Below are positions 1 through 64,000 of a stretch of DNA of 64,000 nucleotides, piece after piece. Source of the stretch: an uncultured virus (IMG/VR IMGVR_UViG_3300009785_000018) (taxonomy: Duplodnaviria; Heunggongvirae; Uroviricota; Caudoviricetes); IMG/VR virus record IMGVR_UViG_3300009785_000018; one strand, given 5' to 3'. The notes under the pieces were generated by a model. It ran no database searches, was not told the DNA's origin, and saw only the letters and a list, made by a program, of their open reading frames with translations. A program made the position numbers and the translations under genes. The first letter of the stretch is position 1, and each line of letters starts with the position of its first letter.

Positions 1-155
1 AAAGCAGATGAGTTGTCTTTCTCTGCTAGTTCGTGCATTGCACTTGAGAAACTGCTAGGCTCAACTTTTTTGCCTTTAAGTTTTTTGGCGATTGATCCAA
101 TAAGCTCAAGTCTTTTTTCTGACTTGATTGCGTCGATTTGTTCTAGGTGATTCAT
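1..155 (-). CDS. hypothetical protein (runs off window start)
   Basis: Manual translation MNHLEQIDAIKSEKRLELIG...; A/C-rich leader upstream. Confidence 0.6.
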   Translation of the reverse strand, partial: MNHLEQIDAIKSEKRLELIGSIAKKLKGKKVEPSSFSSAMHELAEKDNSSA

Positions 156-295
156 GATATGTGGTGTTTAGTTTTTTGCCGTGGTTGGCGATGTAGCAGT
201 TGTGCTATGTTTAATACAATGGCACAAAAAACACCGATTGCAAGTTTTTTTTTAAAAAAGATGAAAATAATTCTAAGTAGCTATAAATCAATAAC

Positions 296-532
296 TTACA
301 AAGCATAATTAATCACCTCATAATATCCATCATCCCGTCGATTGACGACAAGGTGAAAAAACTGTTTAGTAAATCTGCCCTTGAGACGATCAATCTCGAA
401 ATGCCAAGACATGCTTTGACCATAGGTAATACCTCCAGTAAATAATTTGCCCTCGAATTCAGAACAAACTATGTTATTTTTTGCGAGAAACTTTTTAGCC
501 TCTTCGACGCATTGGTGAAATGTGGTTAACAT
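296..532 (-). CDS. hypothetical early protein
   Basis: 78-aa ORF; TTGACT-N16-CATTAT promoter 7 nt before ATG. Confidence 0.75.
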   Translation of the reverse strand: MLTTFHQCVEEAKKFLAKNNIVCSEFEGKLFTGGITYGQSMSWHFEIDRLKGRFTKQFFHLVVNRRDDGYYEVINYAL

Positions 533-539
533 ATTAAGG

Positions 540-567
540 ATAATGATTATTTATTTGCGAAAGTCAA
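540..567 (-). promoter_or_regulatory. sigma70-type promoter (leaderless type)
   Basis: TTGACT(567-562)-16 nt-CATTAT(545-540)-7 nt-ATG(532). Confidence 0.8.
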
Positions 568-771
568 GTATTATTTAATATAAATATTTTTTTATTTATG
601 TATTAAAAGCTAATCTAAATTTTAATAGTCTAGTAGTCAGTCAGCCTGACTGATAAAAAATTAATTGTTATTTAAGAAATATATTTCTTTTTTTTAACGA
701 TGTCAAGAAAAAACAAAAAAAATACTAACTTTTTGAGTTAGCATTAAAAACCTTTCCGAAGTTTTTTTAAT

Positions 772-800
772 TCAATTTTTTCACCACGAAAGTTTATTGA
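772..800 (-). other. conserved 29-nt RNA hairpin, copy 1
   Basis: TCAAT-AAAC-TTTC-GTGGT-GAAA-AA-ATTGA; same architecture as 10444-10472. Confidence 0.5.
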
Positions 801-813
801 TAACTTTTTTTAA

Positions 814-966
814 CTAAACAAAATTTTTCTTAACTAAATCTACGGCTTCCATAACTTTTTTATTGTTATCGCCTAAAGCAGAAATTTCTGCTTCGTTTAA
901 AACCATGTCAATAGCTTTTTTTAATTCTTTTTTTTCCTCTAGCGTTTCTGGAGTAATTATATTCAT
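814..966 (-). CDS. small hypothetical protein (50 aa, not in ORF track)
   Basis: MNIITPETLEEKKELKK...NFV*; TTGACA-N16-CATTGT 7 nt before ATG. Confidence 0.7.
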   Translation of the reverse strand: MNIITPETLEEKKELKKAIDMVLNEAEISALGDNNKKVMEAVDLVKKNFV

Positions 967-1017
967 AATGATAACAATGTTAATTAAATTGACTTTGTCA
1001 AGCCAATTTTCATTTTT

Positions 1018-1278
1018 TTAATATCTAGACCGATTAAATGTTGCCATGTCATTGACGCTTCTCTCAAGCTCGTCAAGTATAGCTTTGGCATCTACGCCTT
1101 CGGCTACCTTTAAATTGTTTAGAATCTCTACGTCGCTAGCACGACCACCAAGTGTGCGACCGAAGCCGTAGCGACCATCTGTGAAGCCGAAGCGACCATT
1201 GTCGAGTGTGTGTAAGACCATAGGTTTGTCATCGACGATGTAAGCTTGTCCGAGTGTGAGTGTGTTTTGCATTTCCAT
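1018..1278 (-). CDS. hypothetical early protein
   Basis: 86-aa ORF; upstream TTGACA promoter. Confidence 0.75.
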   Translation of the reverse strand: MEMQNTLTLGQAYIVDDKPMVLHTLDNGRFGFTDGRYGFGRTLGGRASDVEILNNLKVAEGVDAKAILDELERSVNDMATFNRSRY

Positions 1279-1550
1279 AATAGTAGTTTGTTTTTTGGTT
1301 TAAGTGGTTAACTAACTAAGACAATGACAGGTTCTTTTTCTTTGTCAACTGTTTTTTGTATTCTTTTTGAAAAAGTTTTTCAAAAGTTGGCTGATCCTTA
1401 TAAATTCTAATCCATTTTTCTGCTGGAATACTAGGAGAAAGCATTCTGTTGTGGCAATAGTTGCGATATGTTAGGTAGTCAATAACTGTGGTCATATAAC
1501 GAATCTAGCAGACAATAACCTTGAGTCAAGTCTTTTTTTTTAAAAATTAA

Positions 1551-1910
1551 TTAGTTTTTCAACTTATAGTCTTCAACCTCAATCCCAGTTGTCATGACTT
1601 TGGCTCTGTATGATTTAAGTATTTTTTTATTTGGATCTTCCTTTAAGAAAAAATTAGATGAAATGTAAGGGTTGTAGCTGACTTGTGACGTTGAGCTATT
1701 AAACTGATCTATTTCTTCTCCCTCTACTAAAGCGTGGACATTCTTACGCTTCTGTTTAAGAACTCTTTGGCGTCCAGCTTCAGATACTTTAAATGAAACG
1801 TCTTTTAAGCAAATTGATTGAACGTGCTTTGTTACTCTCCAGCCCTTCTTTGTCATGGTCTGAACTGAGAGACATTTCTTATGTAGGTTGCGGTATACTC
1901 TTACTTTCAT
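1551..1910 (-). CDS. conserved phage hypothetical protein
   Basis: VYRNLH...VSEAGRQRVL...KRKNVHA motif seen in many phage early proteins; leaderless promoter. Confidence 0.8.
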   Translation of the reverse strand: MKVRVYRNLHKKCLSVQTMTKKGWRVTKHVQSICLKDVSFKVSEAGRQRVLKQKRKNVHALVEGEEIDQFNSSTSQVSYNPYISSNFFLKEDPNKKILKSYRAKVMTTGIEVEDYKLKN

Positions 1911-1917
1911 GTCTACT

Positions 1918-1945
1918 ACTGTAGTTACACAAAAAATAAAGTCAA
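1918..1945 (-). promoter_or_regulatory. sigma70-type promoter (leaderless type)
   Basis: TTGACT-16 nt-TACAGT-7 nt-ATG(1910). Confidence 0.8.
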
Positions 1946-1969
1946 GTCTTCTTTAAAGAAAAAAATAAA

Positions 1970-2149
1970 TTAATTTATCGTGACATTCGTCAGAGATTGA
2001 GAGTTAGGTTCGACTTCTTTGACTTCTTCAAAATCCCAATCAATATCTCCAATGTCTAGATGCATTCCTGCCTCGAATGCTACATCGTATTCATCTTCCG
2101 CTTCTACTGTTACCTCTATACAAGCCGTGCATTTATATATTTTAGCCAT
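1970..2149 (-). CDS. small acidic protein, DpnD/PcfM-like motif
   Basis: MAKIYKCTACIEVTVEAEDEYDV; start placed at ATG 2149. Confidence 0.55.
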   Translation of the reverse strand: MAKIYKCTACIEVTVEAEDEYDVAFEAGMHLDIGDIDWDFEEVKEVEPNSQSLTNVTIN

Positions 2150-2160
2150 ATTTTTATTAA

Positions 2161-2403
2161 TTACTTTTTTTGCAACCATAGATCATAGATGAAGCTATAA
2201 TCTAAATTAGTATATCCCGATAATCCTTGAAACACTCTTTCCCTTACAAGGCTGTCTCCTACGCCCATATAATCATAGACATCTAAGTTTCTAAATAATA
2301 TATCTAACAAGCCGAGAAAGGTAACATCTTCTTTTATCTCACTGCCTAGACCATCTTCGGGAAAACGTTGTGCGTAGTATTGTTTAATGTTCATGGTTTT
2401 CAT
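2161..2403 (-). CDS. hypothetical protein
   Basis: 80-aa ORF coupled to the upstream gene. Confidence 0.75.
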   Translation of the reverse strand: MKTMNIKQYYAQRFPEDGLGSEIKEDVTFLGLLDILFRNLDVYDYMGVGDSLVRERVFQGLSGYTNLDYSFIYDLWLQKK

Positions 2404-2621
2404 TATACGTATGCGGAAAGTGATTGCAAGTCTAAAAGCGTTGTGTTAGAGCTTTCGATTGTGAATCCACCGCTAGTGATACGCCAAGCACAAGCGTTTG
2501 AGCAGTAACTGTAAGCCGTTTCTAAACCCTCACGGCATTTGCCGAAGTGAAAGATTTCAACTTTGCGAGAAGATGCAGTTGGTAGCATCTCTAATTTGTA
2601 GTAGTTTTTGGATGTGGTCAT
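2403..2621 (-). CDS. hypothetical early protein
   Basis: 72 aa; TTGACA-N16-CATACT-6 nt-ATG. Confidence 0.75.
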   Translation of the reverse strand: MTTSKNYYKLEMLPTASSRKVEIFHFGKCREGLETAYSYCSNACAWRITSGGFTIESSNTTLLDLQSLSAYV

Positions 2622-2627
2622 GGTTGT

Positions 2628-2655
2628 AGTATGGTTACTTTTATAAGGTTGTCAA
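2628..2655 (-). promoter_or_regulatory. sigma70-type promoter (leaderless type)
   Basis: TTGACA(2655-2650)-16 nt-CATACT(2633-2628)-6 nt-ATG(2621). Confidence 0.8.
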
Positions 2656-2807
2656 GCCTTTTCGTTTATATATCTCTGATATTTTAATTTAAGATATAAT
2701 CGAGAAGCATCTGAGTTGTTCAGCCCGCAACGTATCTCGATCTCTTTGATGATTTCCTCATCGCCCCAACCGCTATCTTCTAAGTTTGTAAACTCTTCTA
2801 TGTTCAT
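2652..2807 (-). CDS. small hypothetical protein
   Basis: Start revised to ATG 2807, 7 nt after TTGACA-N16-TATAGT. Confidence 0.65.
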   Translation of the reverse strand: MNIEEFTNLEDSGWGDEEIIKEIEIRCGLNNSDASRLYLKLKYQRYINEKA

Positions 2808-2848
2808 GATTAATACTATAGTTTTTTTTATGTGGCTGTCAAGCTTTT

Positions 2849-3013
2849 TTACCACTCCAATGGAGTTAGATCTAAATCTTGATGCTCGATGTTGCCTAGG
2901 CGGTCAACACAAACTTCTGAGTCTTGTCCGTCTTCATCAATTACTATTGCATTAGTCCCGTCGATGCCTAAGACTTCGACCCATGTGTTTTTATCTAGTG
3001 TGGCTGTAATCAT
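2849..3013 (-). CDS. small beta-rich protein, paralog of 5279..5515 (not in ORF track)
   Basis: MITATLDKNTWVEVLGIDGTNAIVIDEDGQDSEVCVDRL...; TTGACA-N16-CATACT-7 nt-ATG. Confidence 0.75.
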   Translation of the reverse strand: MITATLDKNTWVEVLGIDGTNAIVIDEDGQDSEVCVDRLGNIEHQDLDLTPLEW

Positions 3014-3347
3014 GCCCTACAGTATGATTACTTTTCTGCGGGTGTCAAGTAATTTTCTCTTAAATCTTCAACAAATTTAATCGCTTGGTTTAATTCCTCA
3101 ACATTGCCATTCATTGCTTCTTGAATCGCGAAATGTATCCATTCTAGCTTTTTATAGTTATTCATGTATAATATTATTTTAAATCTTTAATATCTTCAAT
3201 AATCCGATCAATGTCACAATAACCATCAATTACTTTTTTAGATAACCATTTTCTCTGGTCCTGGAAGTCCATTGACTGGATTTTATTATATGTTATTTCG
3301 TCAATATTAAAACTGCCTACGTCTACGACATATTCCATAATATTATT

Positions 3348-3575
3348 TTATTTATTTTTTATTATTTGAGTTGCATATTCCTGGAGCAATTCTTTTGGAA
3401 GGTCTATCATTTTGACAAAGACTTCGTTTTCGCCAAGAGCAAATCCATCGTTAACCAACTCAATAACTGATTCGTAAGAATAAATTATATCTAAATTTCC
3501 AAGAGGTCTCTGTGTCTGTTCGTCAAATAATACATAGTCTGTATCATATACTTCAACTGGTATGTCTATTGTCAT
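3348..3575 (-). CDS. hypothetical protein
   Basis: 75-aa ORF in co-oriented run. Confidence 0.7.
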   Translation of the reverse strand: MTIDIPVEVYDTDYVLFDEQTQRPLGNLDIIYSYESVIELVNDGFALGENEVFVKMIDLPKELLQEYATQIIKNK

Positions 3576-4065
3576 ATTAATATGTTATCTCCCGCAGTGT
3601 TTCAATAATATTATCTAAACAATCACCGACTGTTGTTTCAGTTCCCTCTGCATCCTTAAGTTGATTCAAAGCGGTATCGCTAAGTGCTTTACGTGCATCG
3701 ATTGCGTCGAACAAACAATCTGCTAGTTTTTCTTCTATTGTCATAATATATTATTTTATATCCTCCAATGATTGAATTAAATTATCATAAGCATATTCAT
3801 CGGAATGTTCCTCCGCCTCCTCATCGAAAAGAGAAAGAAAATCCAATGCTTCGTCTTCAACCATGCGTCCGTCTTTAACTTCGGACTGTAGCCTGTTTAT
3901 AGCTGAATCTCTCATTACTTTATATTTTTTTTACCACTTCTACGAAATCGCAAATTTTTAGATGCGATGCTTCTATGTAGTCTGATACTAAACCAAATAT
4001 CGCCCCTGTCAAGCCAATTGGAATCCAAAGTATCTGAATAATTGCTGTTGCTACTTTTCCCATAA

Positions 4066-4236
4066 TTAATATCCTAACCAAATGAATACTTCTGATCCGA
4101 TATACATGTCTCTGTATCCCAAGTGTTTAAAAAATAAAGCTATTTCTTTAGCCGTCTGTGAGTGGTTTTCGAAAATTCCAATCACGTCGTCTTGCGTTAA
4201 TTCACGCTCCCAAAGTTCTTCTAGTTGTTCATCCAT
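4066..4236 (-). CDS. hypothetical protein
   Basis: Start revised to MDEQLEELW directly after the upstream stop. Confidence 0.6.
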   Translation of the reverse strand: MDEQLEELWERELTQDDVIGIFENHSQTAKEIALFFKHLGYRDMYIGSEVFIWLGY

Positions 4237-4237
4237 T

Positions 4238-4459
4238 TTATATATACTTTCTAAGGACATTGTATTCTGCTTCGGAAACTTCGTCAAGCCTATAAAGTTC
4301 GGCAACTCTCTCACAGTCGTCTCCGCCTATGTCGTAACCTTCGTTTACTTCTTTTTTTGCAGATTCTATGTTAGGTGCAGAAAAGCAGTAGTCGCTATAA
4401 GTTTCGTGTTCCCCCGTGCGGATAAGCACACTGGCAAAATAATGTTTTAATTCTTTCAT
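4238..4459 (-). CDS. hypothetical early protein
   Basis: 73 aa; TTGACA-N16-CAGAAT promoter. Confidence 0.7.
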   Translation of the reverse strand: MKELKHYFASVLIRTGEHETYSDYCFSAPNIESAKKEVNEGYDIGGDDCERVAELYRLDEVSEAEYNVLRKYI

Positions 4460-4503
4460 TGCTTATCTATTCTGTGGATTGAAAAACCAATGTCAAGACT
4501 TTT

Positions 4504-4758
4504 TTAACCGAGTGCCTCTTCTTTTGTCCAAAGTGCAGACTCAAAGCCTTCAATAGGACGACCAGCGTGATGCCAAAGTGACAAGGCAAGATCGTATTGG
4601 CTTATAGAGAGGTAACGAACTGCTTCGAACACCTCTGTTGCGTTCTCGAACATCCAGTCGTTTAAGTCCGCGCAGTCTGGGTGAGGCCAAGGGACTTGGT
4701 CTGCAGGTGTTAGTTTGCTAGGCTCGAAGTTGTCAAATGTGATTTTAGTAGTAGTCAT
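4504..4758 (-). CDS. hypothetical early protein
   Basis: 84 aa; TTGACA-N16-TAGAGT-7 nt-ATG. Confidence 0.75.
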   Translation of the reverse strand: MTTTKITFDNFEPSKLTPADQVPWPHPDCADLNDWMFENATEVFEAVRYLSISQYDLALSLWHHAGRPIEGFESALWTKEEALG

Positions 4759-4789
4759 GTTTACGACTCTACTGATAGAAAGTATAATG

Positions 4790-4978
4790 TCAAGACTTAT
4801 CTGTCTTTTTCTTTTTATCCTGTTCCCACTTGTAATATCTTTTATCAGCCCTTCTGCAAGCCCTGGCTATGTAGTCTTCTTTATACTCATACCATATATA
4901 AAAAATAAAACAAAATAATGGAAACCCTATAAATCCTGAAGCAACTATTGTAAAAATTAATATTGACTCTGTGCTCAT
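4790..4978 (-). CDS. small membrane protein
   Basis: N-terminal hydrophobic helix followed by a charged tail. Confidence 0.6.
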   Translation of the reverse strand: MSTESILIFTIVASGFIGFPLFCFIFYIWYEYKEDYIARACRRADKRYYKWEQDKKKKTDKS

Positions 4979-5030
4979 ATATTATATATGATATAAAATA
5001 GTTTTATTTCAACTATTTTAATTTATTTTT

Positions 5031-5225
5031 TTACCCTGAAGAGTTTGGATGTTCTATAACTTCCGCCCACGAAAGAATTTCAGGTTCTTTTTCATTAATC
5101 ACTTCTTCGTGGTCAAGATAGTAACCTTCCTTTATAAGTAGTTTGGCTTCTTCGGGTGATTCCGCGTGAACGTCATCAAAGTATTCTATATGAGTAACTT
5201 CTCTTGATATGTTGTATGTTGGCAT
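5031..5225 (-). CDS. small acidic protein, DpnD/PcfM-like motif
   Basis: MPTYNISREVTHIEYFDDVHAESPEEAK; start revised to ATG 5225 after TTGATA-N16-CACACT. Confidence 0.65.
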   Translation of the reverse strand: MPTYNISREVTHIEYFDDVHAESPEEAKLLIKEGYYLDHEEVINEKEPEILSWAEVIEHPNSSG

Positions 5226-5278
5226 GGTTAGTAGTGTGGTTAATTTTATAAGACTATCAAGACTTTTAAGAAAAAAGA

Positions 5279-5515
5279 TCAGAAATCTGACATTCTTTCT
5301 TCGCGTTCCATCGTGTCCCAAAGGTCGTCATCGATTTCCTTTTGAGTAGGAACAGGAATCGGAGCAACAGCGTCGAGGCGATTGAAGCCAACCCACTGTT
5401 CTCCACCGTCGTCATCTAAGACCCAAGCTAGACCATCTTTGACGTCAGCGACGAAGACAGGAGTGGAAAGGTCGAGAATGGCTTCTGTGCCAGATTTGAT
5501 TTGTGTTGTGGTCAT
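5279..5515 (-). CDS. hypothetical early protein, paralog of 2849..3013
   Basis: 78 aa; TTGCTT-N16-TACGAT-6 nt-ATG. Confidence 0.75.
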   Translation of the reverse strand: MTTTQIKSGTEAILDLSTPVFVADVKDGLAWVLDDDGGEQWVGFNRLDAVAPIPVPTQKEIDDDLWDTMEREERMSDF

Positions 5516-5581
5516 ACAGGCATCGTATCAGAGAAAATCATAAAAGCAAGCCCTAAATGCATCTTTTTTTAACTTATAACA

Positions 5582-5758
5582 TTAACTTGGAGAATCAATC
5601 TTACGAAGAGTAGGATATATGTTTTGACAAAACACTTCCTCCTTAAATGTTTCGGGATCATATTTGCCATTCGCAATATCGACCAGTGTATCGATTGCTT
5701 CGTCTAATGGCTTATTAGTTCCTAACCAGTATTCGACTTGTGATTGTGTTATTTGCAT
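5582..5758 (-). CDS. hypothetical protein
   Basis: Start revised to MQITQSQ just after the upstream stop. Confidence 0.6.
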   Translation of the reverse strand: MQITQSQVEYWLGTNKPLDEAIDTLVDIANGKYDPETFKEEVFCQNIYPTLRKIDSPS

Positions 5759-5762
5759 AATA

Positions 5763-6284
5763 TTAATTACTTTTATAGTAAGCAACTGCTTCGGTAATAG
5801 GCATATCATTTATGCATACCCACTTGTCTCCATACCATTTATTAAGTTTAGCCTTGAAAGCATCCATAGTTTCTTGAACTATTCCATATTTCTTTTTGCC
5901 AAACTTGTAATAGCCTTCTTGACCCTGTTCAAATACAATCATAGATCGAGACATTAAACTTTTAACATCTTTGGTAATTAGATAGTCTGTCAGCAAATCG
6001 CCAACTGTCATATCTAGACTGCCTTCGCTATATCCCCTATCGTCGAATTCAGTTTCATAGGTAGTATTATCTTTATGCCACTTGAAAACGCGATCTAATT
6101 CCTCGTGATACTCTTTAATAGTTTGAAGGTTCTTAGGGTGCTTGTAATGCATATCGCATCCACCGATACCATCGTTACTTACAATGGCAAAAGGCTTTCC
6201 ATCAACGTATAGGTCAGCCTTGAAACAGTTAGTTTCTTGTGATTGAAACTCAGAGTGTTGTATCTTTTTAAGTGCAATTTTCAT
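5763..6284 (-). CDS. conserved phage hypothetical protein
   Basis: SQETNCFKADLYVDGK...NDGIGG motif; TTGACT-N16-TATGAT-6 nt-ATG. Confidence 0.8.
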   Translation of the reverse strand: MKIALKKIQHSEFQSQETNCFKADLYVDGKPFAIVSNDGIGGCDMHYKHPKNLQTIKEYHEELDRVFKWHKDNTTYETEFDDRGYSEGSLDMTVGDLLTDYLITKDVKSLMSRSMIVFEQGQEGYYKFGKKKYGIVQETMDAFKAKLNKWYGDKWVCINDMPITEAVAYYKSN

Positions 6285-6290
6285 GACGCC

Positions 6291-6318
6291 ATCATAGTTG
6301 AGGCAAAGTCTAAGTCAA
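6291..6318 (-). promoter_or_regulatory. sigma70-type promoter (leaderless type)
   Basis: TTGACT(6318-6313)-16 nt-TATGAT(6296-6291)-6 nt-ATG(6284). Confidence 0.8.
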
Positions 6319-6344
6319 GACTTTTTTTCGCAAATAAATTTTAA

Positions 6345-6548
6345 TTAACTACTCCACGATAATGTCGCTGATAACGAAGCCTGCTCCCAATCATTGGCGG
6401 ACTTGTCCCACTTGAACATATTCACATCGGTATTTACATACTCACTGGACTTCTTTTCCATATATTTCTGAGCCCGGTCTTCCTTCATAAAGTATTTGAA
6501 TTCTTCGTAAGGGTGGTCGCCTACTGTAACAACGTATTTATATTTCAT
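6345..6548 (-). CDS. hypothetical protein
   Basis: 67-aa ORF. Confidence 0.65.
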   Translation of the reverse strand: MKYKYVVTVGDHPYEEFKYFMKEDRAQKYMEKKSSEYVNTDVNMFKWDKSANDWEQASLSATLSWSS

Positions 6549-6706
6549 GGTGTTTTATTTTGTTTTATTTTTTGGTGAGTGATATTGCATACTTTATAAT
6601 ATAAATATCAATATCGGAAAGACCTATTCCCTTTAATTCATGCATTTTTTTATCTAGCTTGTCAATAATATTATCAGAAATATCTTCAACCTGGATTTGC
6701 CCTGGG

Positions 6707-6934
6707 TTATTCATAACTATGTGGTCGAAGAGGTATTCCGTTTAATCTAGCCATTTCGTCAGCTTCTTCGTATGTATAATATTCCTTATCTGGATCTTCA
6801 TCGTGCAAGACTTCTGATTCATCATCCCAAACAGAGATGTGGAGTCTTCCCTTGTAAACAGTCCAATATTCTTCACCCTCATTAAAAGGATATATTTTAG
6901 GTTCGTTTTTAGTTAGGTCTATCATTAGTTCCAA
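6707..6934 (-). CDS. hypothetical protein
   Basis: 75-aa acidic ORF (YPFNEGEEYWT...WDDESE). Confidence 0.7.
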   Translation of the reverse strand: MELMIDLTKNEPKIYPFNEGEEYWTVYKGRLHISVWDDESEVLHDEDPDKEYYTYEEADEMARLNGIPLRPHSYE

Positions 6935-7206
6935 TGGTAATCTGCATTAATAGCAAATGCAAGCCTATTTTTCAAAGGTTTTCCTTCCCCATCAAATTGA
7001 GTAGGGTCAGTAATTTTAACTAATAAGTTCGAGCCACTATCATCTAAACAATGATCAGAGCAATACTCGCAATCAATATTTAAGTATGGCGTATCTTGGA
7101 TGTAAAGAGGATCATCTCCATCTAAAGATAGTAGAGATACGGGAACGGCAAGACCTTGCTCAATTACTTCTTCCCTAATTGTTAAGTGACTATTTTTTGC
7201 GCTCAT
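6925..7206 (-). CDS. hypothetical protein
   Basis: 93-aa ORF with CxxCxxHC. Confidence 0.7.
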   Translation of the reverse strand: MSAKNSHLTIREEVIEQGLAVPVSLLSLDGDDPLYIQDTPYLNIDCEYCSDHCLDDSGSNLLVKITDPTQFDGEGKPLKNRLAFAINADYHWN

Positions 7207-7384
7207 AATTTATACTTGTAGTTGTAAGTCTGCCCTGTAATTAATTTCTGCAGTTGAAATTTGTAGATCGTAACTATCTATGCCAGTAGTAATGTAAATA
7301 CTTCCGTCATCTTCGTGGGCAGGTATACCTTCGTCCTCCATCCATTGCAAGGCTAATTTAATTTTTTGTGCTTCACTCATAATA

Positions 7385-7681
7385 TTAATTAATTTCTTTT
7401 AGATCATTGTCCTGGTGAAACTCGTATGATTCAATATACCACTCGCCCTTACCGTCATTTACGCAATAAGACTTTAGTTCGTCCATATCCTCAAACCAGT
7501 AATGTATGTCGTTATCAAACCCAAATTGGTTGTCTGACCATTCGTATTCATCGCCCCAAACTTCATAGGGATTAGCCCCGACTGCTACTAGGGTTGGAGG
7601 TGATGAATCATCAGAGTCGTCACACCATTTCCATTCGATACGATATAATTTGATTTTCGTATGATTCGTTTTCGTATTCAT
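7385..7681 (-). CDS. hypothetical acidic protein
   Basis: 98-aa ORF. Confidence 0.7.
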   Translation of the reverse strand: MNTKTNHTKIKLYRIEWKWCDDSDDSSPPTLVAVGANPYEVWGDEYEWSDNQFGFDNDIHYWFEDMDELKSYCVNDGKGEWYIESYEFHQDNDLKEIN

Positions 7682-7810
7682 AGGCTTCTTTAATTTGTTT
7701 GTTAAAGCTATCTACTAGACTGATCGAATGATCGTATAGTTCGTCACTAGGTATTGTTTCTGTATTCATGAGTATGTTTATAGTGTTCGATAAGTAGATG
7801 TCAAGGTTTT

Positions 7811-7999
7811 TTAGCACGATTGAATCTCTAGCCTATGCTCGTGTTGAACCTGAATGTATTCTTTAAGAGACTCCAAGGTTTTAAACCTACCAAGCTTTTC
7901 TTCGTCGTCCATTGCCTCAACAACAATGTCGCCACCTTCTTCGTAGTGTTCGTAGCAATATGAATTTATTTTTTCGATTGTCATTATAGTTCCTCCCAT
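7811..7999 (-). CDS. hypothetical protein
   Basis: 62-aa ORF (HYEEGGDIVVE motif). Confidence 0.65.
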   Translation of the reverse strand: MGGTIMTIEKINSYCYEHYEEGGDIVVEAMDDEEKLGRFKTLESLKEYIQVQHEHRLEIQSC

Positions 8000-8325
8000 C
8001 CAGCTGATTTACACATTAGAGTAGTCTTTTCTCCGTCGTTGTCAATTACTTTTATCACGTCGCCCACGCTAGTTGAGTGAAAGGTTTTTTTGTCAGAACA
8101 GTTCTCCCAGAGAGCCAAAAGGATTTTTTCATGCACCTTATCCAACATTTCAATTGGCGCATTTGTAACGTGAAACAAAAGCTCAGCTAACTTGGCGGGA
8201 GCATTTGGATAGTCGATATGTTCTGCATTAAGTCGAGCAGAGAAAACGCATTTGCGGGCGACCTCCCATTTCTGGATAAAAGGTTCGTCTTCGGAGCGGT
8301 GTAGTGATAGTTGTATTGTTTTCAT
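7984..8325 (-). CDS. conserved phage hypothetical protein
   Basis: C-terminal STSVGDVI...C...GW motif; TTGACT-N16-CATAAT-8 nt-ATG. Confidence 0.75.
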   Translation of the reverse strand: MKTIQLSLHRSEDEPFIQKWEVARKCVFSARLNAEHIDYPNAPAKLAELLFHVTNAPIEMLDKVHEKILLALWENCSDKKTFHSTSVGDVIKVIDNDGEKTTLMCKSAGWEEL

Positions 8326-8392
8326 TGTCCTGCATTATGAGTGGTCGTTTAGCGAAGTCAATACTTTTTTTCAAAAAAAAGAATAAAATTTA

Positions 8393-8461
8393 TGGTGGAG
8401 GTGGGTGGAGTTGAACCACCGTGTTCAAACTAATAGCTTGAGTCGAAACCCTTACACCCCC
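8393..8461 (-). ncRNA. mini-tmRNA: tRNA-like domain only, no mRNA-like domain
   Basis: GGGGGTG-TAAGGGTTTCGAC-TCAAGCT ATT AGTTTGA-ACAC-GGTGG TTCAACT CCACC-CACCTCC-ACCA: acceptor stem with G3.U70, discriminator A, encoded CCA, tmRNA-type D-loop GGxTTCGAC without D-stem, canonical T-arm, no anticodon arm. Confidence 0.85.
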
Positions 8462-8488
8462 CTATAAATTATTCTATATTTGTGTAAT

Positions 8489-8520
8489 GTCGCCCCGCCC
8501 TAACCACAAGGCGAGACGAC
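8489..8520 (-). other. 13-bp hairpin between the 8523 gene and the mini-tmRNA
   Basis: GTCGTCTCGCCTT-GTGGTT-AGGGCGGGGCGAC; no U-tract after it. Confidence 0.6.
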
Positions 8521-8522
8521 TG

Positions 8523-8825
8523 CTATACACATGAACACACTTCAAGTTTTGAAATTTTTTGTAGCAAGTCGTTAGCACTATCGGCATTAAGAAATCCTAC
8601 GACATCATCTGTAATGTCTGGGTGTTGAGCTATGTGTCCAGTATCATCCATCAACGCAAGCTCTAAGCCATACGAAGAATCATGTGAGACTACTGAAGCA
8701 CCATAGCCGTTTTCGAAGTTGAAAATCTTTTGCCAACCGAAAAGCTCTGGACGTTCTATAAGTTCCATCGTGTGTGGCTCGGTTGATGATACCTTGAATA
8801 GTTGTTGCATGGTTTCGTTGTTCAT
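8523..8825 (-). CDS. conserved phage hypothetical protein
   Basis: FENGYGASVV...YGLELA...DDVVGFL motif common in phages. Confidence 0.8.
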   Translation of the reverse strand: MNNETMQQLFKVSSTEPHTMELIERPELFGWQKIFNFENGYGASVVSHDSSYGLELALMDDTGHIAQHPDITDDVVGFLNADSANDLLQKISKLEVCSCV

Positions 8826-9086
8826 AATGTGTGTTCTATGTGGTTTGTATTAAGAGATCGTTAGCATGATACTCTTTTTGCATATGTCAAGGCTTTTGTT
8901 CACCTTTTTTTGAATTCTTTTTCAGCCACAGTGTCCGAACTAATAATGAATTATTATTACAGAACGGCAGCATCCTCTTGAACGTTTCCCAGTCTGGTTT
9001 TGGTAAGCCAAGATCCTCCCAAGCTTTCATTCTTTCTCTTGTAGTCATAATTATTTAGAGAAATTAATCCCTCTCCCTAGAATTTT

Positions 9087-9668
9087 TTAATGATATTCTC
9101 CTTCAGGATATTCCTTTGAATAAACGACGACTTCAGTATATTCGTCGTCGTCTTCATCTCTTTCAACGAATTCAATTTTATAATCTTCTACCTCCCCATT
9201 ATCATATTTACCTGCGAACATCCAACCTTCATCCTTGAATTCAGCTTCGACATCCAAGCCACGCTCAACTAGCTTATCAAAAATAGGAATAACAGGACTC
9301 CAAGCGGTATCAAAATACATATAGAGTTCAGTATCGCTTGAGTCAGTTACCTCTATTTCGCCTACTTCCCATTTAGTTCCCCAGTTGTTAATGTTCCAAT
9401 CATACCACCTATCATCATTCCTTCCAGTAGCTGGAAACTTGCTAAACATAAAAGTGATGTTGCCATCTGCATCCCTAGCAGGATCAGGAACAGGCAACTC
9501 CCCATCTTCGTTGGGTGTCTTATCCCAATTAGGAGATGGAATAATTGTTTCAAAGAATCCCATTGAGTCTTCTTTGCGATCATTATGTTTTTGAATTAAA
9601 TCAGATACCCATTTGATATCTTTCGCGGTTCCTCTTATAATTATATCTGTGTGACACCAGTTTGGCAT
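9087..9668 (-). CDS. DUF1281/YubB (Api92-like) family protein
   Basis: MPNWC...WYDWNINNWGTKW...FDTAWSP motifs. Confidence 0.8.
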   Translation of the reverse strand: MPNWCHTDIIIRGTAKDIKWVSDLIQKHNDRKEDSMGFFETIIPSPNWDKTPNEDGELPVPDPARDADGNITFMFSKFPATGRNDDRWYDWNINNWGTKWEVGEIEVTDSSDTELYMYFDTAWSPVIPIFDKLVERGLDVEAEFKDEGWMFAGKYDNGEVEDYKIEFVERDEDDDEYTEVVVYSKEYPEGEYH

Positions 9669-9727
9669 AGTTTTCCTTTGGTTGAGTTAATAATGTTTAG
9701 TCCATACTGTGGACTTTCTAGCGTTTG

Positions 9728-10129
9728 TCAAGCTTTTTTTGACACTCTTACAATTAGTTGGATTCGATGGCAACGATCTTCAGTCCAGTCGTGAATCTCT
9801 CCACCTCTTACGGCGAGTATGTGACCTCTGACGAAGACTAGGAACACTCCCCTTGATGGGATCAAAGCCTTGAGACCTCTGATGGTCTTAGCCTTGTTCA
9901 TCTTATGATTCTCCAACTGAGTGCAGTCGAACCCCTTCGATTTGATCGCAGGGTAGGTGACATTGAGAGAGTTTGTTCTCCCACGAGGACGTCTGCCAAA
10001 TTTTTTGGCTAGGCTCCAAGCTTCTTTATACTTGATGTTGCAAACGATTGCTATGGCCTTTACGGCACAGTCGTTGTATTCGTTGAGTGCATTGGACTCT
10101 TTGGCTAGTTTTTGATATAGTTTAGTCAT
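9728..10129 (-). CDS. putative papain-like (Cys-His) peptidase
   Basis: NDCAVKAIA...GHILAV...D; start revised to ATG 10129. Confidence 0.55.
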   Translation of the reverse strand: MTKLYQKLAKESNALNEYNDCAVKAIAIVCNIKYKEAWSLAKKFGRRPRGRTNSLNVTYPAIKSKGFDCTQLENHKMNKAKTIRGLKALIPSRGVFLVFVRGHILAVRGGEIHDWTEDRCHRIQLIVRVSKKA

Positions 10130-10163
10130 GGTGCTTATCAGTATGCACACCATAATTCTTTTG

Positions 10164-10418
10164 TCAAGCCTTTTTTAAAAAATTAAGTAAATAAGATTTA
10201 AATTGTCCAACATCCATTTCCATACCTGCGTTGCCACGCAAGCCATCTGGATTTTCAGCAATCTGAATATAGGTGTTATAAAATTTAAATTTAAATTCTA
10301 GGCCGTTCAGATTTACAAAAGCAAATACCCACGAATCCTTATTATTAAGTCTTATTTTATTTAATTTTTTTACGGCCTCATCGACGGCAGAGCAGGTAAT
10401 TTCAGTTATTTCATTCAT
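10164..10418 (-). CDS. hypothetical protein
   Basis: 84-aa ORF. Confidence 0.7.
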   Translation of the reverse strand: MNEITEITCSAVDEAVKKLNKIRLNNKDSWVFAFVNLNGLEFKFKFYNTYIQIAENPDGLRGNAGMEMDVGQFKSYLLNFLKKA

Positions 10419-10443
10419 AAGTATATTATTTAATAAAAAAAAA

Positions 10444-10472
10444 CCGATTTTCTCACCACAAAGGATTATCGG
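10444..10472 (-). terminator. conserved 29-nt hairpin, copy 2; possible intrinsic terminator
   Basis: CCGAT-AATC-CTTT-GTGGT-GAGA-AA-ATCGG followed by a long T run. Confidence 0.55.
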
Positions 10473-10499
10473 GAACCTAGACTACACCAAAAGTATAGA

Positions 10500-10682
10500 T
10501 TAAAATTTAACAACGCTTTCTTGAGCGACCTCGACTTCATAGCCTAAACCTTTGATAACTTTGATATCATCGAATGTCAAGGTTTTTCTGCCAGTTAGTT
10601 TTATAAACAGTTCAGAATTGTCGCAGTTAGGATAAAAGTAGTAAGTCCCGTAGTGTTGTTTTTGTGTGATTGTGATTTTCAT
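10500..10682 (-). CDS. conserved phage hypothetical protein
   Basis: YG...YP...LTGRKTLT...IKGLGY motif; TTGACA-N16-CATAGT-7 nt-ATG. Confidence 0.75.
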   Translation of the reverse strand: MKITITQKQHYGTYYFYPNCDNSELFIKLTGRKTLTFDDIKVIKGLGYEVEVAQESVVKF

Positions 10683-10739
10683 AGCGATAACTATGTATCT
10701 TTAATTACATCTGTCAATACTTTTCTAAAAAAATATGAT

Positions 10740-10966
10740 CAATGGATGCCTCCTTTTTTTCTTGGGGTTGATCACCTCCCTCAGACTGCCGTCTTCTCTT
10801 TTTGTGTTTCCAAGGCTCGTCAGCCTAGGCGAGGTAATTACCTCCTATTTATTTGCCCTTTTTGTTTGGGCTTCTGCAGAAAAATAAGGCATTATTTCCG
10901 AGTTATTATCAATTGACCGCCTCAAGCCAAGACTCTAAGACTGATATTAATTAATATTAATCAATC
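10740..10966 (-). ncRNA. putative structured ncRNA (~225 nt) with multiple SD-like boxes
   Basis: Own promoter, no substantial minus-strand ORF, long-range stems (TCTTGG/CCAAGA, CTCGGA/TCTGAG, TGCC/GGCA) and three local hairpins. Confidence 0.6.
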
Positions 10967-10971
10967 CAAAC

Positions 10972-11000
10972 AAGCTACTCTTTAAGATGTTATTTGTCAA
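10972..11000 (-). promoter_or_regulatory. sigma70-type promoter for the putative ncRNA
   Basis: TTGACA(11000-10995)-17 nt-TAGCTT(10977-10972), not followed by ATG. Confidence 0.65.
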
Positions 11001-11222
11001 GAATGAAGTTCACATCTTCTAAATAATTTAATTAACAAAATTATTTTCTCATACATGATTCCATCCATTCAAGACAAATAGTATAATATAAAACCTAACA
11101 CACCCTTATCACATATTTGCACATGCTTCTATCTCGATTGAGTTGGGCTTTACCACGAGGCATCCGAAAATGTTACCCTCGCGAATAGTATTTTATATTA
11201 TTTGCAAAATTGCAAAGAACGA

Positions 11223-11423
11223 TTACGACTTTTTGGTCGGCTTTTTTGTGGTCTTTTTCGCGGGCTTTTGAGCTTTAGTTTTAAGTTCAGCAATTTCTGC
11301 TTGAGCTTTTTCATAAAGTTCAGCCACATCTTCAACTGCGCGGTTAACTTTTGTTGCGTTGTTACGAGCAACTAAGATACCTGCAATAAAGCCTGCGAGG
11401 ATTAGTAAGATTTCTATGATCAT
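11223..11423 (-). CDS. small membrane-anchored coiled-coil protein with Lys-rich tail
   Basis: N-terminal TM helix, coiled coil, KPAKKTTKKPTKKS. Confidence 0.75.
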   Translation of the reverse strand: MIIEILLILAGFIAGILVARNNATKVNRAVEDVAELYEKAQAEIAELKTKAQKPAKKTTKKPTKKS

Positions 11424-11425
11424 GG

Positions 11426-11560
11426 TTATTCTGCGATTACTGCGGAGCCACCACCGATTACACCTAATAGGTTTAATACGACTAGTGCGACTACGAGTCC
11501 GATTACTGTTTTCTTTTTATTGGCTTTCACCCAGTTGATTGCTGTTGTTACATATTTCAT
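11426..11560 (-). CDS. small membrane protein (44 aa, not in ORF track)
   Basis: MKYVTTAINWVKANKKKTVIGLVVALVVLNLLGVIGGGSAVIAE*. Confidence 0.7.
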   Translation of the reverse strand: MKYVTTAINWVKANKKKTVIGLVVALVVLNLLGVIGGGSAVIAE

Positions 11561-11630
11561 AATATATTTTTTTTTACTTGTGAACTACTATTTACACATA
11601 ATACGGATTTTATTGAAGTTGTCAACTATT

Positions 11631-11948
11631 TTATTCAAAAACTTCAATTATTTGGTCTATTTCCCCAGAATACTTATCATCCTCGAAGTAGAAGTTAATA
11701 AACTCATATAGGTCTTTCCTCTCCCATTCACCGTAGTTATCTATAATATCTTTGGCTACTTCGGCATATCCGTAGTTCCAGTTCCAGAATTCACATGATT
11801 TGTAAAAGCCTTCCCACCTACTCTTAACACTTGAGTATGCATCGTTTTCATCGCGACTTAAAACAAGGATACCATCCTCATTGGGCTTTGCCTCGACTGC
11901 TTTAAGGCATTTATTTCTAATAAAGCTTTTTACTTTTTCTGCATTCAT
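11631..11948 (-). CDS. hypothetical early protein
   Basis: 105 aa; TTGACA-N16-CATTAT-7 nt-ATG. Confidence 0.75.
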   Translation of the reverse strand: MNAEKVKSFIRNKCLKAVEAKPNEDGILVLSRDENDAYSSVKSRWEGFYKSCEFWNWNYGYAEVAKDIIDNYGEWERKDLYEFINFYFEDDKYSGEIDQIIEVFE

Positions 11949-12001
11949 GTTATCTATAATGTTGAAGATTGTGGTTGTGTCAAGATCTTTTTAAAAAAAA
12001 A

Positions 12002-12078
12002 TGGCACCCCTACACGGATTCGAACCGTGGTTGACGCGATGAAAACGCGGTGTCCTAACCAGACTAGACGATAGGGGC
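12002..12078 (-). tRNA. tRNA-Glu(UUC)
   Basis: Cloverleaf GCCCCTA...loop TTTTCAT...GGTTCGAATCC...TAGGGGTGCCA. Confidence 0.9.
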
Positions 12079-12084
12079 TAAGTA

Positions 12085-12160
12085 TGGTACATCCTCTGGG
12101 ACTTGAACCCAGAACCAATTGATTAAAAGTCAACTGCTCTACCGATTGAGCTAAGGATGC
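12085..12160 (-). tRNA. tRNA-Lys(UUU)
   Basis: GCATCCTTAGCTCAATCGGTAGAGC...GTTGA-CTTTTAA-TCAAT...GGTTCAAGTCC...ACCA. Confidence 0.95.
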
Positions 12161-12342
12161 GTAAATTTTAATTTATATTATTAGTCTTTGAAAGCTATCA
12201 TAGTATTTGTTAAACAAATCTTGTGCTCTGTCTGTATAATGCTCTGTGCCATCTGTTTCCGTCCATCTTGAATCGCCCATTCTTTGTGCGACTTTGGCAT
12301 CTGCATATTCAATTGCTTCTTCAATCTTTTTTGACTCTTTGT

Positions 12343-12795
12343 TCATAAATGTATTTTTACTTTTTTCCAGTATATTTCAAGATTTTTCTGCTTCTGGTCG
12401 TTTTGAGGGTTATTTACTCGTTTCCAAGCTGAGCCACCACCATTCCATATAAAAGCTAAATGCTTTGCGTTAGGTTTGTCAATACCTTTCATATAATGAT
12501 TAAAGATTGCGGATGCAATGATATAAGCCATTGCCCTGTCGTATGCAACATCGTGTGACAAATCTTCTCCAGTAATCCGATTGTAGTCGGCAATCATAAT
12601 TGGTCGTATTTGCAAGCAACCAATAGCATTTTCTTTTGTATTTATAGCATAAGGTTTACAATTTGACTCAACATTCTCTATGGCATAAATAACATCTGTT
12701 ATTGTTGCGCCTTGCAACGAGCCTGCAACGATGGTAAAAATTATAAATACTATTACTACTAAGAAGGCGGAGAGAGGTGTGGTTAATTTATTCAT
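12343..12795 (-). CDS. lysozyme-like/lytic transglycosylase with N-terminal TM or signal segment
   Basis: AIENVES...AIGCLQI...WNGG motifs; hydrophobic N-terminus. Confidence 0.75.
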   Translation of the reverse strand: MNKLTTPLSAFLVVIVFIIFTIVAGSLQGATITDVIYAIENVESNCKPYAINTKENAIGCLQIRPIMIADYNRITGEDLSHDVAYDRAMAYIIASAIFNHYMKGIDKPNAKHLAFIWNGGGSAWKRVNNPQNDQKQKNLEIYWKKVKIHL

Positions 12796-12832
12796 ACCTA
12801 CAGTATGTTGGGTTTAACCCCATTGTCAACCA

Positions 12833-13378
12833 TTAAATTGATGTTTCAATAATTTTTTCTATCGAGTAATCATACCAATGAGGCTTGTTGGCTTTCCAGT
12901 TTGCCAGATGTGCCTTATCAATCTTATAATATAATCTATATTTCGTTACTGGATGAAGGTCTTCAAAGCTATTTATTTTGCGACATTCTGAGTCTTCTGA
13001 TATAGCAACTGCAAAATCTTCCATGTTTCCCTCTGGGATATAATCAATCAAAGAAAAGAGTCTGGTAATAACACCCTCACAAAAATGAGTCTTGTTATAG
13101 CGTCTTGTGTATTCTTTGGCTAACGAAATGCCATGATGACACAACCATTCGAAATTTCCTTTAGTATTTCCCGCCCAAATAGAGCTAGGATGATGATGGT
13201 AACCACCTTTTACTGGTGTGCCCTTCTTACTTAGTGGTAATAACTCGGTTGGAGTCTCATGCCGTATGACAGCACAAGATAAACATTGCATGATTTCTGT
13301 AACCATTTTGACGCAATGCTTGTCGTTGTGCCATTTTGCGGCGACTTCATGGTCGGTTGATAGAGCGAATATATTCAT
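12833..13378 (-). CDS. pyrimidine-dimer DNA glycosylase (DenV/Pyr_excise-like)
   Basis: MNIF...DKHCVKM..E..Q.L...HHPSSIW...EY..RY.K.H. Confidence 0.75.
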   Translation of the reverse strand: MNIFALSTDHEVAAKWHNDKHCVKMVTEIMQCLSCAVIRHETPTELLPLSKKGTPVKGGYHHHPSSIWAGNTKGNFEWLCHHGISLAKEYTRRYNKTHFCEGVITRLFSLIDYIPEGNMEDFAVAISEDSECRKINSFEDLHPVTKYRLYYKIDKAHLANWKANKPHWYDYSIEKIIETSI

Positions 13379-13666
13379 GTGATCATTTTGCTATTCTTAT
13401 TTACCGCTGTCAAGACTAATTTTCAAAAGAATCACAATACCCGAAGGATTCAATGTCGTTTTCATGCTTTAATTGAATTACCCTCTTTTCAAGACCCTCA
13501 ATTAATTCATCTACAGTAACCTCCTCTTCTTCGTTATTTGACTCGATAGAAAAGGCTACGTCATACATATGGTTATATTTCATAAGTTTATTATTTACAT
13601 ATATTTAGGTTTGTCAAGGCTAATCCCCGAAGATGAATAACATAATTATTACAAGGATTAATATTG

Positions 13667-13894
13667 TCATAGAAACTCGAAGTAAGGAAAAATCCCATTT
13701 CCGCGCCGTGTAAAGCAGTTTAATTGATTTTCTGATTTAAAACCTAGAGTCAGGTCATCATCAGTATTTAATTTAATTTTATTTTTTTTGCAATATTTCT
13801 CGATCCATTCTTTTAAAGATAGACCATTATATTGTAACATCCGTTCAGATTCTCGATCCAAATAGTTTTCACTTATTTTTAATTTATATTTCAT
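13667..13894 (-). CDS. hypothetical protein
   Basis: 75-aa ORF coupled to the upstream gene. Confidence 0.65.
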   Translation of the reverse strand: MKYKLKISENYLDRESERMLQYNGLSLKEWIEKYCKKNKIKLNTDDDLTLGFKSENQLNCFTRRGNGIFPYFEFL

Positions 13895-14610
13895 TATACT
13901 TTTACTACAAATCCACTTTCATCTTTAATTCCGTCGCCTTTTGCACGTAAGCCAACAATAACGTTTTTGTCATCTAAAAATCTTAAATCAGATTTGTCTC
14001 CATCCACAACCTTAAAGCCTTTCCAGTCAGTCGGCAACTCTTTCTTCTTTTTAGTTGCAAATACTACGGCCACGTTGCCGCCAGCCTGTAAAACTTCCAT
14101 GCAATCATCATGATTTGTCTCGCTGCGTGAGAAAGTAAGAGAATAATTTTTTGGCATGTCTCCCTTAAGATAAGTCATCATTCTTCTTTTAGACTTGGTA
14201 TAATCATAAAAAGTAATATCTTCGAACTTGTCAAAAATCCCGAATTTTTCAAACGGTAAATCACTGGTGCCGTTTAATCTAACTGCAAAGCTGTACTCCA
14301 TCTTCTTTACATAGCTAAACATCTTTACGATAGCAGAGCTAATATCGGCCAGAAATGCATCTTTTTCCTTGAAAAAGCGTTGAGTTTTAGCAATACGGGC
14401 CTTGCGAACACTGGACATTCTAGCACGTCCCGCTGTAAAGAGGCAAGAAGAGGCACAACCCGCTGAGGCATTTGGGCAAACGTTACCAAATCCCGCTTCT
14501 TTTACGGGAGCTAGATAAAGTATACCTGTAGCATAACCTAATAGTTGACCTTTTACAGTTTTGGCGTCTGCACCTAGAGATAGTGGATATATGTTTTTTG
14601 GCTTAATCAT
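13894..14610 (-). CDS. Gp88-like (radical-SAM-like) phage protein
   Basis: CPNASAGCASSC, VRLNGTSD, FYDYTK, DGD.SDLRFLD; start revised to ATG 14610 after TTGACT-N16-CATGAT. Confidence 0.7.
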   Translation of the reverse strand: MIKPKNIYPLSLGADAKTVKGQLLGYATGILYLAPVKEAGFGNVCPNASAGCASSCLFTAGRARMSSVRKARIAKTQRFFKEKDAFLADISSAIVKMFSYVKKMEYSFAVRLNGTSDLPFEKFGIFDKFEDITFYDYTKSKRRMMTYLKGDMPKNYSLTFSRSETNHDDCMEVLQAGGNVAVVFATKKKKELPTDWKGFKVVDGDKSDLRFLDDKNVIVGLRAKGDGIKDESGFVVKV

Positions 14611-14644
14611 GCCCACAATCATGCAGACTTGATCATCTAAGTCA

Positions 14645-15797
14645 AGAACTTTTTTAAAAAAAAATAAAAAAAAGAAATTAAATTATCTGCCTATATATAA
14701 TATGCTATATAATATACCCTGTATAATATATCTTTTCTTATATACGCCCGCGCTTTTATTTGGCCAGATAAACCCTTTATTTTATAATATTTTTTTTTAT
14801 CGTGTCAAGAAAAAATTTTTTTATTTTATTTTTTTTTATTTTTTACATTGTCAAGAATATTTTATTTTTTTATATGCACATTTATTTGAGCAGAAAAAAA
14901 CTTTTTTTTATATTATTTATTTAAATTTTTTTTTTATTTTTTTATTATTTAATCCAATAAAAACTTTTTTTTATATTATTTTTTTATATTTATTTGGGAA
15001 AATAAAAACTTTTTTTTCGGAATTTACTGGTAGCTCCACTGAGATTCGAACTCAGATCTAAACATTAGAAGTGTCTTGTTCTATCCCTTGAACTATGGAA
15101 CCTTACTAATAAAGCATTTATTTGCGCGTTTAAAAACTTTTATTTATTTATTTATTTATTTATTTAAAAAACTTTTTTTATTTTTTTTATTTAAAAATAT
15201 TTTTTTATTTTTTTTATTTAAAAATATTTTTTTTATAAGAGGATTATATATATTTATTTATTTAAAAAACTTTTTTTATTTATATTTTTTTTTATTTATT
15301 TAGGAATAAAAAACTTTTATTTAGTCATGTCAAGACTATTCCGCTTATAACAGATACTTATTTATCAATATAAAAACCTATATTATGTCCGATATAACAC
15401 AAAAAAGCATTATTTATAGTATTATTTAAGGTATTTCTAAAAAAAATCCATTTATTTAAGAAATATAAACTGGATAATCCCCTACAAGACAAGAAACAGG
15501 GTTTTAGTTCTATTATTTCTTTATTTATCCTATGTATATTCCTTAATGTTATTTCTTTATATAGTATCCTTATATATTATATCTTATTATGCTATTTTAC
15601 TGAGGTAAAAGGTTATATTTGTATATAAAGCCCTACAAGGCTTTAGACCTTGAAAGTCTAGTTATACCCCTAGTTTATTTGGTGTATTATTTATAGCTAA
15701 CTATAGCCTACTTAAAACAGCTTTTAAATCTAAATTCTTCCTTTTATTACCAATATATTTTTAGATATTTAATATAAGGTGTCTGTTATTATTTAGT
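14645..15797. repeat. extremely AT-rich non-coding tract with AAAAACTTTT repeats
   Basis: About 7 copies of (T)AAAAACTTTT between 14895 and 15320, plus a tandem TTTTTTATTTTTTTTATTTAAAAATA duplication; T-skewed on + strand. Confidence 0.75.
15028..15102 (-). tRNA. tRNA-Arg(UCU)
   Basis: GGTTCCATAGTTCAAGGGATAGAAC...AGACA-CTTCTAA-TGTTT...GAGTTCGAATCTC...GCTACCA. Confidence 0.9.
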
Positions 15798-16028
15798 TTA
15801 ACCTTTACTAGAGGAAATACAAATAAATTCAGAAGCTAAATCGTCAATCATTTCAAGAACATCGAACGGATCCCACATCTCAAATGGTTGCCAAACGTTT
15901 TCATTAATGAACTGTATCGTCTCATCTTCGGTCAAATTCTCAAAATCTTCTGGGAGTTCGTCCGTCAAGTAAAATTTTGATGCTCTAATATATGCTTGTG
16001 TTTTATTCATCTTCATTGTTTTCCTCAT
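15798..16028 (-). CDS. hypothetical protein
   Basis: 76-aa ORF (WQPFEMW). Confidence 0.7.
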   Translation of the reverse strand: MRKTMKMNKTQAYIRASKFYLTDELPEDFENLTEDETIQFINENVWQPFEMWDPFDVLEMIDDLASEFICISSSKG

Positions 16029-16236
16029 CTTTAGTGAAAATTTTCTTTTTTAATTTACCCTTATTTAGAATAAGTTTCTTCATGTTGTCAACATCTTTAT
16101 CTTGAACCCCAAAGATTTTTTTATATTCTTCTGGATCAGTTACAGTATCAAGCATTCCTAATACTCTACGAGCGTTATCTATTTCTGTTGTTTGAGTTGG
16201 TTTAGCCATTTCTTTATAATGAGTGGTAAATTGCAA
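16003..16236 (-). CDS. hypothetical protein
   Basis: 77-aa ORF; start may be MAKPTQ. Confidence 0.6.
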   Translation of the reverse strand: MQFTTHYKEMAKPTQTTEIDNARRVLGMLDTVTDPEEYKKIFGVQDKDVDNMKKLILNKGKLKKKIFTKDEENNEDE

Positions 16237-16245
16237 AAGTCAACA

Positions 16246-16476
16246 CTAAATGTCGGCATCAAATAAAGATTCTAATTCTTCAGCATCTTCTATCCATTCC
16301 TGTTCTTCAGTCCCTTCTTCATTGTAAATGCGTTCTGCTTCAGCTTTAGCATCTTCTTGAGAGGAAGCTTTTATATCAATATAACGAGTTATTGTAGAGA
16401 TTACGCCTACGCGATATACGCCTTCTTCGGTAGGTTGGGCTAAATTAGTATAATTTCCTTTGTATGTCTCACTCAT
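16246..16476 (-). CDS. DpnD/PcfM-like small protein
   Basis: YRVGVISTITRYIDIKASSQEDAKAEAERIY. Confidence 0.65.
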   Translation of the reverse strand: MSETYKGNYTNLAQPTEEGVYRVGVISTITRYIDIKASSQEDAKAEAERIYNEEGTEEQEWIEDAEELESLFDADI

Positions 16477-16694
16477 TTTGATAATTGGTTATTTAGTTTT
16501 TTCAAACGCATTTCTAAGGCGTTATAAAGAGAATACAATGTATCTGCTTTATTCTGCATTGTCAATAATTCTTTTTGAGTATATTCACCTTCTGCCCCGC
16601 CTTCACAAATTAGCTCCGCTAATCCATCAGCTTCGTCTATTGTGTCATCCATCTTTTTGCGGATATAATTTTTATCGTTTAACTTAACTATCAT
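16473..16694 (-). CDS. hypothetical protein
   Basis: 73-aa ORF, overlapping start/stop. Confidence 0.65.
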   Translation of the reverse strand: MIVKLNDKNYIRKKMDDTIDEADGLAELICEGGAEGEYTQKELLTMQNKADTLYSLYNALEMRLKKLNNQLSK

Positions 16695-16884
16695 ATCTGT
16701 TCATTTGTTGGATTTCTATATCAGAAGTTTCTGAGTCTAAGATGTTAGCCACATCATAATAACCCTTGTTATAAAAGGTGTCAACTACTAATTGCTCGAC
16801 ATCTTCGTCATTATCTTGTTTTGGGACAGAAACAATCGATTGATAAGTTACTGTTTCTGTTACAGTTATTTTATAATCGGGCAT
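16684..16884 (-). CDS. DpnD/PcfM-like small protein
   Basis: MPDYKITVTETVTYQSIVSV... Confidence 0.6.
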   Translation of the reverse strand: MPDYKITVTETVTYQSIVSVPKQDNDEDVEQLVVDTFYNKGYYDVANILDSETSDIEIQQMNRYDS

Positions 16885-16892
16885 AATATTAA

Positions 16893-17147
16893 TTAATTTT
16901 CTATGTTTGTAACAATACTTGAAAGAATCGGTCTAGGATGAACATTTGATTCATCAGCGTCAATAACATAAGGCTTTTCGCAATCAAGTTCCTCAAACCA
17001 CTCTGAATCAAAAGGCTCAAAAGCGCGTGTCTCGACTTTTTTAACTGCTTCTTCATCGCTTCTTGCATAGACAGTAAATCTTTTAACTCCTTTTACGGGC
17101 ATATCTACATCAAACGCGATTGGCTTATCGTATATTTTATTTTGCAT
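16893..17147 (-). CDS. hypothetical protein (DpnD/PcfM-like motif)
   Basis: FTVYARSDEEAVKKV. Confidence 0.6.
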   Translation of the reverse strand: MQNKIYDKPIAFDVDMPVKGVKRFTVYARSDEEAVKKVETRAFEPFDSEWFEELDCEKPYVIDADESNVHPRPILSSIVTNIEN

Positions 17148-17545
17148 TAAGCAATTTCTTTAAAGTTTTCCGCAGTTACGACACTTTTAGGCAACTTGTA
17201 TGAGCCACCATCTGAAACTTTAGTCGCAATAAATGGATATTTAGTGGAGCGAGGCGAGTATCCAGTAAGAATATATTTGTTACCAAAGTAAGAAAACTCC
17301 TTATTTAAAAAATCCTTAGATAATCCTAGTAATTCTGCATAATTTAGGAAGCTTTGAGCCTCTTTGGTAATAAAATCGCCATTTTGAGCAGTTGCAATCT
17401 CTAATTTAATTGTAGCATTAAACTGTGAGAACGAAGCATTACCTGCATCAAATTTAATACCATATTTCTCAGCGATTGGTTCTAGTGCTACATCAATTTC
17501 TGAGCGAAGGCAACGTAGGAATTCTTTATCTATTTGTTTGATCAT
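17147..17545 (-). CDS. conserved phage hypothetical protein
   Basis: 132 aa; ...GYSPRSTKYPF...DGGSYK. Confidence 0.75.
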   Translation of the reverse strand: MIKQIDKEFLRCLRSEIDVALEPIAEKYGIKFDAGNASFSQFNATIKLEIATAQNGDFITKEAQSFLNYAELLGLSKDFLNKEFSYFGNKYILTGYSPRSTKYPFIATKVSDGGSYKLPKSVVTAENFKEIA

Positions 17546-17778
17546 TTTTATGTTATATTTGTGTTTATATTTGTGTTTACAATGTGTATATTGACCACAT
17601 ATTTATAAAAGTCAAGAAAAATCTTTATTACCAATGCCTCATTACGCCAGATATGATAAAAAAATTAGTAATTAAATAGGTTAAAAAGATAACAGTCCTA
17701 ATTATTGCGACAATGTCTGCCTCCCTATCTTTAGAAGTTGCCTTTTCTCCTATAGATTTAGCCCATATTCTCCAAATT

Positions 17779-18666
17779 TTATTTAACATTTTTTAAAATA
17801 TGGCAAATTACATCAACAGTCCAACTATTACCCATTAAATTATGGGCAGAAGCTACAGTTACCGCATTGGTATAGTTTTTAGGGATTGTTTGCAACCTCT
17901 CGACCTCATTTCTATTAAGAGGTCTTAGGTCGTAATTGCCATCTGGCAAAGAACATTTAAAGGTAAATAACTCATTTGGGTCTTTCCCTTTCGGAAAAGT
18001 CATAGAGATGAATTTATTTTTTACTTCATATTTACCATATTTATTTGGGCAAAAAACAATATTAGTTTGTTTTTTCTTAAAATAATCCCTTGCATTTCCA
18101 CGACAAAGTTTGATGCAGTATGCTTTTTCCTTTTCGGCTATTCCATCATCAAGAACGTCTTGAAATTGAATTCTCTGATCTTTTATTGGATCAATTTTTA
18201 AATTTGTCCAGTAGACTCGCCCACGCTTCTGAGCAGTTAATAGCGAAGAATTGATTTTAACTCCCTCACAGCCAAACAATTCATTTAAATCATTTAACTT
18301 TTCTTTTGCCATCTCTACATTTTCAAACAAGAAAATTAAATTAGGATTCTGTTTCTTTAGGTGACGAAAAATATCTGCAAGAACATAAGCTAGTTTTCCA
18401 CGCTCATCTTGGAATCCGCCTTGTAATCCTGCTTTAGACCAAGATTGGCAAGGAAAACCTGCACAAATCACGTCAATCTTAGGCAACTTCCAATCTTTCC
18501 AATTTGTCACATCACCTAATTGGATTGTGTCTGGATAATTGTCTTGCGTTACTTTAATCGCTTTTTCGCAAATTTCACTAGCAAAATAATTGTCGTATTT
18601 AATGCCAAGCTTATTAAGCGCAATTTGAGCGCAAGAGATTCCGTCGAAGAGAGATAAGATTTTCAT
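17779..18666 (-). CDS. DNA (cytosine-5) methyltransferase
   Basis: LSLFDGI (motif I), GFPCQ (IV), ENV (VI), QKRGRVYW (VIII), GNSW (X); start ATG 18666 after a leaderless promoter. Confidence 0.9.
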   Translation of the reverse strand: MKILSLFDGISCAQIALNKLGIKYDNYFASEICEKAIKVTQDNYPDTIQLGDVTNWKDWKLPKIDVICAGFPCQSWSKAGLQGGFQDERGKLAYVLADIFRHLKKQNPNLIFLFENVEMAKEKLNDLNELFGCEGVKINSSLLTAQKRGRVYWTNLKIDPIKDQRIQFQDVLDDGIAEKEKAYCIKLCRGNARDYFKKKQTNIVFCPNKYGKYEVKNKFISMTFPKGKDPNELFTFKCSLPDGNYDLRPLNRNEVERLQTIPKNYTNAVTVASAHNLMGNSWTVDVICHILKNVK

Positions 18667-18721
18667 GTTCACCACTTTGTGGGTAATTTATTAAAAGTCA
18701 AGTCTTTTTATGAAGTATTTT

Positions 18722-19363
18722 CTAGCCCCATTGATTTGCCATTGCTTCTGCAATACCTTGATCAGTTTGAGAGCGAGTGCGCCAACGATCTTTAGATGGT
18801 GGAGTTTTATCTGCACCATCTTGAGTTTGATTAGACCATCTGGGTTTAGCCTTTTTATTACATTTATTACAAGTAGAATCTTTTTCCACCCATTTTCCAC
18901 AACAAGCCCATCTTGTAGGCTCCACATATTCAGAAGGTTCTAGAATGGGAAGATTTTTCAACCATAGCCCAGTTTTTTTACTTCTATCTTTTCCGAACTG
19001 ATAAGGCTGTATATATTGGCTTGCCTTTTTGATGCGTGTCGAAATGACGCTAACTGGATTTTCAATTACTATTTTTTCAATTGGGGCATCTATAAGCTTT
19101 TGAACGAATTCAAGAGCGTCTTCAGTCAGTTTGGGATCACGCAAACCACGAACAGTCCAATGCATACCGCTAACTGAAAGATAAGTACAAGGCGGATGAG
19201 CAATCATCATATCCCAGTTTTGATCTAAAACATTTAAAACATCGTCACAAATATGGTATTCGTGACCTGTTTCGATAATGTCGCAAGAATAAGCTTCGTG
19301 TCCCTTTGCTCGAAAGGCATCACGAATAACTCCAGAGGATTCGCAAGCAATTAATATTTTCAT
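18722..19363 (-). CDS. short phage C5 DNA methyltransferase-like protein
   Basis: LIACESSG, HPPCTYLS, IENP, KKTGLWL, RSQT..GIAEAMA.QW. Confidence 0.75.
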   Translation of the reverse strand: MKILIACESSGVIRDAFRAKGHEAYSCDIIETGHEYHICDDVLNVLDQNWDMMIAHPPCTYLSVSGMHWTVRGLRDPKLTEDALEFVQKLIDAPIEKIVIENPVSVISTRIKKASQYIQPYQFGKDRSKKTGLWLKNLPILEPSEYVEPTRWACCGKWVEKDSTCNKCNKKAKPRWSNQTQDGADKTPPSKDRWRTRSQTDQGIAEAMANQWG

Positions 19364-19407
19364 ATTTATGATGATTCATATAAATTTGAGAAAGTCAATA
19401 ACTATTT

Positions 19408-19662
19408 TTAGTAACAGTAGTATTCTTTCTTACCGCATTTAAAGCTAAGTAAAGTATCTAAATTTATCATCCTATATGCCCTCTTTTGCACGTCAAAAAC
19501 TACAATCAAATTGTCTCGGTTTTTAGCGGGGTTTTCTCCACCCTTAAGATATTTTTTTACCCCAAGTCGAGCAACCATGTGTCGTTTATTTCCGTCTTTT
19601 TTAACAAAATTAACAGTAAAAAATTTACCTTTTGTATCTTGGATCATTTGTTTAATTTTCAT
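19408..19662 (-). CDS. SH3/WYL-like beta-barrel protein
   Basis: FFTVNFVKKDG..R.M...VFD...AYR. Confidence 0.65.
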   Translation of the reverse strand: MKIKQMIQDTKGKFFTVNFVKKDGNKRHMVARLGVKKYLKGGENPAKNRDNLIVVFDVQKRAYRMINLDTLLSFKCGKKEYYCY

Positions 19663-19797
19663 ATTTTTATTTGTGCTATTATTTGTGTTATTATTTGTGG
19701 TTTACTATCTCTCATATTGAATGAAGAAATTTTAAAGTCAAGCTTTAAATATCCCCAAATATGCAGAGAAGTATAAATGTAATTATTAGTATTTCCA

Positions 19798-20040
19798 TTA
19801 TTTGTTTTTTATTCTGTGGTTTATCTTGATGTTAAGCATTTCGACTTGTTTTTCAATTTTATCTTTATTTCTTTCCCAACTGCTCCTATTTAGGAAAAAG
19901 TAAAATGAATTTCTGATAGAACGTATAGACTCTTGTTCTTGAGGATGAAAAATATGTAAATTATTTATATAAAATGAGTATATTTTATTAAACTTTTTTT
20001 CTATTTTCCAACGCCAAATAATTTTTTTTATTATTTTCAT
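19798..20040 (-). CDS. hypothetical protein
   Basis: 80-aa basic ORF. Confidence 0.5.
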   Translation of the reverse strand: MKIIKKIIWRWKIEKKFNKIYSFYINNLHIFHPQEQESIRSIRNSFYFFLNRSSWERNKDKIEKQVEMLNIKINHRIKNK

Positions 20041-20422
20041 ATATTTTAGCGAATCTTTGCTCTAATTCTTCTCCCATTTGATTGGAAATATATATTTTGA
20101 CCATATCTACGTATCTTTTTTGCCAAGCTTTGCCATGAGGATTTCCCCTTATATGCTTGCAGGAGTGCATTAATTCGTGACAAATAGTGCTTTCTGTAAA
20201 GTGTTCATTTTCAAGTAAATATATCTCTTTATAGCATCCGTAAGAAGCATCAAAGAAATTTGGGCCGATAATATACATTTTATATCCAGTACCATATTTA
20301 TTTATAAACCAATTATCTCCCGTAATCAAGAAGAAAAACTTCTTAAGTTGAGTTTCAGTATATTTTCTTTCATTTATGAAAACTTCATTTTCTGCTTCAT
20401 AAACTTTGTCATCGATTCCCAC
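19988..20422 (-). CDS. SprT-like zinc metallopeptidase
   Basis: HELMH...HGKAW (HExxH plus downstream HG..W). Confidence 0.65.
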   Translation of the reverse strand: MGIDDKVYEAENEVFINERKYTETQLKKFFFLITGDNWFINKYGTGYKMYIIGPNFFDASYGCYKEIYLLENEHFTESTICHELMHSCKHIRGNPHGKAWQKRYVDMVKIYISNQMGEELEQRFAKIYENNKKNYLALENRKKV

Positions 20423-20461
20423 TCATATTATTACATTATACATGCAATTTAGAGAAGGTCT

Positions 20462-20695
20462 TTAACAGTTAATTTTAAATAACTCCACTTTTTTGCGAAG
20501 CTTATTTAATATTTGGGCTTCACTGTTACTTTTTACCATAAAGGATATGGAATAGCTCTTAAAAGACCCTTTATTGTACCCCTTAAATGAATAAAATGGT
20601 GAAAGTCTTAATTCCTTAAAGGTGTCTAACAGTTCATCCCAGAGAGCTTTTGACTCTGAAAAGGAGTCAAATTTTTTAGTTTCGTATCTTTCCAT
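20462..20695 (-). CDS. hypothetical protein
   Basis: 77-aa ORF. Confidence 0.6.
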   Translation of the reverse strand: MERYETKKFDSFSESKALWDELLDTFKELRLSPFYSFKGYNKGSFKSYSISFMVKSNSEAQILNKLRKKVELFKINC

Positions 20696-20703
20696 AATTG
20701 TAA

Positions 20704-20928
20704 TTAAATTTTATTTTTAAAAACTATCAGACTTTTCAGCATATTTGAGAAAAAATCTGCATTTTCTTTATTTGCAAAATGAAACTCAGTTTCTTTAAGA
20801 TATCCTCCTTGGATATCAATTTTGGCACCGTCGCTTAGTTTTATCCTCGTATAACAGCACTCTTCAGCTATCATCTTGTACTTATAGAACATACGTTTGT
20901 GTATAGATTTTATTTTTTTAATCGCCAC
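20704..20928 (-). CDS. hypothetical protein
   Basis: GTG start 6 nt after TGTAATA motif. Confidence 0.6.
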   Translation of the reverse strand: MAIKKIKSIHKRMFYKYKMIAEECCYTRIKLSDGAKIDIQGGYLKETEFHFANKENADFFSNMLKSLIVFKNKI

Positions 20929-20945
20929 AGTAATTATTACACAAA

Positions 20946-21242
20946 TTATGAGTTTTGGGGATCAAACCCATTAATATAGTAAGTATTATCAAAAAGAATA
21001 GAGTTATCGACCATAACTAGGTGTTTACTTGGTATCTCTATATTAACTGCCCCATTTTTATTAATCTTGTTCCAGAATTTATTATTTACGGATGGAATCA
21101 AAATGTCATGTGGTGACAATTCAATTTTTCGTTTTGCCCTTTGTTTTTTTTCTTGATTAGAAGTTGGCAAACCATGCCAGATATATTTGGAAGTTTTTTT
21201 AACTTGGAAGAAGGATTGTAGAATTCTTTTGCGATCAATCAT
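20946..21242 (-). CDS. hypothetical protein
   Basis: 98-aa ORF. Confidence 0.6.
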   Translation of the reverse strand: MIDRKRILQSFFQVKKTSKYIWHGLPTSNQEKKQRAKRKIELSPHDILIPSVNNKFWNKINKNGAVNIEIPSKHLVMVDNSILFDNTYYINGFDPQNS

Positions 21243-21362
21243 ATTTTATTATTAAATAGTTCTGTTAAGGTTTATTTGTTTGATTATCAGTTATATCTCT
21301 ATACTGATCCGTGTCAAGGCTTTTATTGTATTTATTTGAGTCGAAATATCTTTTATTTTTAA

Positions 21363-21554
21363 TTAAAAGTATAATTGAACATTATGTAAAGCGAAAATTT
21401 CATAAAACTTTGAAAATTCAGATTCACTAAGTGCGTTAGCACCGTTTGTACAATGTCGAAAAATATCTTTATGATTTTGAGGCCAATACACTCCTCCCTC
21501 TTTTTTCATTTTGATAATTGTCTTATCCTTTTGTAATTTCTTCGTTTCCTTCAT
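21363..21554 (-). CDS. hypothetical protein
   Basis: 63-aa ORF. Confidence 0.55.
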   Translation of the reverse strand: MKETKKLQKDKTIIKMKKEGGVYWPQNHKDIFRHCTNGANALSESEFSKFYEIFALHNVQLYF

Positions 21555-21579
21555 GATCGTGACGATACAGTCTTATATT

Positions 21580-24204
21580 TTATTTGTCAATACTTTCTTT
21601 GAAATCTAAGTTTAAAATGCGAATTTTATCAGCGAACACAGTATTAGTCTTTTTCGTGCCCCTAAAAACAATAACGTCTTTTTTTTCTGGGAGTCTGCCG
21701 TATTGATCTTTCAAATCATCAACATTACTAAGAAATTCTGTTGTTCTGGTTGCTCTATCAAATCTGTTAAAGTTAAAAACCTGAACCCTACTTTGACCAT
21801 ATTCGTCGCCTATTGTAAGGGTTAGTTTTTTATTTCCTTTTTGAGTCTTACCAACACTCGCTTCTTGCACTATCCCGCAAGAAGTTACGATAGAATCTTC
21901 TACCGAATTCTCCAAATCTCCAAGATGTATAATACCTTTGTATTCTGGCTCTAGTATTTCAAATAATTTTTTACTATATGCAAAACCAAGAATGTCTTGC
22001 TCATAATAATAATTGTAGAAATCTACATACTTGGCGTAGCTACTCCATTCTAACTTGTGTGGAAGATATTTACTATAAAAGGTGTCCCAAGAAGATTTCT
22101 CTCCTGACTTGGTTTTACGTTTTTTTGTTGAGATAATTTCTTTTCCATCGCTGAGAAGTTTACCATCTTTAATATCAAGCAGAATATTTAGTAAATCATA
22201 ATTATATTTTTCTCCGAATTTAAATATTTTAGTTTTCTGAGAGTCCGTCAAAGCATTCCAACTAGCGGCCTCAAGAGTAAGTAGTCCCCTGTTATCCCCA
22301 AAAGAGCTCAAGCATCCTGCCTTAATGAGGTTAGACAAAATCCTAATATTAATACCAGACTTATTTGCCGCTTCAAATAGTTGGAATTTATTTGTCTGAA
22401 CTGAGTTAAACTCCTTAAGCTTTACAAGAGTCTTTTCCGAGACGGATTTTATTGACTTAATTCCATAGCGAATTATATTGCCTTCAACAGAGAAGTCTTC
22501 CTCAGATTTAACAAGGTCTGGTGGTCTGAGTTCAATACCAAAATATGGAAGCTCTTTACATATTTTCATAATACGAGCCTCGCTATCTTGGAACGAACGA
22601 GCAAGCATAAGACAGTTTTTGAAAAAGATTGCTGGATATTTAATCTTTAGATAAGCGCAGAGACAGCTAATGTATCCATATGAGTATGAATGGCTCGCAT
22701 TGAACTGATATTTCGCAGATGCTTGAACCGTCTCCCAAAAAATCTGAGTTGCGTCTTCTGGTATTCCCTGATCTATACCTGCCTTTTTAATTTTTTCTTC
22801 CCACTCCTTTACCTTTTCGAGCTGTTTCTTGCCAATAATTTTTCTTAAGATATCAGCTTCTACAAGAGAGAATTTGTAAACCTCGTGAGCAATTTTCATT
22901 GTTTGCTCTTGATATAGAATAACGCCAGAAGTGTTGGCTAGAATTTCATCGATAGGCGGATAAATAGATTTTATTTTACCAGTTTTTCTAGATTCTAAAA
23001 AGTCTTCCAAAAAAGCCAATGCACCCGGTCTGGCGATAGCGGAGATAGCAGAAATATCTGATATATTCTTAGGCTGAACTTGTTTGGTTACTTTACAAGC
23101 AGTGTCTCCATCTAACTGGAAGACTCCATAGCTATAATCAAACTTTTCAAATAGCTTGTATATCTCTGGGTCATTAGGATCAAAACTATTTAAATCGTAT
23201 CCTGCTTCTTTTGCTGTTTCATAAATGATTGTACAGGTCTTTAGACCCAAAGCATCAAGCTTTATTTCCTGCTCAGCAACATCGTCTTTTGTATATGATG
23301 AAGTTATAACGCCATCCCTATCTTCAAGTGGCAAAGAATTAAAAATTTCATCATATGATACAATAATACCTGCCGCATGGAGACCGAAGTTTTTCGGCAG
23401 GTCAGAAAGTTTCAAACATATATTATATATCTTAGGATTTTCCTCTACCCATTCCTTAAACTGATCATTCTTATCTAGGGTGTCTTTAAGGGAATCAAGC
23501 TTTCCTGCATCGCTCTCGATCATATTAGAAAGTCGGTTGGCTTGAGTTTCGTTATAGCCTCCATATTTCTTACAGACCTCTTTAAGAACCAGTTTTGTCG
23601 AAAGGGTATTAAGAGTAGAGATGTGCCCAGTCTTTTTAGGATATTTAGATCCCAAATATTCGTGAACTACTCGACTGCGATTGAGGTAACAAACATCAAA
23701 GTCAATATCTGGAACAGTGCTTCCGTCCGAATACTGTTCTCCATCAACAATTTTTGATTGAGCACGAGACTCATTAATAAAACGTTCAAAAATTAGATCA
23801 TACTTAATTGGATCAACCGCAGTTAAACCTATTAGATAAGATACCAGACTTCCTGCAACAGAACCACGACCCCAACCTCTGGCGATTTTATTTTCGTCAC
23901 ACCATTGAATCAGATCCCATACCATAAGAATATAGCGAGTGAATCCAAGTTTTTTAAGGGTTTCTAGCTCAAATTTTACACGCTCTCTGTAAATCTCCTT
24001 ATTTGGCAAGGAGTCGATATCTAGCTTTTTATATCCGTGCAGACAAAGCTGTCTAAGAATTTGATGTTCGTCTTTTGACAAATCTAAATCAAATTTCTTA
24101 GCATATGAACCTCCTATATTTACCTGCGGAATTCTAACTCCAAGGACATTATAAGTATCGGAATAATTTTCAAATTGACTTAAAAAATCTTTATCTTTAA
24201 TCAT
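21580..24204 (-). CDS. dnaE: DNA polymerase III alpha subunit, catalytic part lacking PHP domain
   Basis: GRGSVAGSLVSY, FERFIN, PDIDFD, HAAG, KLDALG, RPG, YQEQ, FNASH, C-terminal OB fold. Confidence 0.95.
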   Translation of the reverse strand: MIKDKDFLSQFENYSDTYNVLGVRIPQVNIGGSYAKKFDLDLSKDEHQILRQLCLHGYKKLDIDSLPNKEIYRERVKFELETLKKLGFTRYILMVWDLIQWCDENKIARGWGRGSVAGSLVSYLIGLTAVDPIKYDLIFERFINESRAQSKIVDGEQYSDGSTVPDIDFDVCYLNRSRVVHEYLGSKYPKKTGHISTLNTLSTKLVLKEVCKKYGGYNETQANRLSNMIESDAGKLDSLKDTLDKNDQFKEWVEENPKIYNICLKLSDLPKNFGLHAAGIIVSYDEIFNSLPLEDRDGVITSSYTKDDVAEQEIKLDALGLKTCTIIYETAKEAGYDLNSFDPNDPEIYKLFEKFDYSYGVFQLDGDTACKVTKQVQPKNISDISAISAIARPGALAFLEDFLESRKTGKIKSIYPPIDEILANTSGVILYQEQTMKIAHEVYKFSLVEADILRKIIGKKQLEKVKEWEEKIKKAGIDQGIPEDATQIFWETVQASAKYQFNASHSYSYGYISCLCAYLKIKYPAIFFKNCLMLARSFQDSEARIMKICKELPYFGIELRPPDLVKSEEDFSVEGNIIRYGIKSIKSVSEKTLVKLKEFNSVQTNKFQLFEAANKSGINIRILSNLIKAGCLSSFGDNRGLLTLEAASWNALTDSQKTKIFKFGEKYNYDLLNILLDIKDGKLLSDGKEIISTKKRKTKSGEKSSWDTFYSKYLPHKLEWSSYAKYVDFYNYYYEQDILGFAYSKKLFEILEPEYKGIIHLGDLENSVEDSIVTSCGIVQEASVGKTQKGNKKLTLTIGDEYGQSRVQVFNFNRFDRATRTTEFLSNVDDLKDQYGRLPEKKDVIVFRGTKKTNTVFADKIRILNLDFKESIDK

Positions 24205-24931
24205 TTGTTAATGCAAATTTATTTGAACAAAAGCCTTCAAGGTTTGGGCATTGAATACTACTTTTATTCTGAATACATCTATAAGTCAAGTATGCATCGA
24301 TATCTTCCTCGCTCTTATATCTTACGCTATGACTTTTGATATAGTCATAGTCATTTTCCTTGCAATATTCTTTTATTTTAATAGCCATCATCCGATCTAG
24401 TGGTAGCTCGTGATATTCAACGCAAAACACAGGATTATATTCTTGGAATTTTACCAAACAATTACCAAATGAGAATAAATTTTTATGCAGAAAGTTATCG
24501 TAAAATGGAACCATCATTAGCATATCGTCCCCCCAAAATTCTTTGATTCGATCAAAATCTGTTCTCGGCAAACCATTGTAATTTCCCCTTGTTGCGGCAT
24601 CACTATATAGCTTCATTAAAATGCTCTTATATGCCTCGCCAGTCTTGGCAATAAAAACCATTTTATGCTCCGTAGAAATCGATTCTAGCTCTTTGTCGTC
24701 TGAGTTATCACAGACTGTCAAGGAGAGCCCATAAACGAGCTGTAGACCTAGTTCTGTAGCGTTGCTGAGTGCTTGAGGGAAAGAGGATGGGTTTTTTTCG
24801 ATTAAAAATACCTGATCTATATTGTTTTCTTTTGCAATCTGAAAAATAGAATCGCTACCGCCCTCCTTTGATTTTTTATCAATGGTAAGAATTGAGTTCA
24901 GGGAGTTGGCACTAGAAAACAAATAAATCAC
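24197..24931 (-). CDS. PHP domain of DNA polymerase III alpha, as a separate gene
   Basis: S..S.L.I, LVYGL.L, ..AKT.E.YK..L.KL.S.A; overlaps dnaE start. Confidence 0.75.
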   Translation of the reverse strand: MIYLFSSANSLNSILTIDKKSKEGGSDSIFQIAKENNIDQVFLIEKNPSSFPQALSNATELGLQLVYGLSLTVCDNSDDKELESISTEHKMVFIAKTGEAYKSILMKLYSDAATRGNYNGLPRTDFDRIKEFWGDDMLMMVPFYDNFLHKNLFSFGNCLVKFQEYNPVFCVEYHELPLDRMMAIKIKEYCKENDYDYIKSHSVRYKSEEDIDAYLTYRCIQNKSSIQCPNLEGFCSNKFALTND

Positions 24932-24934
24932 AAT

Positions 24935-25387
24935 CTATTTCTCATTAATAAGCTGAGGATTGCAAGGCACAATCTCAAAACGACCTTCGCACTGAACTTT
25001 AATTCCTTCTTCTGTCAAATTCTTTTTTGTCGCCTTTGTCAGTAAATCATTGAGTGTAAAAATTTTACCTTGCTTTTTAGCTCTACCACTTTCATTATGC
25101 TTTGTTGCCGCCAATACCATGTGGTCTTGTAAAGTCGCAGTATCAAATTCTACTGGCAATTTAATAGGAATTATTACCCTATCTTCAATAGAAATTTTAT
25201 CATAGCCCTCGCCATCGGGGAACAAGCCAACAATCTTATACTCTACTTTTTCAACATCTTCCTGCTCTTGCTCTTCCTCAAGCATAGCCTTAAGATCATT
25301 AAGCACAGCCTGTCTCTTATCTGATTCAAGCTGATTCTTGTCGCATACAAATTCTACGTCTTCTAGTTTAAATGATTTCTTTGCCAT
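24935..25387 (-). CDS. hypothetical protein
   Basis: Start revised to MAKKSF after an A/C-rich leader. Confidence 0.7.
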   Translation of the reverse strand: MAKKSFKLEDVEFVCDKNQLESDKRQAVLNDLKAMLEEEQEQEDVEKVEYKIVGLFPDGEGYDKISIEDRVIIPIKLPVEFDTATLQDHMVLAATKHNESGRAKKQGKIFTLNDLLTKATKKNLTEEGIKVQCEGRFEIVPCNPQLINEK

Positions 25388-25499
25388 AATTATATTTTTA
25401 TATTTTGTTTTTGTTTTTGTTTTAAGTCGTACAAACAATAGTAGCATCACTCCACTATATTGTCAACTAGTTTTTTAGTTTGTTGGATTATTGCCTGTT

Positions 25500-26204
25500 T
25501 TAAATATGTAGGTGTTTGGTTGTTATTTCCATTTTTCTAATAAGATGCTTGAATAGTTCCCAAGTTTTATGGACATCATAAAGTCCTCCATGCGCCTGTC
25601 CGTCATCGAATTCAATATCAAGTTCATAACACATCTTTTTTAGAGTGCAACTTGGTAATTTACGAGAAGCTCTTGTTCTGTTATCACTGAAATAGTTAGC
25701 CAATTTTAATTGCCAACAGAAAAAATCCTCCCAATTATCTGGGGGTTCCATCTCCATGCGATAAGCTCTAGACAGGACAAGAATATCAATAGAGCGAGGC
25801 AAGAAAGTCCAATCAATCTCTTTGCCAAGTTTCTTTCTCCATAACTGATGAAGGTACATATCAAAATTCAAACCATTATAAGTAATATTGATGGTCTTTG
25901 GGTCATAAAGCTCATTTTCAAATTGATCAAGAACTAAATCAGGATTTTCTGCACTTTTTTTATAGTTTTCATAATTAAATCGAGTAATTCTAGCGGCATC
26001 ATCAGAAATATTTAAATCTTCCCACCAAATGGTACGGTTGTGTTCGGAAGTAATTTTACCGCCTTCTACCGTTATATAGCCCACTTCCCAAGGCTTATTA
26101 TTACCAGCAAGACACAATGATTCGGTCTCGTAATCATAGCATAGAAACTTATAATCATTAAAATTATACCTAAGTAAATCTTGCCCTGTATCTTTTTTAA
26201 TCAT
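25500..26204 (-). CDS. DEDDh 3'-5' exonuclease (DnaQ/epsilon-like)
   Basis: DYETE, YNGLNFD, HGGLYDV. Confidence 0.85.
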   Translation of the reverse strand: MIKKDTGQDLLRYNFNDYKFLCYDYETESLCLAGNNKPWEVGYITVEGGKITSEHNRTIWWEDLNISDDAARITRFNYENYKKSAENPDLVLDQFENELYDPKTINITYNGLNFDMYLHQLWRKKLGKEIDWTFLPRSIDILVLSRAYRMEMEPPDNWEDFFCWQLKLANYFSDNRTRASRKLPSCTLKKMCYELDIEFDDGQAHGGLYDVHKTWELFKHLIRKMEITTKHLHI

Positions 26205-26220
26205 ATAGGTTTATTGAAAA

Positions 26221-26595
26221 TTAATCACAAGCATTTTCTCTATCAATCTCTAAATTTAAAATCTGCTTTTCAGCCTCCTCGTGTTGTATTTTTAAATCCT
26301 CCAATTCACTGCTCATTTCCTCAACCTCGTATTCTAAATTACGAATTTGTTCATCAGCCACCTCTCTCATTTGAACATTTGTCTCTCTAACGCTCTCGAA
26401 GATATGTTCTATATCATTGTATATCATATCTTTAAAAGACTCAACAACGTTATTTTTGTTCTTACCCTTTTCGTCAGAATAAAATTCGGGATTTATATCG
26501 TTTACCATATCATCAAGATAGTTTTCGATAATATCTTTGCACTCCGCAATTCCTTGATCAATTGTTGGGCAGGTTTGATAAAAGTTTAAACTCAT
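26221..26595 (-). CDS. coiled-coil hypothetical protein
   Basis: TCP.ID...E..R..N..MR motif. Confidence 0.7.
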   Translation of the reverse strand: MSLNFYQTCPTIDQGIAECKDIIENYLDDMVNDINPEFYSDEKGKNKNNVVESFKDMIYNDIEHIFESVRETNVQMREVADEQIRNLEYEVEEMSSELEDLKIQHEEAEKQILNLEIDRENACD

Positions 26596-27863
26596 TTATT
26601 ATAATACTCCTTCATTTTAGTAATTCCATTTTCTAAACTATACTTGGCAGACCAGTTGTCAAGCATTTTTGTTTTATCAGCACAAGTATAAAACTGATAC
26701 TGATCCTTTATAGGGTTATCTACATATTCCACTTCAGCACCTAGGCAACCCGCAATGTCCTCAAAGCTTCTTGGGGAGGAGCAACCTACATCAAACACTC
26801 CAGATTGATTGCTTTCAAAAGCGTGGATATTAGCTGATACCACATCATCTGCGAATATAAAGTCCCTGACAGGATTACCAGTGAATAACTCAATCTTGCT
26901 ATTTTTAAGATTCTGATATGCAAGAGAAGTCATTTTAATATTTTTATTATGCTCTCCAATACCGTAAACATTGAAGTAGCGCAATGCCGTAAACCTCCAA
27001 TTATTAGGTGAAAGGCTTTTGTTAGCTTTTTCAATTCCATACTTTTCGCTTGCCCACTTACTCCAAGCGTAAAGATTAAGAGGTATATCATTACCAGAGC
27101 CATAAAGAGACGCTGAAGAAGAAAATATCAAAGGTATATTATTTTCATAGCATTCGTCGATAAGATGATTGGTGAACAAACAATTATATTTAAAATATTC
27201 TTGACTGTTATTTGAAGTAGTATCCGTTTCAGCTCCAAAATGAAAAACCGCATCGATGTCTGAAAATTTATAAGTTTTTTGATTTTTACAATCGAACCAA
27301 GACAAGGATTTAAAATTACTGGACTTTTCTAATAAACTATCTGTGTCTGATTTGTCTAAATTAAAAATTCTATATTTATCTTTATTGAGTTCTAGAAATC
27401 TGGAGCCGATAAACCCTTCCGATCCAGTTACTAGTATTGTTTTCAATTTTTTATTTTCTTTTTCTTTGGTTTCTGAAATTAATTTCTCCCAAGTTTTGAT
27501 GTCATTGGGACCGCTTGGGAAAAGTCTTTTTGACTCTTCGTCTGGAGTTGAAAACTCAATAATTTCACTATCGGCAAGTCCATAGAATGTATGCCAAGAT
27601 TCGCGTGGTATTTCAATGCAATCGCCCTTAACCAAGTCAAAGAAAACCATCTCACCAATCCCTTTTTGTCCCAGTAGACGCTTCTCCAAAGCTAACCTTA
27701 CATTGCCGCTTTGAATTAAAAAGTGTTCACGCTTCCAATGAGAATGAAGGCTACAATGGCAACCCTTTTTTAAAACCAAAGTCTTTCCACAATAATTAAT
27801 ATTGTTAGTCCAATGGATTTCACCACCCCAATTTTTATTTACTATTTTTGGTTTTTTAATCAT
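26592..27863 (-). CDS. cupin + ADP-L-glycero-D-manno-heptose-6-epimerase (HldD/RfaD-like) fusion
   Basis: N-terminal K.WG.E...SLHSH...E...H cupin; TGSEGFIG, H.GA.T.TT, SSASLYG, PLNLYAWSK, RYFNVYG, RDF, YQFYTCAD. Confidence 0.85.
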   Translation of the reverse strand: MIKKPKIVNKNWGGEIHWTNNINYCGKTLVLKKGCHCSLHSHWKREHFLIQSGNVRLALEKRLLGQKGIGEMVFFDLVKGDCIEIPRESWHTFYGLADSEIIEFSTPDEESKRLFPSGPNDIKTWEKLISETKEKENKKLKTILVTGSEGFIGSRFLELNKDKYRIFNLDKSDTDSLLEKSSNFKSLSWFDCKNQKTYKFSDIDAVFHFGAETDTTSNNSQEYFKYNCLFTNHLIDECYENNIPLIFSSSASLYGSGNDIPLNLYAWSKWASEKYGIEKANKSLSPNNWRFTALRYFNVYGIGEHNKNIKMTSLAYQNLKNSKIELFTGNPVRDFIFADDVVSANIHAFESNQSGVFDVGCSSPRSFEDIAGCLGAEVEYVDNPIKDQYQFYTCADKTKMLDNWSAKYSLENGITKMKEYYNK

Positions 27864-28025
27864 GTAATTTAATGTTATATCCGAGCAGAAATCGACCACA
27901 AACTTCTACTTTCAATTCTCTGTCTTCGTCTTTATGTTTGAAGATTACTTTACCTTCTTCATAATCTTTTAATGTTTTTTCGCGAATATAATACATTATA
28001 TTCGGTTTTAATGATATGACTTTGC

Positions 28026-28559
28026 TCATATTTGAATCAAAAATTTCTCCAGTTGAATTATTCTTTTTTTTGCTATTGCGTCACCGTCTTCACATCCCTT
28101 TAGTTCTTGCCAATGATAATAATGTCCACCACGCTTAATCCATTCTTCTTTGTGTCGGAGATCATCGTCTATAAGTATGCTATTAGAGCTAGAGCATACC
28201 CACTTATCTTGAGTTGTCAAGATAGTTTTGTATTCCATCTCTGGAAAATATTTTAAAATCCAATCTATTTTACCTCCCATGCAACCAGAATTAGGACGAG
28301 CTTTAGACAAAAATCTAGTATCTCCATATCTTTGACACAATTCAACTAAACTTCTAGACCAAGAGTAAGCATCTAGATTCGTCCAAAAATCATACGATTC
28401 CATAACGGTATCTAATCGATCACGATTTTTGCCCTCGTAAGTCCAAGGAGCACCCTTTTCTGGCAAATTTACTGGAGTGTCTTTGAGATTAAATATTTTG
28501 GAAACGTCCTTAGTAAAATCTGCACAAACTCCATCTAAATCAAGGTAAATTAGTTTCAT
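28026..28559 (-). CDS. HAD-family phosphatase (5'(3')-deoxyribonucleotidase-like)
   Basis: YLDLDGV, GK..W, ILIDDD. Confidence 0.8.
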   Translation of the reverse strand: MKLIYLDLDGVCADFTKDVSKIFNLKDTPVNLPEKGAPWTYEGKNRDRLDTVMESYDFWTNLDAYSWSRSLVELCQRYGDTRFLSKARPNSGCMGGKIDWILKYFPEMEYKTILTTQDKWVCSSSNSILIDDDLRHKEEWIKRGGHYYHWQELKGCEDGDAIAKKRIIQLEKFLIQI

Positions 28560-28974
28560 TAATTATATTTGTTGTTGATATATCGTTTATACGATCTATG
28601 ATTTGAACTTCGCCTCCCCATTCTTTGCATTCGGGATATCCAACTACACGATCTAAAGTATAATCATCTCCTACGAAAATGCTATGGGGCTCAATTGTTT
28701 TAATTATTTGTATTGGAGAATCTTCGTCGAAAATTACTACCTCGTCAAGTCCTAATTTTAATAGTCGATTCTTTCTTTCATCTTGATGGCAGATTGGATC
28801 CCTCTTGTGTCTTCTTATATAGTCGTCAGAGTTTAGGGCAATAACTTGGTAATTAGAAGCTTCTACCATTTTATTTATTAAATATTTATGGCCATCATGC
28901 AAGTAGTCACCATCAAAACAGCCAGCACAAAAAGATATGTTAATCTCTTTGATATCAAATTTGCTCGATTTCAT
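28540..28974 (-). CDS. heptose-1-phosphate adenylyltransferase (HldC / RfaE domain II-like)
   Basis: GCFD..LHDGH, LNSD, F.EDSP, GDDY, STT.I. Confidence 0.8.
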   Translation of the reverse strand: MKSSKFDIKEINISFCAGCFDGDYLHDGHKYLINKMVEASNYQVIALNSDDYIRRHKRDPICHQDERKNRLLKLGLDEVVIFDEDSPIQIIKTIEPHSIFVGDDYTLDRVVGYPECKEWGGEVQIIDRINDISTTNIINETNLP

Positions 28975-29006
28975 TTTATTTTTACCAGAGTTACGATTGT
29001 TTAGTG

Positions 29007-29774
29007 TTAAATAATGTCTTCTTTTTTAACAGACACCACACCCTTTTTACTTACCGATACTCTAGCACATTTATTAGCAAAGTCAAGACTTTTTTCTATA
29101 TTTTTAGAATCCAAGTATTTTGTAATAAATCCAGAGAAAAATGAATCTCCAGCCCCCACAAAATCCGCAACCTCAATGGGATCAACCATAAAGTTTTTAT
29201 TTTTGTTTATCCAGCTAACTCCTTCGGAACCTTTTGTAACGAAGATATTAGCACTTCCTTCGTATTTTGAATTAAAATTCTCAAGCCATTCTTTGTCATT
29301 TATTTTTATAAAATCCACAAACTCACACCAGTCTCCCTTCTTATCTTTGGTATCAATAAAAATCAGTCCCTCGTATTTTTTTCTGATATCCCTTATTAAG
29401 TCAGGGGTTACAAATCCTTTTGAGTAACTAGAAATTACTACTGCTTCAAATCTAGATAATCTTACCCCTCTTTTAGACAGAGTTTTCTCAAGCTCTTTAA
29501 TTTTTAGATTTTCGCATTCATCATTTTCATCATACCTCATAATATGTTGATTGCCAACAATATATCGAGTTTTAGTTATTTCTTTTTTTTGATGAATTCC
29601 GATAACACCCTTATTTTTTAGGGATTTTAAATTTTGGACAACATTTCCAGCACCCCCGGAATTTAAAACTTTATTCTCAGGTGTCAATACTGGACAGCAA
29701 GCTTCTGGAGATAACCTTTTTGAGTTACAATAAATAAATATATCTGTAATATTTTCTCCTATGACCAGAATCAT
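29007..29774 (-). CDS. heptose-7-phosphate kinase (HldA / RfaE domain I-like, PfkB family)
   Basis: RLSPEA..PV, GGAGNV..NL, KTR, SSYSKG, D.VGAGD. Confidence 0.85.
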   Translation of the reverse strand: MILVIGENITDIFIYCNSKRLSPEACCPVLTPENKVLNSGGAGNVVQNLKSLKNKGVIGIHQKKEITKTRYIVGNQHIMRYDENDECENLKIKELEKTLSKRGVRLSRFEAVVISSYSKGFVTPDLIRDIRKKYEGLIFIDTKDKKGDWCEFVDFIKINDKEWLENFNSKYEGSANIFVTKGSEGVSWINKNKNFMVDPIEVADFVGAGDSFFSGFITKYLDSKNIEKSLDFANKCARVSVSKKGVVSVKKEDII

Positions 29775-29794
29775 AAAGTAATGATCAAATATAA

Positions 29795-30148
29795 TTATTT
29801 AAAATCAACCCTAATTAGCTTCCCGTAATAACTTTCTTCATTAAGATTATACCTGTCGATGTTTTTATTATTATCCCCTTTCACTACCCACTCTTTAGGA
29901 GAAGAGCTTCTCACGATTCTATGTAGAATGCCATTAATAATTCCATATTTAGGTTCATAATAGGCCACTACATCGCCAACTTTAAGATCTTCATATTCAA
30001 ATGAGCGGTCTAAGTAAATGATGTCACCCCCAGAAAGTGCTGGTTCCATACTTCCAGTGTCTGGCAGTTCATAAAAAAATATATTTTTAGGAGATTTTTC
30101 TTTTGTGGCACAGCCAGTTAAGAGTAAGATTATAAATAAAATCCTCAT
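29795..30148 (-). CDS. S26 (SipW/ER-type) signal peptidase-like lipoprotein
   Basis: Lipobox LLTGC; TGSMEPAL..GD, HRIV, KGDNN..D. Confidence 0.8.
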   Translation of the reverse strand: MRILFIILLLTGCATKEKSPKNIFFYELPDTGSMEPALSGGDIIYLDRSFEYEDLKVGDVVAYYEPKYGIINGILHRIVRSSSPKEWVVKGDNNKNIDRYNLNEESYYGKLIRVDFK

Positions 30149-30184
30149 ACATAATATTACAGATTTTACGCCTAAAGGAGAATA

Positions 30185-31216
30185 TTAAACAGATTTAAAT
30201 GCGGGGCAACCATCATGTTGCTCTTCTGTAATATAATATTTTCCGACTTCTTCTAGATTTTCTAAATTTTTGCTAGATTTTACAATATTTCCATCGATAT
30301 CTCTTTGCGAATAATAGGTAAATGCAAATTTATATGGGCAACAATAATAGGGTTTACCTCTTTTATCCTTGTCCTTGTGAGTCTCTGGGTAAGAATGTCC
30401 CTCATACTGAGCATATCCGCACATAACCTTCCCCTCGAATCCGCCATCTTTAATATATCCCTTTTCTGCCGCGAGATTTTCTGATGCCTTGTTTTTATCA
30501 AAGTCTTTTAAATGAGAATACAAATCTGACAAGTAATGCTCAAATCCTTCTAACTCTTTTTTAGAAATATTCTCAATACGGTCTATCGGGTCGTCTGGGA
30601 AACGAGCGAAAACAAAGTCTACAGTAGCGTCTTTCGCCTTTAAACCCCTGATGCAGTATAAAATATAACACAAAGCTTGGATTTCCATTTCCAAATCTTT
30701 TTTAGATTTTTTAGACTGACTAGACTTGTAGTCTAAAATCTTGTAGACCCCATCTCTACTAGTTGGCTTATCAATCAAGCCTCGAATTACGTATTCTGGC
30801 TCCTCGCTCCTAAGAGTAAATTTAACCTCAAGATTGTCATAGTCTATATCCCAGCCTTCGCAATAAAAGTCATTCGACAAAACAACATATAACATGTCGC
30901 AAATCATTTCAAAATTATTATTACCCTTGTGGTCAAACTCATCCCTTAAACCTTCTTGGTATCCTTTGATCTTTAAATATCTAATAAGAGCGGGATCGCT
31001 TGATATGCTACCGCTATCAATAATTTTCTGAACTCTTTTTTTGTATTTTTCTTTAATTAATAGCTCACACGCCTCATGAAGAACGCTTCCTCTCATATTG
31101 CCAAAGTTCTTGCCACTGTCCAACATGAGAGTATTCTCCATATAATATACATATGAGCACTTTACGTAACTCATTATACGGCTAGGGGAAAGGGCAAATT
31201 CTTTTTTATTACTCAT
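30185..31216 (-). CDS. PD-(D/E)XK exonuclease (RecB/AddB/Cas4-like)
   Basis: LSPS, RG...H, RGLID, LDYKS, Q...Y; N- and C-terminal Cys. Confidence 0.85.
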   Translation of the reverse strand: MSNKKEFALSPSRIMSYVKCSYVYYMENTLMLDSGKNFGNMRGSVLHEACELLIKEKYKKRVQKIIDSGSISSDPALIRYLKIKGYQEGLRDEFDHKGNNNFEMICDMLYVVLSNDFYCEGWDIDYDNLEVKFTLRSEEPEYVIRGLIDKPTSRDGVYKILDYKSSQSKKSKKDLEMEIQALCYILYCIRGLKAKDATVDFVFARFPDDPIDRIENISKKELEGFEHYLSDLYSHLKDFDKNKASENLAAEKGYIKDGGFEGKVMCGYAQYEGHSYPETHKDKDKRGKPYYCCPYKFAFTYYSQRDIDGNIVKSSKNLENLEEVGKYYITEEQHDGCPAFKSV

Positions 31217-31218
31217 GA

Positions 31219-31710
31219 TTATTTAATTAATCTTTGATATTTTTCCTGAAGTTTAATTAGCTTATCAAAACCTCTTTTTGATCCGCAAACCCAATCTTTT
31301 AGATCATCTTCCTTGGATTTTTCAAACGTATCAAAAAATTCTTTCACCGCATCTAAAATTGTATCTTCGCGTGGAGCGTCAATAAATGTAAGTTTTTTAT
31401 TTACAATACCACACTTTTTTTTAACAGTATGATTATTCTTGGAGTTTCCATCATCGATAATTAAAATACAGTCAGAAGCTTTAATAATTAAGTCGTTAGC
31501 TTTTAAAGCATTTAAATTTTTGCCAATCGGATAGGACAACATTGGAATATTCTTTTCATGAGAATATTTCTCTGGTAATCTTTGACCAGAGTTATTAGAA
31601 ATGATTAATCCTATTTCCTCAACCTTTTTATTTAAGATTCCTTCGATGAAGGGATAATTTTTAAAAGAAGAAGAGCAGAAGATTCCTAATTTAATTTTAT
31701 CTTTTTCCAT
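31219..31710 (-). CDS. SLOG/DUF2493-like protein
   Basis: S..F.NY..I...L; N..I...D..L...DG.S. Confidence 0.55.
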   Translation of the reverse strand: MEKDKIKLGIFCSSSFKNYPFIEGILNKKVEEIGLIISNNSGQRLPEKYSHEKNIPMLSYPIGKNLNALKANDLIIKASDCILIIDDGNSKNNHTVKKKCGIVNKKLTFIDAPREDTILDAVKEFFDTFEKSKEDDLKDWVCGSKRGFDKLIKLQEKYQRLIK

Positions 31711-31954
31711 GATAAATTAATATATAAGGCACTAAAACTGGAATAAAAAACAAAGAGGCAATCGCTCTTAACTGTCGATAGGGAATTTTTTGTAAATATG
31801 ATTCAGTTATGCTTAGCATATAATCACGCTCTATACCCCTTAAATTGGAGCATGAGATCCTTAATAATATATAATTCCTATATCTTTGCTCCGATATACA
31901 AAAAAGAATGCCGATTCCTATATAAGTTACTATTATGTTAATTACTATAGCCAT
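31697..31954 (-). CDS. membrane protein
   Basis: Two hydrophobic segments. Confidence 0.6.
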   Translation of the reverse strand: MAIVINIIVTYIGIGILFCISEQRYRNYILLRISCSNLRGIERDYMLSITESYLQKIPYRQLRAIASLFFIPVLVPYILIYHGKR

Positions 31955-31966
31955 TTTTAGTTTTGA

Positions 31967-32956
31967 TTAAAAGGTTTTTCCTATCTTAATCTCCTGTTGT
32001 GTCATTTTTTTATTGTTATTTCTTAATCTTTTGAATTTTTCTCTAAACTCAAGTATAGCAGAATCCTCATTTTTGTCAACCCAACTTTGAATATCTTTTT
32101 TATTATCCGACAAATCATTTCCTGTCGGATACTTAATACATAGCTTTTCAATATCAAAGTGTTGTGCCAATTTTGCAAAGTTTTTAACAGCGGCATTTTG
32201 ACCCGCAAAATTATCATCTCTATTATAAGATATAGTAATTTTATCTGGGTTTACTCCTATAAGAAAACTCATCAGTGTTTTAGAAATGTTCAAGCCGATT
32301 GTCGGCAATACGAATTTAACTCCCTCATCATAACAAGCGACCGAATCAGATGGCCCTTCGACAAGAATAACTTCGTTAGATTCTAAAATGCTAGATAGTA
32401 TGGGCATAGAGTTGCCAAGCTTATTAAATAAACCAAAAAGAAAATAAGAACTTTTTCCCTCATGTTTGTATTTGATTTTAGCTTCGCCACTTAAATCTCT
32501 CCCTGTAAACCCAACAATTCTTTGATGGCGGTCGAAAACTGGCCATACGTAACGCTGATACAATTTACCACTATGAGACACTCCGCCTTGGAAAAAGTCT
32601 AGAGTTTCTTTGGATACCCCTCTGTCTAACCAGTAAGTATGGTTTGGCAAAAAATGCAAAAGAGAATCTTTTTTCCAGAAAGTTTTTTCTTTCTCATCAG
32701 TCTGCTCAAAAATTGGTTGTAAGTTTTCAAGATCTTTCTTTGAAAGTTCTTTGCCTCCGAGTTTTTTAATTAAAACATCTAACGGAAATTTTTCATCCTG
32801 ACTCCAATCAATAACCCAACCAGTTTTCAGATTGATCGAAGCTCCCATCGGATTTTTAGAGTTTCGATAGGAAGGACAAAACTGAGCAAACCCAGAATCG
32901 TTTTCACTAGTTATTTTTACTCCATTATCTCTTAGAATTTGCTTAACGTTTGACAT
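31967..32956 (-). CDS. DNA primase (DnaG-type TOPRIM)
   Basis: IVGFTGR, KY, VILVEGPSD, D.AG. Confidence 0.9.
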   Translation of the reverse strand: MSNVKQILRDNGVKITSENDSGFAQFCPSYRNSKNPMGASINLKTGWVIDWSQDEKFPLDVLIKKLGGKELSKKDLENLQPIFEQTDEKEKTFWKKDSLLHFLPNHTYWLDRGVSKETLDFFQGGVSHSGKLYQRYVWPVFDRHQRIVGFTGRDLSGEAKIKYKHEGKSSYFLFGLFNKLGNSMPILSSILESNEVILVEGPSDSVACYDEGVKFVLPTIGLNISKTLMSFLIGVNPDKITISYNRDDNFAGQNAAVKNFAKLAQHFDIEKLCIKYPTGNDLSDNKKDIQSWVDKNEDSAILEFREKFKRLRNNNKKMTQQEIKIGKTF

Positions 32957-32968
32957 GACGATTTTTAA

Positions 32969-34447
32969 TTATGGTATTTGCCGTCTATTGTTGTTGCCGT
33001 TATTAGATGCAACTAGACTTAGGTAATCTTGAACTGCTCTACCATCGTCCTTGTCATTAAATCTAAAGTTAGAGAAATCAAGGTTAATCCAGTTTCTTAA
33101 ATACTTTCCCTCGATCTTGACTGGATTCTCAAAGTTTTGACCATCCCTACCAAGCTTTCTGAATTTTGTAGGTATCAACATGTGGGTGCCGAATTCATCT
33201 GCTGGCTGTTCTGCGAGCTCAGCCATAGATTTCTTTTTAATCAGACCAGTCCAAGTGGAAAGCTGTTGAATATAGTCTGACTCTGCGATAGAACTATCAT
33301 CATCTTCCCCATATCTGTTTCTTTGAGCTCCAAACAGAAAAGTGCAATTAGAGTTATCTTTGATTTCATCCTTAAGCATATCAAGCTTATAGCCCATTTC
33401 AAGTCTTGGATTTGATGCACCCTTAAGTTCTTCTCCAGTGATTTTTAGATAATCAAAAACTACAATTCCTACGTTATCTCGACCACAGGTTTTTCTAACC
33501 CATCGACGAAAAATCGAACGAATTTCCATAGCCGAAAGACCAGGAACGTAAACGTGGTGGAAGTTATCAGTAGAAGACTTATCTTTAAGTACGGTTCTAA
33601 TTTTTTCTACACAATCTTTGTTTTTTCTCCAGTCTCCACTTTCGACTAAAAATGGGTCAATATCAGCTACCATTGCCGCCCAACGAAGTGTTTGCTCTTT
33701 CGCATCCATTTCAGTATCTAAATATAGAACTGGTAATCTTTTGCCATCAATAAAGTTGTCTTCGACTTCATTCGCACAAAACTGAGCAAGGGAAAGTAGA
33801 ACGCCAGATTTGCCGTGTGAGGGTCTTCCTGCTATACAATATGAGTCCTTGGGTCGAAAGCCAGAGAAAGCGGCGTTAAAGGTAGGCCAAGGCGTCTTAA
33901 TGACGTATTCACCATCGTTATTGCCAAGCTCTTCTACGATTTCATATGCACTTTGAGCAATATTGACTGGCTCGTGCTTGTCGAGGATAATATCGTTACC
34001 ATCAGCGAAGATTTCTTCCGCTCCATTTGCAAAGTCTGATAAATTTGTTCCTTCGAAATCTTGAGAAAATTTAGCAATATCTCTAGCATTAGCTATTTTA
34101 TTCCTGCGAATTCGTAGCATTATCAATTCCTGCGCCGCTTCAACGCTAGACTTAACATTTAAAGGAGAAATCAAAAGATTCTCTATGAAGTCTCCCACAT
34201 TCCCTTCACTAATTGTAATCCCTTGGGATTTGCAACGTGAAGATATGATCGCAGAATCTAAAGTTTTATTCTCTTCTAAAAGAAGCCTACAAACCTTAAA
34301 CAACATCTTAACTCCACTATTTGTGAAATCTTCTTCCTTTATAAAGTCGCAAATGTCAATCCAGACATCAACTCCATTGTGGATTAGTCCTCCTAAAAAT
34401 TTGCGCTCTAAACTTTGGTCACTCGGACCGCTTATGATTTTTGGCAT
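32969..34447 (-). CDS. dnaB: replicative DNA helicase (DnaB-like)
   Basis: AGRPSHGKS, LYLDTEM, VFDYL, AQRNR, IAESD. Confidence 0.9.
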   Translation of the reverse strand: MPKIISGPSDQSLERKFLGGLIHNGVDVWIDICDFIKEEDFTNSGVKMLFKVCRLLLEENKTLDSAIISSRCKSQGITISEGNVGDFIENLLISPLNVKSSVEAAQELIMLRIRRNKIANARDIAKFSQDFEGTNLSDFANGAEEIFADGNDIILDKHEPVNIAQSAYEIVEELGNNDGEYVIKTPWPTFNAAFSGFRPKDSYCIAGRPSHGKSGVLLSLAQFCANEVEDNFIDGKRLPVLYLDTEMDAKEQTLRWAAMVADIDPFLVESGDWRKNKDCVEKIRTVLKDKSSTDNFHHVYVPGLSAMEIRSIFRRWVRKTCGRDNVGIVVFDYLKITGEELKGASNPRLEMGYKLDMLKDEIKDNSNCTFLFGAQRNRYGEDDDSSIAESDYIQQLSTWTGLIKKKSMAELAEQPADEFGTHMLIPTKFRKLGRDGQNFENPVKIEGKYLRNWINLDFSNFRFNDKDDGRAVQDYLSLVASNNGNNNRRQIP

Positions 34448-34453
34448 ATGGTA

Positions 34454-34481
34454 ATTCTATAGTAGTTTTGTTACTAGTCAA
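34454..34481 (-). promoter_or_regulatory. sigma70-type promoter (leaderless type) for dnaB
   Basis: TTGACT-16 nt-TAGAAT-6 nt-ATG(34447). Confidence 0.8.
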
Positions 34482-34539
34482 GTACAATTAATATATATGA
34501 TCACAAAATAAATTTCGCTATCATACCTAGGTCAACAAA

Positions 34540-34568
34540 TAGACTATGCGGATCGGACGCATAGTCTA
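34540..34568 (-). terminator. hairpin / probable intrinsic terminator
   Basis: Perfect 11-bp stem TAGACTATGCG/CGCATAGTCTA followed by TTTGTT. Confidence 0.65.
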
Positions 34569-34591
34569 AATGATAAGTTCATTTTGAATAG

Positions 34592-35887
34592 CTAAACTAC
34601 GTTATAGTAATAGTTTGCTACCTCTCCATAAACTGGATCATATAAAAAGCCCATAGCGGATCTTCTATTTCCACAGAATCCTTTAACCTTATGCCATGCG
34701 TCACTAGCACAGAGAGACGGAAGAATTTTCACTGTAACCCCTTTATTTTCAACTACTCTTGTCTGATGAAGATGTCCCAAATGTGCTGTTCTAAACTTGC
34801 ATTGTGAAAAGCTTGGATGCTCAGTAGCCATCAACAATGGAAGTTCGCTTTGCTTTTCTTCATTTCCGTGAGTAAACAAAATAAGGTTTTCTCCAAATTC
34901 AACATACTTTCTAGACTTGGGACTATTATTTATGTTTACTGCTTCATTGCCTCTATACCAAGCTCTCAAGAATTCTCCAAGATAATAATCTCTCTCGAAA
35001 TCATGATTTCCTTGAACAATAACAATATCTACATTAACCTTTTTAGATAGTTCATCAACAACTTCTGAGATTAAATTACAACCAATGCTAAAAGACTTCT
35101 GCCATCTAGAGTCATCATCTTGTCGAGTGCCTGCAGTAGTGGCTCCAGAAAGACCCTCTGAATTGAAAAAGTCATTGCCGACTGGAAGAAGAACCTTACA
35201 TACTTCATCTAAATTTACTTTACTTAAGAGGTCTTTTACTGCCGATCTAAATAAATTAGCGGCGATATTAACATCGTAGTCCTGTCCAGATTCTGGTTCC
35301 CATCCGAGTTTAGCCAAATGCAGATCGGGTATGGAAATTTCATACATATATTTACCGCCAGCATTTCTTTTTTTAACTTTCGGAGAAATACTCTGCAATG
35401 ACTCGTTAAAATAATTTACGACCTCTTCTGCGTTTTTGACTTCACGTTTTTTTAGCCAAGCTTTAACTTGATAGAGTGGAGAATGGCGGAGCTCACCTAT
35501 ATTATCTTTAGCGGCAACCTCCCATTTATTAATTATATGTCTCTCGACCTCCCAATATTCTAAATCAACATTACACACTTCGAGCAAATCTTCCAAGGTT
35601 CTGACGTTCTCGTTTTTAGATTCCGCCGTTGCGTTGTTTTCGTCATTCTGGTCAAACCTTGTCCCGCCAGATTTAAAGCCATTGTCTTCAGATTTAAAAT
35701 CCTCTTGTCCGCGATTTGAGACTGGAATATATTCCTCTTCAAACTCATTGTTCCAAATATTTGTTGCCCTACTTCTTGCGGCAGTTTCTTTTAGACCAGT
35801 CCATTCCATGATTAGTCTAACTACTTCCATTTTTCCTGCTCCATCTCGGAACATAGAAACGCATTTTTCGATTAATTTTTTTTCCAT
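34592..35887 (-). CDS. calcineurin-like metallophosphoesterase with N-terminal extension
   Basis: PDLH, GND, GNHD, THG, GHLH. Confidence 0.85.
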   Translation of the reverse strand: MEKKLIEKCVSMFRDGAGKMEVVRLIMEWTGLKETAARSRATNIWNNEFEEEYIPVSNRGQEDFKSEDNGFKSGGTRFDQNDENNATAESKNENVRTLEDLLEVCNVDLEYWEVERHIINKWEVAAKDNIGELRHSPLYQVKAWLKKREVKNAEEVVNYFNESLQSISPKVKKRNAGGKYMYEISIPDLHLAKLGWEPESGQDYDVNIAANLFRSAVKDLLSKVNLDEVCKVLLPVGNDFFNSEGLSGATTAGTRQDDDSRWQKSFSIGCNLISEVVDELSKKVNVDIVIVQGNHDFERDYYLGEFLRAWYRGNEAVNINNSPKSRKYVEFGENLILFTHGNEEKQSELPLLMATEHPSFSQCKFRTAHLGHLHQTRVVENKGVTVKILPSLCASDAWHKVKGFCGNRRSAMGFLYDPVYGEVANYYYNVV

Positions 35888-35893
35888 AATTAG

Positions 35894-35900
35894 TATTACA
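35894..35900 (-). promoter_or_regulatory. putative phage late promoter TGTAATA (representative)
   Basis: Exactly 6 nt before start codon; same spacing at 20935, 30155, 41897, 42649, 45927. Confidence 0.65.
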
Positions 35901-35923
35901 CTTTGAGGGGGTTCTAGAGAAGC

Positions 35924-36118
35924 TTATCGATAGAATTCTAAAAGACTGTTTCTAAAAGATTTAGCACGATTTTTTATAGCTCCCCAAGGTCTGTCACAAG
36001 ATTCTGATTCCGATTTTCTGGTTTCTAAGTCTTTGTGGATATCTTCTAAGTAAGCAACGAAAACTTTCATTTCGTTTAAAAGAAGATTAACCTTTTTGAG
36101 CTTTTCTTTATTTTTCAT
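35924..36118 (-). CDS. hypothetical protein
   Basis: 64-aa ORF. Confidence 0.55.
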   Translation of the reverse strand: MKNKEKLKKVNLLLNEMKVFVAYLEDIHKDLETRKSESESCDRPWGAIKNRAKSFRNSLLEFYR

Positions 36119-36147
36119 AAGTTAATTTAACATGTTTTGTGGTAAAG

Positions 36148-36585
36148 TCAAGAAATAATTCCAAGTTTATATAATAATTCGTCATTTAGTTCGTCAGTTT
36201 CATAAATTCTAAACATATTGAAGCCATTAAGCTCTGCCCACTGCTCTTTCCAACTGTCATTACGTAATTGTTTGAAAAATTGATATTTATTTTTATGACA
36301 CCAGCTTTTTTTATTATGCTGTATCCCATCTACCTCAACACAAGTTCTTGTTGTGAAATTGATAAAGTCAATACTCCTACCCCTTTCGCTTCTGGTCGCA
36401 GGAATAACAAACTCTTCGTTTACTACATGTAATTCCCAATGCGGTCTTAAAAGTTGTTTTACGTCATACTGAAGCTTTCCGAAGTTTTTTTTGCCACCTC
36501 TTTTTACTTTTGTATCCCAGTCTATCGTATGCTCTCTTAGATCTCGATTTACCTTCCTTTTGGAGCCTATGATTTTGAATAACAT
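36148..36585 (-). CDS. DUF559/Vsr-like endonuclease
   Basis: EEF.IP, IDF, VEVDGIQH, D..K..W...N. Confidence 0.75.
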   Translation of the reverse strand: MLFKIIGSKRKVNRDLREHTIDWDTKVKRGGKKNFGKLQYDVKQLLRPHWELHVVNEEFVIPATRSERGRSIDFINFTTRTCVEVDGIQHNKKSWCHKNKYQFFKQLRNDSWKEQWAELNGFNMFRIYETDELNDELLYKLGIIS

Positions 36586-36599
36586 AATAAATTTAATTA

Positions 36600-37001
36600 T
36601 TAGCCTAGTATTTTACTTAATATGTCTTCGTCTGCTCCCTTTAAGTCTTGCTCGTCAATCTCAATATACTTAAAATTATTAATATCGCACCAGTCTATTT
36701 TCTGCAGGTCTCTTTTTTGCGCTTCAAGATATCTCAATCTAGATCCATGCAGGAAGGCATTATATTGTTGATGCTGTAGTGGAGAAACTTCAATGACAGT
36801 TTTATCCGAAGCATTGAATAGATCTATCCTCAACTTGCTATTTGGAATGTAAAGTTCCTCGTAACAATCTGATGCAAACCAGTAATTTTTAACAATATCT
36901 TTTACCCTTTTTTGAGGATTTGATACTTTTCTATCCCAATCTATTTTATATTTTTTGAAAGATTTACTGACTTCCTTGCCAAATATATTTTTAATCTTCA
37001 A
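36600..37001 (-). CDS. DUF559/Vsr-like endonuclease (paralog)
   Basis: EELYIP, RIDL, IEVSPLQH, RD..K..WC..N. Confidence 0.75.
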   Translation of the reverse strand: MKIKNIFGKEVSKSFKKYKIDWDRKVSNPQKRVKDIVKNYWFASDCYEELYIPNSKLRIDLFNASDKTVIEVSPLQHQQYNAFLHGSRLRYLEAQKRDLQKIDWCDINNFKYIEIDEQDLKGADEDILSKILG

Positions 37002-38110
37002 GAAAGAAGCTTCTCAAATTTATTAAACATATAGTCCGTGAGATCACTGTTTTGCTCCAGCCATTCACGAAGCTTATCCATGCCTTGGATCGAAAACTCT
37101 TCATCCTCTTTATCAATAAAACCCTCTCCGATTAATTCTTTTGTTAAATTACTGCACATCTTCAACCAAGCACCTGCTTTAGTTAGCATTCCCCATTGAA
37201 GCATTAAATCTGCAATCTCATACTCTCTCCAAACAGAACCACCTTTACCATCCTGATCATATTTAATGGGATATTTAACGATACTAGTTTTTTCGTTATC
37301 GGTTTTAACGACGATTACTTTGGCCCAGTGACCCAGTGGATCGCTGACATCGCCAATAATATCTGATTTATATTTGGGTTCATATTGAAGGAAAATATTT
37401 GGATAGTGATCTAATGCATTACCTCCAGTTGCATTAGATAAAGATGGGTCTTGTTTTTCATATTGATTAATTTTAGGTCTAGCTCTAACTTGACCAATTA
37501 CGCCGAGAATGTGTCCAAATTTAGTCATTGCGAGTGTTACCCTACTAAGAAAGTCAGAAGTCATTACCGCGCCTCCAGCCACCTTCGTTGCTTCACTACT
37601 ACCCTTTTCCAGATCTGCCTTACTTTTAAGACCGTTAGTAGAGTCAATGACGAAAAAATATTTTTTATCAAGTGGGTTATTGCCCAGTAATTTTCTAATA
37701 GTATCAAAAACCAGTTCGTAAACATTGGACTCTAATACGAATACCGAACCATCAACCCAGTCTTCTGGATTATAAACAAATTTCAAGCCAGAACGTTTTT
37801 TGATTTTCTCACTCAAGCGACCTTCAGCGAGAACCCAGAATCCTCTTCCATCTGGCATGGCTTTTAAAAATTGTTTCAAGTTTTCAAGCATTTGAGATGT
37901 CTTTCCTCCTCTTGAGACGCCAACATGGCGAACAACTCCAGGGGTGATTTTCCCAACGTGTAAGTCTAAAAGTAAGCTTCCTTGACTTATTTCGTAATAA
38001 GTTGTTTTATAAAAGTTATAGTGATCTCCTTTGTTATCTTTAAGGGTTTGAGTCAACAACTCTTCTGGCGTTAAGCCTTCTGCTTTCTTTTTTGTTTTTT
38101 TTGTTGTCAT
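36998..38110 (-). CDS. recA: RecA/UvsX-like recombinase
   Basis: GVSRGGKTS, FVIDS, GQVR, TGGNAL.HY, KAGAW. Confidence 0.9.
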   Translation of the reverse strand: MTTKKTKKKAEGLTPEELLTQTLKDNKGDHYNFYKTTYYEISQGSLLLDLHVGKITPGVVRHVGVSRGGKTSQMLENLKQFLKAMPDGRGFWVLAEGRLSEKIKKRSGLKFVYNPEDWVDGSVFVLESNVYELVFDTIRKLLGNNPLDKKYFFVIDSTNGLKSKADLEKGSSEATKVAGGAVMTSDFLSRVTLAMTKFGHILGVIGQVRARPKINQYEKQDPSLSNATGGNALDHYPNIFLQYEPKYKSDIIGDVSDPLGHWAKVIVVKTDNEKTSIVKYPIKYDQDGKGGSVWREYEIADLMLQWGMLTKAGAWLKMCSNLTKELIGEGFIDKEDEEFSIQGMDKLREWLEQNSDLTDYMFNKFEKLLS

Positions 38111-38120
38111 AATTATATTT

Positions 38121-38714
38121 CTATTTTAAAAATCCGATTAAATTTTTCTTTTTATTGTTTGTATGTATATCATCGCCAATCTTGTTTTTTTCAAGCTTAA
38201 CTTCTTCCTTATAAATAGCAATGTCCTTTTCGGAATTATCCATTTTAAATTTCTCTTCTTTGCAAAACTTTAGACCATCTTCAGTAGTAAACCAGTGTAA
38301 AGAGTTCAGTTTAAAGGGTAAAGTTATATATCTAAACAACCTCTCTCCAAAAAGAGTGGTCATTCTAATATATGCTACCTTCTCGTTTCTAGAGTCTTCT
38401 TTTGTTACAACCCTGCTCTCTTTTAAAAACTTTGTAAGACAATACTCATAGCCGTCTTTCAAGTGCGATAGATCGACTTTAATTACGTTCTTAGGCCTCT
38501 TTATCTTCAGTCCATCCTCATAGTCTAGCTCTGCATTAAACTGGAATACATCCCCCTTTTTGGGCTTTAGATTTTTAATGCACTTTAGTTGTGAAAACAC
38601 ATATTTATCAGCCAAGGGCTCATAGTCCTCTGATATATCAGAAAAGATATAATTACCCTTTTTGCCAAATTCGCCAGATTCAAATCCCGTAGACTGAAAG
38701 ATTGCTCTAATCAT
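38121..38714 (-). CDS. hypothetical protein
   Basis: 197-aa ORF. Confidence 0.75.
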   Translation of the reverse strand: MIRAIFQSTGFESGEFGKKGNYIFSDISEDYEPLADKYVFSQLKCIKNLKPKKGDVFQFNAELDYEDGLKIKRPKNVIKVDLSHLKDGYEYCLTKFLKESRVVTKEDSRNEKVAYIRMTTLFGERLFRYITLPFKLNSLHWFTTEDGLKFCKEEKFKMDNSEKDIAIYKEEVKLEKNKIGDDIHTNNKKKNLIGFLK

Positions 38715-38722
38715 TAATAGGT

Positions 38723-39010
38723 TTATTTATTCTTAGACCAGCCTATTTCAGCGAGCTCTTGTTCAGTCCAAGAATGGATGTCAACATCTTCAGCGGTGAT
38801 GATAAAATGAGTGCTATCATCAATGTCAACTTTTAACCTCAGATCATCGAAAAGTTTTCGCATAGCGTTATACATCTCTTCGTTTTCTAAAACAGACTTC
38901 TGAATTTTAGCTACAATTAAAGAATTTGATCTATGCTTAGACAAATCAACCGCACTGTTGATCTCTATCATTGATGGCTCTTCGTTATTTTTTAATACTT
39001 TATCTTTCAT
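38723..39010 (-). CDS. hypothetical protein
   Basis: Start revised to ATG 39010, 7 nt after TTGACA-N17-TATATT. Confidence 0.7.
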   Translation of the reverse strand: MKDKVLKNNEEPSMIEINSAVDLSKHRSNSLIVAKIQKSVLENEEMYNAMRKLFDDLRLKVDIDDSTHFIITAEDVDIHSWTEQELAEIGWSKNK

Positions 39011-39048
39011 ACAAACCAATATACCATAAGATATATTGATTGTCAAGA

Positions 39049-39813
39049 TTAAATATTTAGCAACTTAAAATAATAATCATAATATTCTGTAATATTTTCT
39101 ATATTATCTCTTGTCTCGTCGTTTTCTATTAAATTATTAAATATGTCTTTGTCAGCACACCATTTTCTACCAGTCCAAAACTCAAAACCAGGAAATGAGC
39201 TTTTATATTTGGCGTGACTTTCATAACTTGGACCTATATAAAGATATTTTAGATTTAAATCTTTGGCCAATGAGATTTCTCTGTATGTAGAGAATCTGCC
39301 TAAACCCAGAGTTGGATCAGCGTAATCCCAGCAAAATTGGTGAGCTATAAGACTTCTACCAACTATTTCAGTAGTGGTAAAGGCTACATCTCCATATAGT
39401 ATATAGATATCACTGTTAGTATTATAAACATTATAAAAATCTTCTTCTGATAAAATATGAGTAAATTTTTTGTATGTTACATATTTTAAATAAATTTTGT
39501 ATAATTTTTCAAAATCAGGGGTTTTTGTAACCTCTATTTTAATATTGCTTTTTTCTACCCTTTTCCAGCATTTAGTCTCTTTATTTACTTTTTTATGCTT
39601 GCTTATATCTAATCTAGCCTGACGACTCTGATACCAAATTATTTTATTATCTTTTAAGAAATTAGTATCTTGGTTATACCATATGTTTGAAGGACACCAA
39701 CCCTTGTCTAAAGCTTCTTGCTCTTCACCCTTTTCAACTGTTGCACTTACTAAACAATGTAAAAAATCATAATCTGCTTGCTTGCCACAAATATGATCAA
39801 AATATAATTCCAT
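39049..39813 (-). CDS. aminoacyl-tRNA-protein transferase (ATE1/Bpt family)
   Basis: L..GW...R..R; Y.KY...K; WDY....LG.FS...EI..AK...LKYLYIG.....YK. Confidence 0.75.
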   Translation of the reverse strand: MELYFDHICGKQADYDFLHCLVSATVEKGEEQEALDKGWCPSNIWYNQDTNFLKDNKIIWYQSRQARLDISKHKKVNKETKCWKRVEKSNIKIEVTKTPDFEKLYKIYLKYVTYKKFTHILSEEDFYNVYNTNSDIYILYGDVAFTTTEIVGRSLIAHQFCWDYADPTLGLGRFSTYREISLAKDLNLKYLYIGPSYESHAKYKSSFPGFEFWTGRKWCADKDIFNNLIENDETRDNIENITEYYDYYFKLLNI

Positions 39814-40454
39814 TATTCCGAATCTGTATAGTCCAAGTCGGTGAACTCAGTCATAAAGGAATTGTCGGTGTACTTCACCCTTTTATTTTCTACGCTATAG
39901 AAGTTCTGATCTATTTGATATCCAGGATTAGATGTTAATGGCTTCTCGACCCAAGCATCGTCGTGCCAAATAATTCTATTGTTAGGATAAGCATAGAAAT
40001 TTCCATTCTCCATTTTAAATAAATGAGCACATTTATGTTCTGGATGTTCTGAGAAGTTCGTGTCCAATATCGCTTTGTTTTCCCATCCCCAATCTATTGT
40101 AAACATATATTCCCCCCATTCTCTTTTGTTAGAAGGGGTTATAAGTATGGCTCTAAGGCCTTTCAATCTACTTCTTATGCCTACGTCTACATACGGAGAG
40201 AAACAATCCCAGTACATTGTTTCTTCAAGTGGTACAGGATCGCACTCTTTCCAACATAAAGCCGTTATTGGCCTTCTTGTCCAGTTTACACCGTTATCTA
40301 AATAACACTCAAACAAGGGGACTCTTTTTTCCAATGAAGTAACAGAATGTACATCGCATGATGTATATTCTTTATGACCCTTTTCATGATTAAAAAGATA
40401 CTCGTTTCTTATAAAACAAGTAAAGGTTGGCAAATTATGAGTCAAATAAGACAT
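39813..40454 (-). CDS. conserved phage hypothetical protein
   Basis: WDCFS, GEY.FTIDW, EHKCAH, GNF.AYPNNR. Confidence 0.8.
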   Translation of the reverse strand: MSYLTHNLPTFTCFIRNEYLFNHEKGHKEYTSCDVHSVTSLEKRVPLFECYLDNGVNWTRRPITALCWKECDPVPLEETMYWDCFSPYVDVGIRSRLKGLRAILITPSNKREWGEYMFTIDWGWENKAILDTNFSEHPEHKCAHLFKMENGNFYAYPNNRIIWHDDAWVEKPLTSNPGYQIDQNFYSVENKRVKYTDNSFMTEFTDLDYTDSE

Positions 40455-40455
40455 A

Positions 40456-41505
40456 TTAACTGTTAATCAGTTTAATATCGTTATCTACCATTTTCTTTAC
40501 TAACTCTTCGAAATTAATCTTTGGTTCCCATCCTAGATCCTTTTTAATTTTTGCATAACTACCATGTAGCTTGGTAACTTCGAAGGGGCGATAAAATTTT
40601 GGATTTATAGTAACCAGATCGACTTGTTTCGCGTGATAACAAGAGGAAGACATAGTATATTTTTCTAGCTCTTTCTCGCCTTCCCAAAGTCCCTTGATTC
40701 CAGCCACTTCAAATGCTTTTTCGACAAATTCTCTAACGCTGTGGCACTCACCACTAGATAATACGTATTCTTTTGGAGAACCATCTTGGTTTAACATCAT
40801 CCAAATTCCACGAACAAAATCTTCGGCATCAGACCAGTCTCTTTCACTATCTAAAAAGCCTATTTCCATTGGCTTAGGAACATTTCCTTCATCTAATTCT
40901 TTTTTTATTCTAGCTACATTAGTTGTAATCTTGCGAGACACAAAACACTCGTTTCTGCGAACACCCTCATGATTAAATAAGATACCATGAATAGCATATA
41001 AGTTATAAGAATTTCTATAAACTCTAACCAATTGCTCTGCAGCTATTTTCGCTGCTCCATACGGTGACTTAGCAGTTCTTTTGTGATTTTCGTCTTGAGG
41101 AACATAATCTACTTCGGATAGTTGTTCACTTGTTCCTGCCGAATAAAAACGACATTTTGGTTGATGAAGCCTAATGGCCTCCAAACAATACAAAACTCCG
41201 TTAGCGTCTATTTCAAATGTTGATACTGGAGAATTCCAACTTTCAGCAACAAAAGACATCGCGGCTAAATTGATAAAATAATCTGGCTGTATGCTTTGGA
41301 CTATGTGACATATACAAGAAAAATCTGTAATATCTCCAGTAACCAAATGAAAATTCTTATTATCTAGATTATGGGCATAATTTCGATCATTTGTTGAAGC
41401 AGAGTGCCTGACCAGTCCATATACCTCGTGACCCAATCCTAAAAGATAGTCTGCCATTAACGATCCGTCTTGACCGCTTACACCTGTAATTAAAATCTTT
41501 TTCAT
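40456..41505 (-). CDS. gmd: GDP-mannose 4,6-dehydratase
   Basis: ITGVSGQDGS, NLAAMSFV..S, SPYGAAK, GILFNHE, FVSRKIT, RDW. Confidence 0.95.
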   Translation of the reverse strand: MKKILITGVSGQDGSLMADYLLGLGHEVYGLVRHSASTNDRNYAHNLDNKNFHLVTGDITDFSCICHIVQSIQPDYFINLAAMSFVAESWNSPVSTFEIDANGVLYCLEAIRLHQPKCRFYSAGTSEQLSEVDYVPQDENHKRTAKSPYGAAKIAAEQLVRVYRNSYNLYAIHGILFNHEGVRRNECFVSRKITTNVARIKKELDEGNVPKPMEIGFLDSERDWSDAEDFVRGIWMMLNQDGSPKEYVLSSGECHSVREFVEKAFEVAGIKGLWEGEKELEKYTMSSSCYHAKQVDLVTINPKFYRPFEVTKLHGSYAKIKKDLGWEPKINFEELVKKMVDNDIKLINS

Positions 41506-41557
41506 GCCCTATTCTAGGCATAAAGAATTATTTTTCAACTATTGTTTTCAAAAAAGA

Positions 41558-41890
41558 TTAAGAGTCGTCTTCGTCTTCCCAGTCATCTTCATCTAGATCT
41601 TCGTCGTCTAGATCTTCTTCTGTATCATTTACGATCTCTTCTTTAAGATCATATACAGATTTCGCTATTTTTTTTTCTGGGATTTCAACTTCCTCACCAG
41701 ATTTAGATGACCCATCTATATCAAAAGGTACAAAGTTATTAACAATCAAAAACTTAACGGCATCTTCTTGAGAGGTAAAATCTCTAGTAAGTACCATTCC
41801 ATTAAAATTAAAAGTAGTTTTTTCGCCGTCGCAAGAAGCTGAATATTTTCCTCTTCCTTTTTTATCTGTACCTGTTTTTTCCCATTTCAT
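41558..41890 (-). CDS. hypothetical protein with acidic tail
   Basis: TGTAATA 6 nt before ATG; D/E-rich C-terminus. Confidence 0.7.
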   Translation of the reverse strand: MKWEKTGTDKKGRGKYSASCDGEKTTFNFNGMVLTRDFTSQEDAVKFLIVNNFVPFDIDGSSKSGEEVEIPEKKIAKSVYDLKEEIVNDTEEDLDDEDLDEDDWEDEDDS

Positions 41891-41942
41891 AAGTTATATT
41901 ACAACAAGGCTAAAGAAATGAGAAAAATAAAATCTATTTTAG

Positions 41943-42257
41943 TTACTTTTTTATCAAAGTTCCTAAATTTCTTATATTTTCTTCTGTTTTTTCAAAGGAA
42001 CTAGAATATTCCTGAAGCCAATTAAATAAAGTTTCTGGGCTTCTAGATGCTTTAAGTTTTTTAAAATAAAACTTTGTTTCTTTTTTATCCTTCAAATACA
42101 AAGAGTATGCATCCAAAACTTTATCATTTTCAAATCTTTTGCTAGATCTCCATCTATGATTTCTTAAAGCAGAAGTAGCAGATTCTTCTACTAAGTCAAA
42201 GTTATTCTGTATGTCCTTGAATAGCTTAGATTTGATGTCTTTAATTTCTTGATTCAA
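41943..42257 (-). CDS. hypothetical protein
   Basis: 104-aa ORF. Confidence 0.65.
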   Translation of the reverse strand: MNQEIKDIKSKLFKDIQNNFDLVEESATSALRNHRWRSSKRFENDKVLDAYSLYLKDKKETKFYFKKLKASRSPETLFNWLQEYSSSFEKTEENIRNLGTLIKK

Positions 42258-42642
42258 CTTCTCTTAATCTATTTTCGTTTTCTTTTATATCTTGTTCTAT
42301 ATCGCCTACTGTTTTCTTTAAATAAGCCATGTCAGATGAAATCTGAGTTTGAAAAACAATTGTAGATTCCCTCATTTTTTGAAACTCATCGAATAGTTTT
42401 TCTTGATAATTGTTACTTTTTATTTTAATTTCAAGAAGATCTTCTTTTATTTTCTTATCTTCAATGAGGATTTTAGCTTGGACGATGTCAACGGCTTCCT
42501 TAACTTGTTGGGCAACATACAAGGGTGATGCCACTTTTGTATGCCAGTGTCCAATCAAAACAGTGCCAAGCCAAGTTAAAACAGCTATGGTAACAACACC
42601 AATCATCCTACCAAAATTTGTGTGAAATAATTTTTCTATCAT
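42241..42642 (-). CDS. membrane-anchored coiled-coil protein
   Basis: N-terminal TM helix plus coiled coil; TGTAAATA 6 nt before ATG. Confidence 0.7.
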   Translation of the reverse strand: MIEKLFHTNFGRMIGVVTIAVLTWLGTVLIGHWHTKVASPLYVAQQVKEAVDIVQAKILIEDKKIKEDLLEIKIKSNNYQEKLFDEFQKMRESTIVFQTQISSDMAYLKKTVGDIEQDIKENENRLREVESRN

Positions 42643-42713
42643 AACATTTATTTACATAAAAAAAAGCTTTTCTGCCATAGTACTTATTTACATTAAATTT
42701 TAAAAATAGTGAA

Positions 42714-44366
42714 TTAGCCCTCGCAAGAAGTACAGTTCATAATGTTGCGAGACAATTCTTGTGAGGGATTAGAACTTCTTTGATAATATAAAGTTTTAAC
42801 ACCCATTTCGTGAGCCAAAATCATCAAGTCACTTACTTCTTTTGGTTTAGCTGATGAAGGAACCATAACATTTAGAGATTGAGCTTGATCAATAAATTTT
42901 TGACGGTTAGCCGCCTGAATAATAATTTCTTTTTGAGATATCTCTCCAAAAGTTTTATAAACACTCTTTTCTTTTTCACTTAGAATGTCTAGATGCTGGA
43001 CAGATCCGCCGTGTGTTAATATAGATCTCCAAACCTTTGCAGTATTTTCACCTTTTTCTTCAAGAAGTTTCAACAAGAATGGGTTTTTGTATGTAAAATT
43101 TCCTTTGGCTAGCTTTTTTACAAAATAATTACTATTTAAGGGCTCTATAGAAGGAGATACTTGTCCTAAAATAAAGCTTGAGGAGGTTGTTGGTGCGACC
43201 GCATTAGTATGGCTGTTACGCATACCAAAACCCTTTAAACCCTCAGGTTCTCCATATTTTTTAGCCAAATCCATAGAGGCTTTGTGGCTCTTTTTTTGAA
43301 TTTCTTCGAAAATTTGATTATTTTTTAACTTTGCCTCAAAGCTTTCAAACGGAATGTTTTTATACTGTAGGTAGGAGTGCCAACCCAATACGCCTGAGCC
43401 AAGCATTCTGTATTTTTTCGCAAAATTATGTGCGGTTTCCATATATCGAACTCCCTCGCTCTTCTGAATGAACTCTTCGTTTACAGCGTCTAAAAAATAA
43501 ATTAAAGTTTCAATAGCGTCGGTTTTAACTATTTCGTCCCAATGCAGTAAATTTAAAGAAGATAATACACATACAAAAGAATTATCACTATCGCTGACAC
43601 CCGTTATCTCCGAGCACAAGTTGGAAGCGTTAACCTTTATGTTCTTATCTTTGTAACATTCTGGGTTTGAGTTGTTTACCGTATCGGTAAAAAACAAATA
43701 TGGGTATCCACTTTCAAACCTTTTTTTAATAATTTTTCCCCAAATTTTTCTCTTATTCTTATCGCCACTCTTCATTGAATCCATCCAATCGTCAGTTATT
43801 GTAACCCCAATACTCATGTTTTGGATAGGATTACCATCTTCTCTGATCAGAAGAAACTCTTCAATATCTTTGTGCTCTACGGGTAGGTAGGCCGCAAAAG
43901 AACCCCTTCTTTGACTGCCCTGACTAATAACATCAGCAGTTTTGTCGAAAAGTTCCATGAACCTTACAGCACCATCGGACTGACCGCCTTCCCCATTTTG
44001 AATTAAAGACCCTCTAGGTCTTAGATCTCCAAAATAGCCAGATGTGCCTCCTCCCATTTTAGACATAATACCTACCTCTCCGATCTTATCAAAGATACCA
44101 GCAGTTTCGTCAGGTATATATGAATTAAAGCAACTAACAGAAAATCCTTTTTCATTACCAAAATTAGAAACAATGGGGGAAGCTAAAGAATAAAAACCTC
44201 TACCTAAGTAATCTTCAAATTTCTCAGCGAACCCTTTAATCTTAAGTATTTTTTCTGCATTTTCAGCAATCTCTTTATATCTATCTTCTGGTTCTTGCCC
44301 CTTTTTTAAATAACCTCTTTTAAGGAATGTTTTAGAATCTTCGTTCAGCCAGTAATATTTCTTCAT
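42714..44366 (-). CDS. nrdA: ribonucleotide reductase class I alpha subunit (short, no ATP cone)
   Basis: SCF, GGG, SNLCSEI, APTTSSS, KTLYY, C-terminal CTSCEG. Confidence 0.95.
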   Translation of the reverse strand: MKKYYWLNEDSKTFLKRGYLKKGQEPEDRYKEIAENAEKILKIKGFAEKFEDYLGRGFYSLASPIVSNFGNEKGFSVSCFNSYIPDETAGIFDKIGEVGIMSKMGGGTSGYFGDLRPRGSLIQNGEGGQSDGAVRFMELFDKTADVISQGSQRRGSFAAYLPVEHKDIEEFLLIREDGNPIQNMSIGVTITDDWMDSMKSGDKNKRKIWGKIIKKRFESGYPYLFFTDTVNNSNPECYKDKNIKVNASNLCSEITGVSDSDNSFVCVLSSLNLLHWDEIVKTDAIETLIYFLDAVNEEFIQKSEGVRYMETAHNFAKKYRMLGSGVLGWHSYLQYKNIPFESFEAKLKNNQIFEEIQKKSHKASMDLAKKYGEPEGLKGFGMRNSHTNAVAPTTSSSFILGQVSPSIEPLNSNYFVKKLAKGNFTYKNPFLLKLLEEKGENTAKVWRSILTHGGSVQHLDILSEKEKSVYKTFGEISQKEIIIQAANRQKFIDQAQSLNVMVPSSAKPKEVSDLMILAHEMGVKTLYYQRSSNPSQELSRNIMNCTSCEG

Positions 44367-44459
44367 AGTTTGGTTATTTTTGTATCTTTTTTTTATATTT
44401 TAATTTTTGAAAATTTCCTTATTAAATTCTCATGAATGTATTTCCCTAATTTGTTTTTT

Positions 44460-45440
44460 TTAAAACAAATCTCCTTCGTCGAAGCTTTTATTGTTCTTGG
44501 CATATTCAACTGGTCTAGAATTAAAGAAGTCGGTCATCGCATTTCCTAATACTTCTTCATCAAACCAAGTGGTTTTTTCAAGTAATTTTTCATCAACTTC
44601 AAATTTCTTTTTATATCCAATTTGATCTAGGGACTCATTGATCCTTTGTTTTATAAATTCTTTTAAGAGTGGTGCAGACAGACTATCCTCGTCGACTCCA
44701 TTTACCATCCAGTCTACAATTTTTGATTCACACCTGAACGCTTCTTCGGCTTCTTGTAATATTCTTTCTTCAAGATCATCATCAAAAAGTTCTGGCATCT
44801 CATTACGGATTGTATTCACTAACTTAATCCCAACTTTTGAATGAATATCCTCTTCCAATACTGTATATGCGGTCATTTGTCTAGTATCTTTGAGGTAATT
44901 TTTTCTACCAAACCAGTTGATGATATAAAATTGACTAAAAAGACTTACGTTTTCAACAAATAATGTAAATAGAATTAAGGCATAAACAAACTGTTTCTTA
45001 CTGTCTTTGTAGTATCTGTGAGTATATTTTTTAAGATACTTCACTCTTCCCTGAATCCATTCTAGCTTCAAGTTTTCTTCAAAAACATCTTGCATGTCTA
45101 GCACATCTAAAAGCCTTTCGTAGGCATCATTATGAATAACCTCAATATTAGCCATAACATACCCCATATCTTGAATTGATGGATGGGGGAGATTGTCTCC
45201 CAATTTAGCCCAAAAAGTTTTGACCGCTATTTCTATCTGCCCAATAGCCGATAAAGCTCTAATTATGATCTGTTTTTCTTGATCGGTTAGTTTGGTTTTG
45301 AAGTCTTGGATGTCTGATGAGAAATTGAATTCTCTGTGAGTCCAGTGTCCATCGTGCATGACATCAATAAATTTGTCAGTCCAAGGGTACTGATTTGGCT
45401 TTCTGCTAATCTGTTCTTCGAAAATTGTTTTGTTATTCAT
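44460..45440 (-). CDS. nrdB: ribonucleotide reductase class I beta subunit
   Basis: E..H..AY, E...LFSQF, EE..H, DFF. Confidence 0.95.
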   Translation of the reverse strand: MNNKTIFEEQISRKPNQYPWTDKFIDVMHDGHWTHREFNFSSDIQDFKTKLTDQEKQIIIRALSAIGQIEIAVKTFWAKLGDNLPHPSIQDMGYVMANIEVIHNDAYERLLDVLDMQDVFEENLKLEWIQGRVKYLKKYTHRYYKDSKKQFVYALILFTLFVENVSLFSQFYIINWFGRKNYLKDTRQMTAYTVLEEDIHSKVGIKLVNTIRNEMPELFDDDLEERILQEAEEAFRCESKIVDWMVNGVDEDSLSAPLLKEFIKQRINESLDQIGYKKKFEVDEKLLEKTTWFDEEVLGNAMTDFFNSRPVEYAKNNKSFDEGDLF

Positions 45441-45512
45441 AGGTAAGCTACTATTACATTTTTTTGTTAAACCTTAAAAAAGTATAACATAACTAATGAC
45501 AAAGTCAATATT

Positions 45513-45920
45513 TTAGTGTAGAGATTCTGGAGATTTTGTATCTTTTTCTATTAAGCCATTATCCAAGACTCTGTAAGCCTTGCCGATGATCTGATTAGGC
45601 ATGACTGTTGAGTCTTTTATTTCGTTTTTTAGACCCTTTGTTTCAAAAGCTACTGTTTTATTTTGCGCCCTAATAATGCTAGTGATTGGATGTAAAATTC
45701 TATTTCCATCTCTTTCAAAAACAATAAAATCACCCACAACGAGACTTTTTATGTCAACCTTTTTTACGAAAACTTTTTCGCCAAAAAAATTTCCATTACT
45801 TTCCCCGGTAGTAGCATAGTAGTTTAAATTATTATCATTATCATCATTATGATACAATAATAACCAACATACTGGCAACAAAAATGCAACTATTAATAAA
45901 AATTTTAAAGATGTCTTCAC
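45513..45920 (-). CDS. S26-like membrane protein (degenerate)
   Basis: TM helix; L.VGD.IVF, ILHPI, TKG..N...D, IIGK; lacks GSM.P. Confidence 0.6.
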   Translation of the reverse strand: MKTSLKFLLIVAFLLPVCWLLLYHNDDNDNNLNYYATTGESNGNFFGEKVFVKKVDIKSLVVGDFIVFERDGNRILHPITSIIRAQNKTVAFETKGLKNEIKDSTVMPNQIIGKAYRVLDNGLIEKDTKSPESLH

Positions 45921-45969
45921 ACTAAGTATTACACTTAGGATGAGACTTCAAAGAAAGTTTTTATCTTTT

Positions 45970-46158
45970 TTAGCTAACACTAGATGTAAAAATCTTAATA
46001 CCGTGCTCATCTTCATAAATATGCTCTTTGGGCTCTAAAACTGGATAATCAAGAAATTTTGCATGACCATCCTCGTCTTTACCTCGATATACCGAGTAAT
46101 CAATAAATCTTTGTTCAGTATTTCCATCAACGTTAACTTCCATTTGTTCCTTTTTCAT
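45970..46158 (-). CDS. hypothetical protein
   Basis: 62-aa ORF. Confidence 0.55.
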   Translation of the reverse strand: MKKEQMEVNVDGNTEQRFIDYSVYRGKDEDGHAKFLDYPVLEPKEHIYEDEHGIKIFTSSVS

Positions 46159-46915
46159 TATATATTATTTTTGGTTTTATTTGATTTGTTTGAATGTAAT
46201 AATCTTCGTTTAATTTTATTTGATTGTCCTCCCATTTATAAGAACAACCATGATTATGTACGTTTTGATACTCTATCTTTAAGCGATTTCTTTCTGTATT
46301 AGTCCAAGTAAAGTGAGGAACCCATGCTATTGAAGCAGGTATGGTTTTACTCGCTAAAATTTTATAATTTATTGGTTGTTGATTATCGTCAACATAAATG
46401 AGGTCATTGTCAAAATAAAAATGAGAAATATTTATTTTTTTTACCTTGGTTTTGAATATTCTAGGTGGAGCAAAGGGTTCTTCGAGGTAACCGTTTCCAA
46501 CGAAATTCTTATAACTAATAGACCACCAATCAATAAATTCAGATTTTTGCACATAGCTTAAAATATCTTCTAAATGAGATTTACTAAATTTCTCATCAGA
46601 ATCAATTAAGAATATTAGATCACAATCTTCTTCTATAAGTGGCTTTAACGCCAGGTTTCTAGCTTCAGCATCTGTAATATATTTTGGCTCACTAACCAAA
46701 TAATCAATATCATTAATACGTAATTTTTCCCTTAGTAGATCGGTAGTACTATCATATTCTATTTGCTTGTTTTTGTATTCAAGAAATGGAACCGAGACGG
46801 CACTAATAATGTGACCGTTCTCCTTACAAAAAGGAACAAGATCTTGCAAACATCCATCAAGAAATTCTTCTTGATTAAAAGCGCATAACATAAAACCTAC
46901 CTTCATCAATCTCAT
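46133..46915 (-). CDS. glycosyltransferase family 2 (GT-A)
   Basis: N.EEFL..CL, RN.AL, LIDSDE. Confidence 0.75.
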   Translation of the reverse strand: MRLMKVGFMLCAFNQEEFLDGCLQDLVPFCKENGHIISAVSVPFLEYKNKQIEYDSTTDLLREKLRINDIDYLVSEPKYITDAEARNLALKPLIEEDCDLIFLIDSDEKFSKSHLEDILSYVQKSEFIDWWSISYKNFVGNGYLEEPFAPPRIFKTKVKKINISHFYFDNDLIYVDDNQQPINYKILASKTIPASIAWVPHFTWTNTERNRLKIEYQNVHNHGCSYKWEDNQIKLNEDYYIQTNQIKPKIIYNEKGTNGS

Positions 46916-46949
46916 ACTTTGATTACTGTAATAATTATTTTTTTTTAGT

Positions 46950-47480
46950 TTAAAATTGATTAATTCGTGGGTAAAGTGCCATTACATGTCTAGTGTTTTT
47001 ATTATAAAACAATATGTAATTTGGATATTTTACAGACACAATAGACCCTTTAGAATCAAAATCGTCGCAAAAAATCATGCTTTTAGTTCGATCAATTTTT
47101 TCAAACTGATTTAACATTTCTTCGGGGCAATCGGATCCGTCTAAAAAGATCAAATCATAGTCATTATCAATATGATTAAGAGCATTATCACAAATAAAAT
47201 TAACATTTGTAAGATTCATGCCTTCAAAAAGTTGTTTGCAGTTATCCAATGCATCTTGACTTATATCAAATATATCCAATTGACCGCCGAAACTCTCTAT
47301 ATATTCAAACCAAAAATAAGAGCTCCAACCATCTGAAGTTCTAGATGTGAAAGACACATCTCTAGCACAGCCTATTTCCATAATTTTTGCAGGACGACCG
47401 CTAAGAATCTTTTTTACATTCTCGAAGACATAGTCCCTAGGTGCTTCAGTAGATTTAAAGTATTGATAATATTTATTCAT
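46950..47480 (-). CDS. class I SAM-dependent methyltransferase
   Basis: IMEIGCAR, GWSS, DIS, DLIFLDG, DD...KG. Confidence 0.75.
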   Translation of the reverse strand: MNKYYQYFKSTEAPRDYVFENVKKILSGRPAKIMEIGCARDVSFTSRTSDGWSSYFWFEYIESFGGQLDIFDISQDALDNCKQLFEGMNLTNVNFICDNALNHIDNDYDLIFLDGSDCPEEMLNQFEKIDRTKSMIFCDDFDSKGSIVSVKYPNYILFYNKNTRHVMALYPRINQF

Positions 47481-47486
47481 ATTTTT

Positions 47487-47828
47487 TTAAGTTTTAAATT
47501 CAGTTTTGTTACTTTTTGGAAAAAACTTGTTTCTAAGCCTTTGTTTAGCATTATATCTCTCCATATTACAATTATCAACTTCTTTCGCTGTTGTTTCTCC
47601 ATAACGAGCTTTATCAACGGCAATAAAAGTTTTCTGATTAACTGTGACCATATTCTCATATTCTTTAGATAAAATTAAATCATCCCAAAGCTCTTTAGAG
47701 AGCTGATCCGATAAACAAGCAGAGCAATCAAGCCAAAGCTGTGTTTGACTTGGATTATTATTTTTTTTAACTTCCAATATTGCTAAATAATCAAAAGCGT
47801 ATCCTTCATCAACTTTTAAATTTATCAT
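47487..47828 (-). CDS. DUF6165-like protein
   Basis: VDEGYAFDYLAILEVK...N...N..R...K. Confidence 0.5.
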   Translation of the reverse strand: MINLKVDEGYAFDYLAILEVKKNNNPSQTQLWLDCSACLSDQLSKELWDDLILSKEYENMVTVNQKTFIAVDKARYGETTAKEVDNCNMERYNAKQRLRNKFFPKSNKTEFKT

Positions 47829-47841
47829 CGTTTTGAAAAAA

Positions 47842-48594
47842 TCATATTTTATTATATGTATGAGTTACACCAATATCAATATCAGTGTCATTATAATATT
47901 GCCAACCATAGTCCACCCATCCAAACAGGTGATGATTTTTAGATAAAGGAGAAAATTTATTTAAAGTTTCGTCAAACTGTCCAGAAGCTAAATCAATAAT
48001 TAATTTTTTATTTATGTGCGGATAACAATTGGCAATATTCATCATACCACTATTGACTCCAATAAAAATAGCAGAAGTAGAAATCTCTTCAACCGTCTGC
48101 CACATATCTAACCCACGAGCGTCATTTACTTGACAATCAACGTCATTAACCCCTCCAATTTGGACTATATAATAATTGGAATATCTTTCTTTAATTTTAT
48201 CAATTATATTTTTAGAAAGTGTTGTACGAGAACTGATACCTTGAGCGTGTAAACAAAGTTTGTTTTGACGCATATTTTTTGGATCTTCATTAAAATACAA
48301 TCTAGGAGACCTACAATAAATTTTTGGAAATTTTAAAACAGAGTTCATTAGCTCCGCTTTACTTAAGTAATCGCCAGAATCCCAAGATAAACTCCACAAA
48401 TCAAGAGTTTGACTTGCTTGAACATTTCTTTCAATATATGGGTTTTTATCAAGAGCCCAGCAATTACAAATATCAATTAACTTCCTGCCATAATTTTTAT
48501 AAAAATTTTCTGGAATGTGAGAAAATTGAACTTTATCTCCTATTCCTAAATAATCTCCTATTATTATCCCTAATTTATCGATAGGTAATTTCAT
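47842..48594 (-). CDS. GT9-like (heptosyltransferase-like) glycosyltransferase
   Basis: GIGD, VQIGG, FIGVNSG.M..A. Confidence 0.7.
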   Translation of the reverse strand: MKLPIDKLGIIIGDYLGIGDKVQFSHIPENFYKNYGRKLIDICNCWALDKNPYIERNVQASQTLDLWSLSWDSGDYLSKAELMNSVLKFPKIYCRSPRLYFNEDPKNMRQNKLCLHAQGISSRTTLSKNIIDKIKERYSNYYIVQIGGVNDVDCQVNDARGLDMWQTVEEISTSAIFIGVNSGMMNIANCYPHINKKLIIDLASGQFDETLNKFSPLSKNHHLFGWVDYGWQYYNDTDIDIGVTHTYNKI

Positions 48595-49413
48595 TTAAAA
48601 ATTAAATGTTTCTTTTATTGAGGTATTGTAAGGGAATATTGAAGAAACTCTATTTTCTAAAATATTTTTTAAACCAACTGCAAAGTAAGTAGGATCAGAA
48701 TAAAGAGGTAATCCACGCTCTTGAAATGGTAACCACCTTGCCTTAAACATCGGATGAGTCACTCCAACTTCATGGTAGTGGTCAGCAGTTTCCAATGTTG
48801 GAACACCATTCGCATAAGCCATATACTTAAAACCAGAATCTATAGTCAAAAAAGCTTTGGCAGACATAACAGTCATGCAAGCTTCTTCTATGTTAGAACA
48901 AACAATTTTAACTTTGCCTAAAACATCAGAATAACGCTCCTTTTCTTTTTCAGTACAAATAACAACTAGCTTGTGATCCTCATCATAAAGACGATTCACT
49001 AAATCGGTTATATATTCTTTTTTAAGATTTTTTGGTTCCCATAAATTATGAGTTAAGTGCAAGCAAACATAATCTTTTTTTTCTACATCAACTTCTGTCT
49101 TAGGAAAATAATAAAACCGACTTAACCAGTCAAAATCATAAGTAGTCCACTTCATCTTGTCTATATGAAGGTCATAAAAATAATCAAAATCATCCTCATT
49201 AACCTCGTTCCACAAACAATAAATGTCAGACATGTTTGGGTAAAAACGATTTAAAACATTTAATTGATAAGACTCTCCTCTATGATTATCAAAACCAAAA
49301 GTAATATGACAATCAGAATGATGCTCTCTAATGGCAGGAATAAATCTATTAGAAAGTAAACAATCACCTAATCCACCCTCACCCCGAACTAATATTTTAG
49401 ATCGTCTCATCAA
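48595..49413 (-). CDS. GT9-like (heptosyltransferase-like) glycosyltransferase
   Basis: GGLGD.LL, K.L, FLTIDSG..Y.AYA.GVPT. Confidence 0.75.
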   Translation of the reverse strand: MMRRSKILVRGEGGLGDCLLSNRFIPAIREHHSDCHITFGFDNHRGESYQLNVLNRFYPNMSDIYCLWNEVNEDDFDYFYDLHIDKMKWTTYDFDWLSRFYYFPKTEVDVEKKDYVCLHLTHNLWEPKNLKKEYITDLVNRLYDEDHKLVVICTEKEKERYSDVLGKVKIVCSNIEEACMTVMSAKAFLTIDSGFKYMAYANGVPTLETADHYHEVGVTHPMFKARWLPFQERGLPLYSDPTYFAVGLKNILENRVSSIFPYNTSIKETFNF

Positions 49414-50222
49414 GCAGAATCCATATGTAGAAAGTCTATATCTATTCCATGTTTGAAAACTTCTTTTTTTTCCAAGGTTTCAATATCCATTACTACATCC
49501 GCCTCTCCTTCTCCACAATTATCCCACTTTTCTTTCCAAAAGTCTTTGTTAATTTTTAGGCGATGATCAAAAGATACGTACCCCAAGTGCCAGACAAACG
49601 GCATTCTTTTTTTACAATATTCTAGATCAGTCCAGTCTCCAGTAGATTTGACAATATCGGCGGAAGGAACAAGATTGCCATCCTTATCAATCGCTTCGGT
49701 CGAATCGGACTTTGTTCTATCAAAACCTTCTGGTGTTTTGGCAAAATTAACAATCCCCCTATGAACGCCTTCCTTCAAACACATATACCATTTTTTACTG
49801 ATATCAGAATAAGTATAATAGCTTCCATATAAGTTGATTGATGGAATCATAAGAGCTTTGACGTTTTCTTTTGATTTTAATAAAGTCTCAGCCGCACCCC
49901 TCCATACATCGACTTTTCCGCCCATTCTTTCGTCGAGATCGAGCTGAACAACAATGTCATGAGTTGCTCCTTTATGTGCTTCATTTTCAATTTTTCCTTG
50001 CCAACCAACAACGTCTGTAGAATAATCAAGCTTAATAATTTTAATTTTAACTTTAGATTCATTTTTGATTTGATCCAGCAGTTCTTCTGTATTGTCTTCG
50101 CTCGGAATCGTAGCAATAACTATTTCATCAACATAGTAAGACCAATTTTTAATTGCGCTCTCAATGTCGAAGTCATTTTTAATAATATTGAATGCGGATG
50201 TAGCTAGTGATATTTTACTCAT
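49410..50222 (-). CDS. glycosyltransferase family 2 (GT-A)
   Basis: DEIVI..SEDNT, QLDLDE, WHLG. Confidence 0.75.
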   Translation of the reverse strand: MSKISLATSAFNIIKNDFDIESAIKNWSYYVDEIVIATIPSEDNTEELLDQIKNESKVKIKIIKLDYSTDVVGWQGKIENEAHKGATHDIVVQLDLDERMGGKVDVWRGAAETLLKSKENVKALMIPSINLYGSYYTYSDISKKWYMCLKEGVHRGIVNFAKTPEGFDRTKSDSTEAIDKDGNLVPSADIVKSTGDWTDLEYCKKRMPFVWHLGYVSFDHRLKINKDFWKEKWDNCGEGEADVVMDIETLEKKEVFKHGIDIDFLHMDSA

Positions 50223-51674
50223 TTATAATTTGCTTTTGTTTAGTGATGCATAATCTTCTAGATAATGGAAGGGAAAATCAATTTTATTTTGAGCTCTTGT
50301 TGTAGCGACGTAAAGTGCGTTGATTTCCTCAGATAATCTTGGGTAATCGTCAGTTTCTGATTCAATAATAGTACTCTCCGTTATAAAATCGTTTGCAAGT
50401 TCGACGGTATTGTATTCTAGCCCCTTGGCTTTATGAGTTGTAGAAAGAACGATGTCGGCCTCTTCTTTATTAATATTTCTTTTTCTTATTTCTTCAATAA
50501 CTTTAAAAACATTCCTTTTGTATTTTTCTACTAAAGAACATAAAATTTCTTGGTCATTATTGCCAACTTCCGAAAGAAAGTCTCTGTATTCCTCATAAGA
50601 ATCAAACTTTTTGAGGAACTTATTGCGAAGCTTAGCTTTGTTTCCAGACCACAAATTAAAGACGTCATAAATACCCACTCCATCGGCAAAGATATAATTA
50701 TTAATATTTCCCTCAAAGTGTATGGAGTCTCTAGTTTGAGAAACTACATCAGCGGCCTTTATTATTAGATTTACGTTTGATCGAGCAATATAAGCATGAC
50801 TATCTAGCTTGTTGCAATTTCCGATACCAGTTATTTTAAAGTCATCAACATCGATTCCAATATGCTTCTTGAGCTGAATAACTTGCATTGCAAGATTGGC
50901 TAAGTCTTGTCTAAAACGGAAAGAGTTTGTAAGCTTATGATTCTGATAGTTATCTGTTTCGTTAAATCTTAATAGAGCATTTTCAGCACCAATCCAAGAG
51001 TAAATTGCCTGAAACGCATCTCCAACTACTATTTTATTTGTGCTCTGTTTTGAGAACATATCAATTACGCAGGGATTTGTATCTTGTGATTCGTCTAAAA
51101 GAATATAGTCATAATCTAGGCTTGGTTCCATCTTCTGAAACTCTTTCAGATAAAAATTGTGGATAATCGGAATTTCTCCATCCTCCATTTTACCATAGAT
51201 ACTTTTAAAGCCATTTTGAATTTGTTCTAAATTTTCATGAGAGAAACTTGACTGAGAATAATTTAAATAGTCAAAGTCTTCTATCTCTAAAACACTTGAA
51301 TTGGTATAAGAATTCAAACAAGTTAAAATGTGTCCTGCGATTTTTGCATCAAAATTTTCAACTCCTCTTTTCTTTTTAATCTTTAATATGTTAATAACGT
51401 CGAAGACATCAAAAGATTTTGCCAATTCCCATTGATAAGCGTTTGTCCAACGATAAGCCAATGAGTGTGTATTCCTAATTTCTACGTTTTCTGGAAATTT
51501 AGACTCAGCACTGTCTCTGACAGACCTATTAAAACACAAGTAAAGAAATTTTTTATCTGGTCTTTTCTTGGCATATTCTACCAATGTAGAGGTCTTACCA
51601 CTTCCGCTAACAGCATCTACAATAATATTACCCTCTGACTCACAGATTTCATTCTGTTCTCTAGTTAGCTCCAT
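50223..51674 (-). CDS. UvrD-like SF1 helicase
   Basis: AVSGSGKT, DESQD, VGD..QAIY, SFRF, T.HKAKGLE, YVA.TRA. Confidence 0.9.
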   Translation of the reverse strand: MELTREQNEICESEGNIIVDAVSGSGKTSTLVEYAKKRPDKKFLYLCFNRSVRDSAESKFPENVEIRNTHSLAYRWTNAYQWELAKSFDVFDVINILKIKKKRGVENFDAKIAGHILTCLNSYTNSSVLEIEDFDYLNYSQSSFSHENLEQIQNGFKSIYGKMEDGEIPIIHNFYLKEFQKMEPSLDYDYILLDESQDTNPCVIDMFSKQSTNKIVVGDAFQAIYSWIGAENALLRFNETDNYQNHKLTNSFRFRQDLANLAMQVIQLKKHIGIDVDDFKITGIGNCNKLDSHAYIARSNVNLIIKAADVVSQTRDSIHFEGNINNYIFADGVGIYDVFNLWSGNKAKLRNKFLKKFDSYEEYRDFLSEVGNNDQEILCSLVEKYKRNVFKVIEEIRKRNINKEEADIVLSTTHKAKGLEYNTVELANDFITESTIIESETDDYPRLSEEINALYVATTRAQNKIDFPFHYLEDYASLNKSKL

Positions 51675-51691
51675 TGTATTATTTTAATAAG

Positions 51692-52054
51692 TTAATCTAA
51701 CCAGTTTTCAAGTGACTTTAGGACATATTTACCAACATCTTCTTCTGTTGGATTTTCTATACCATGCTGAATTAATTTATTTTTAAAATCCTCTGCATAT
51801 TCAAGCAAATATGAAACATCTCCGTTCTTATGTTCCTTAACTGGCGTTAGCCTGACTAATTCATCTTTATCAATTTGTTTAAAATCTAAAATCTCTTCTA
51901 GGTCACACAGATCATTCATAAAATAATCAATAAACACGTCTTCGTCGTCACCATATATTTCTAGAGCATCATTGTAGAACTCGTTTATCATAGACTGATA
52001 GAAATCTTTATGAGACTTAAGTTTTTTAATTTTTTCAATATCTATTACATTCAT
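51692..52054 (-). CDS. hypothetical protein
   Basis: 120-aa ORF. Confidence 0.7.
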   Translation of the reverse strand: MNVIDIEKIKKLKSHKDFYQSMINEFYNDALEIYGDDEDVFIDYFMNDLCDLEEILDFKQIDKDELVRLTPVKEHKNGDVSYLLEYAEDFKNKLIQHGIENPTEEDVGKYVLKSLENWLD

Positions 52055-52057
52055 ATT

Positions 52058-52405
52058 TTACTTTGTTTTTTCCAAAAATTCTTTAAATTCATCTTTAATT
52101 TTAACTTTTAAACTCATCAATGCTTTGTTTGAGTTTATTTCATAATCTTCCAATTGTATACCTCCATAAATTTCTCTATACTCTTCTGAGTATTTTTCTG
52201 GCTCTTTGTTTACTTCTAATGAAATCTCAATAATATCTTTAACTATTCTTTTTTTGTGGTCTATCCAAAAATCAAACATATTATCAAATGATTCGAGAGG
52301 ATCTTTTGTGTTCTTAATAGAAACAAAAAAAGCAATGATTCCAGAATCTACGGAAAATTGTTCGTAGAATGCGTCCTCAAAAAATAGGTGTGTTGTTTCT
52401 TTCAT
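52058..52405 (-). CDS. hypothetical protein
   Basis: 115-aa ORF. Confidence 0.7.
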   Translation of the reverse strand: MKETTHLFFEDAFYEQFSVDSGIIAFFVSIKNTKDPLESFDNMFDFWIDHKKRIVKDIIEISLEVNKEPEKYSEEYREIYGGIQLEDYEINSNKALMSLKVKIKDEFKEFLEKTK

Positions 52406-52445
52406 TAGTTACAATATACACTATTCTAAAACGTATGTCAAGTCT

Positions 52446-52632
52446 AATGTTCTGAGGAACGAGGAATATTAGTATTTTGAGTTTACGAAAAATACATTAA
52501 AAACAAGTCTTGGGTATTATATGAAATATAATACTTTTCTATCTATTTTATTATATCTATACTATATGGTTTAATATTATTAAACACTGGTTTACTCCTC
52601 ATTAAACCCCCTATTAATCTGCATTAAACCCC
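52446..52632. repeat. candidate iteron origin: ATTAAAC at 22-bp period, AT-rich stretch, two hairpins
   Basis: ATTAAAC at 52579, 52601, 52623 (CATTAAACCCC twice); hairpins TAATGTTCT/GGAATATTA and GTATTTT/AAAATAC. Confidence 0.55.
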
Positions 52633-52979
52633 TCCTTGAAGTCTTTTGTAGAATTAATTACCTTTAAAACTCTTATTTTGTCGTTCATAGAGTGTTGGCT
52701 GTCAATGCTTTTTATTTGTTTCTTGTTTCTTAAGTCTGAAAGCATTTTTGCTATAGAGCCCTTGCTAGTTGACATGATGGTTGCGAGATATGAGTTTGTT
52801 GCAAAACATCCTCCATATTTTCCAGCTTCTTTCGTCTCAGAAAGTGCATAAATAACACCGATTAATTTTTGCTCAGTATTTGTAAGGTCTGTATTCAGAC
52901 ATATACTTCTGGGTATCCAGATTCCTTTAAAAGAATCTCTCAGTGGTTTTTTTGGTATATTTTTAATATTTTTCTTCAT
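52614..52979 (-). CDS. winged-helix HTH protein (phage replication-initiator N-terminus-like)
   Basis: FKGIWIP...L...E...I..L...GCFATN.YLA......I...LS.L. Confidence 0.75.
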   Translation of the reverse strand: MKKNIKNIPKKPLRDSFKGIWIPRSICLNTDLTNTEQKLIGVIYALSETKEAGKYGGCFATNSYLATIMSTSKGSIAKMLSDLRNKKQIKSIDSQHSMNDKIRVLKVINSTKDFKEGFNAD

Positions 52980-53169
52980 TTATTCCGTATTTTTTCATCA
53001 TCTCTGCTATCACATCGGATTGTTGTCTAATCTTTTTTTGAGAAATTAGATGGTTTGATATTTTTTCTACTTGATGGGGGCTCAAATCTTCCCCGAATAC
53101 AATTGCAGATGAAATATTATCTAAATCTGATATTTCAAAACTTATAACTACTTGTCCTTTTATTTCCAT
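52963..53169 (-). CDS. hypothetical protein
   Basis: Start revised to ATG 53169, 7 nt after TTGACA-N17-TATATT. Confidence 0.65.
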   Translation of the reverse strand: MEIKGQVVISFEISDLDNISSAIVFGEDLSPHQVEKISNHLISQKKIRQQSDVIAEMMKKYGINEEKY

Positions 53170-53176
53170 ACTCAAC

Positions 53177-53251
53177 AATATACACCAAGGGGGGTTTAAT
53201 GTCAAGTAAACGTTTTAAATACTTGACATAATTTTTGATATAGTCTATATT
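53177..53251. promoter_or_regulatory. divergent sigma70-type promoter pair at the strand switch
   Basis: Minus TTGACA(53205)-17-TATATT; plus TTGACA(53223)-17-TATATT-8 nt-ATG(53260). Confidence 0.8.
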
Positions 53252-53259
53252 GCTTAAAT

Positions 53260-53691
53260 ATGATTATTAAAAATTCAAATCCTAAGGACGCTGTTGGAGT
53301 TAAAAAAGTTCCCATGTCAACAGTTTCAGCACCAGTACTAATGGAAATGGGACTCGCTATGCTAGAAGGAGATAGAAAGTATGGTAGACATAACTACAGA
53401 GTAATCGGAGTTAGGGCTTCGGTTTATTATGATGCCGCAATGAGGCACTTAATGGCTTGGTGGGAAGGAGAGGATATTGACCCAGATAGCGGGATATCAC
53501 ATATTGCTAAAGCCCTGTCTTGCCTTGCAGTTTTAAGAGATTCAATGATTAACGAGAAGTTTACAGATGATAGACCTCCGAAAATAAAGGACGGCTGGAT
53601 TAAAGAGTTAAACAAAAAGACTGCTGAAATTATTGAAAGATACCCAGACGGTAAAAATCCTCACACTCAGATTGATGAGTTAAAAAAATAG
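53260..53691 (+). CDS. dATP/dGTP diphosphohydrolase domain protein (DUF5664-like)
   Basis: NPKD..G..K, G..KYG..N, Y.DAA.RHL..W..GED.D.DSG..H.A, DDRP. Confidence 0.85.
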   Translation: MIIKNSNPKDAVGVKKVPMSTVSAPVLMEMGLAMLEGDRKYGRHNYRVIGVRASVYYDAAMRHLMAWWEGEDIDPDSGISHIAKALSCLAVLRDSMINEKFTDDRPPKIKDGWIKELNKKTAEIIERYPDGKNPHTQIDELKK

Positions 53692-53724
53692 TTGAATTAT
53701 TTTCAATTTAACAGATACTAGTTC

Positions 53725-54264
53725 ATGATTTCGGAGATATCTAAACTTTCAGACACAGAGCTGACATATAACATTAAAGAAAATATAGAGGTTTCTGGTT
53801 GCCTAGAAGAACTTCAGAACCGACACTCTGGTATATTCTATCAAAAGGCAAGGAAGTTTCATAGTATAATGGAAGTTAGGGATTTAGAAGAAAATCCTAT
53901 GACATTTTTTTACGAAGTAGCCAAAGAATATAAGGAGGAAAAAGGTCAGTTCAATACTTGGTTAGGTAACAAAACTTTTTGGACTTGCCATAACTACATG
54001 TCTCGCAGTAAAAAGACTTCAGAAATTAACGATTGGGACGGAAATGAGTATTTTAATTCTGATATAGAAGAGATTTATGAATACGTTAAAGAAAATATTT
54101 CTAACAAAGAAGACAGGTTTATCTTAATCAAAAGACTAGAAGGTCATACCTTAAAAGAGATTGAAACACTTTTTGATGGCAAATATAGTTATGAATGGGT
54201 TAGACAAAAATACAACCGCCAAATTGATAGGTTTAAGAAAATTTTAGTACAAGAGATTTATTAG
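53725..54264 (+). CDS. RNA polymerase sigma factor-like protein
   Basis: Region-2-like L..RH.G...F.TW; region-4 HTH TLKEI...SYEWVRQ. Confidence 0.7.
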   Translation: MISEISKLSDTELTYNIKENIEVSGCLEELQNRHSGIFYQKARKFHSIMEVRDLEENPMTFFYEVAKEYKEEKGQFNTWLGNKTFWTCHNYMSRSKKTSEINDWDGNEYFNSDIEEIYEYVKENISNKEDRFILIKRLEGHTLKEIETLFDGKYSYEWVRQKYNRQIDRFKKILVQEIY

Positions 54265-54295
54265 CAGAGAAATAATTATTTAAAAATAAAAAAAA

Positions 54296-55390
54296 ATGAC
54301 ACAATTAAATTTACAGCTTCCAATTAATCCAACGAGCCTAGGACAAGTTTCTACAAATATACTTTATGAACTTTTCCTAAAAAAACTAGAACCAAACATT
54401 TTTGTTATTGGAGGCGGAAATATATCTTCTTTTGATGGGCTTCTCTCTGAAGATTTTTCAAAATGGCTTCATCACTGTTGTAGTAAATCTATAACAGAAT
54501 TTAAATCAAGCGATCCAACTTTGAAGCTTTGGCACATTAATGGTAGTCATGAGACAATAGGAAAGAATAACTTTCTTTACTTTTTTCACGAGCTTGATCA
54601 GATGACAAAAACTGAAAAGAATGTTTTAAACAATTTTGAGAAAGTTTTTTCTCCATGCAATTTCACTGAAAATGTTGGAGAAGAATATGGGATAAAAAAT
54701 ATTTCTACTATTCCACTTGGATACAACTCTCTAGCATTTAAGCCTGTAGAAGTAGAGTCCTATCAAGATAATCCTACCGTTATTGCATTAGCTGGTAAAT
54801 TCGAACACCGCAAACGGACAGCTAAAATGATTAATTTATTGGCGAAAAATTGGGGAAATAATCCTAAGTTTAAAATTCATTTGCATGTTTTCAATCCGTT
54901 CTATGATCAACAAAACTCTGAAAAATGTAACGCCATAAATCTTCAGTTAATTCAACAGGCTTGCGAGGGAAATATCCCCGATAATTTTGTTTTAATGGGT
55001 CATTTTGAAAAGTTAACCGAACTAAACAAGTGTTATAATATAGCAGATATTGTGGTTGATGGTTCTGGTGGCGAAAGCTGGTCTCTACCATCCTTTCATA
55101 TGGCTGGACTTGGGAAAAAGGCTGTTGTTCATCTTAATTCTGGTATAAAAGAATGGGCAAACGAGAATAATTCTTGGATTGTAAATTCTAGTGGTAAAAT
55201 TTCTGCAGATGATGGAATATTCTTCAATAAGAACTCTCCCTTTAATGCTGGAAATATCTATGACTTCGAAGAAGAAGAGATGGTAAAACAAATAAACAAC
55301 GCTTTAAAATCAAAAAACAAAAAAAATGACTTGACAAATGAGTTTAGTTATGAGAAGATGGCTACTAAACTACTTGAGAATATCTTGTGA
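54296..55390 (+). CDS. glycosyltransferase family 4 (GT-B)
   Basis: GKFEHRK, YN.AD, GESWSLP. Confidence 0.8.
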   Translation: MTQLNLQLPINPTSLGQVSTNILYELFLKKLEPNIFVIGGGNISSFDGLLSEDFSKWLHHCCSKSITEFKSSDPTLKLWHINGSHETIGKNNFLYFFHELDQMTKTEKNVLNNFEKVFSPCNFTENVGEEYGIKNISTIPLGYNSLAFKPVEVESYQDNPTVIALAGKFEHRKRTAKMINLLAKNWGNNPKFKIHLHVFNPFYDQQNSEKCNAINLQLIQQACEGNIPDNFVLMGHFEKLTELNKCYNIADIVVDGSGGESWSLPSFHMAGLGKKAVVHLNSGIKEWANENNSWIVNSSGKISADDGIFFNKNSPFNAGNIYDFEEEEMVKQINNALKSKNKKNDLTNEFSYEKMATKLLENIL

Positions 55391-55422
55391 GTACATTAAT
55401 AAAATTAAAATTATAAAAAAAT

Positions 55423-55623
55423 ATGAAAAATACAGCAATAAAAGGAATCAAAACAAAAAGCAAAGGTCGTTTCAATACTGTTACTATTGGAAATAAAAGT
55501 GGCGAAGAAAGTTTTGTCGGTCGAATCAAGAGTGTTGGCAAATCGTATGTTACGTTTGATAAATACTCTGGAGAGCGTGGAGAAGTAAAGTATCACGTAA
55601 ATTCAGTTAGTAAAATCTCGTAA
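55423..55623 (+). CDS. hypothetical basic protein
   Basis: 66-aa ORF after TTGACA promoter at ~55331. Confidence 0.65.
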   Translation: MKNTAIKGIKTKSKGRFNTVTIGNKSGEESFVGRIKSVGKSYVTFDKYSGERGEVKYHVNSVSKIS

Positions 55624-55624
55624 C

Positions 55625-55765
55625 ATGAGAGGGAAAAGAGCTAAAGAATTAAGAGAAATGGCAGGCTTTTCGGTTAGCTATAACTCTGAAACAAAAAAAC
55701 TCAAGGAATATGTGTCCGCCAAGAGCCGATACAAATCATTAAAAAAAACATATAAAGAAATCTAA
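55625..55765 (+). CDS. small basic protein (46 aa, not in ORF track)
   Basis: MRGKRAKELR...YKSLKKTYKEI*. Confidence 0.55.
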   Translation: MRGKRAKELREMAGFSVSYNSETKKLKEYVSAKSRYKSLKKTYKEI

Positions 55766-56355
55766 TGTCAAAGAAAAAAACAGTAATTAAAAAAACACCC
55801 AAGGTCGAAAATAAAGACTCTGGCAATAAATCTTCTTCGAAGGAGAAGGTATCTTCACAAGTAAAAACTAAAGCTCCAAAGCCACAGTCGAATGCCTGTT
55901 TGATTAAAGTAAAGAAACTTCATGATAATGCAACTATCCCAGTTCGAGCCCACAAGACCGATGCTGGTTTGGATTTGTTTACCCTTGAAGGATTTCAAAT
56001 CCAAAGACAAGAAAGAAAGCTAGTATCAACTGGAATCGCAGTACAAATTCCTAAAGGTCATGTTGGTTTCGTCAAAGAAAAAAGCGGTCTGGCATCTCGT
56101 GGAATTGAAATTAATGCTGGAGTTATAGACGAGGGTTATACTGGAGAGTTAAAATTATTGATGGTTTATCCTGAAGGGTTTATGTTCGACGAAAGTGACA
56201 AAAGAATTATTCGCAATGGAAAGATTATGTTCGAAGCTGGAGATAAAATTGCTCAACTAGTAGTTTTGCCCGTAAACTCGTCTGGAGTTCTTGAAGTTAG
56301 TGATCTTGATGATAGTGATCGTGGTTCTAGTGGATTTGGAAGTTCAGGTGCTTAA
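55765..56355 (+). CDS. dut: dUTPase (trimeric)
   Basis: AGLDL, KSGLA, GVIDEGYTGE, IAQL, RG..GFGSSG. Confidence 0.95.
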   Translation: MSKKKTVIKKTPKVENKDSGNKSSSKEKVSSQVKTKAPKPQSNACLIKVKKLHDNATIPVRAHKTDAGLDLFTLEGFQIQRQERKLVSTGIAVQIPKGHVGFVKEKSGLASRGIEINAGVIDEGYTGELKLLMVYPEGFMFDESDKRIIRNGKIMFEAGDKIAQLVVLPVNSSGVLEVSDLDDSDRGSSGFGSSGA

Positions 56356-56585
56356 TAAAATTAATATATTCTTATATCGATTTAAGTTTTGGAGACTGTT
56401 CAAGGCCAAACTTGTCCGTCAGGAGAGTCAAGTCGATACTTCAGACATCGACAGTTATTCTATTGATCAAAACCTATTAATAGAGCAAAAGCTTTATAAG
56501 CTAAAACAAATCAGACATAAGATAGGTAATCAAACCTACAATAATAGAAAAAAACAGCTACAAAACGCTAAAATTATATAAAAAA

Positions 56586-56813
56586 ATGGCAAATTATATA
56601 CAAGCAATAAAATCAAAATTAATAGGACAACGAGATATTGAAATCGGTGACCTAGAAGTATATCTAAATAATCGCGTGGCTATTGGTGATCACGCTGATA
56701 TCGGGGTTGAAATTGAGAGAAAAATTCAAAATATTGATGGCTTCGACTCACAAATTGACACTATTGACCGATACTTTAATAATGAATCTGAAGAAGAAAA
56801 GCTAGAAACATAA
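56586..56813 (+). CDS. conserved phage hypothetical protein
   Basis: VYL.N.V.IGDH.DI. Confidence 0.7.
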   Translation: MANYIQAIKSKLIGQRDIEIGDLEVYLNNRVAIGDHADIGVEIERKIQNIDGFDSQIDTIDRYFNNESEEEKLET

Positions 56814-56832
56814 TAGTATTATTTTTACATCA

Positions 56833-56862
56833 GCTCGCCCTGCATAGTGGGGCGGGTTTTTT
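56833..56862 (+). terminator. intrinsic terminator
   Basis: GCTCGCCCT-loop-GGGGCGGGT followed by T run. Confidence 0.8.
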
Positions 56863-56921
56863 GTTGAAAAATATAAACATTGTTCTTATAATAAAAGAAG
56901 ATAAGTTTAAAAACGTTTAAT

Positions 56922-57320
56922 ATGCCCTTATATACCTACATAAATCCATCAGACTCGGAAGATATTGCTGAGATCATTCAGTCAATGACTGAAACTCACG
57001 AATATATTAAAGATGGTGTAAAATGGGAAAGAGTGTGGGAAAAGCCCAAGTTTAATAGACAGGGTTCTTCTAAGATAGATGCATTTGATAAAAAAAGATT
57101 TATTGACAAAACGGGAAAAATGAAAGGAAGTTACGGGGATGTTCTTGATTATTCTAAAGAACTGAGCGAAGAGAGAAAGTCTAAAATGGGTTATGACCCC
57201 GAACAAAAAAAGTTTTTTAAAGGCTTCGAAAAAGAAAAAGGATACAAACACCATAAAGATAGGGTCGACAATGTCGAAAATGATTTTATAAAATTTGAAG
57301 ATCTTACCGATGATAATTAA
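56922..57320 (+). CDS. FmdB-like regulatory protein (Cys-less)
   Basis: MPLYTY...IQSM...H...W.RV...P. Confidence 0.6.
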   Translation: MPLYTYINPSDSEDIAEIIQSMTETHEYIKDGVKWERVWEKPKFNRQGSSKIDAFDKKRFIDKTGKMKGSYGDVLDYSKELSEERKSKMGYDPEQKKFFKGFEKEKGYKHHKDRVDNVENDFIKFEDLTDDN

Positions 57321-57435
57321 TTCAAAAATGTTTAAATTATTATCACAAAACAGTTGATAAACTGTAATATATATAGTACAAATAAATTTAATATATTCCA
57401 ATTCTGGAATATCTAACACAAAAAAAACATAAATT

Positions 57436-58104
57436 ATGGGACTAAATAGAAACACAAATAGTGGGAAATTTCTCGGCGTAACAAACGGCAGAATTTCCCT
57501 TCGCGTTCCTGAGGGAACAGACGGAGCTAAAGAACGTAAGATCACTCAAGGCAAAAACGAAGGTAAAAGCGTATATGAGGTTTTCTTCAATAGCGTAGAT
57601 GGATACATTATCGGAGGAGAGGTCAAACGTAAGGAAGTCGGAGGACTGGTTATTGAATCAATCGTCATTAAGTTTAAAGACGGTGATGAGATTTTTAATC
57701 TTAATCTTCCTTGGAACTCCTCTCTTAGGGATTCTTTTTGCAAATCGGCTCCTAATATCAATATTGAAAAATCTGTAGAAGTTACTATCTTCCCTTCAAC
57801 TCGTAAGGGTGAGGAGGGCAAACCAGTAATGATCATTGAGCAACAAGGAGAGCGAGTTAGTTGGCATTATACAAGAGAGAATCCCAATGGATTGCCTCAG
57901 CCTGCAAAGAAAACCGTAAAAGGAAAAGAAGCTTGGGATTTCTCAGAAGTGGAAGACTTTTTATGGGGTAAGACGGAAGAATTCTTTGAACAATTTGAAG
58001 GAGATGAAAAGCCATCTTATCAAGAATCTTCTGAAGATAAGGAAGAGTTTGCTTCTGTTGAAGAGGATAAATCTTCTGATGTAGACGAAGATCTTCCGTT
58101 TTAA
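57436..58104 (+). CDS. putative single-stranded DNA-binding protein
   Basis: Beta-rich body, acidic tail ending DEDLPF, own terminator. Confidence 0.6.
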   Translation: MGLNRNTNSGKFLGVTNGRISLRVPEGTDGAKERKITQGKNEGKSVYEVFFNSVDGYIIGGEVKRKEVGGLVIESIVIKFKDGDEIFNLNLPWNSSLRDSFCKSAPNINIEKSVEVTIFPSTRKGEEGKPVMIIEQQGERVSWHYTRENPNGLPQPAKKTVKGKEAWDFSEVEDFLWGKTEEFFEQFEGDEKPSYQESSEDKEEFASVEEDKSSDVDEDLPF

Positions 58105-58126
58105 ATTATCAAGACAATTTAATTTC

Positions 58127-58154
58127 AATCCCGTCAGAAATGGCGGGATTTTTT
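58127..58154 (+). terminator. intrinsic terminator
   Basis: AATCCCGTCA-GAAA-TGGCGGGATT followed by T run. Confidence 0.85.
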
Positions 58155-58188
58155 ATTGTATTTTCACTCTGTTTTGTTATATTAGTAT

Positions 58189-60108
58189 ATGTCTAAAAAA
58201 ATCTTATGGATTAGCAATGCCCTGTGGCTTAAAACAGGTCTTAGCAGAAACACAAAAGCGCTTTTAAAAGAGTGGTATGGTAAATATGAAATAATTCACT
58301 TATGTCAAGGTACCTTAGAGGGAGATCCTAAGTTAGAAATGTATCCTTGGAAAAGCTTGCCCTCACTTTCTAAAAACCCACAAGAACAACATAGATATAA
58401 TCAGGACCCTCATTATGGTAGATTAGCTGCTTACGGCGCAACAAATGTAGAAAGTGCGATAAAGGAACATAAGCCAGATATTGTGTGTATATCTGATGAC
58501 TTATGGGCGGCACCCCTAGATTATTACACAAATAAAGAATGGTCTAAAGAAGTTAATTTAATTTCTCACATAACTTTTGATTCTTTGGCCTTACTTCCAG
58601 AATCTTTTGAACTTGCTAAAAACTGTCATATTTATTCTTGGTCACCCTTTGGAGAAAAAGCTTTAAAAGAAGGTTTGTCAAAAAAAGAAGTTGAGACGGA
58701 TTATAATATTGGTACTATTCCAGCGGCAATTGAGGTAGATAAATATGAGCCAATATCTGATACCGAAAAAAGAGATCTGCGCAATAAATTTGGAATTCCT
58801 CAAGACGACATTTTGATTAATTTTGTTGGCAGGAATCAATTAAGAAAAAAATTCGATACTCTTCTTAAATCTCTGGCCTCCTACAAAAAACAGTATCCAG
58901 GAGGCAAAAGGGTGAGATTAGCAATTCATACTTCTTGGACAGAGGGCTGGCCTTTGGCTAGACTTATTGAAGAAAACGGATTAGAAATGTCAGATGTTTT
59001 AACAACTTACGTCTGTAATAACTGTAAACAATTTGAAATTAAACCATATAGCGGTGAACAACAAGATTGTAGATTTTGCAACAGTAAAAAATCCCAAGAT
59101 TCAGCATCTATAAGTAATGGGGTTAGTGATGACGAAATGAAATATATCTATGGTATTAGTGATTGTGCTCTCAGTGTTTACACTTCTGGAGGTTTTGAAT
59201 ATCATTGTGCAGAAAGCATGTTAAACGCTTTGCCTTTGGCAACTATAGGTTACTCTTGCGGCTCAACATATTTAGAGTGCCCACAGGTAACAGAAATAAA
59301 ATACGTAGAGACATCTGAGTGTAACAGTGGTTTTATCAAGGCTGAACCTTCGGTTCAAGATTGTGTTAAGTTTATACGAAAGATCGAACAGATGGAGAAA
59401 TCTAAAAGGAAGAAGATAGGAGAAAAGGGCCGGGAGTGGGCACTTAAAAAGTTTGACTCAAAAGTGGTTGCTAAACAGTGGTCAAATATCTTTGATAGTA
59501 TGCCAGAAGTAGATTATTCTAAGATTAAATTTGATAATAATAGAAAACAAAATCCTTCTTTTATACCCGATAGATCTTTAGATAAAGAAATATTTATAAA
59601 AAGTCTTTACTCTGGGTTTTTAGACACGCAGCACCCAGACAACCAAGGAATGAAGCACTGGATTGATAGGCTATCAAACGGAGAGTCTAAAGAGAGTATT
59701 ATTTCAATCTTCCAACAAATATCCTCCAAAGAAGCTCAAACGAAAGAAACAAATTTTGAAGATTCACTTCTTAACAACGGAAAAGAAGATTTATTCTTTG
59801 TAATTAAAGAATCTCTTGGAGATTGCATTATTTGCTTGTCATTACTTAAATCTTGCCGAAATTCTTATCCAGATCACAATATTAACATAGTTACAGAACC
59901 TAAATATTTTAATGTATTTAAGGGCTGTGCTTTTGTTGATAATATGGTTCCCTTTAATCCCCTACTAGAACAAGAAATGTATGTAATCGGTGCCAGTAAA
60001 GAAAAAGGCTTTGGGGTTTTTGTTATGCCTGCTGTTGGCAGTCAAAAACATCTAAATTACCTAAGCAACAATAGTCCAGAAATGCTGGCCGAACCTAATT
60101 TCAAATAA
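58189..60108 (+). CDS. multidomain glycosyltransferase (GT4 + Zn ribbon + DUF4214-like + GT9-like N-domain)
   Basis: VGRNQ.RK, CNNC...CRFC, SGGFE...AE, FI..LY...L...PD..G..HW, SLGD. Confidence 0.75.
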   Translation: MSKKILWISNALWLKTGLSRNTKALLKEWYGKYEIIHLCQGTLEGDPKLEMYPWKSLPSLSKNPQEQHRYNQDPHYGRLAAYGATNVESAIKEHKPDIVCISDDLWAAPLDYYTNKEWSKEVNLISHITFDSLALLPESFELAKNCHIYSWSPFGEKALKEGLSKKEVETDYNIGTIPAAIEVDKYEPISDTEKRDLRNKFGIPQDDILINFVGRNQLRKKFDTLLKSLASYKKQYPGGKRVRLAIHTSWTEGWPLARLIEENGLEMSDVLTTYVCNNCKQFEIKPYSGEQQDCRFCNSKKSQDSASISNGVSDDEMKYIYGISDCALSVYTSGGFEYHCAESMLNALPLATIGYSCGSTYLECPQVTEIKYVETSECNSGFIKAEPSVQDCVKFIRKIEQMEKSKRKKIGEKGREWALKKFDSKVVAKQWSNIFDSMPEVDYSKIKFDNNRKQNPSFIPDRSLDKEIFIKSLYSGFLDTQHPDNQGMKHWIDRLSNGESKESIISIFQQISSKEAQTKETNFEDSLLNNGKEDLFFVIKESLGDCIICLSLLKSCRNSYPDHNINIVTEPKYFNVFKGCAFVDNMVPFNPLLEQEMYVIGASKEKGFGVFVMPAVGSQKHLNYLSNNSPEMLAEPNFK

Positions 60109-60170
60109 AACAACATTAATTAAAAAATGAAATATATTTCCCATCTAATTCAAAAAAATATTATACTAGT

Positions 60171-61310
60171 ATGAATCTTTTAGAAAGATATTCACTCTCG
60201 ACTGGGTTTAAAATCAACAAGCTAGCTCCAAGTGAAGATTTTTATCCAGTCCCTTCTAAATATATTACAATCCAAACCTCGTCTGGGATGGAAAGTAAAA
60301 ACTATGATTATTATAGCGATGTTCTTGATATCATAGCTCCCAAACTAAAAGAAATGGGCTATGAGATTTTACACATTGGTCTTGATTGTAATGAGTATCC
60401 TCACTGCATAAATTTGATTAACAAGCTTAACATTAACCAAACATTCTATGTATTGCGAAATTCTAAACTGCATGTTGGAAATGATAGTTTTGCTGTTCAT
60501 CACGCAGGACTATACGATATTCCAACTGTTGCTCTTTACGGTCCAACGACTCCTGTTAATCACGGACCTTACTTTAGAAAAAATGCTAAACTAATTGAAT
60601 CACACAGAGATGGTAAAAATCCTTCATTTTTGCCCCAAGAATCACCTAAGACTATTAATTATATAAAACCAGAAGAAGTGATTAATTCTATCTTTAATCA
60701 CTTGGATATAGATCCGATAAAGTCAGAGACTATTTTTATCGGCTCTGCTTATGGAAATCAGGTAATCGAAGTAATCCCCAACGTAGTGGTCAATCCCAAT
60801 GCTCTTCAAGGGAAAATGCCAATAATGAGATGCGACTATGAGTATGATGAAAAATTTGTCTGTGAAAATTTGTCAAGATGTAAGTATTCAGTTGTTACTG
60901 ATAAAGAAACTCCTTTAAATTTATATCAACAATTTAAAAATAATATTCATGAAATCAGCTTTAAGGTTGACATGAACTCCGATATAGTATATATTAAGAA
61001 TTTACGTAAAATTGGGCTCCCAGTTCGCCTATGGTCAGATGATAAAGAAAATATTAAAGACATTAGATTCAGGTTTTTGGACATTGATATGGTTTATATG
61101 AACAAGTATGAAGAATGTAGTGTTGAAATTCCAGAAGGAGCTAAATATAAAAGCCATAAATATATTCTTAGTGACGGAAAAGTTTATATAAGCAAGGAAG
61201 ATTGGAAAAATGATCGCTCGTTAAAAAATCCAGAAGAAAATATTTTAGAAATTAAAGAAAAAAGTCTTGACTTTCTTAAAGAAATACAGCATTTTAGAAT
61301 CATATGTTAA
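60171..61310 (+). CDS. GT9-like (heptosyltransferase-like) glycosyltransferase
   Basis: K.YDY, H.G.DSF..H.A...PTVALYGPT, I.PEEV. Confidence 0.8.
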   Translation: MNLLERYSLSTGFKINKLAPSEDFYPVPSKYITIQTSSGMESKNYDYYSDVLDIIAPKLKEMGYEILHIGLDCNEYPHCINLINKLNINQTFYVLRNSKLHVGNDSFAVHHAGLYDIPTVALYGPTTPVNHGPYFRKNAKLIESHRDGKNPSFLPQESPKTINYIKPEEVINSIFNHLDIDPIKSETIFIGSAYGNQVIEVIPNVVVNPNALQGKMPIMRCDYEYDEKFVCENLSRCKYSVVTDKETPLNLYQQFKNNIHEISFKVDMNSDIVYIKNLRKIGLPVRLWSDDKENIKDIRFRFLDIDMVYMNKYEECSVEIPEGAKYKSHKYILSDGKVYISKEDWKNDRSLKNPEENILEIKEKSLDFLKEIQHFRIIC

Positions 61311-61468
61311 TTCAAATTGAATATTGCCAGACAGATCAGGCTTTTTTTTGTCTGTTTCGAGAAAAAACTTTCTGGGGAAACTCTGAAGCAGAATTGCTAC
61401 TTGAATTAGCAAAATTTCTAGACCCAAAGGTCTTTTTAAAATAAAAACTCCTAACTTAATAAACAATT

Positions 61469-61789
61469 ATGCAATCATCAATATTAAAAAACTCTGAAGA
61501 TTTCGAGAAGCTAAAAGAGATGCTTATTCAAGACGCTGAAAGCAGTAATATGAATGCTGGTTTTTTTGACGAAGAACCAGAAGACTATCCTTGTTTGGTA
61601 AAAATCAGAGAACTCAATCATCACGTATTGGATTTACAGATTGATGAAACCGACGACGAAACCGACGACGAAACTGAACCAAATAATATGGAAGAAATGA
61701 TTAACGATGGGCTCGAAGATATGAGTGGCTATTATTATGAATTTCATTTCTTAACACAAAAAGAAATCAAACAATTATTAGACGCTTAA
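61469..61789 (+). CDS. acidic hypothetical protein
   Basis: 106 aa with an internal 12-bp tandem repeat (DETD). Confidence 0.65.
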   Translation: MQSSILKNSEDFEKLKEMLIQDAESSNMNAGFFDEEPEDYPCLVKIRELNHHVLDLQIDETDDETDDETEPNNMEEMINDGLEDMSGYYYEFHFLTQKEIKQLLDA

Positions 61790-61790
61790 A

Positions 61791-62645
61791 ATGCCAAAAA
61801 AGAAAAAAGAATATTACGATCTTAAAAGATATATAAAGGAATCTGGAGTCGGGAATGTGATTCCTCTGGCCAATGATATTTATGAAACTTGGCTCAAAGA
61901 CAATACTAAAGACATTATTGAATTAGCTTCTACAAGCATAAAAAATTCTCCATCATCTGAAACAGAAATTATGAGTGAAAAAACAAAACATAAAGCAACT
62001 TCCACACCTTCGATCAATATTACCAAATTTGATTGGGAAAAATATCTAGATGAAAATCCTAAATTTAAGGGCAAAGACGAAAAGTCGGGAGTAGAAGTTC
62101 TGTTGTTGCAATTTTTTAAAGATTTGCTCCACAAAGAGGGCTTTACCTCTATTAGGTATGTTCCCCTAGGAGCCGCCGATCAAGGCTACTGTGGGCTCTC
62201 CTGTGAGATCCTATGGCAGAATGGGCAACTGACCTCTGGCATTGCAGACACCCATTTTAATAATTGCAAAAGCTTTACAAAATACTATCTCGCCGCAATG
62301 AGTGAAAATCGATCTTTCATTCGTGCGGTAAAAGCTTATTTTAACATACCCTATCTTGGCAAAGATGAAATTGGTGATGCACCAAAAGAAGATGAACCCA
62401 AGCGAGGAAAGGATGCTCCAACTGGACCCGATGTAACTCTAAAAAATAAGGTTAAGTCTATTCTTAAAATTTCAGAATTTGATAGTTTTAAAACTTTTCT
62501 ACGGAAACAGGTTAAAGAAAATAAAGAAACCGCTTGGCTTAAAGAGGATGAATATTCTGATTGGGCAAGCTATTCCGACTGGCACGAGATTAATAAGAAA
62601 AAAATACTTGAGTTAGTTGGGTTGATCAATCAATACAAGAGATGA
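61791..62645 (+). CDS. putative Rad52/Sak-like ssDNA-annealing protein
   Basis: A.D......Y..AM.ENR.F.RAV...NI..LG.DE. Confidence 0.45.
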   Translation: MPKKKKEYYDLKRYIKESGVGNVIPLANDIYETWLKDNTKDIIELASTSIKNSPSSETEIMSEKTKHKATSTPSINITKFDWEKYLDENPKFKGKDEKSGVEVLLLQFFKDLLHKEGFTSIRYVPLGAADQGYCGLSCEILWQNGQLTSGIADTHFNNCKSFTKYYLAAMSENRSFIRAVKAYFNIPYLGKDEIGDAPKEDEPKRGKDAPTGPDVTLKNKVKSILKISEFDSFKTFLRKQVKENKETAWLKEDEYSDWASYSDWHEINKKKILELVGLINQYKR

Positions 62646-62965
62646 TGCTAGAAATCATAAACTTAAGTTGCTTAAACTTTTTAATACTTTCTGCCTTCTT
62701 TTTAACAGACTTCAAGGTACATATTGTAAATACCATTTTTAGAAAAGACTTTGAAAGTGTAAGTCAAGCCGAGAATTATATTTTTCTTCATAAGGATATC
62801 AGAATATTATGGTCTGACTTCACATTATCTGGACTAATAAGGTGTCCAATTTGTTTTAATATTTGGGTTTCATTTTTTGTTAGCCTTATAGGACTCAATA
62901 TCATATATTTCCCAATAATATTCTTCATCTCGATTATGAGCTTTAAAATATTTAATAAAAAATGA
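62642..62965 (+). CDS. membrane protein with CPxC (DUF1360-like)
   Basis: LI.CPICF..W plus TM segments. Confidence 0.55.
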   Translation: MMLEIINLSCLNFLILSAFFLTDFKVHIVNTIFRKDFESVSQAENYIFLHKDIRILWSDFTLSGLIRCPICFNIWVSFFVSLIGLNIIYFPIIFFISIMSFKIFNKK

Positions 62966-63222
62966 AATGTAAAATAACGAACACCTCAATAATCTTATTA
63001 ATTGTAATCTCATTCGCTGTTGCCTGTTTTAATACAACCAATGGAATCTTTTTTGCAGTATTTACAAATACGATATTAAATTATATTAGCTTTTTAAGAC
63101 AAAAACCAATAAAAACGAAAGCAAAGAAACGAAAAATTTTAACTGTGGATGAATTTCGTCAAAAAGAAATCGAGGCTAATCCCCACCGCCCTTATCCATA
63201 TGCCGACGAATTTACAGACTAA
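62962..63222 (+). CDS. membrane protein
   Basis: Two TM segments and a basic tail. Confidence 0.55.
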   Translation: MKCKITNTSIILLIVISFAVACFNTTNGIFFAVFTNTILNYISFLRQKPIKTKAKKRKILTVDEFRQKEIEANPHRPYPYADEFTD

Positions 63223-63605
63223 TGAAAAAAGATAATAAATGTTGCGTATGTTCTACCAAGTATGGTTCAATGACCTTTTGGAAGAATAAAGATTTCTGGC
63301 AAACGATGCTCATGTATGCATGTGGTGTAGTTATGCTATTGCTTATGTTAACTCACTGCGGAAAAACAATGTAATATGAATATAGGAAAATATTGTTTAG
63401 ACATAACCGAGTTTGAATCACGTCCGTGGTTTAGAGTGGAGATTGAATATGAAGGAGAAGATGAGGAAAAGGGGTATGCTTACGTCCACCGTGGCTGGTT
63501 GTGGTTTGTGATATCACGTAGAGAGGGCTTTGGCTGGTAAGAGTCCCAATAAAAAACAAATCAAGGCGTTGACGACGACAATAAAATTTTTTAAAGTATA
63601 AACAA

Positions 63606-64000
63606 ATGGAAAAAATAGTATTAGTAACTGGTGGATTTGATCCACTTCATTCTGGTCACCTTGCTTATTTAAAAGAGGCAAGGAAACTTGGGGACAAACT
63701 TATCGTTGGAATAAATTCTGACGATTGGCTGACTCGAAAAAAAGGTAAAAGCTTCTTGCCAGAAAAAGAACGGCACGAAATATTATCTGCGATTAGATAT
63801 GTAGATGGTTGCATCTTGTTTAACGATAGTGATGACACGGCTATTGAAGCTATTAAAAATGTTAAAATGTTATTTCCATTTGCTCAGATAATTTTTGCTA
63901 ATGGTGGCGACAGGTCAACCGACAATATTCCAGAATTTGGAGATGACTTGTTTTTCGATGATGTCGAATTTGTGTTTGGTGTCGGCGGTGAAGATAAAAA
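63606..64000 (+). CDS. cytidylyl/adenylyltransferase (HIGH family), runs off window end
   Basis: Manual translation MEKIVLVTGGFDPLHSGH...GINSD.WL.RKKG...FANGGDR...GVGGEDK. Confidence 0.9.
   Translation, partial: MEKIVLVTGGFDPLHSGHLAYLKEARKLGDKLIVGINSDDWLTRKKGKSFLPEKERHEILSAIRYVDGCILFNDSDDTAIEAIKNVKMLFPFAQIIFANGGDRSTDNIPEFGDDLFFDDVEFVFGVGGEDK

Follow-up and report, generated by a model that had tools for sequence, protein, structure and literature searches.

A 69-nt phage gene predicted to encode only the tRNA-like domain of tmRNA

The DNA that we analyzed, referred to here as the window, is a 64,000-nt stretch from an uncultured virus (IMG/VR IMGVR_UViG_3300009785_000018) that by its gene content is part of a large phage, with PHROGs matches to a DNA polymerase, a primase, a DnaB-like helicase, a UvsX-like recombinase, and a class I ribonucleotide reductase. 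The first 20 kb contain many small minus-strand ORFs and 30 of the 44 TTGAC-type promoter-like sites that we found on the minus strand of the window. A repeated promoter-like motif (an A run, TTGAC, 16 to 18 nt, and a TAnnnT-like element) lies 5' of many small minus-strand genes between 500 and 20000, where a pattern count returned 30 minus-strand sites versus 3 on the plus strand. The layout of these first 20 kb suggests an early region read by host polymerase.

Within this region lies a 69-nt gene on the minus strand, read from 8461 to 8393, which the original prediction had described as a phage tmRNA consisting of the tRNA-like domain (TLD) only (Table 1). The coordinates and every element quoted in that prediction proved correct, with only the minus strand left unstated. 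We observed that folding of the minus strand gives a 7-bp acceptor stem containing a G3·U70 pair, a D region, a hairpin, a connector, a T arm, and a terminal A-CCA. The folding energy of the 69 nt was -23.4 kcal/mol (z of -1.93), with 7 of 200 shuffled sequences being equally stable, and the plus strand of 8393-8461 was unremarkable in folding (z of 0.29). By itself, this folding energy is modest evidence, and the match to the Rfam tmRNA model RF00023 is strong evidence, with a score of 49.4 bits (gathering threshold of 47) and an E value of 1.7e-16 over the whole window. The alignment used both ends of the model and skipped 326 model positions, and the 17-nt hairpin is a stump of helix 2a with a cap. 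The 69-nt gene thus reads as a phage gene for the TLD of tmRNA only, and it is real, conserved, and probably functional.

Table 1. Features at and around the 69-nt RNA gene in the window
Feature	Coordinates	Strand	Basis
TLD-only (tag-less) tmRNA gene, 69 nt including encoded CCA	8393..8461	-	Rfam RF00023, 49.4 bits; fold
Acceptor stem, 5' strand GGGGGTG (G3)	8455..8461	-	fold, sequence
Unpaired D region, 13 nt, TAAGGGTTTCGAC, ending in UUCGAC	8442..8454	-	Rfam alignment
17-nt hairpin replacing pseudoknots and tag frame	8425..8441	-	fold; family covariation
Connector ACAC	8421..8424	-	sequence
T arm GGTGG-TTCAACT-CCACC, 5 bp and 7-nt loop	8404..8420	-	Rfam alignment, fold
Acceptor stem, 3' strand CACCTCC (U70)	8397..8403	-	fold, sequence
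Discriminator A (A73)	8396	-	fold, sequence
CCA, encoded	8393..8395	-	fold, sequence
A/U-rich trailer with T run, can pair with A/U-rich leader in precursor	8372..8392	-	fold
Sigma-70-type promoter-like site of next gene (7984-8325), downstream cassette boundary	8334..8361	-	promoter-like pattern
14-bp GC-rich hairpin, ending 26 nt upstream of RNA	8488..8519	-	-24.3 kcal/mol, z -6.45
100-aa ORF, function unknown, phrog_4074, upstream of RNA	8523..8825	-	ORF list, PHROGs
TTGACA hexamer	8890-8885	-	sequence

ARAGORN called three tRNAs in the window (Glu, Lys, and Arg) and did not call the gene at 8393-8461. The expectation that standard finders could miss this gene therefore holds for ARAGORN but not for Rfam with Infernal, which finds it above threshold. 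A search with a model built from 14 such RNAs, including that of the window, detected a single TLD copy in the window. As predicted, the gene order is not permuted: the 5' part precedes the 3' part, as is standard, and the permuted two-piece tmRNA model RF04321 had no match in the window, so that we rejected a permuted two-piece tmRNA on both grounds. A standard full-length tmRNA was rejected due to the skipped RF00023 positions, the lack of an ARAGORN call, and the missing tag frame and pseudoknot ring. The sequence and structure features that define the class of the RNA from mycobacteriophage DS6A were all observed in the window RNA, including a tmRNA-type acceptor stem, G3·U70, A73, the CCA position, a D region ending in UCGAC, a connector of the form xAC, a canonical T arm, and a helix 2a shut by a short hairpin with no tag frame.

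The hairpin can also be drawn as the 5-bp stem and 7-nt loop (C, U, AUU, A) of a D-armless tRNA that would read Asn codons as Ala. Although the window sequence, taken alone, matches this drawing in its loop length and at positions U33 and A37, the loop has 8 nt in the closest relative, and none of the 26 short distinct CCA-encoding sequences among the matches listed has a 7-nt loop, with most having 4 or 5 nt. Since Rfam also prefers tmRNA and ARAGORN calls no tRNA here, we find a D-armless tRNA hardly credible.

No terminator was called at the hairpin upstream of the TLD in the window. This hairpin is kept in relatives with or without a TLD (30 metagenome loci). In many empty alleles it is followed by a T-rich run and is terminator-like, but the run is weak in TLD alleles, which would fit read-through from upstream into the TLD; the 100-aa ORF upstream is a probable cotranscription partner of the RNA. 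We observed the TLD between a strong hairpin and the next promoter-like site in the window and in two related records (L044 and G003), and of the 57 distinct sequences upstream of the TLD in the viral family described below, 23 fold at z ≤ -2 (mononucleotide shuffles). Both observations would suit a cis-acting processing signal, where a tRNA-like element directs an RNase P cut of an early transcript and the hairpin protects the upstream mRNA. We consider such a signal quite improbable, as the alanine identity and SmpB motifs are kept though processing needs neither, and many family members have tRNA genes as neighbors, with no mRNA that would require cutting.

The original prediction had proposed a search for covarying homologs in related phages, and these were found. 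A strict pattern returned 78 loci in IMG/VR, representing 60 distinct sequences including that of the window, and a relaxed pattern returned at least 120 loci, each with flanks of 300 bases. Together, these form a family set of 193 loci (73 of the 78 strict and 120 relaxed, overlapping), which are loci rather than independent genomes. The viral TLD family in IMG/VR comprises at least 143 distinct sequences of 64 to 88 nt; among the matches listed (n = 143), 28 have 74 nt or fewer, 8 have 75 to 77 nt, and 107 have 78 nt or more. None of the family among the matches listed contained the 3' motif of a full tmRNA or an upstream tmRNA 5' end, the latter within the limits of the 300-base flanks. In two viral loci (L022 and L041), ARAGORN called long tmRNA genes that overlap the TLD.

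Pairing was counted in unfiltered sequences, since the filtered set itself demanded pairing. Pairs 1 to 3 of the T stem, which were free in the pattern, were each formed in 143 of 143 sequences among the matches listed, and pairs 1 to 5 of the hairpin were formed in 141, 139, 131, 130, and 122 of these 143, in a wide range of pair types. In 14 sequences chosen by hand and aligned, 238 of 238 cells were paired and both partners had changed in 11 of 17 pairs; relatedness inflates such covariation counts, although the mean identity is only 67%. None of 500 shuffles reached this level of pairing, and slid controls reached 46 to 59%. When positions 3 and 70 were freed in the pattern, we detected no locus without U70 versus at least 120 with U70. 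G3 was present in 114 of the 120 U70 loci among the matches listed, and the other six were one mis-registered match and five members of a divergent group with C3. From these sequence comparisons, we conclude that selection acts on the TLD structure. The divergent C3·U70 TLD-like group (L503, L517, L563, L569, and L586) also has a longer D region, and its members may be uncharged or a different RNA.

Comparison with close relatives addressed the history of the gene at this site. One locus (L075) is identical to the window over 4 kb. Another (L044) is syntenic with the window at 77 to 88% identity and has a TLD in the same place, with 67 of 69 aligned bases kept and one inserted loop base; both substitutions preserve their pair. 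The two are identical at 188 of 270 bases in the neighboring gene, but at only 44 of its 90 third codon positions. The TLD is the sole RF00023 match in the 141-kb record that contains this relative (77% complete), and no tmRNA match was detected in the nearest record, G001 (18% complete). With the upstream hairpin as an anchor, we collected 30 metagenome loci of relatives, of which 6 have less than 400 nt downstream and some are possibly re-assemblies of one population. The 19 anchored loci that also have the same downstream gene were taken as orthologous sites: 14 were empty, 2 contained only a second conserved element (element B, described below), 2 contained a TLD, and 1 contained both. The TLD was thus present at 3 and absent at 16 of the 19 orthologous sites, with a full tmRNA at none of them. 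One relative (L081/G003) has no TLD at this site, but a diverged 63-nt TLD of its own lies about 3 kb from it, flanked by a hairpin and a promoter-like site.

The site comparison and the sole RF00023 match in the 141-kb record indicate that the TLD gene belongs to a variable region as an accessory module and is not the stump of a tmRNA recently deleted here, and its absence from 16 of 19 orthologous sites indicates that it is dispensable at this position. A nonfunctional remnant, whether from a recent deletion in a full tmRNA or as a piece left after integration at ssrA, would account for the patchy occurrence among relatives. The original prediction had raised such a remnant in connection with close relatives that carry a full tmRNA, and none of the 30 anchored loci (6 with less than 400 nt downstream) has one at the site. 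Furthermore, the 141-kb relative contains no RF00023 match besides the TLD, the TLD is conserved above the level of neighboring third codon positions, and both ends are in order with a covarying hairpin between them, whereas only one end would be left by integration. The remnant reading is largely refuted, and we regard it as very improbable.

Element B is a conserved, noncoding stretch of about 100 nt that occurs in the same intergenic site with or without a TLD. We observed it at L044:2085-2180 (+) and in L081, L437, L438, L440, L457, and L465, and the window lacks it at this site. In the fold of five copies, both partners have changed in 3 of 24 pairs, and no match to Rfam was detected at E ≤ 5 in the 4 loci scanned. 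Part of the element may loosely resemble the last two domains of group II introns. We rejected element B as a separate coding piece of the tmRNA, since its copies have no tag-like frame in common, it is not in the window, and it occurs without a TLD.

Several relatives are contigs with names starting with TARA, which suggests a marine phage. The first 20 bases of the window TLD, with up to one mismatch, were found in none of 301 genomes sampled from the phylum of a Kiritimatiella-labelled genome (G011), and among 101 distinct full-length tmRNAs, none had ends matching the window TLD.

In E. coli tmRNA, the positions that contact SmpB are described as A15, U17, G19, and A334 (PMC8363625). The Rfam alignment, from which we infer the equivalence in numbering, indicates that the counterparts of U17, G19, and A334 are kept in the 69-nt RNA and that A15 is replaced by U. 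A U at this position is common in the family, with UUU in the three positions before YGAC in 41 of 90 distinct sequences. The connector of distinct viral TLDs among the matches listed (n = 143) is GGAC in 123, GCAC in 10, and ACAC in 2, so that the ACAC of the window RNA is a departure from the usual GGAC; that of DS6A is GCAC. Due to the rare connector and the U at the A15 position, the SmpB affinity of the window RNA could be lower. We did not detect SmpB in the window at E ≤ 1 (tblastn with 17 SmpB queries), and genes for SmpB, RF-1-family proteins, and Pth were each found in 0 of 5 TLD-carrying phage records, 3 of which are complete.

A TLD-only tmRNA is as a kind already published, from one phage (DS6A) and from organelles. 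The novelty implied by the original prediction, which had named only a mitochondrial precedent, is lost with DS6A, for which the same form is reported in PMC4131195 and PMC11915505; the former lists "Mycobacterium phage DS6A (TLD only)" as tmID 11587. We found no account in the open-access literature of a TLD-only tmRNA as a common phage gene. According to PMC4131195, a molecule like the DS6A TLD, chargeable or not, strongly inhibits tmRNA, perhaps via SmpB titration, a function that the original prediction had also put forward, and PMC11915505 describes the DS6A form ("Phage__Mycobacterium.9") as inhibiting endogenous tmRNA in E. coli. The DS6A TLD (JN698994.1, 28478-28560) is 83 nt long and scored 43.2 bits with RF00023. 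Both RNAs come from phages and have their ends in standard order, with G3·U70, A73, UCGAC ahead of a capped helix 2a, an xCAC connector, and no tag frame. DS6A has a longer arm with an inner hairpin, as in the commoner class of 78 to 88 nt (107 of 143 among the matches listed), whereas the 69-nt window RNA has a plain hairpin and falls in the class of 64 to 74 nt (28 of 143). The window RNA also encodes CCA and has an ACAC connector, in contrast to the CUA end and GCAC connector of DS6A, and it lies in the variable region of a phage unrelated to DS6A. Mao et al. 2009 is reportedly the source cited for tmRNA inhibition by a DS6A-like TLD.

Standard ssrA RNA (RF00023) and the window RNA share both termini, the D region, the T arm, and the alanine determinants, but the window RNA lacks pseudoknots, resume codon, tag, and stop, with no smpB in the window or in the 5 carrier records. 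Among 97,179 curated tmRNA sequences, PMC11915505 counts 9 as "standard, no CDS" and 79 as being from phages, and it describes CDS-less plastid tmRNA genes of about 65 bp in Mallomonadaceae, CDS-less mitochondrial tmRNA, and the possible inability of mitochondrial tmRNA to release the ribosome. These organellar RNAs resemble the window RNA as TLDs of similar size without a tag frame. Each is the only tmRNA of its organelle and works with imported SmpB, whereas the window RNA is a phage accessory, presumably beside a full host tmRNA. The Thermus TLD construct crystallized with SmpB is described as 63 nt, consisting of 25 nt of the 5' part and 34 nt of the 3' part joined by UUCG (PMC3929946). 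This engineered TLD is near-identical to the window RNA in design and size, but the latter is natural and under selection. Together with SmpB, engineered TLD is described as transferring Ala on ribosomes in the absence of a template (PMC2481249).

Considering these comparisons, we favor, with a probability of about 0.55, the reading that the gene encodes a compact accessory RNA of the DS6A "TLD only" class that competes with host tmRNA and adds Ala without a tag. The RNA would be transcribed in the promoter-rich small-gene region, probably by read-through past the upstream hairpin, and by analogy with tmRNA, host RNase P and 3' trimming would free the 69-nt form ending in CCA. Host AlaRS would charge it via G3·U70 and A73, both of which are in the sequence, and the charged RNA would bind EF-Tu and SmpB of the host, the phage bringing no SmpB of its own. 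The RNA would then compete with host tmRNA for SmpB and empty A sites. In a stalled ribosome, it would accept the chain and add Ala but give neither a tag nor a stop codon, so that release of the ribosome would depend on a backup factor of the host or on the next tmRNA to arrive. The net effect would be less ssrA tagging and proteolysis during infection.

A pure SmpB sponge would have no need of a strict G3·U70, so that its strict conservation suggests a charged RNA that enters ribosomes and does more than soak up SmpB. The original prediction had offered rescue of stalled ribosomes by Ala addition as one possible function. The Ala-extension part of this idea stays alive due to the strict keeping of G3·U70, but release by the RNA alone does not, as the RNA has no reading frame and no stop codon and none of the 5 carrier records encodes SmpB, an RF-1-family protein, or Pth.

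The job under selection could instead be catalytic, with TLD·SmpB adding one or several template-free alanines to stalled chains (tag-free extension, or Ala-tailing on the 70S ribosome), the broken mRNA being displaced and the ribosome passed to host release or recycling factors. Such a function would agree with the strictly kept U70 and G3, with the template-free poly-alanine synthesis by TLD and SmpB in vitro that is cited in PMC2481249 and PMC3929946, and with the persistence of CDS-less tmRNAs in some plastids and in mitochondria, organelles in which an inhibitor would have little purpose (PMC11915505). We consider it possible but unlikely, because the release route is not encoded (RF-1-family and Pth each in 0 of 5 carrier records) and the DS6A RNA is reported as an inhibitor (PMC4131195, PMC11915505).

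A role outside trans-translation could take the form of a decoy for defense nucleases that cut tRNA or tmRNA or of a donor of aminoacyl groups to a phage transferase. Carrier loci are frequently situated in tRNA clusters, with tRNA genes within 2 kb of the TLD in 14 of 60 loci scanned, and the window encodes an ATE_C-family aminoacyl-tRNA:protein transferase (39049-39813, minus strand; PF04377, 28.1 bits with a cut-off of 25). We judge either role improbable. SmpB binding is the purpose of the tmRNA-specific motifs in the D region and connector, which would be unneeded here, and ATE_C was found in only 1 of the 5 carrier records (a close relative, G002) and in none of the 3 complete ones. The chemistry of the ATE_C family involves Arg, Leu, or Asp/Glu instead of Ala, and the phage itself encodes a tRNA-Arg. 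This tRNA, tRNA-Arg(UCU), is encoded in the window, and the transferase could alter N-degron tagging in the host.

Taken singly, the window locus is an ordinary member of its class. It adds a clean comparison of gain and absence among close relatives, a natural connector variant, and a handy 69-nt test of whether a tag-less tmRNA in the cell acts by blocking tagging or by adding alanine. Since ARAGORN misses TLD-only genes and at least 143 distinct viral sequences exist, it may be routine for phages to interfere with trans-translation, and such interference may be under-annotated. A bolder and, in our judgment, doubtful reading is that phage TLD-only RNAs represent a widespread third mode of handling stalled ribosomes, where RNAs charged with Ala and acting on host SmpB replace the ssrA tag with template-free alanines. 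If this were so, phages would re-route host quality control by a natural counterpart of the in vitro TLD poly-alanine reaction, with more than 100 variants available for study.

We also scanned GTDB genomes with the TLD pattern and obtained 99 matches, of which 38 were kept after filtering and 61 were dropped. The 3' motif of a full tmRNA was present in 55 of the 99 matches, and 54 had a tmRNA 5' end further upstream; smpB lay beside the match at 15 dropped loci and at 0 of the 38 kept ones. The 3' motifs, upstream 5' ends, and smpB neighbors indicate that most GTDB matches are the 3' ends of normal ssrA genes. Many full-length tmRNAs have an internal G run and a GAC motif that make their last 86 to 95 nt look like a TLD-only gene (for example, L102, L132 from Streptomyces, and L144). 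Such ends are a trap for pattern searches and account for over half of the 99 matches. Some dropped matches (for example, L119, L120, L129, and L157) resemble real TLD-only genes that fail the filter.

Among the 38 kept loci, 6 lie in arrays of 13 to 24 tRNA genes. These TLD-only genes are 66 to 83 nt long (L103, L135, L153, and the cyanobacterial L111, L125, and L160), and the cyanobacterial copies have one arm sequence in common, with L111 on a 7.9-Mb contig. At least one kept locus represents a phage contig from a single-cell genome (L130, the same as L038). Saccharibacteria-labelled assemblies contain TLD-only genes of 65 to 81 nt (L092, L106, L118, L129, and L136).

A blastn search against cultured phages returned only 3'-end matches, and both that we examined belong to permuted full tmRNAs. 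Stenotrophomonas phage BUCTxx99 (OR529408.1; L079:1470-1672) and Ruegeria phage RpAliso (OR257569.1; L082:1474-1695) each encode an unannotated permuted two-piece tmRNA, with RF04321 scores of 100.1 and 129.5 bits, respectively. In RpAliso, two YrlA-like matches below the cut-off lie directly behind the permuted tmRNA.

Follow-up and report, generated by a model that had tools for sequence, protein, structure and literature searches.

A conserved phage RNA cassette with three Shine-Dalgarno-like boxes, a candidate decoy for the anti-Shine-Dalgarno tail of 16S rRNA

The DNA analysed here, called the window throughout, is a stretch of 64,000 nucleotides from a large tailed phage which encodes a DnaE-type polymerase, DnaB, a primase, a RecA-like protein, ribonucleotide reductase and sugar enzymes. 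Its RNA genes are three tRNAs and a tmRNA pared down to the tRNA-like domain (TLD). The polymerases of the nearest isolated phages are about 30% alike, and the metatranscriptome runs which match the window are all from seawater. A relative of 141 kb, G003, additionally has the terminase and structural genes. The TAG codon is the stop of 9 of the 101 window genes and code 11 holds, so a read-through of TAG in the minus frame was dropped as a possibility. The first 16 kb of the window consist of short minus-strand cassettes in series, many of them with a TTGACA promoter ahead. The features of the cassette considered here and those of its surroundings are as follows.

10972..11000, minus strand: predicted sigma70-type promoter TTGACA-N17-TAGCTT, with TTGACA at 11000-10995 and TAGCTT at 10977-10972
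10727..10967, minus strand: predicted non-coding RNA of about 240 nt that runs between the expected start site and a U-tract, both ends being predictions
10939..10966, minus strand: 5' hairpin of 7 pairs at the expected start site
10737..10918, minus strand: closing helix, 10918-10912 with 10743-10737, predicted in both folds A and B
10780..10902, minus strand: rod of three helices with three capping hairpins (fold B), the inner rod of the first-pass annotation
10846-10840, minus strand: box 1, AGGAGGT, forming the 5' side of a 5-bp hairpin with perfect pairing
10779-10770, minus strand: box 2, GGAGGTGATC, exactly complementary to the 16S tail over 10 nt and adjoining the rod on its 3' side
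10755-10749, minus strand: box 3, AAGGAGG, overlapping a 3-bp hairpin which we take to be of the GNRA type
10725..10742, minus strand: 5-codon frame, possibly fortuitous, whose TTG is 6 nt downstream of box 3
11085..11225, minus strand: conserved non-coding stretch with a boxA-like head (8 of 141 sites differ; fold z -0.92)
8393..8461, minus strand: TLD-only tmRNA (Rfam RF00023, 49.4 bits), in which 21 nt replace 326 model positions

The first-pass annotation had proposed a TTGACA-N17-TAGCTT promoter in front of a structured RNA with three Shine-Dalgarno (SD) boxes. The motifs, the coordinates and the 17-nt spacer of the promoter were all found as described, and so were the motifs and coordinates of the three boxes. 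The promoter was missed by a consensus scan and its -10 has 3 of 6 matches; 41 of its 43 sites are identical in G003, and the DNA immediately upstream of it is different in each of three haplotypes. The RNA data are contigs from 4 of the 7 matching seawater metatranscriptomes, and such contigs carry no strand, ends or level. They cover parts of 10530-11560 (4 seawater runs). Over the unit the depth is about 3, with 10821-10978 covered in one run and 10921-11204, which crosses the promoter, in another; over the upstream ORFs it is 7-8, figures by which contigs cannot rank expression. The absence of contigs over 10729-10820, where boxes 2 and 3 lie, is uninformative.

The contig spanning 10921-11204 joins the side of the three-box unit to the upstream conserved stretch, and 11085..11225 may be on the same read-through transcript as the unit. 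The boxA-like motif of this stretch (11221-11213, compared with the boxA of E. coli rrnA) abuts the stop of the last ORF. BoxA sites have a function related to antitermination, and antitermination may take place at this motif as well. Perhaps by chance, 9 nt of the stretch are also perfectly complementary to box 3. Elsewhere in the phage group, L087 2397-2968 holds two ORF-less promoter cassettes, and this boxA-like motif heads both of them; the end of the first resembles a tRNA acceptor stem with ACCA, the second has tRNA-like loops, and no Rfam match was obtained for either.

Orthologous loci were located via a downstream gene of 60 amino acids, independently of the boxes (L037, with a 17-residue match, was excluded). 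The unit is present at 4 of 7 such loci (L028, L029, L032 and L034), and at L033, L035 and L036 the same slot has a promoter and a 102-aa ORF instead; by this comparison of sequences the unit is a swappable promoter cassette. L029 has insertions upstream of the promoter (~2420-2500 and ~2590-2690) which are not in the window, the first being a long hairpin with 12-bp perfect arms, and L032 shows a third arrangement. No distant homologue was found in records that were nearly all fragments: blastn gave 16 short chance matches in annotated phages and 1 in plasmids, pattern searches of viral contigs returned in one case the genome itself and 1 chance match, in another 2 lineages, both known already, and in another 24 candidates, of which 2 were real by model search, and neither whole-record searches of G002 and G004-G015 (all but two incomplete) nor a sequence model run over 58 sources added a homologue, a weak match in L013 lying inside a gene. 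L013, L014 and L032-L036 were compared as loci and not as whole records.

The unit occurs in three haplotypes, that of the window (with an identical IMG/VR contig), that of L032 with 2 changes, and that of G003 and L034. Against G003, 16 of the unit's 241 sites are substituted and 3 are gapped; the box region is changed at 4 of 122 sites and the core at 9 of 194. The corresponding figures are 2 of 69 for the TLD RNA, 2 of 159 for the tRNAs, 11-31% for the spacers (7 of the 11, which aligned) and 18-49% for the third codon positions of 11 neighbouring genes, and against a rate of 18% the conservation of the box region has a P of about 7e-7. Within these three haplotypes boxes 1 and 3 are unchanged and box 2 has one change, a U to C in the G003 lineage which loses one pair with the tail. 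The indels that separate the window from G003 lie in a loop and in a linker, and they break the 15-codon ORF. This ORF of the first-pass annotation was found at 10892-10845 (minus strand) and is frameshifted in G003. Four one-sided changes leave pairs intact on the minus strand by way of G-U where the plus strand would have mismatches, and these changes favour an RNA made from the minus strand. Covariation among the three sequences is not significant (166 of 500 shuffles did as well).

The comparison of the lineages shows, at the level of sequence, a unit selected as an RNA and not as a protein gene and conserved like a tRNA. We consider it very probable that it is a real, new, lineage-restricted phage ncRNA. 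This selection supports the claim of a promoter-driven structured ncRNA, as does the nature of what changed from one lineage to the other, the transcript itself being predicted. The region has turned out to be neither a small translated ORF nor a member of an Rfam family, and the boxes are kept in the homologues except for the one substitution in box 2.

Folding of the unit against shuffled controls gave a z of -2.83, and of the core 10735-10920 a z of -4.18; the G003 variant is less distinct (z -1.69) and the plus strand folds worse than the minus strand (z -1.16 vs -2.83). Two structures are nearly equal, fold A with the lowest energy of -62.5 and fold B with -60.7, a gap of 1.8 kcal/mol. 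The 5' hairpin and the closing helix are common to both. In the hairpin 6 of 33 sites differ and the pairing is kept, by a double change from G-C to A-U and a single one from U-G to U-A, and in the closing helix a change from C-G to U-G keeps the pair. Fold A conceals all boxes in long-range helices (box 2 is 15% unpaired in the window variant), and fold B has boxes 2 and 3 in weak hairpins behind the rod. The alignment cannot choose between them because both are 99% paired (98.9% of cells in fold B) with two breaks apiece. The capped rod described earlier therefore stands in part: its inner portion is fold B, but this lies 1.8 kcal/mol above fold A, and the proposed outer helices TCTTGG/CCAAGA and GGTCA/TGATC did not hold, each having one mismatch more in G003. 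A better partner for the 5' GGTCAAT than the one in the proposed outer helix is ATTGATC at 10743-10737. For transcript prefixes of 190-215 nt the lowest-energy fold is B.

The tail used in the duplex scoring was that of E. coli, taken from rrsA, which serves as a stand-in. With its last 13 nt box 1 has a duplex energy of -12.0. Box 2 has -22.2 with the E. coli tail and outranks every other site on either strand of the window, the next one having -16.7, and box 3 is the third-best tail site. In G003 box 2 has -23.4 with a 22-nt tail and is the best site in 141 kb despite the U-to-C change; across the 64 kb window and the 141 kb of G003 it ranks first or second. An extended match of box 2 to the 16S end had been claimed, of which the exact 10-mer stands and the continuation needs one bulge and one mismatch; extension past the 10-mer would require opening of 16S helix 45. 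Beyond the tail no other match to E. coli rrnA was found in the unit, and no long antisense target of the RNA in the window or G003.

All three boxes have the form GGAGGY(R)AUY, and to judge from the sequence they look like copies of one hairpin unit. This motif was picked post hoc; as GGAGGY(R)ATY it has 4 sites on the two strands of the window, 3 of them in the unit, and in G003, with the same reservation, 3 of 5 sites are within the unit. Dinucleotide shuffles of the unit contained at least three GGAGG in 147 of 20000 cases, at least three GGAGGY in 3 of 20000, and the 10-mer of box 2 in 3 of 20000. A second cluster of 3 GGAGG per 100 nt is found at 3820-3766 within a gene, so the bare cluster is less rare. 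By the shuffles and by the ranking of sites in the window, with the E. coli tail as stand-in, the extended complement to the 16S tail exceeds chance. The claim that no ATG follows any box holds for boxes 1 and 2, which have no start codon (no ATG, GTG or TTG 3-12 nt downstream of box 1), but box 3 is followed by the TTG at 6 nt, and the frame behind it is of equal length in both lineages with one residue different.

In the model, opening of any box costs 3-8 kcal/mol, which is below the duplex gain. When the 13-nt tail is added the full window RNA takes up fold B and has the tail bound to box 2 at the rod's foot, with a net of -8.8; the G003 variant gives a net of -9.4, but with a different fold. 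In co-folding with the tail the tile containing the unit ties for the best of the 532 tiles of the window. It should be noted that after correction for folding the box 2 site is among the top 1-2% and no outlier, two other tiles being tied at -11.1.

SD motifs had been described as nearly absent upstream of genes, and the count agrees: GGAGG within 20 nt upstream is found in 0 of 101 window genes, AGGA in 4 and GGAG in 2. Among long ORFs of G003 and G012, for which start calls are crude, 9 of 225 have a tail duplex below -7. The genes of this phage are SD-less. A few structural-region genes of G003 (L117 9433, L118 4872 and 7540) have strong SD-like leaders, by predicted starts. The host is probably SD-poor because the phage itself is SD-less. 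There is a weak hint that the host belongs to the Verrucomicrobiota: the Atlas clusters returned were viral, Verrucomicrobiota and Bacteroidota. The 5' end of the tmRNA has matches in 47 genomes, Spirochaete and Oscillospiraceae among them, and the cluster names searched for a host indicated none. Some members of the Verrucomicrobiota are listed as SD-scarce in PMC10783764.

The leading reading of the unit, which we put forward as a good possibility somewhat short of an even one, is that it would act as a decoy for the anti-SD tail. The model hypothesizes that the host sigma70 RNA polymerase would make the RNA early, from its own promoter and by read-through past the boxA-like site. The RNA would fold co-transcriptionally into the capped rod, leaving box 2 exposed at the foot, and the 16S tail would pair with box 2, boxes 1 and 3 being weaker extra sites. 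As boxes 1 and 2 are without a start codon at the right distance, the complex would lead nowhere. Subunits whose tail is free would be held, or the tail masked, and SD-led host messages would be hit harder than the SD-less phage messages. In an SD-poor host the target would not be bulk translation but the few SD-dependent control messages, or tail-exposed subunits, which in such a host might be immature or without bS21.

The decoy is ranked first because the repeated letters are those that the tail needs and are near-unique to this RNA in an SD-less genome, and because the boxes appear to be under selection and the modelled binding survives the RNA's own folding. It is supported by the fact that all boxes continue past GGAGG with letters required by the tail, and by the fact that the phage retains the TLD-only tmRNA, another decoy-like RNA. 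The reading is weakened because the sole change in a box removes a pair with the tail, and because the window variant, in its lowest-energy fold, has all boxes paired. Since the boxes resemble hairpin copies, their letters are perhaps shared by descent and not by separate selection. Bulk competition would not be expected to pay in an SD-poor host, a sponge must be abundant and the contigs of the unit are no deeper than those of its neighbours, and three close relatives manage without the unit; each of these also counts against the decoy.

Among the alternatives the best surviving one, to which we give a minor but real weight, is a structured RNA that serves another function, the boxes being G-rich strands of stems that arose by internal duplication and their SD likeness being incidental. 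Every box is indeed the 5' strand of a small hairpin, all three have internal pyrimidine partners, and the non-box sequence is as conserved as the boxes (the 9 of 194 sites in the core). On this account the two near-equal folds, with the same pairing and breaks, may make the RNA a switch. The rarity of the exact 10-nt tail complement in shuffles argues against it, as does the finding that it is the letters in the loops of these box hairpins which pair with the tail.

A sponge or substrate for a protein binding GGAG(G) hairpins, such as a CsrA/RsmA-type repressor, S1, a translational repressor or a RegB-like nuclease, is unlikely. The CsrB and RsmY sponges have repeated hairpin units in an untranslated RNA, and one untranslated RNA with three repeated hairpin units has the layout of a protein sponge; CsrB, RsmY and RsmZ share with the unit repeated GGA hairpins that are untranslated. 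But the 6 GGA in 241 nt compare with 4.3 expected and are not enriched, one of them is absent in L032, and the GGAs of the boxes are in stems, not loops, in both folds. The Rfam models of CsrB/Rsm gave no match at E<=10, and no RegB was found in the 5 of 5 records searched, none of them complete. The CsrA/RsmA sponge suggested in the first-pass annotation is weak on these grounds.

The boxes would pair with CCUCC-type seeds as well as with the 16S tail, and phages are known to carry sponges for small RNAs, so a sponge for host small RNAs with anti-SD seeds, relieving repression in infection, could be imagined; the match of the boxes runs on into letters specific for the 16S tail, and we regard this reading as improbable.

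Slightly less credit is due to a 6S-like decoy of RNA polymerase, or to a cassette acting at the DNA level or recently swapped and neutral. The closed ends and the rod with internal loops recall 6S RNA (RF00013), which is of similar size with paired ends, but folds A and B both have multi-branch loops and not an unbranched rod with a central bubble, and the 6S model matched in 0 of 5 records at E<=10, with none in the region, whereas a control detected 6S in 7 of 14 genomes. The 6S alternative of the first-pass annotation is accordingly weak. Cassettes of this region are exchanged between phages. A recent swap is unlikely because it would have levelled the 5' hairpin too, and this has drifted more than the box region has (6 of 33 sites and 4 of 122, respectively; P 0.007). 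The Rfam covariance models gave for the unit only chance-level eukaryotic matches (E 4.4-8) and no family; likenesses to a hammerhead, SRP or RNase P were dropped after inspection by eye, there being no such match.

It is very improbable that the unit is a mini-message in which box 3 would place ribosomes at the TTG for the sake of the 5-codon frame or of its translation, with the remainder gating access. The spacing is canonical, the length of the frame is the same in both lineages, and box 3 is hidden by fold A and freed by fold B; however, AT-rich DNA often has a TTG at such a distance, the closing helix and the A/T tract of the next promoter overlap the frame and account for its conservation, and boxes 1 and 2 are left unexplained. 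A protein gene is scarcely credible and by the sequence comparison largely refuted: a plus-strand ORF of 56 codons (10746-10916) is open in all haplotypes with its stop changed from TGA to TAA and starts 7 nt behind a promoter-like site (10711-10739), but it has 6 amino-acid changes, 1 silent change and one frameshifted stretch against G003 where a coding sequence would have silent changes in about 1/4 of its codons, 1377 of 5000 shuffles contain a comparable open stretch, the -10 of the promoter-like site is without its key A in G003, the frame of the minus-strand 15-codon ORF is broken there, and neither a kept frame nor an excess of silent changes, as in a small protein gene, was seen.

The decoy reading can be compared with systems described in the literature. 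Artificial RNAs with rows of SD-like motifs deplete free 30S in E. coli (Mawn 2002, as cited by PMC3986360). As described there, they have several SD boxes per RNA and the same proposed effect as the three-box RNA, whereas the latter is natural, folded, phage-borne and apparently under selection, with an effect that is proposed. Phages of SD-poor hosts encode a bS21 which acts at the anti-SD tail and is proposed to favour phage messages (PMC9723584); in that account it is a protein that joins the ribosome and is expressed late, whereas the three-box unit is an RNA in an early cassette, and no bS21 was found in 5 of 5 records, all incomplete. Takeover of ribosomes by phages is described in PMC7162821 through protein routes. 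No precedent for a natural phage anti-SD decoy appeared in the open literature, by titles and the opening of abstracts, and a word search did not find the RNA in the main text and 6 supplementary files of PMC10690425. The RNA itself is, as far as sequence goes, new because no Rfam family and no natural precedent was found; the mechanism is held less firmly, as stated above.

Capture of host ribosomes by phages is known mostly via proteins, that is bS21, S1-like proteins and initiation factors. If the decoy reading is true, an RNA bait for the 16S tail would add a new route, and would be the natural counterpart of what has so far been seen with artificial transcripts. If the host is SD-poor, the RNA would be a probe of the purpose of the conserved tail in such bacteria.

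The mycobacteriophage DS6A has a TLD-only tmRNA of a type proposed to titrate SmpB (PMC4131195). A TLD RNA as described there is likewise a phage RNA pared to a decoy of a translation component; it mimics tmRNA and would titrate SmpB, and its sequence and fold are unrelated to those of the three-box RNA. In the window the TLD-only tmRNA lies 2.3 kb from the three-box RNA, and it is retained at 5 of 5 aligned loci. It is also found at L029 4817-4886 and in L032, L087 and L088, those of L087 and L088 being without an encoded CCA, and it is commoner in the phage group than the three-box RNA. A message-like piece of tmRNA partnering the TLD-only RNA was considered and rejected: by inspection the candidate frames shift between lineages, and no tmRNA model matched. 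A wider proposal is that a natural RNA of an SD-less phage would capture the anti-SD tail and tilt or retune initiation to the phage's advantage, and that with the TLD-only tmRNA and the boxA-led cassettes it would form an all-RNA kit for the takeover of translation. This is a real possibility, which we hold to be slightly less likely than the decoy by itself. Neither a reverse transcriptase nor a translation factor was found among the 90 of 125 G003 ORFs and the 66 window ORFs scanned.

Some further features of the phage group should be mentioned. DnaE is in two parts in the window (21580-24931, minus strand), an N-terminal one of 244 aa and one of 874 aa, and is split in all relatives seen. 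The gene at 39049-39813 (minus strand) resembles arginyl-tRNA-protein transferase. The stretch 14640-15330 has very AT-rich repeats around tRNA-Arg, with recurring motifs of the CCAAATAAAT type and copies of TTGACA, and is possibly an origin or packaging region. A conserved GC-rich hairpin, its loop constant and A-rich DNA behind it, is found repeatedly between cassettes of the group, with sites at 8478-8522 (minus strand) of the window, L087 3708-3763 and 4760-4790, and L088 11192-11243.
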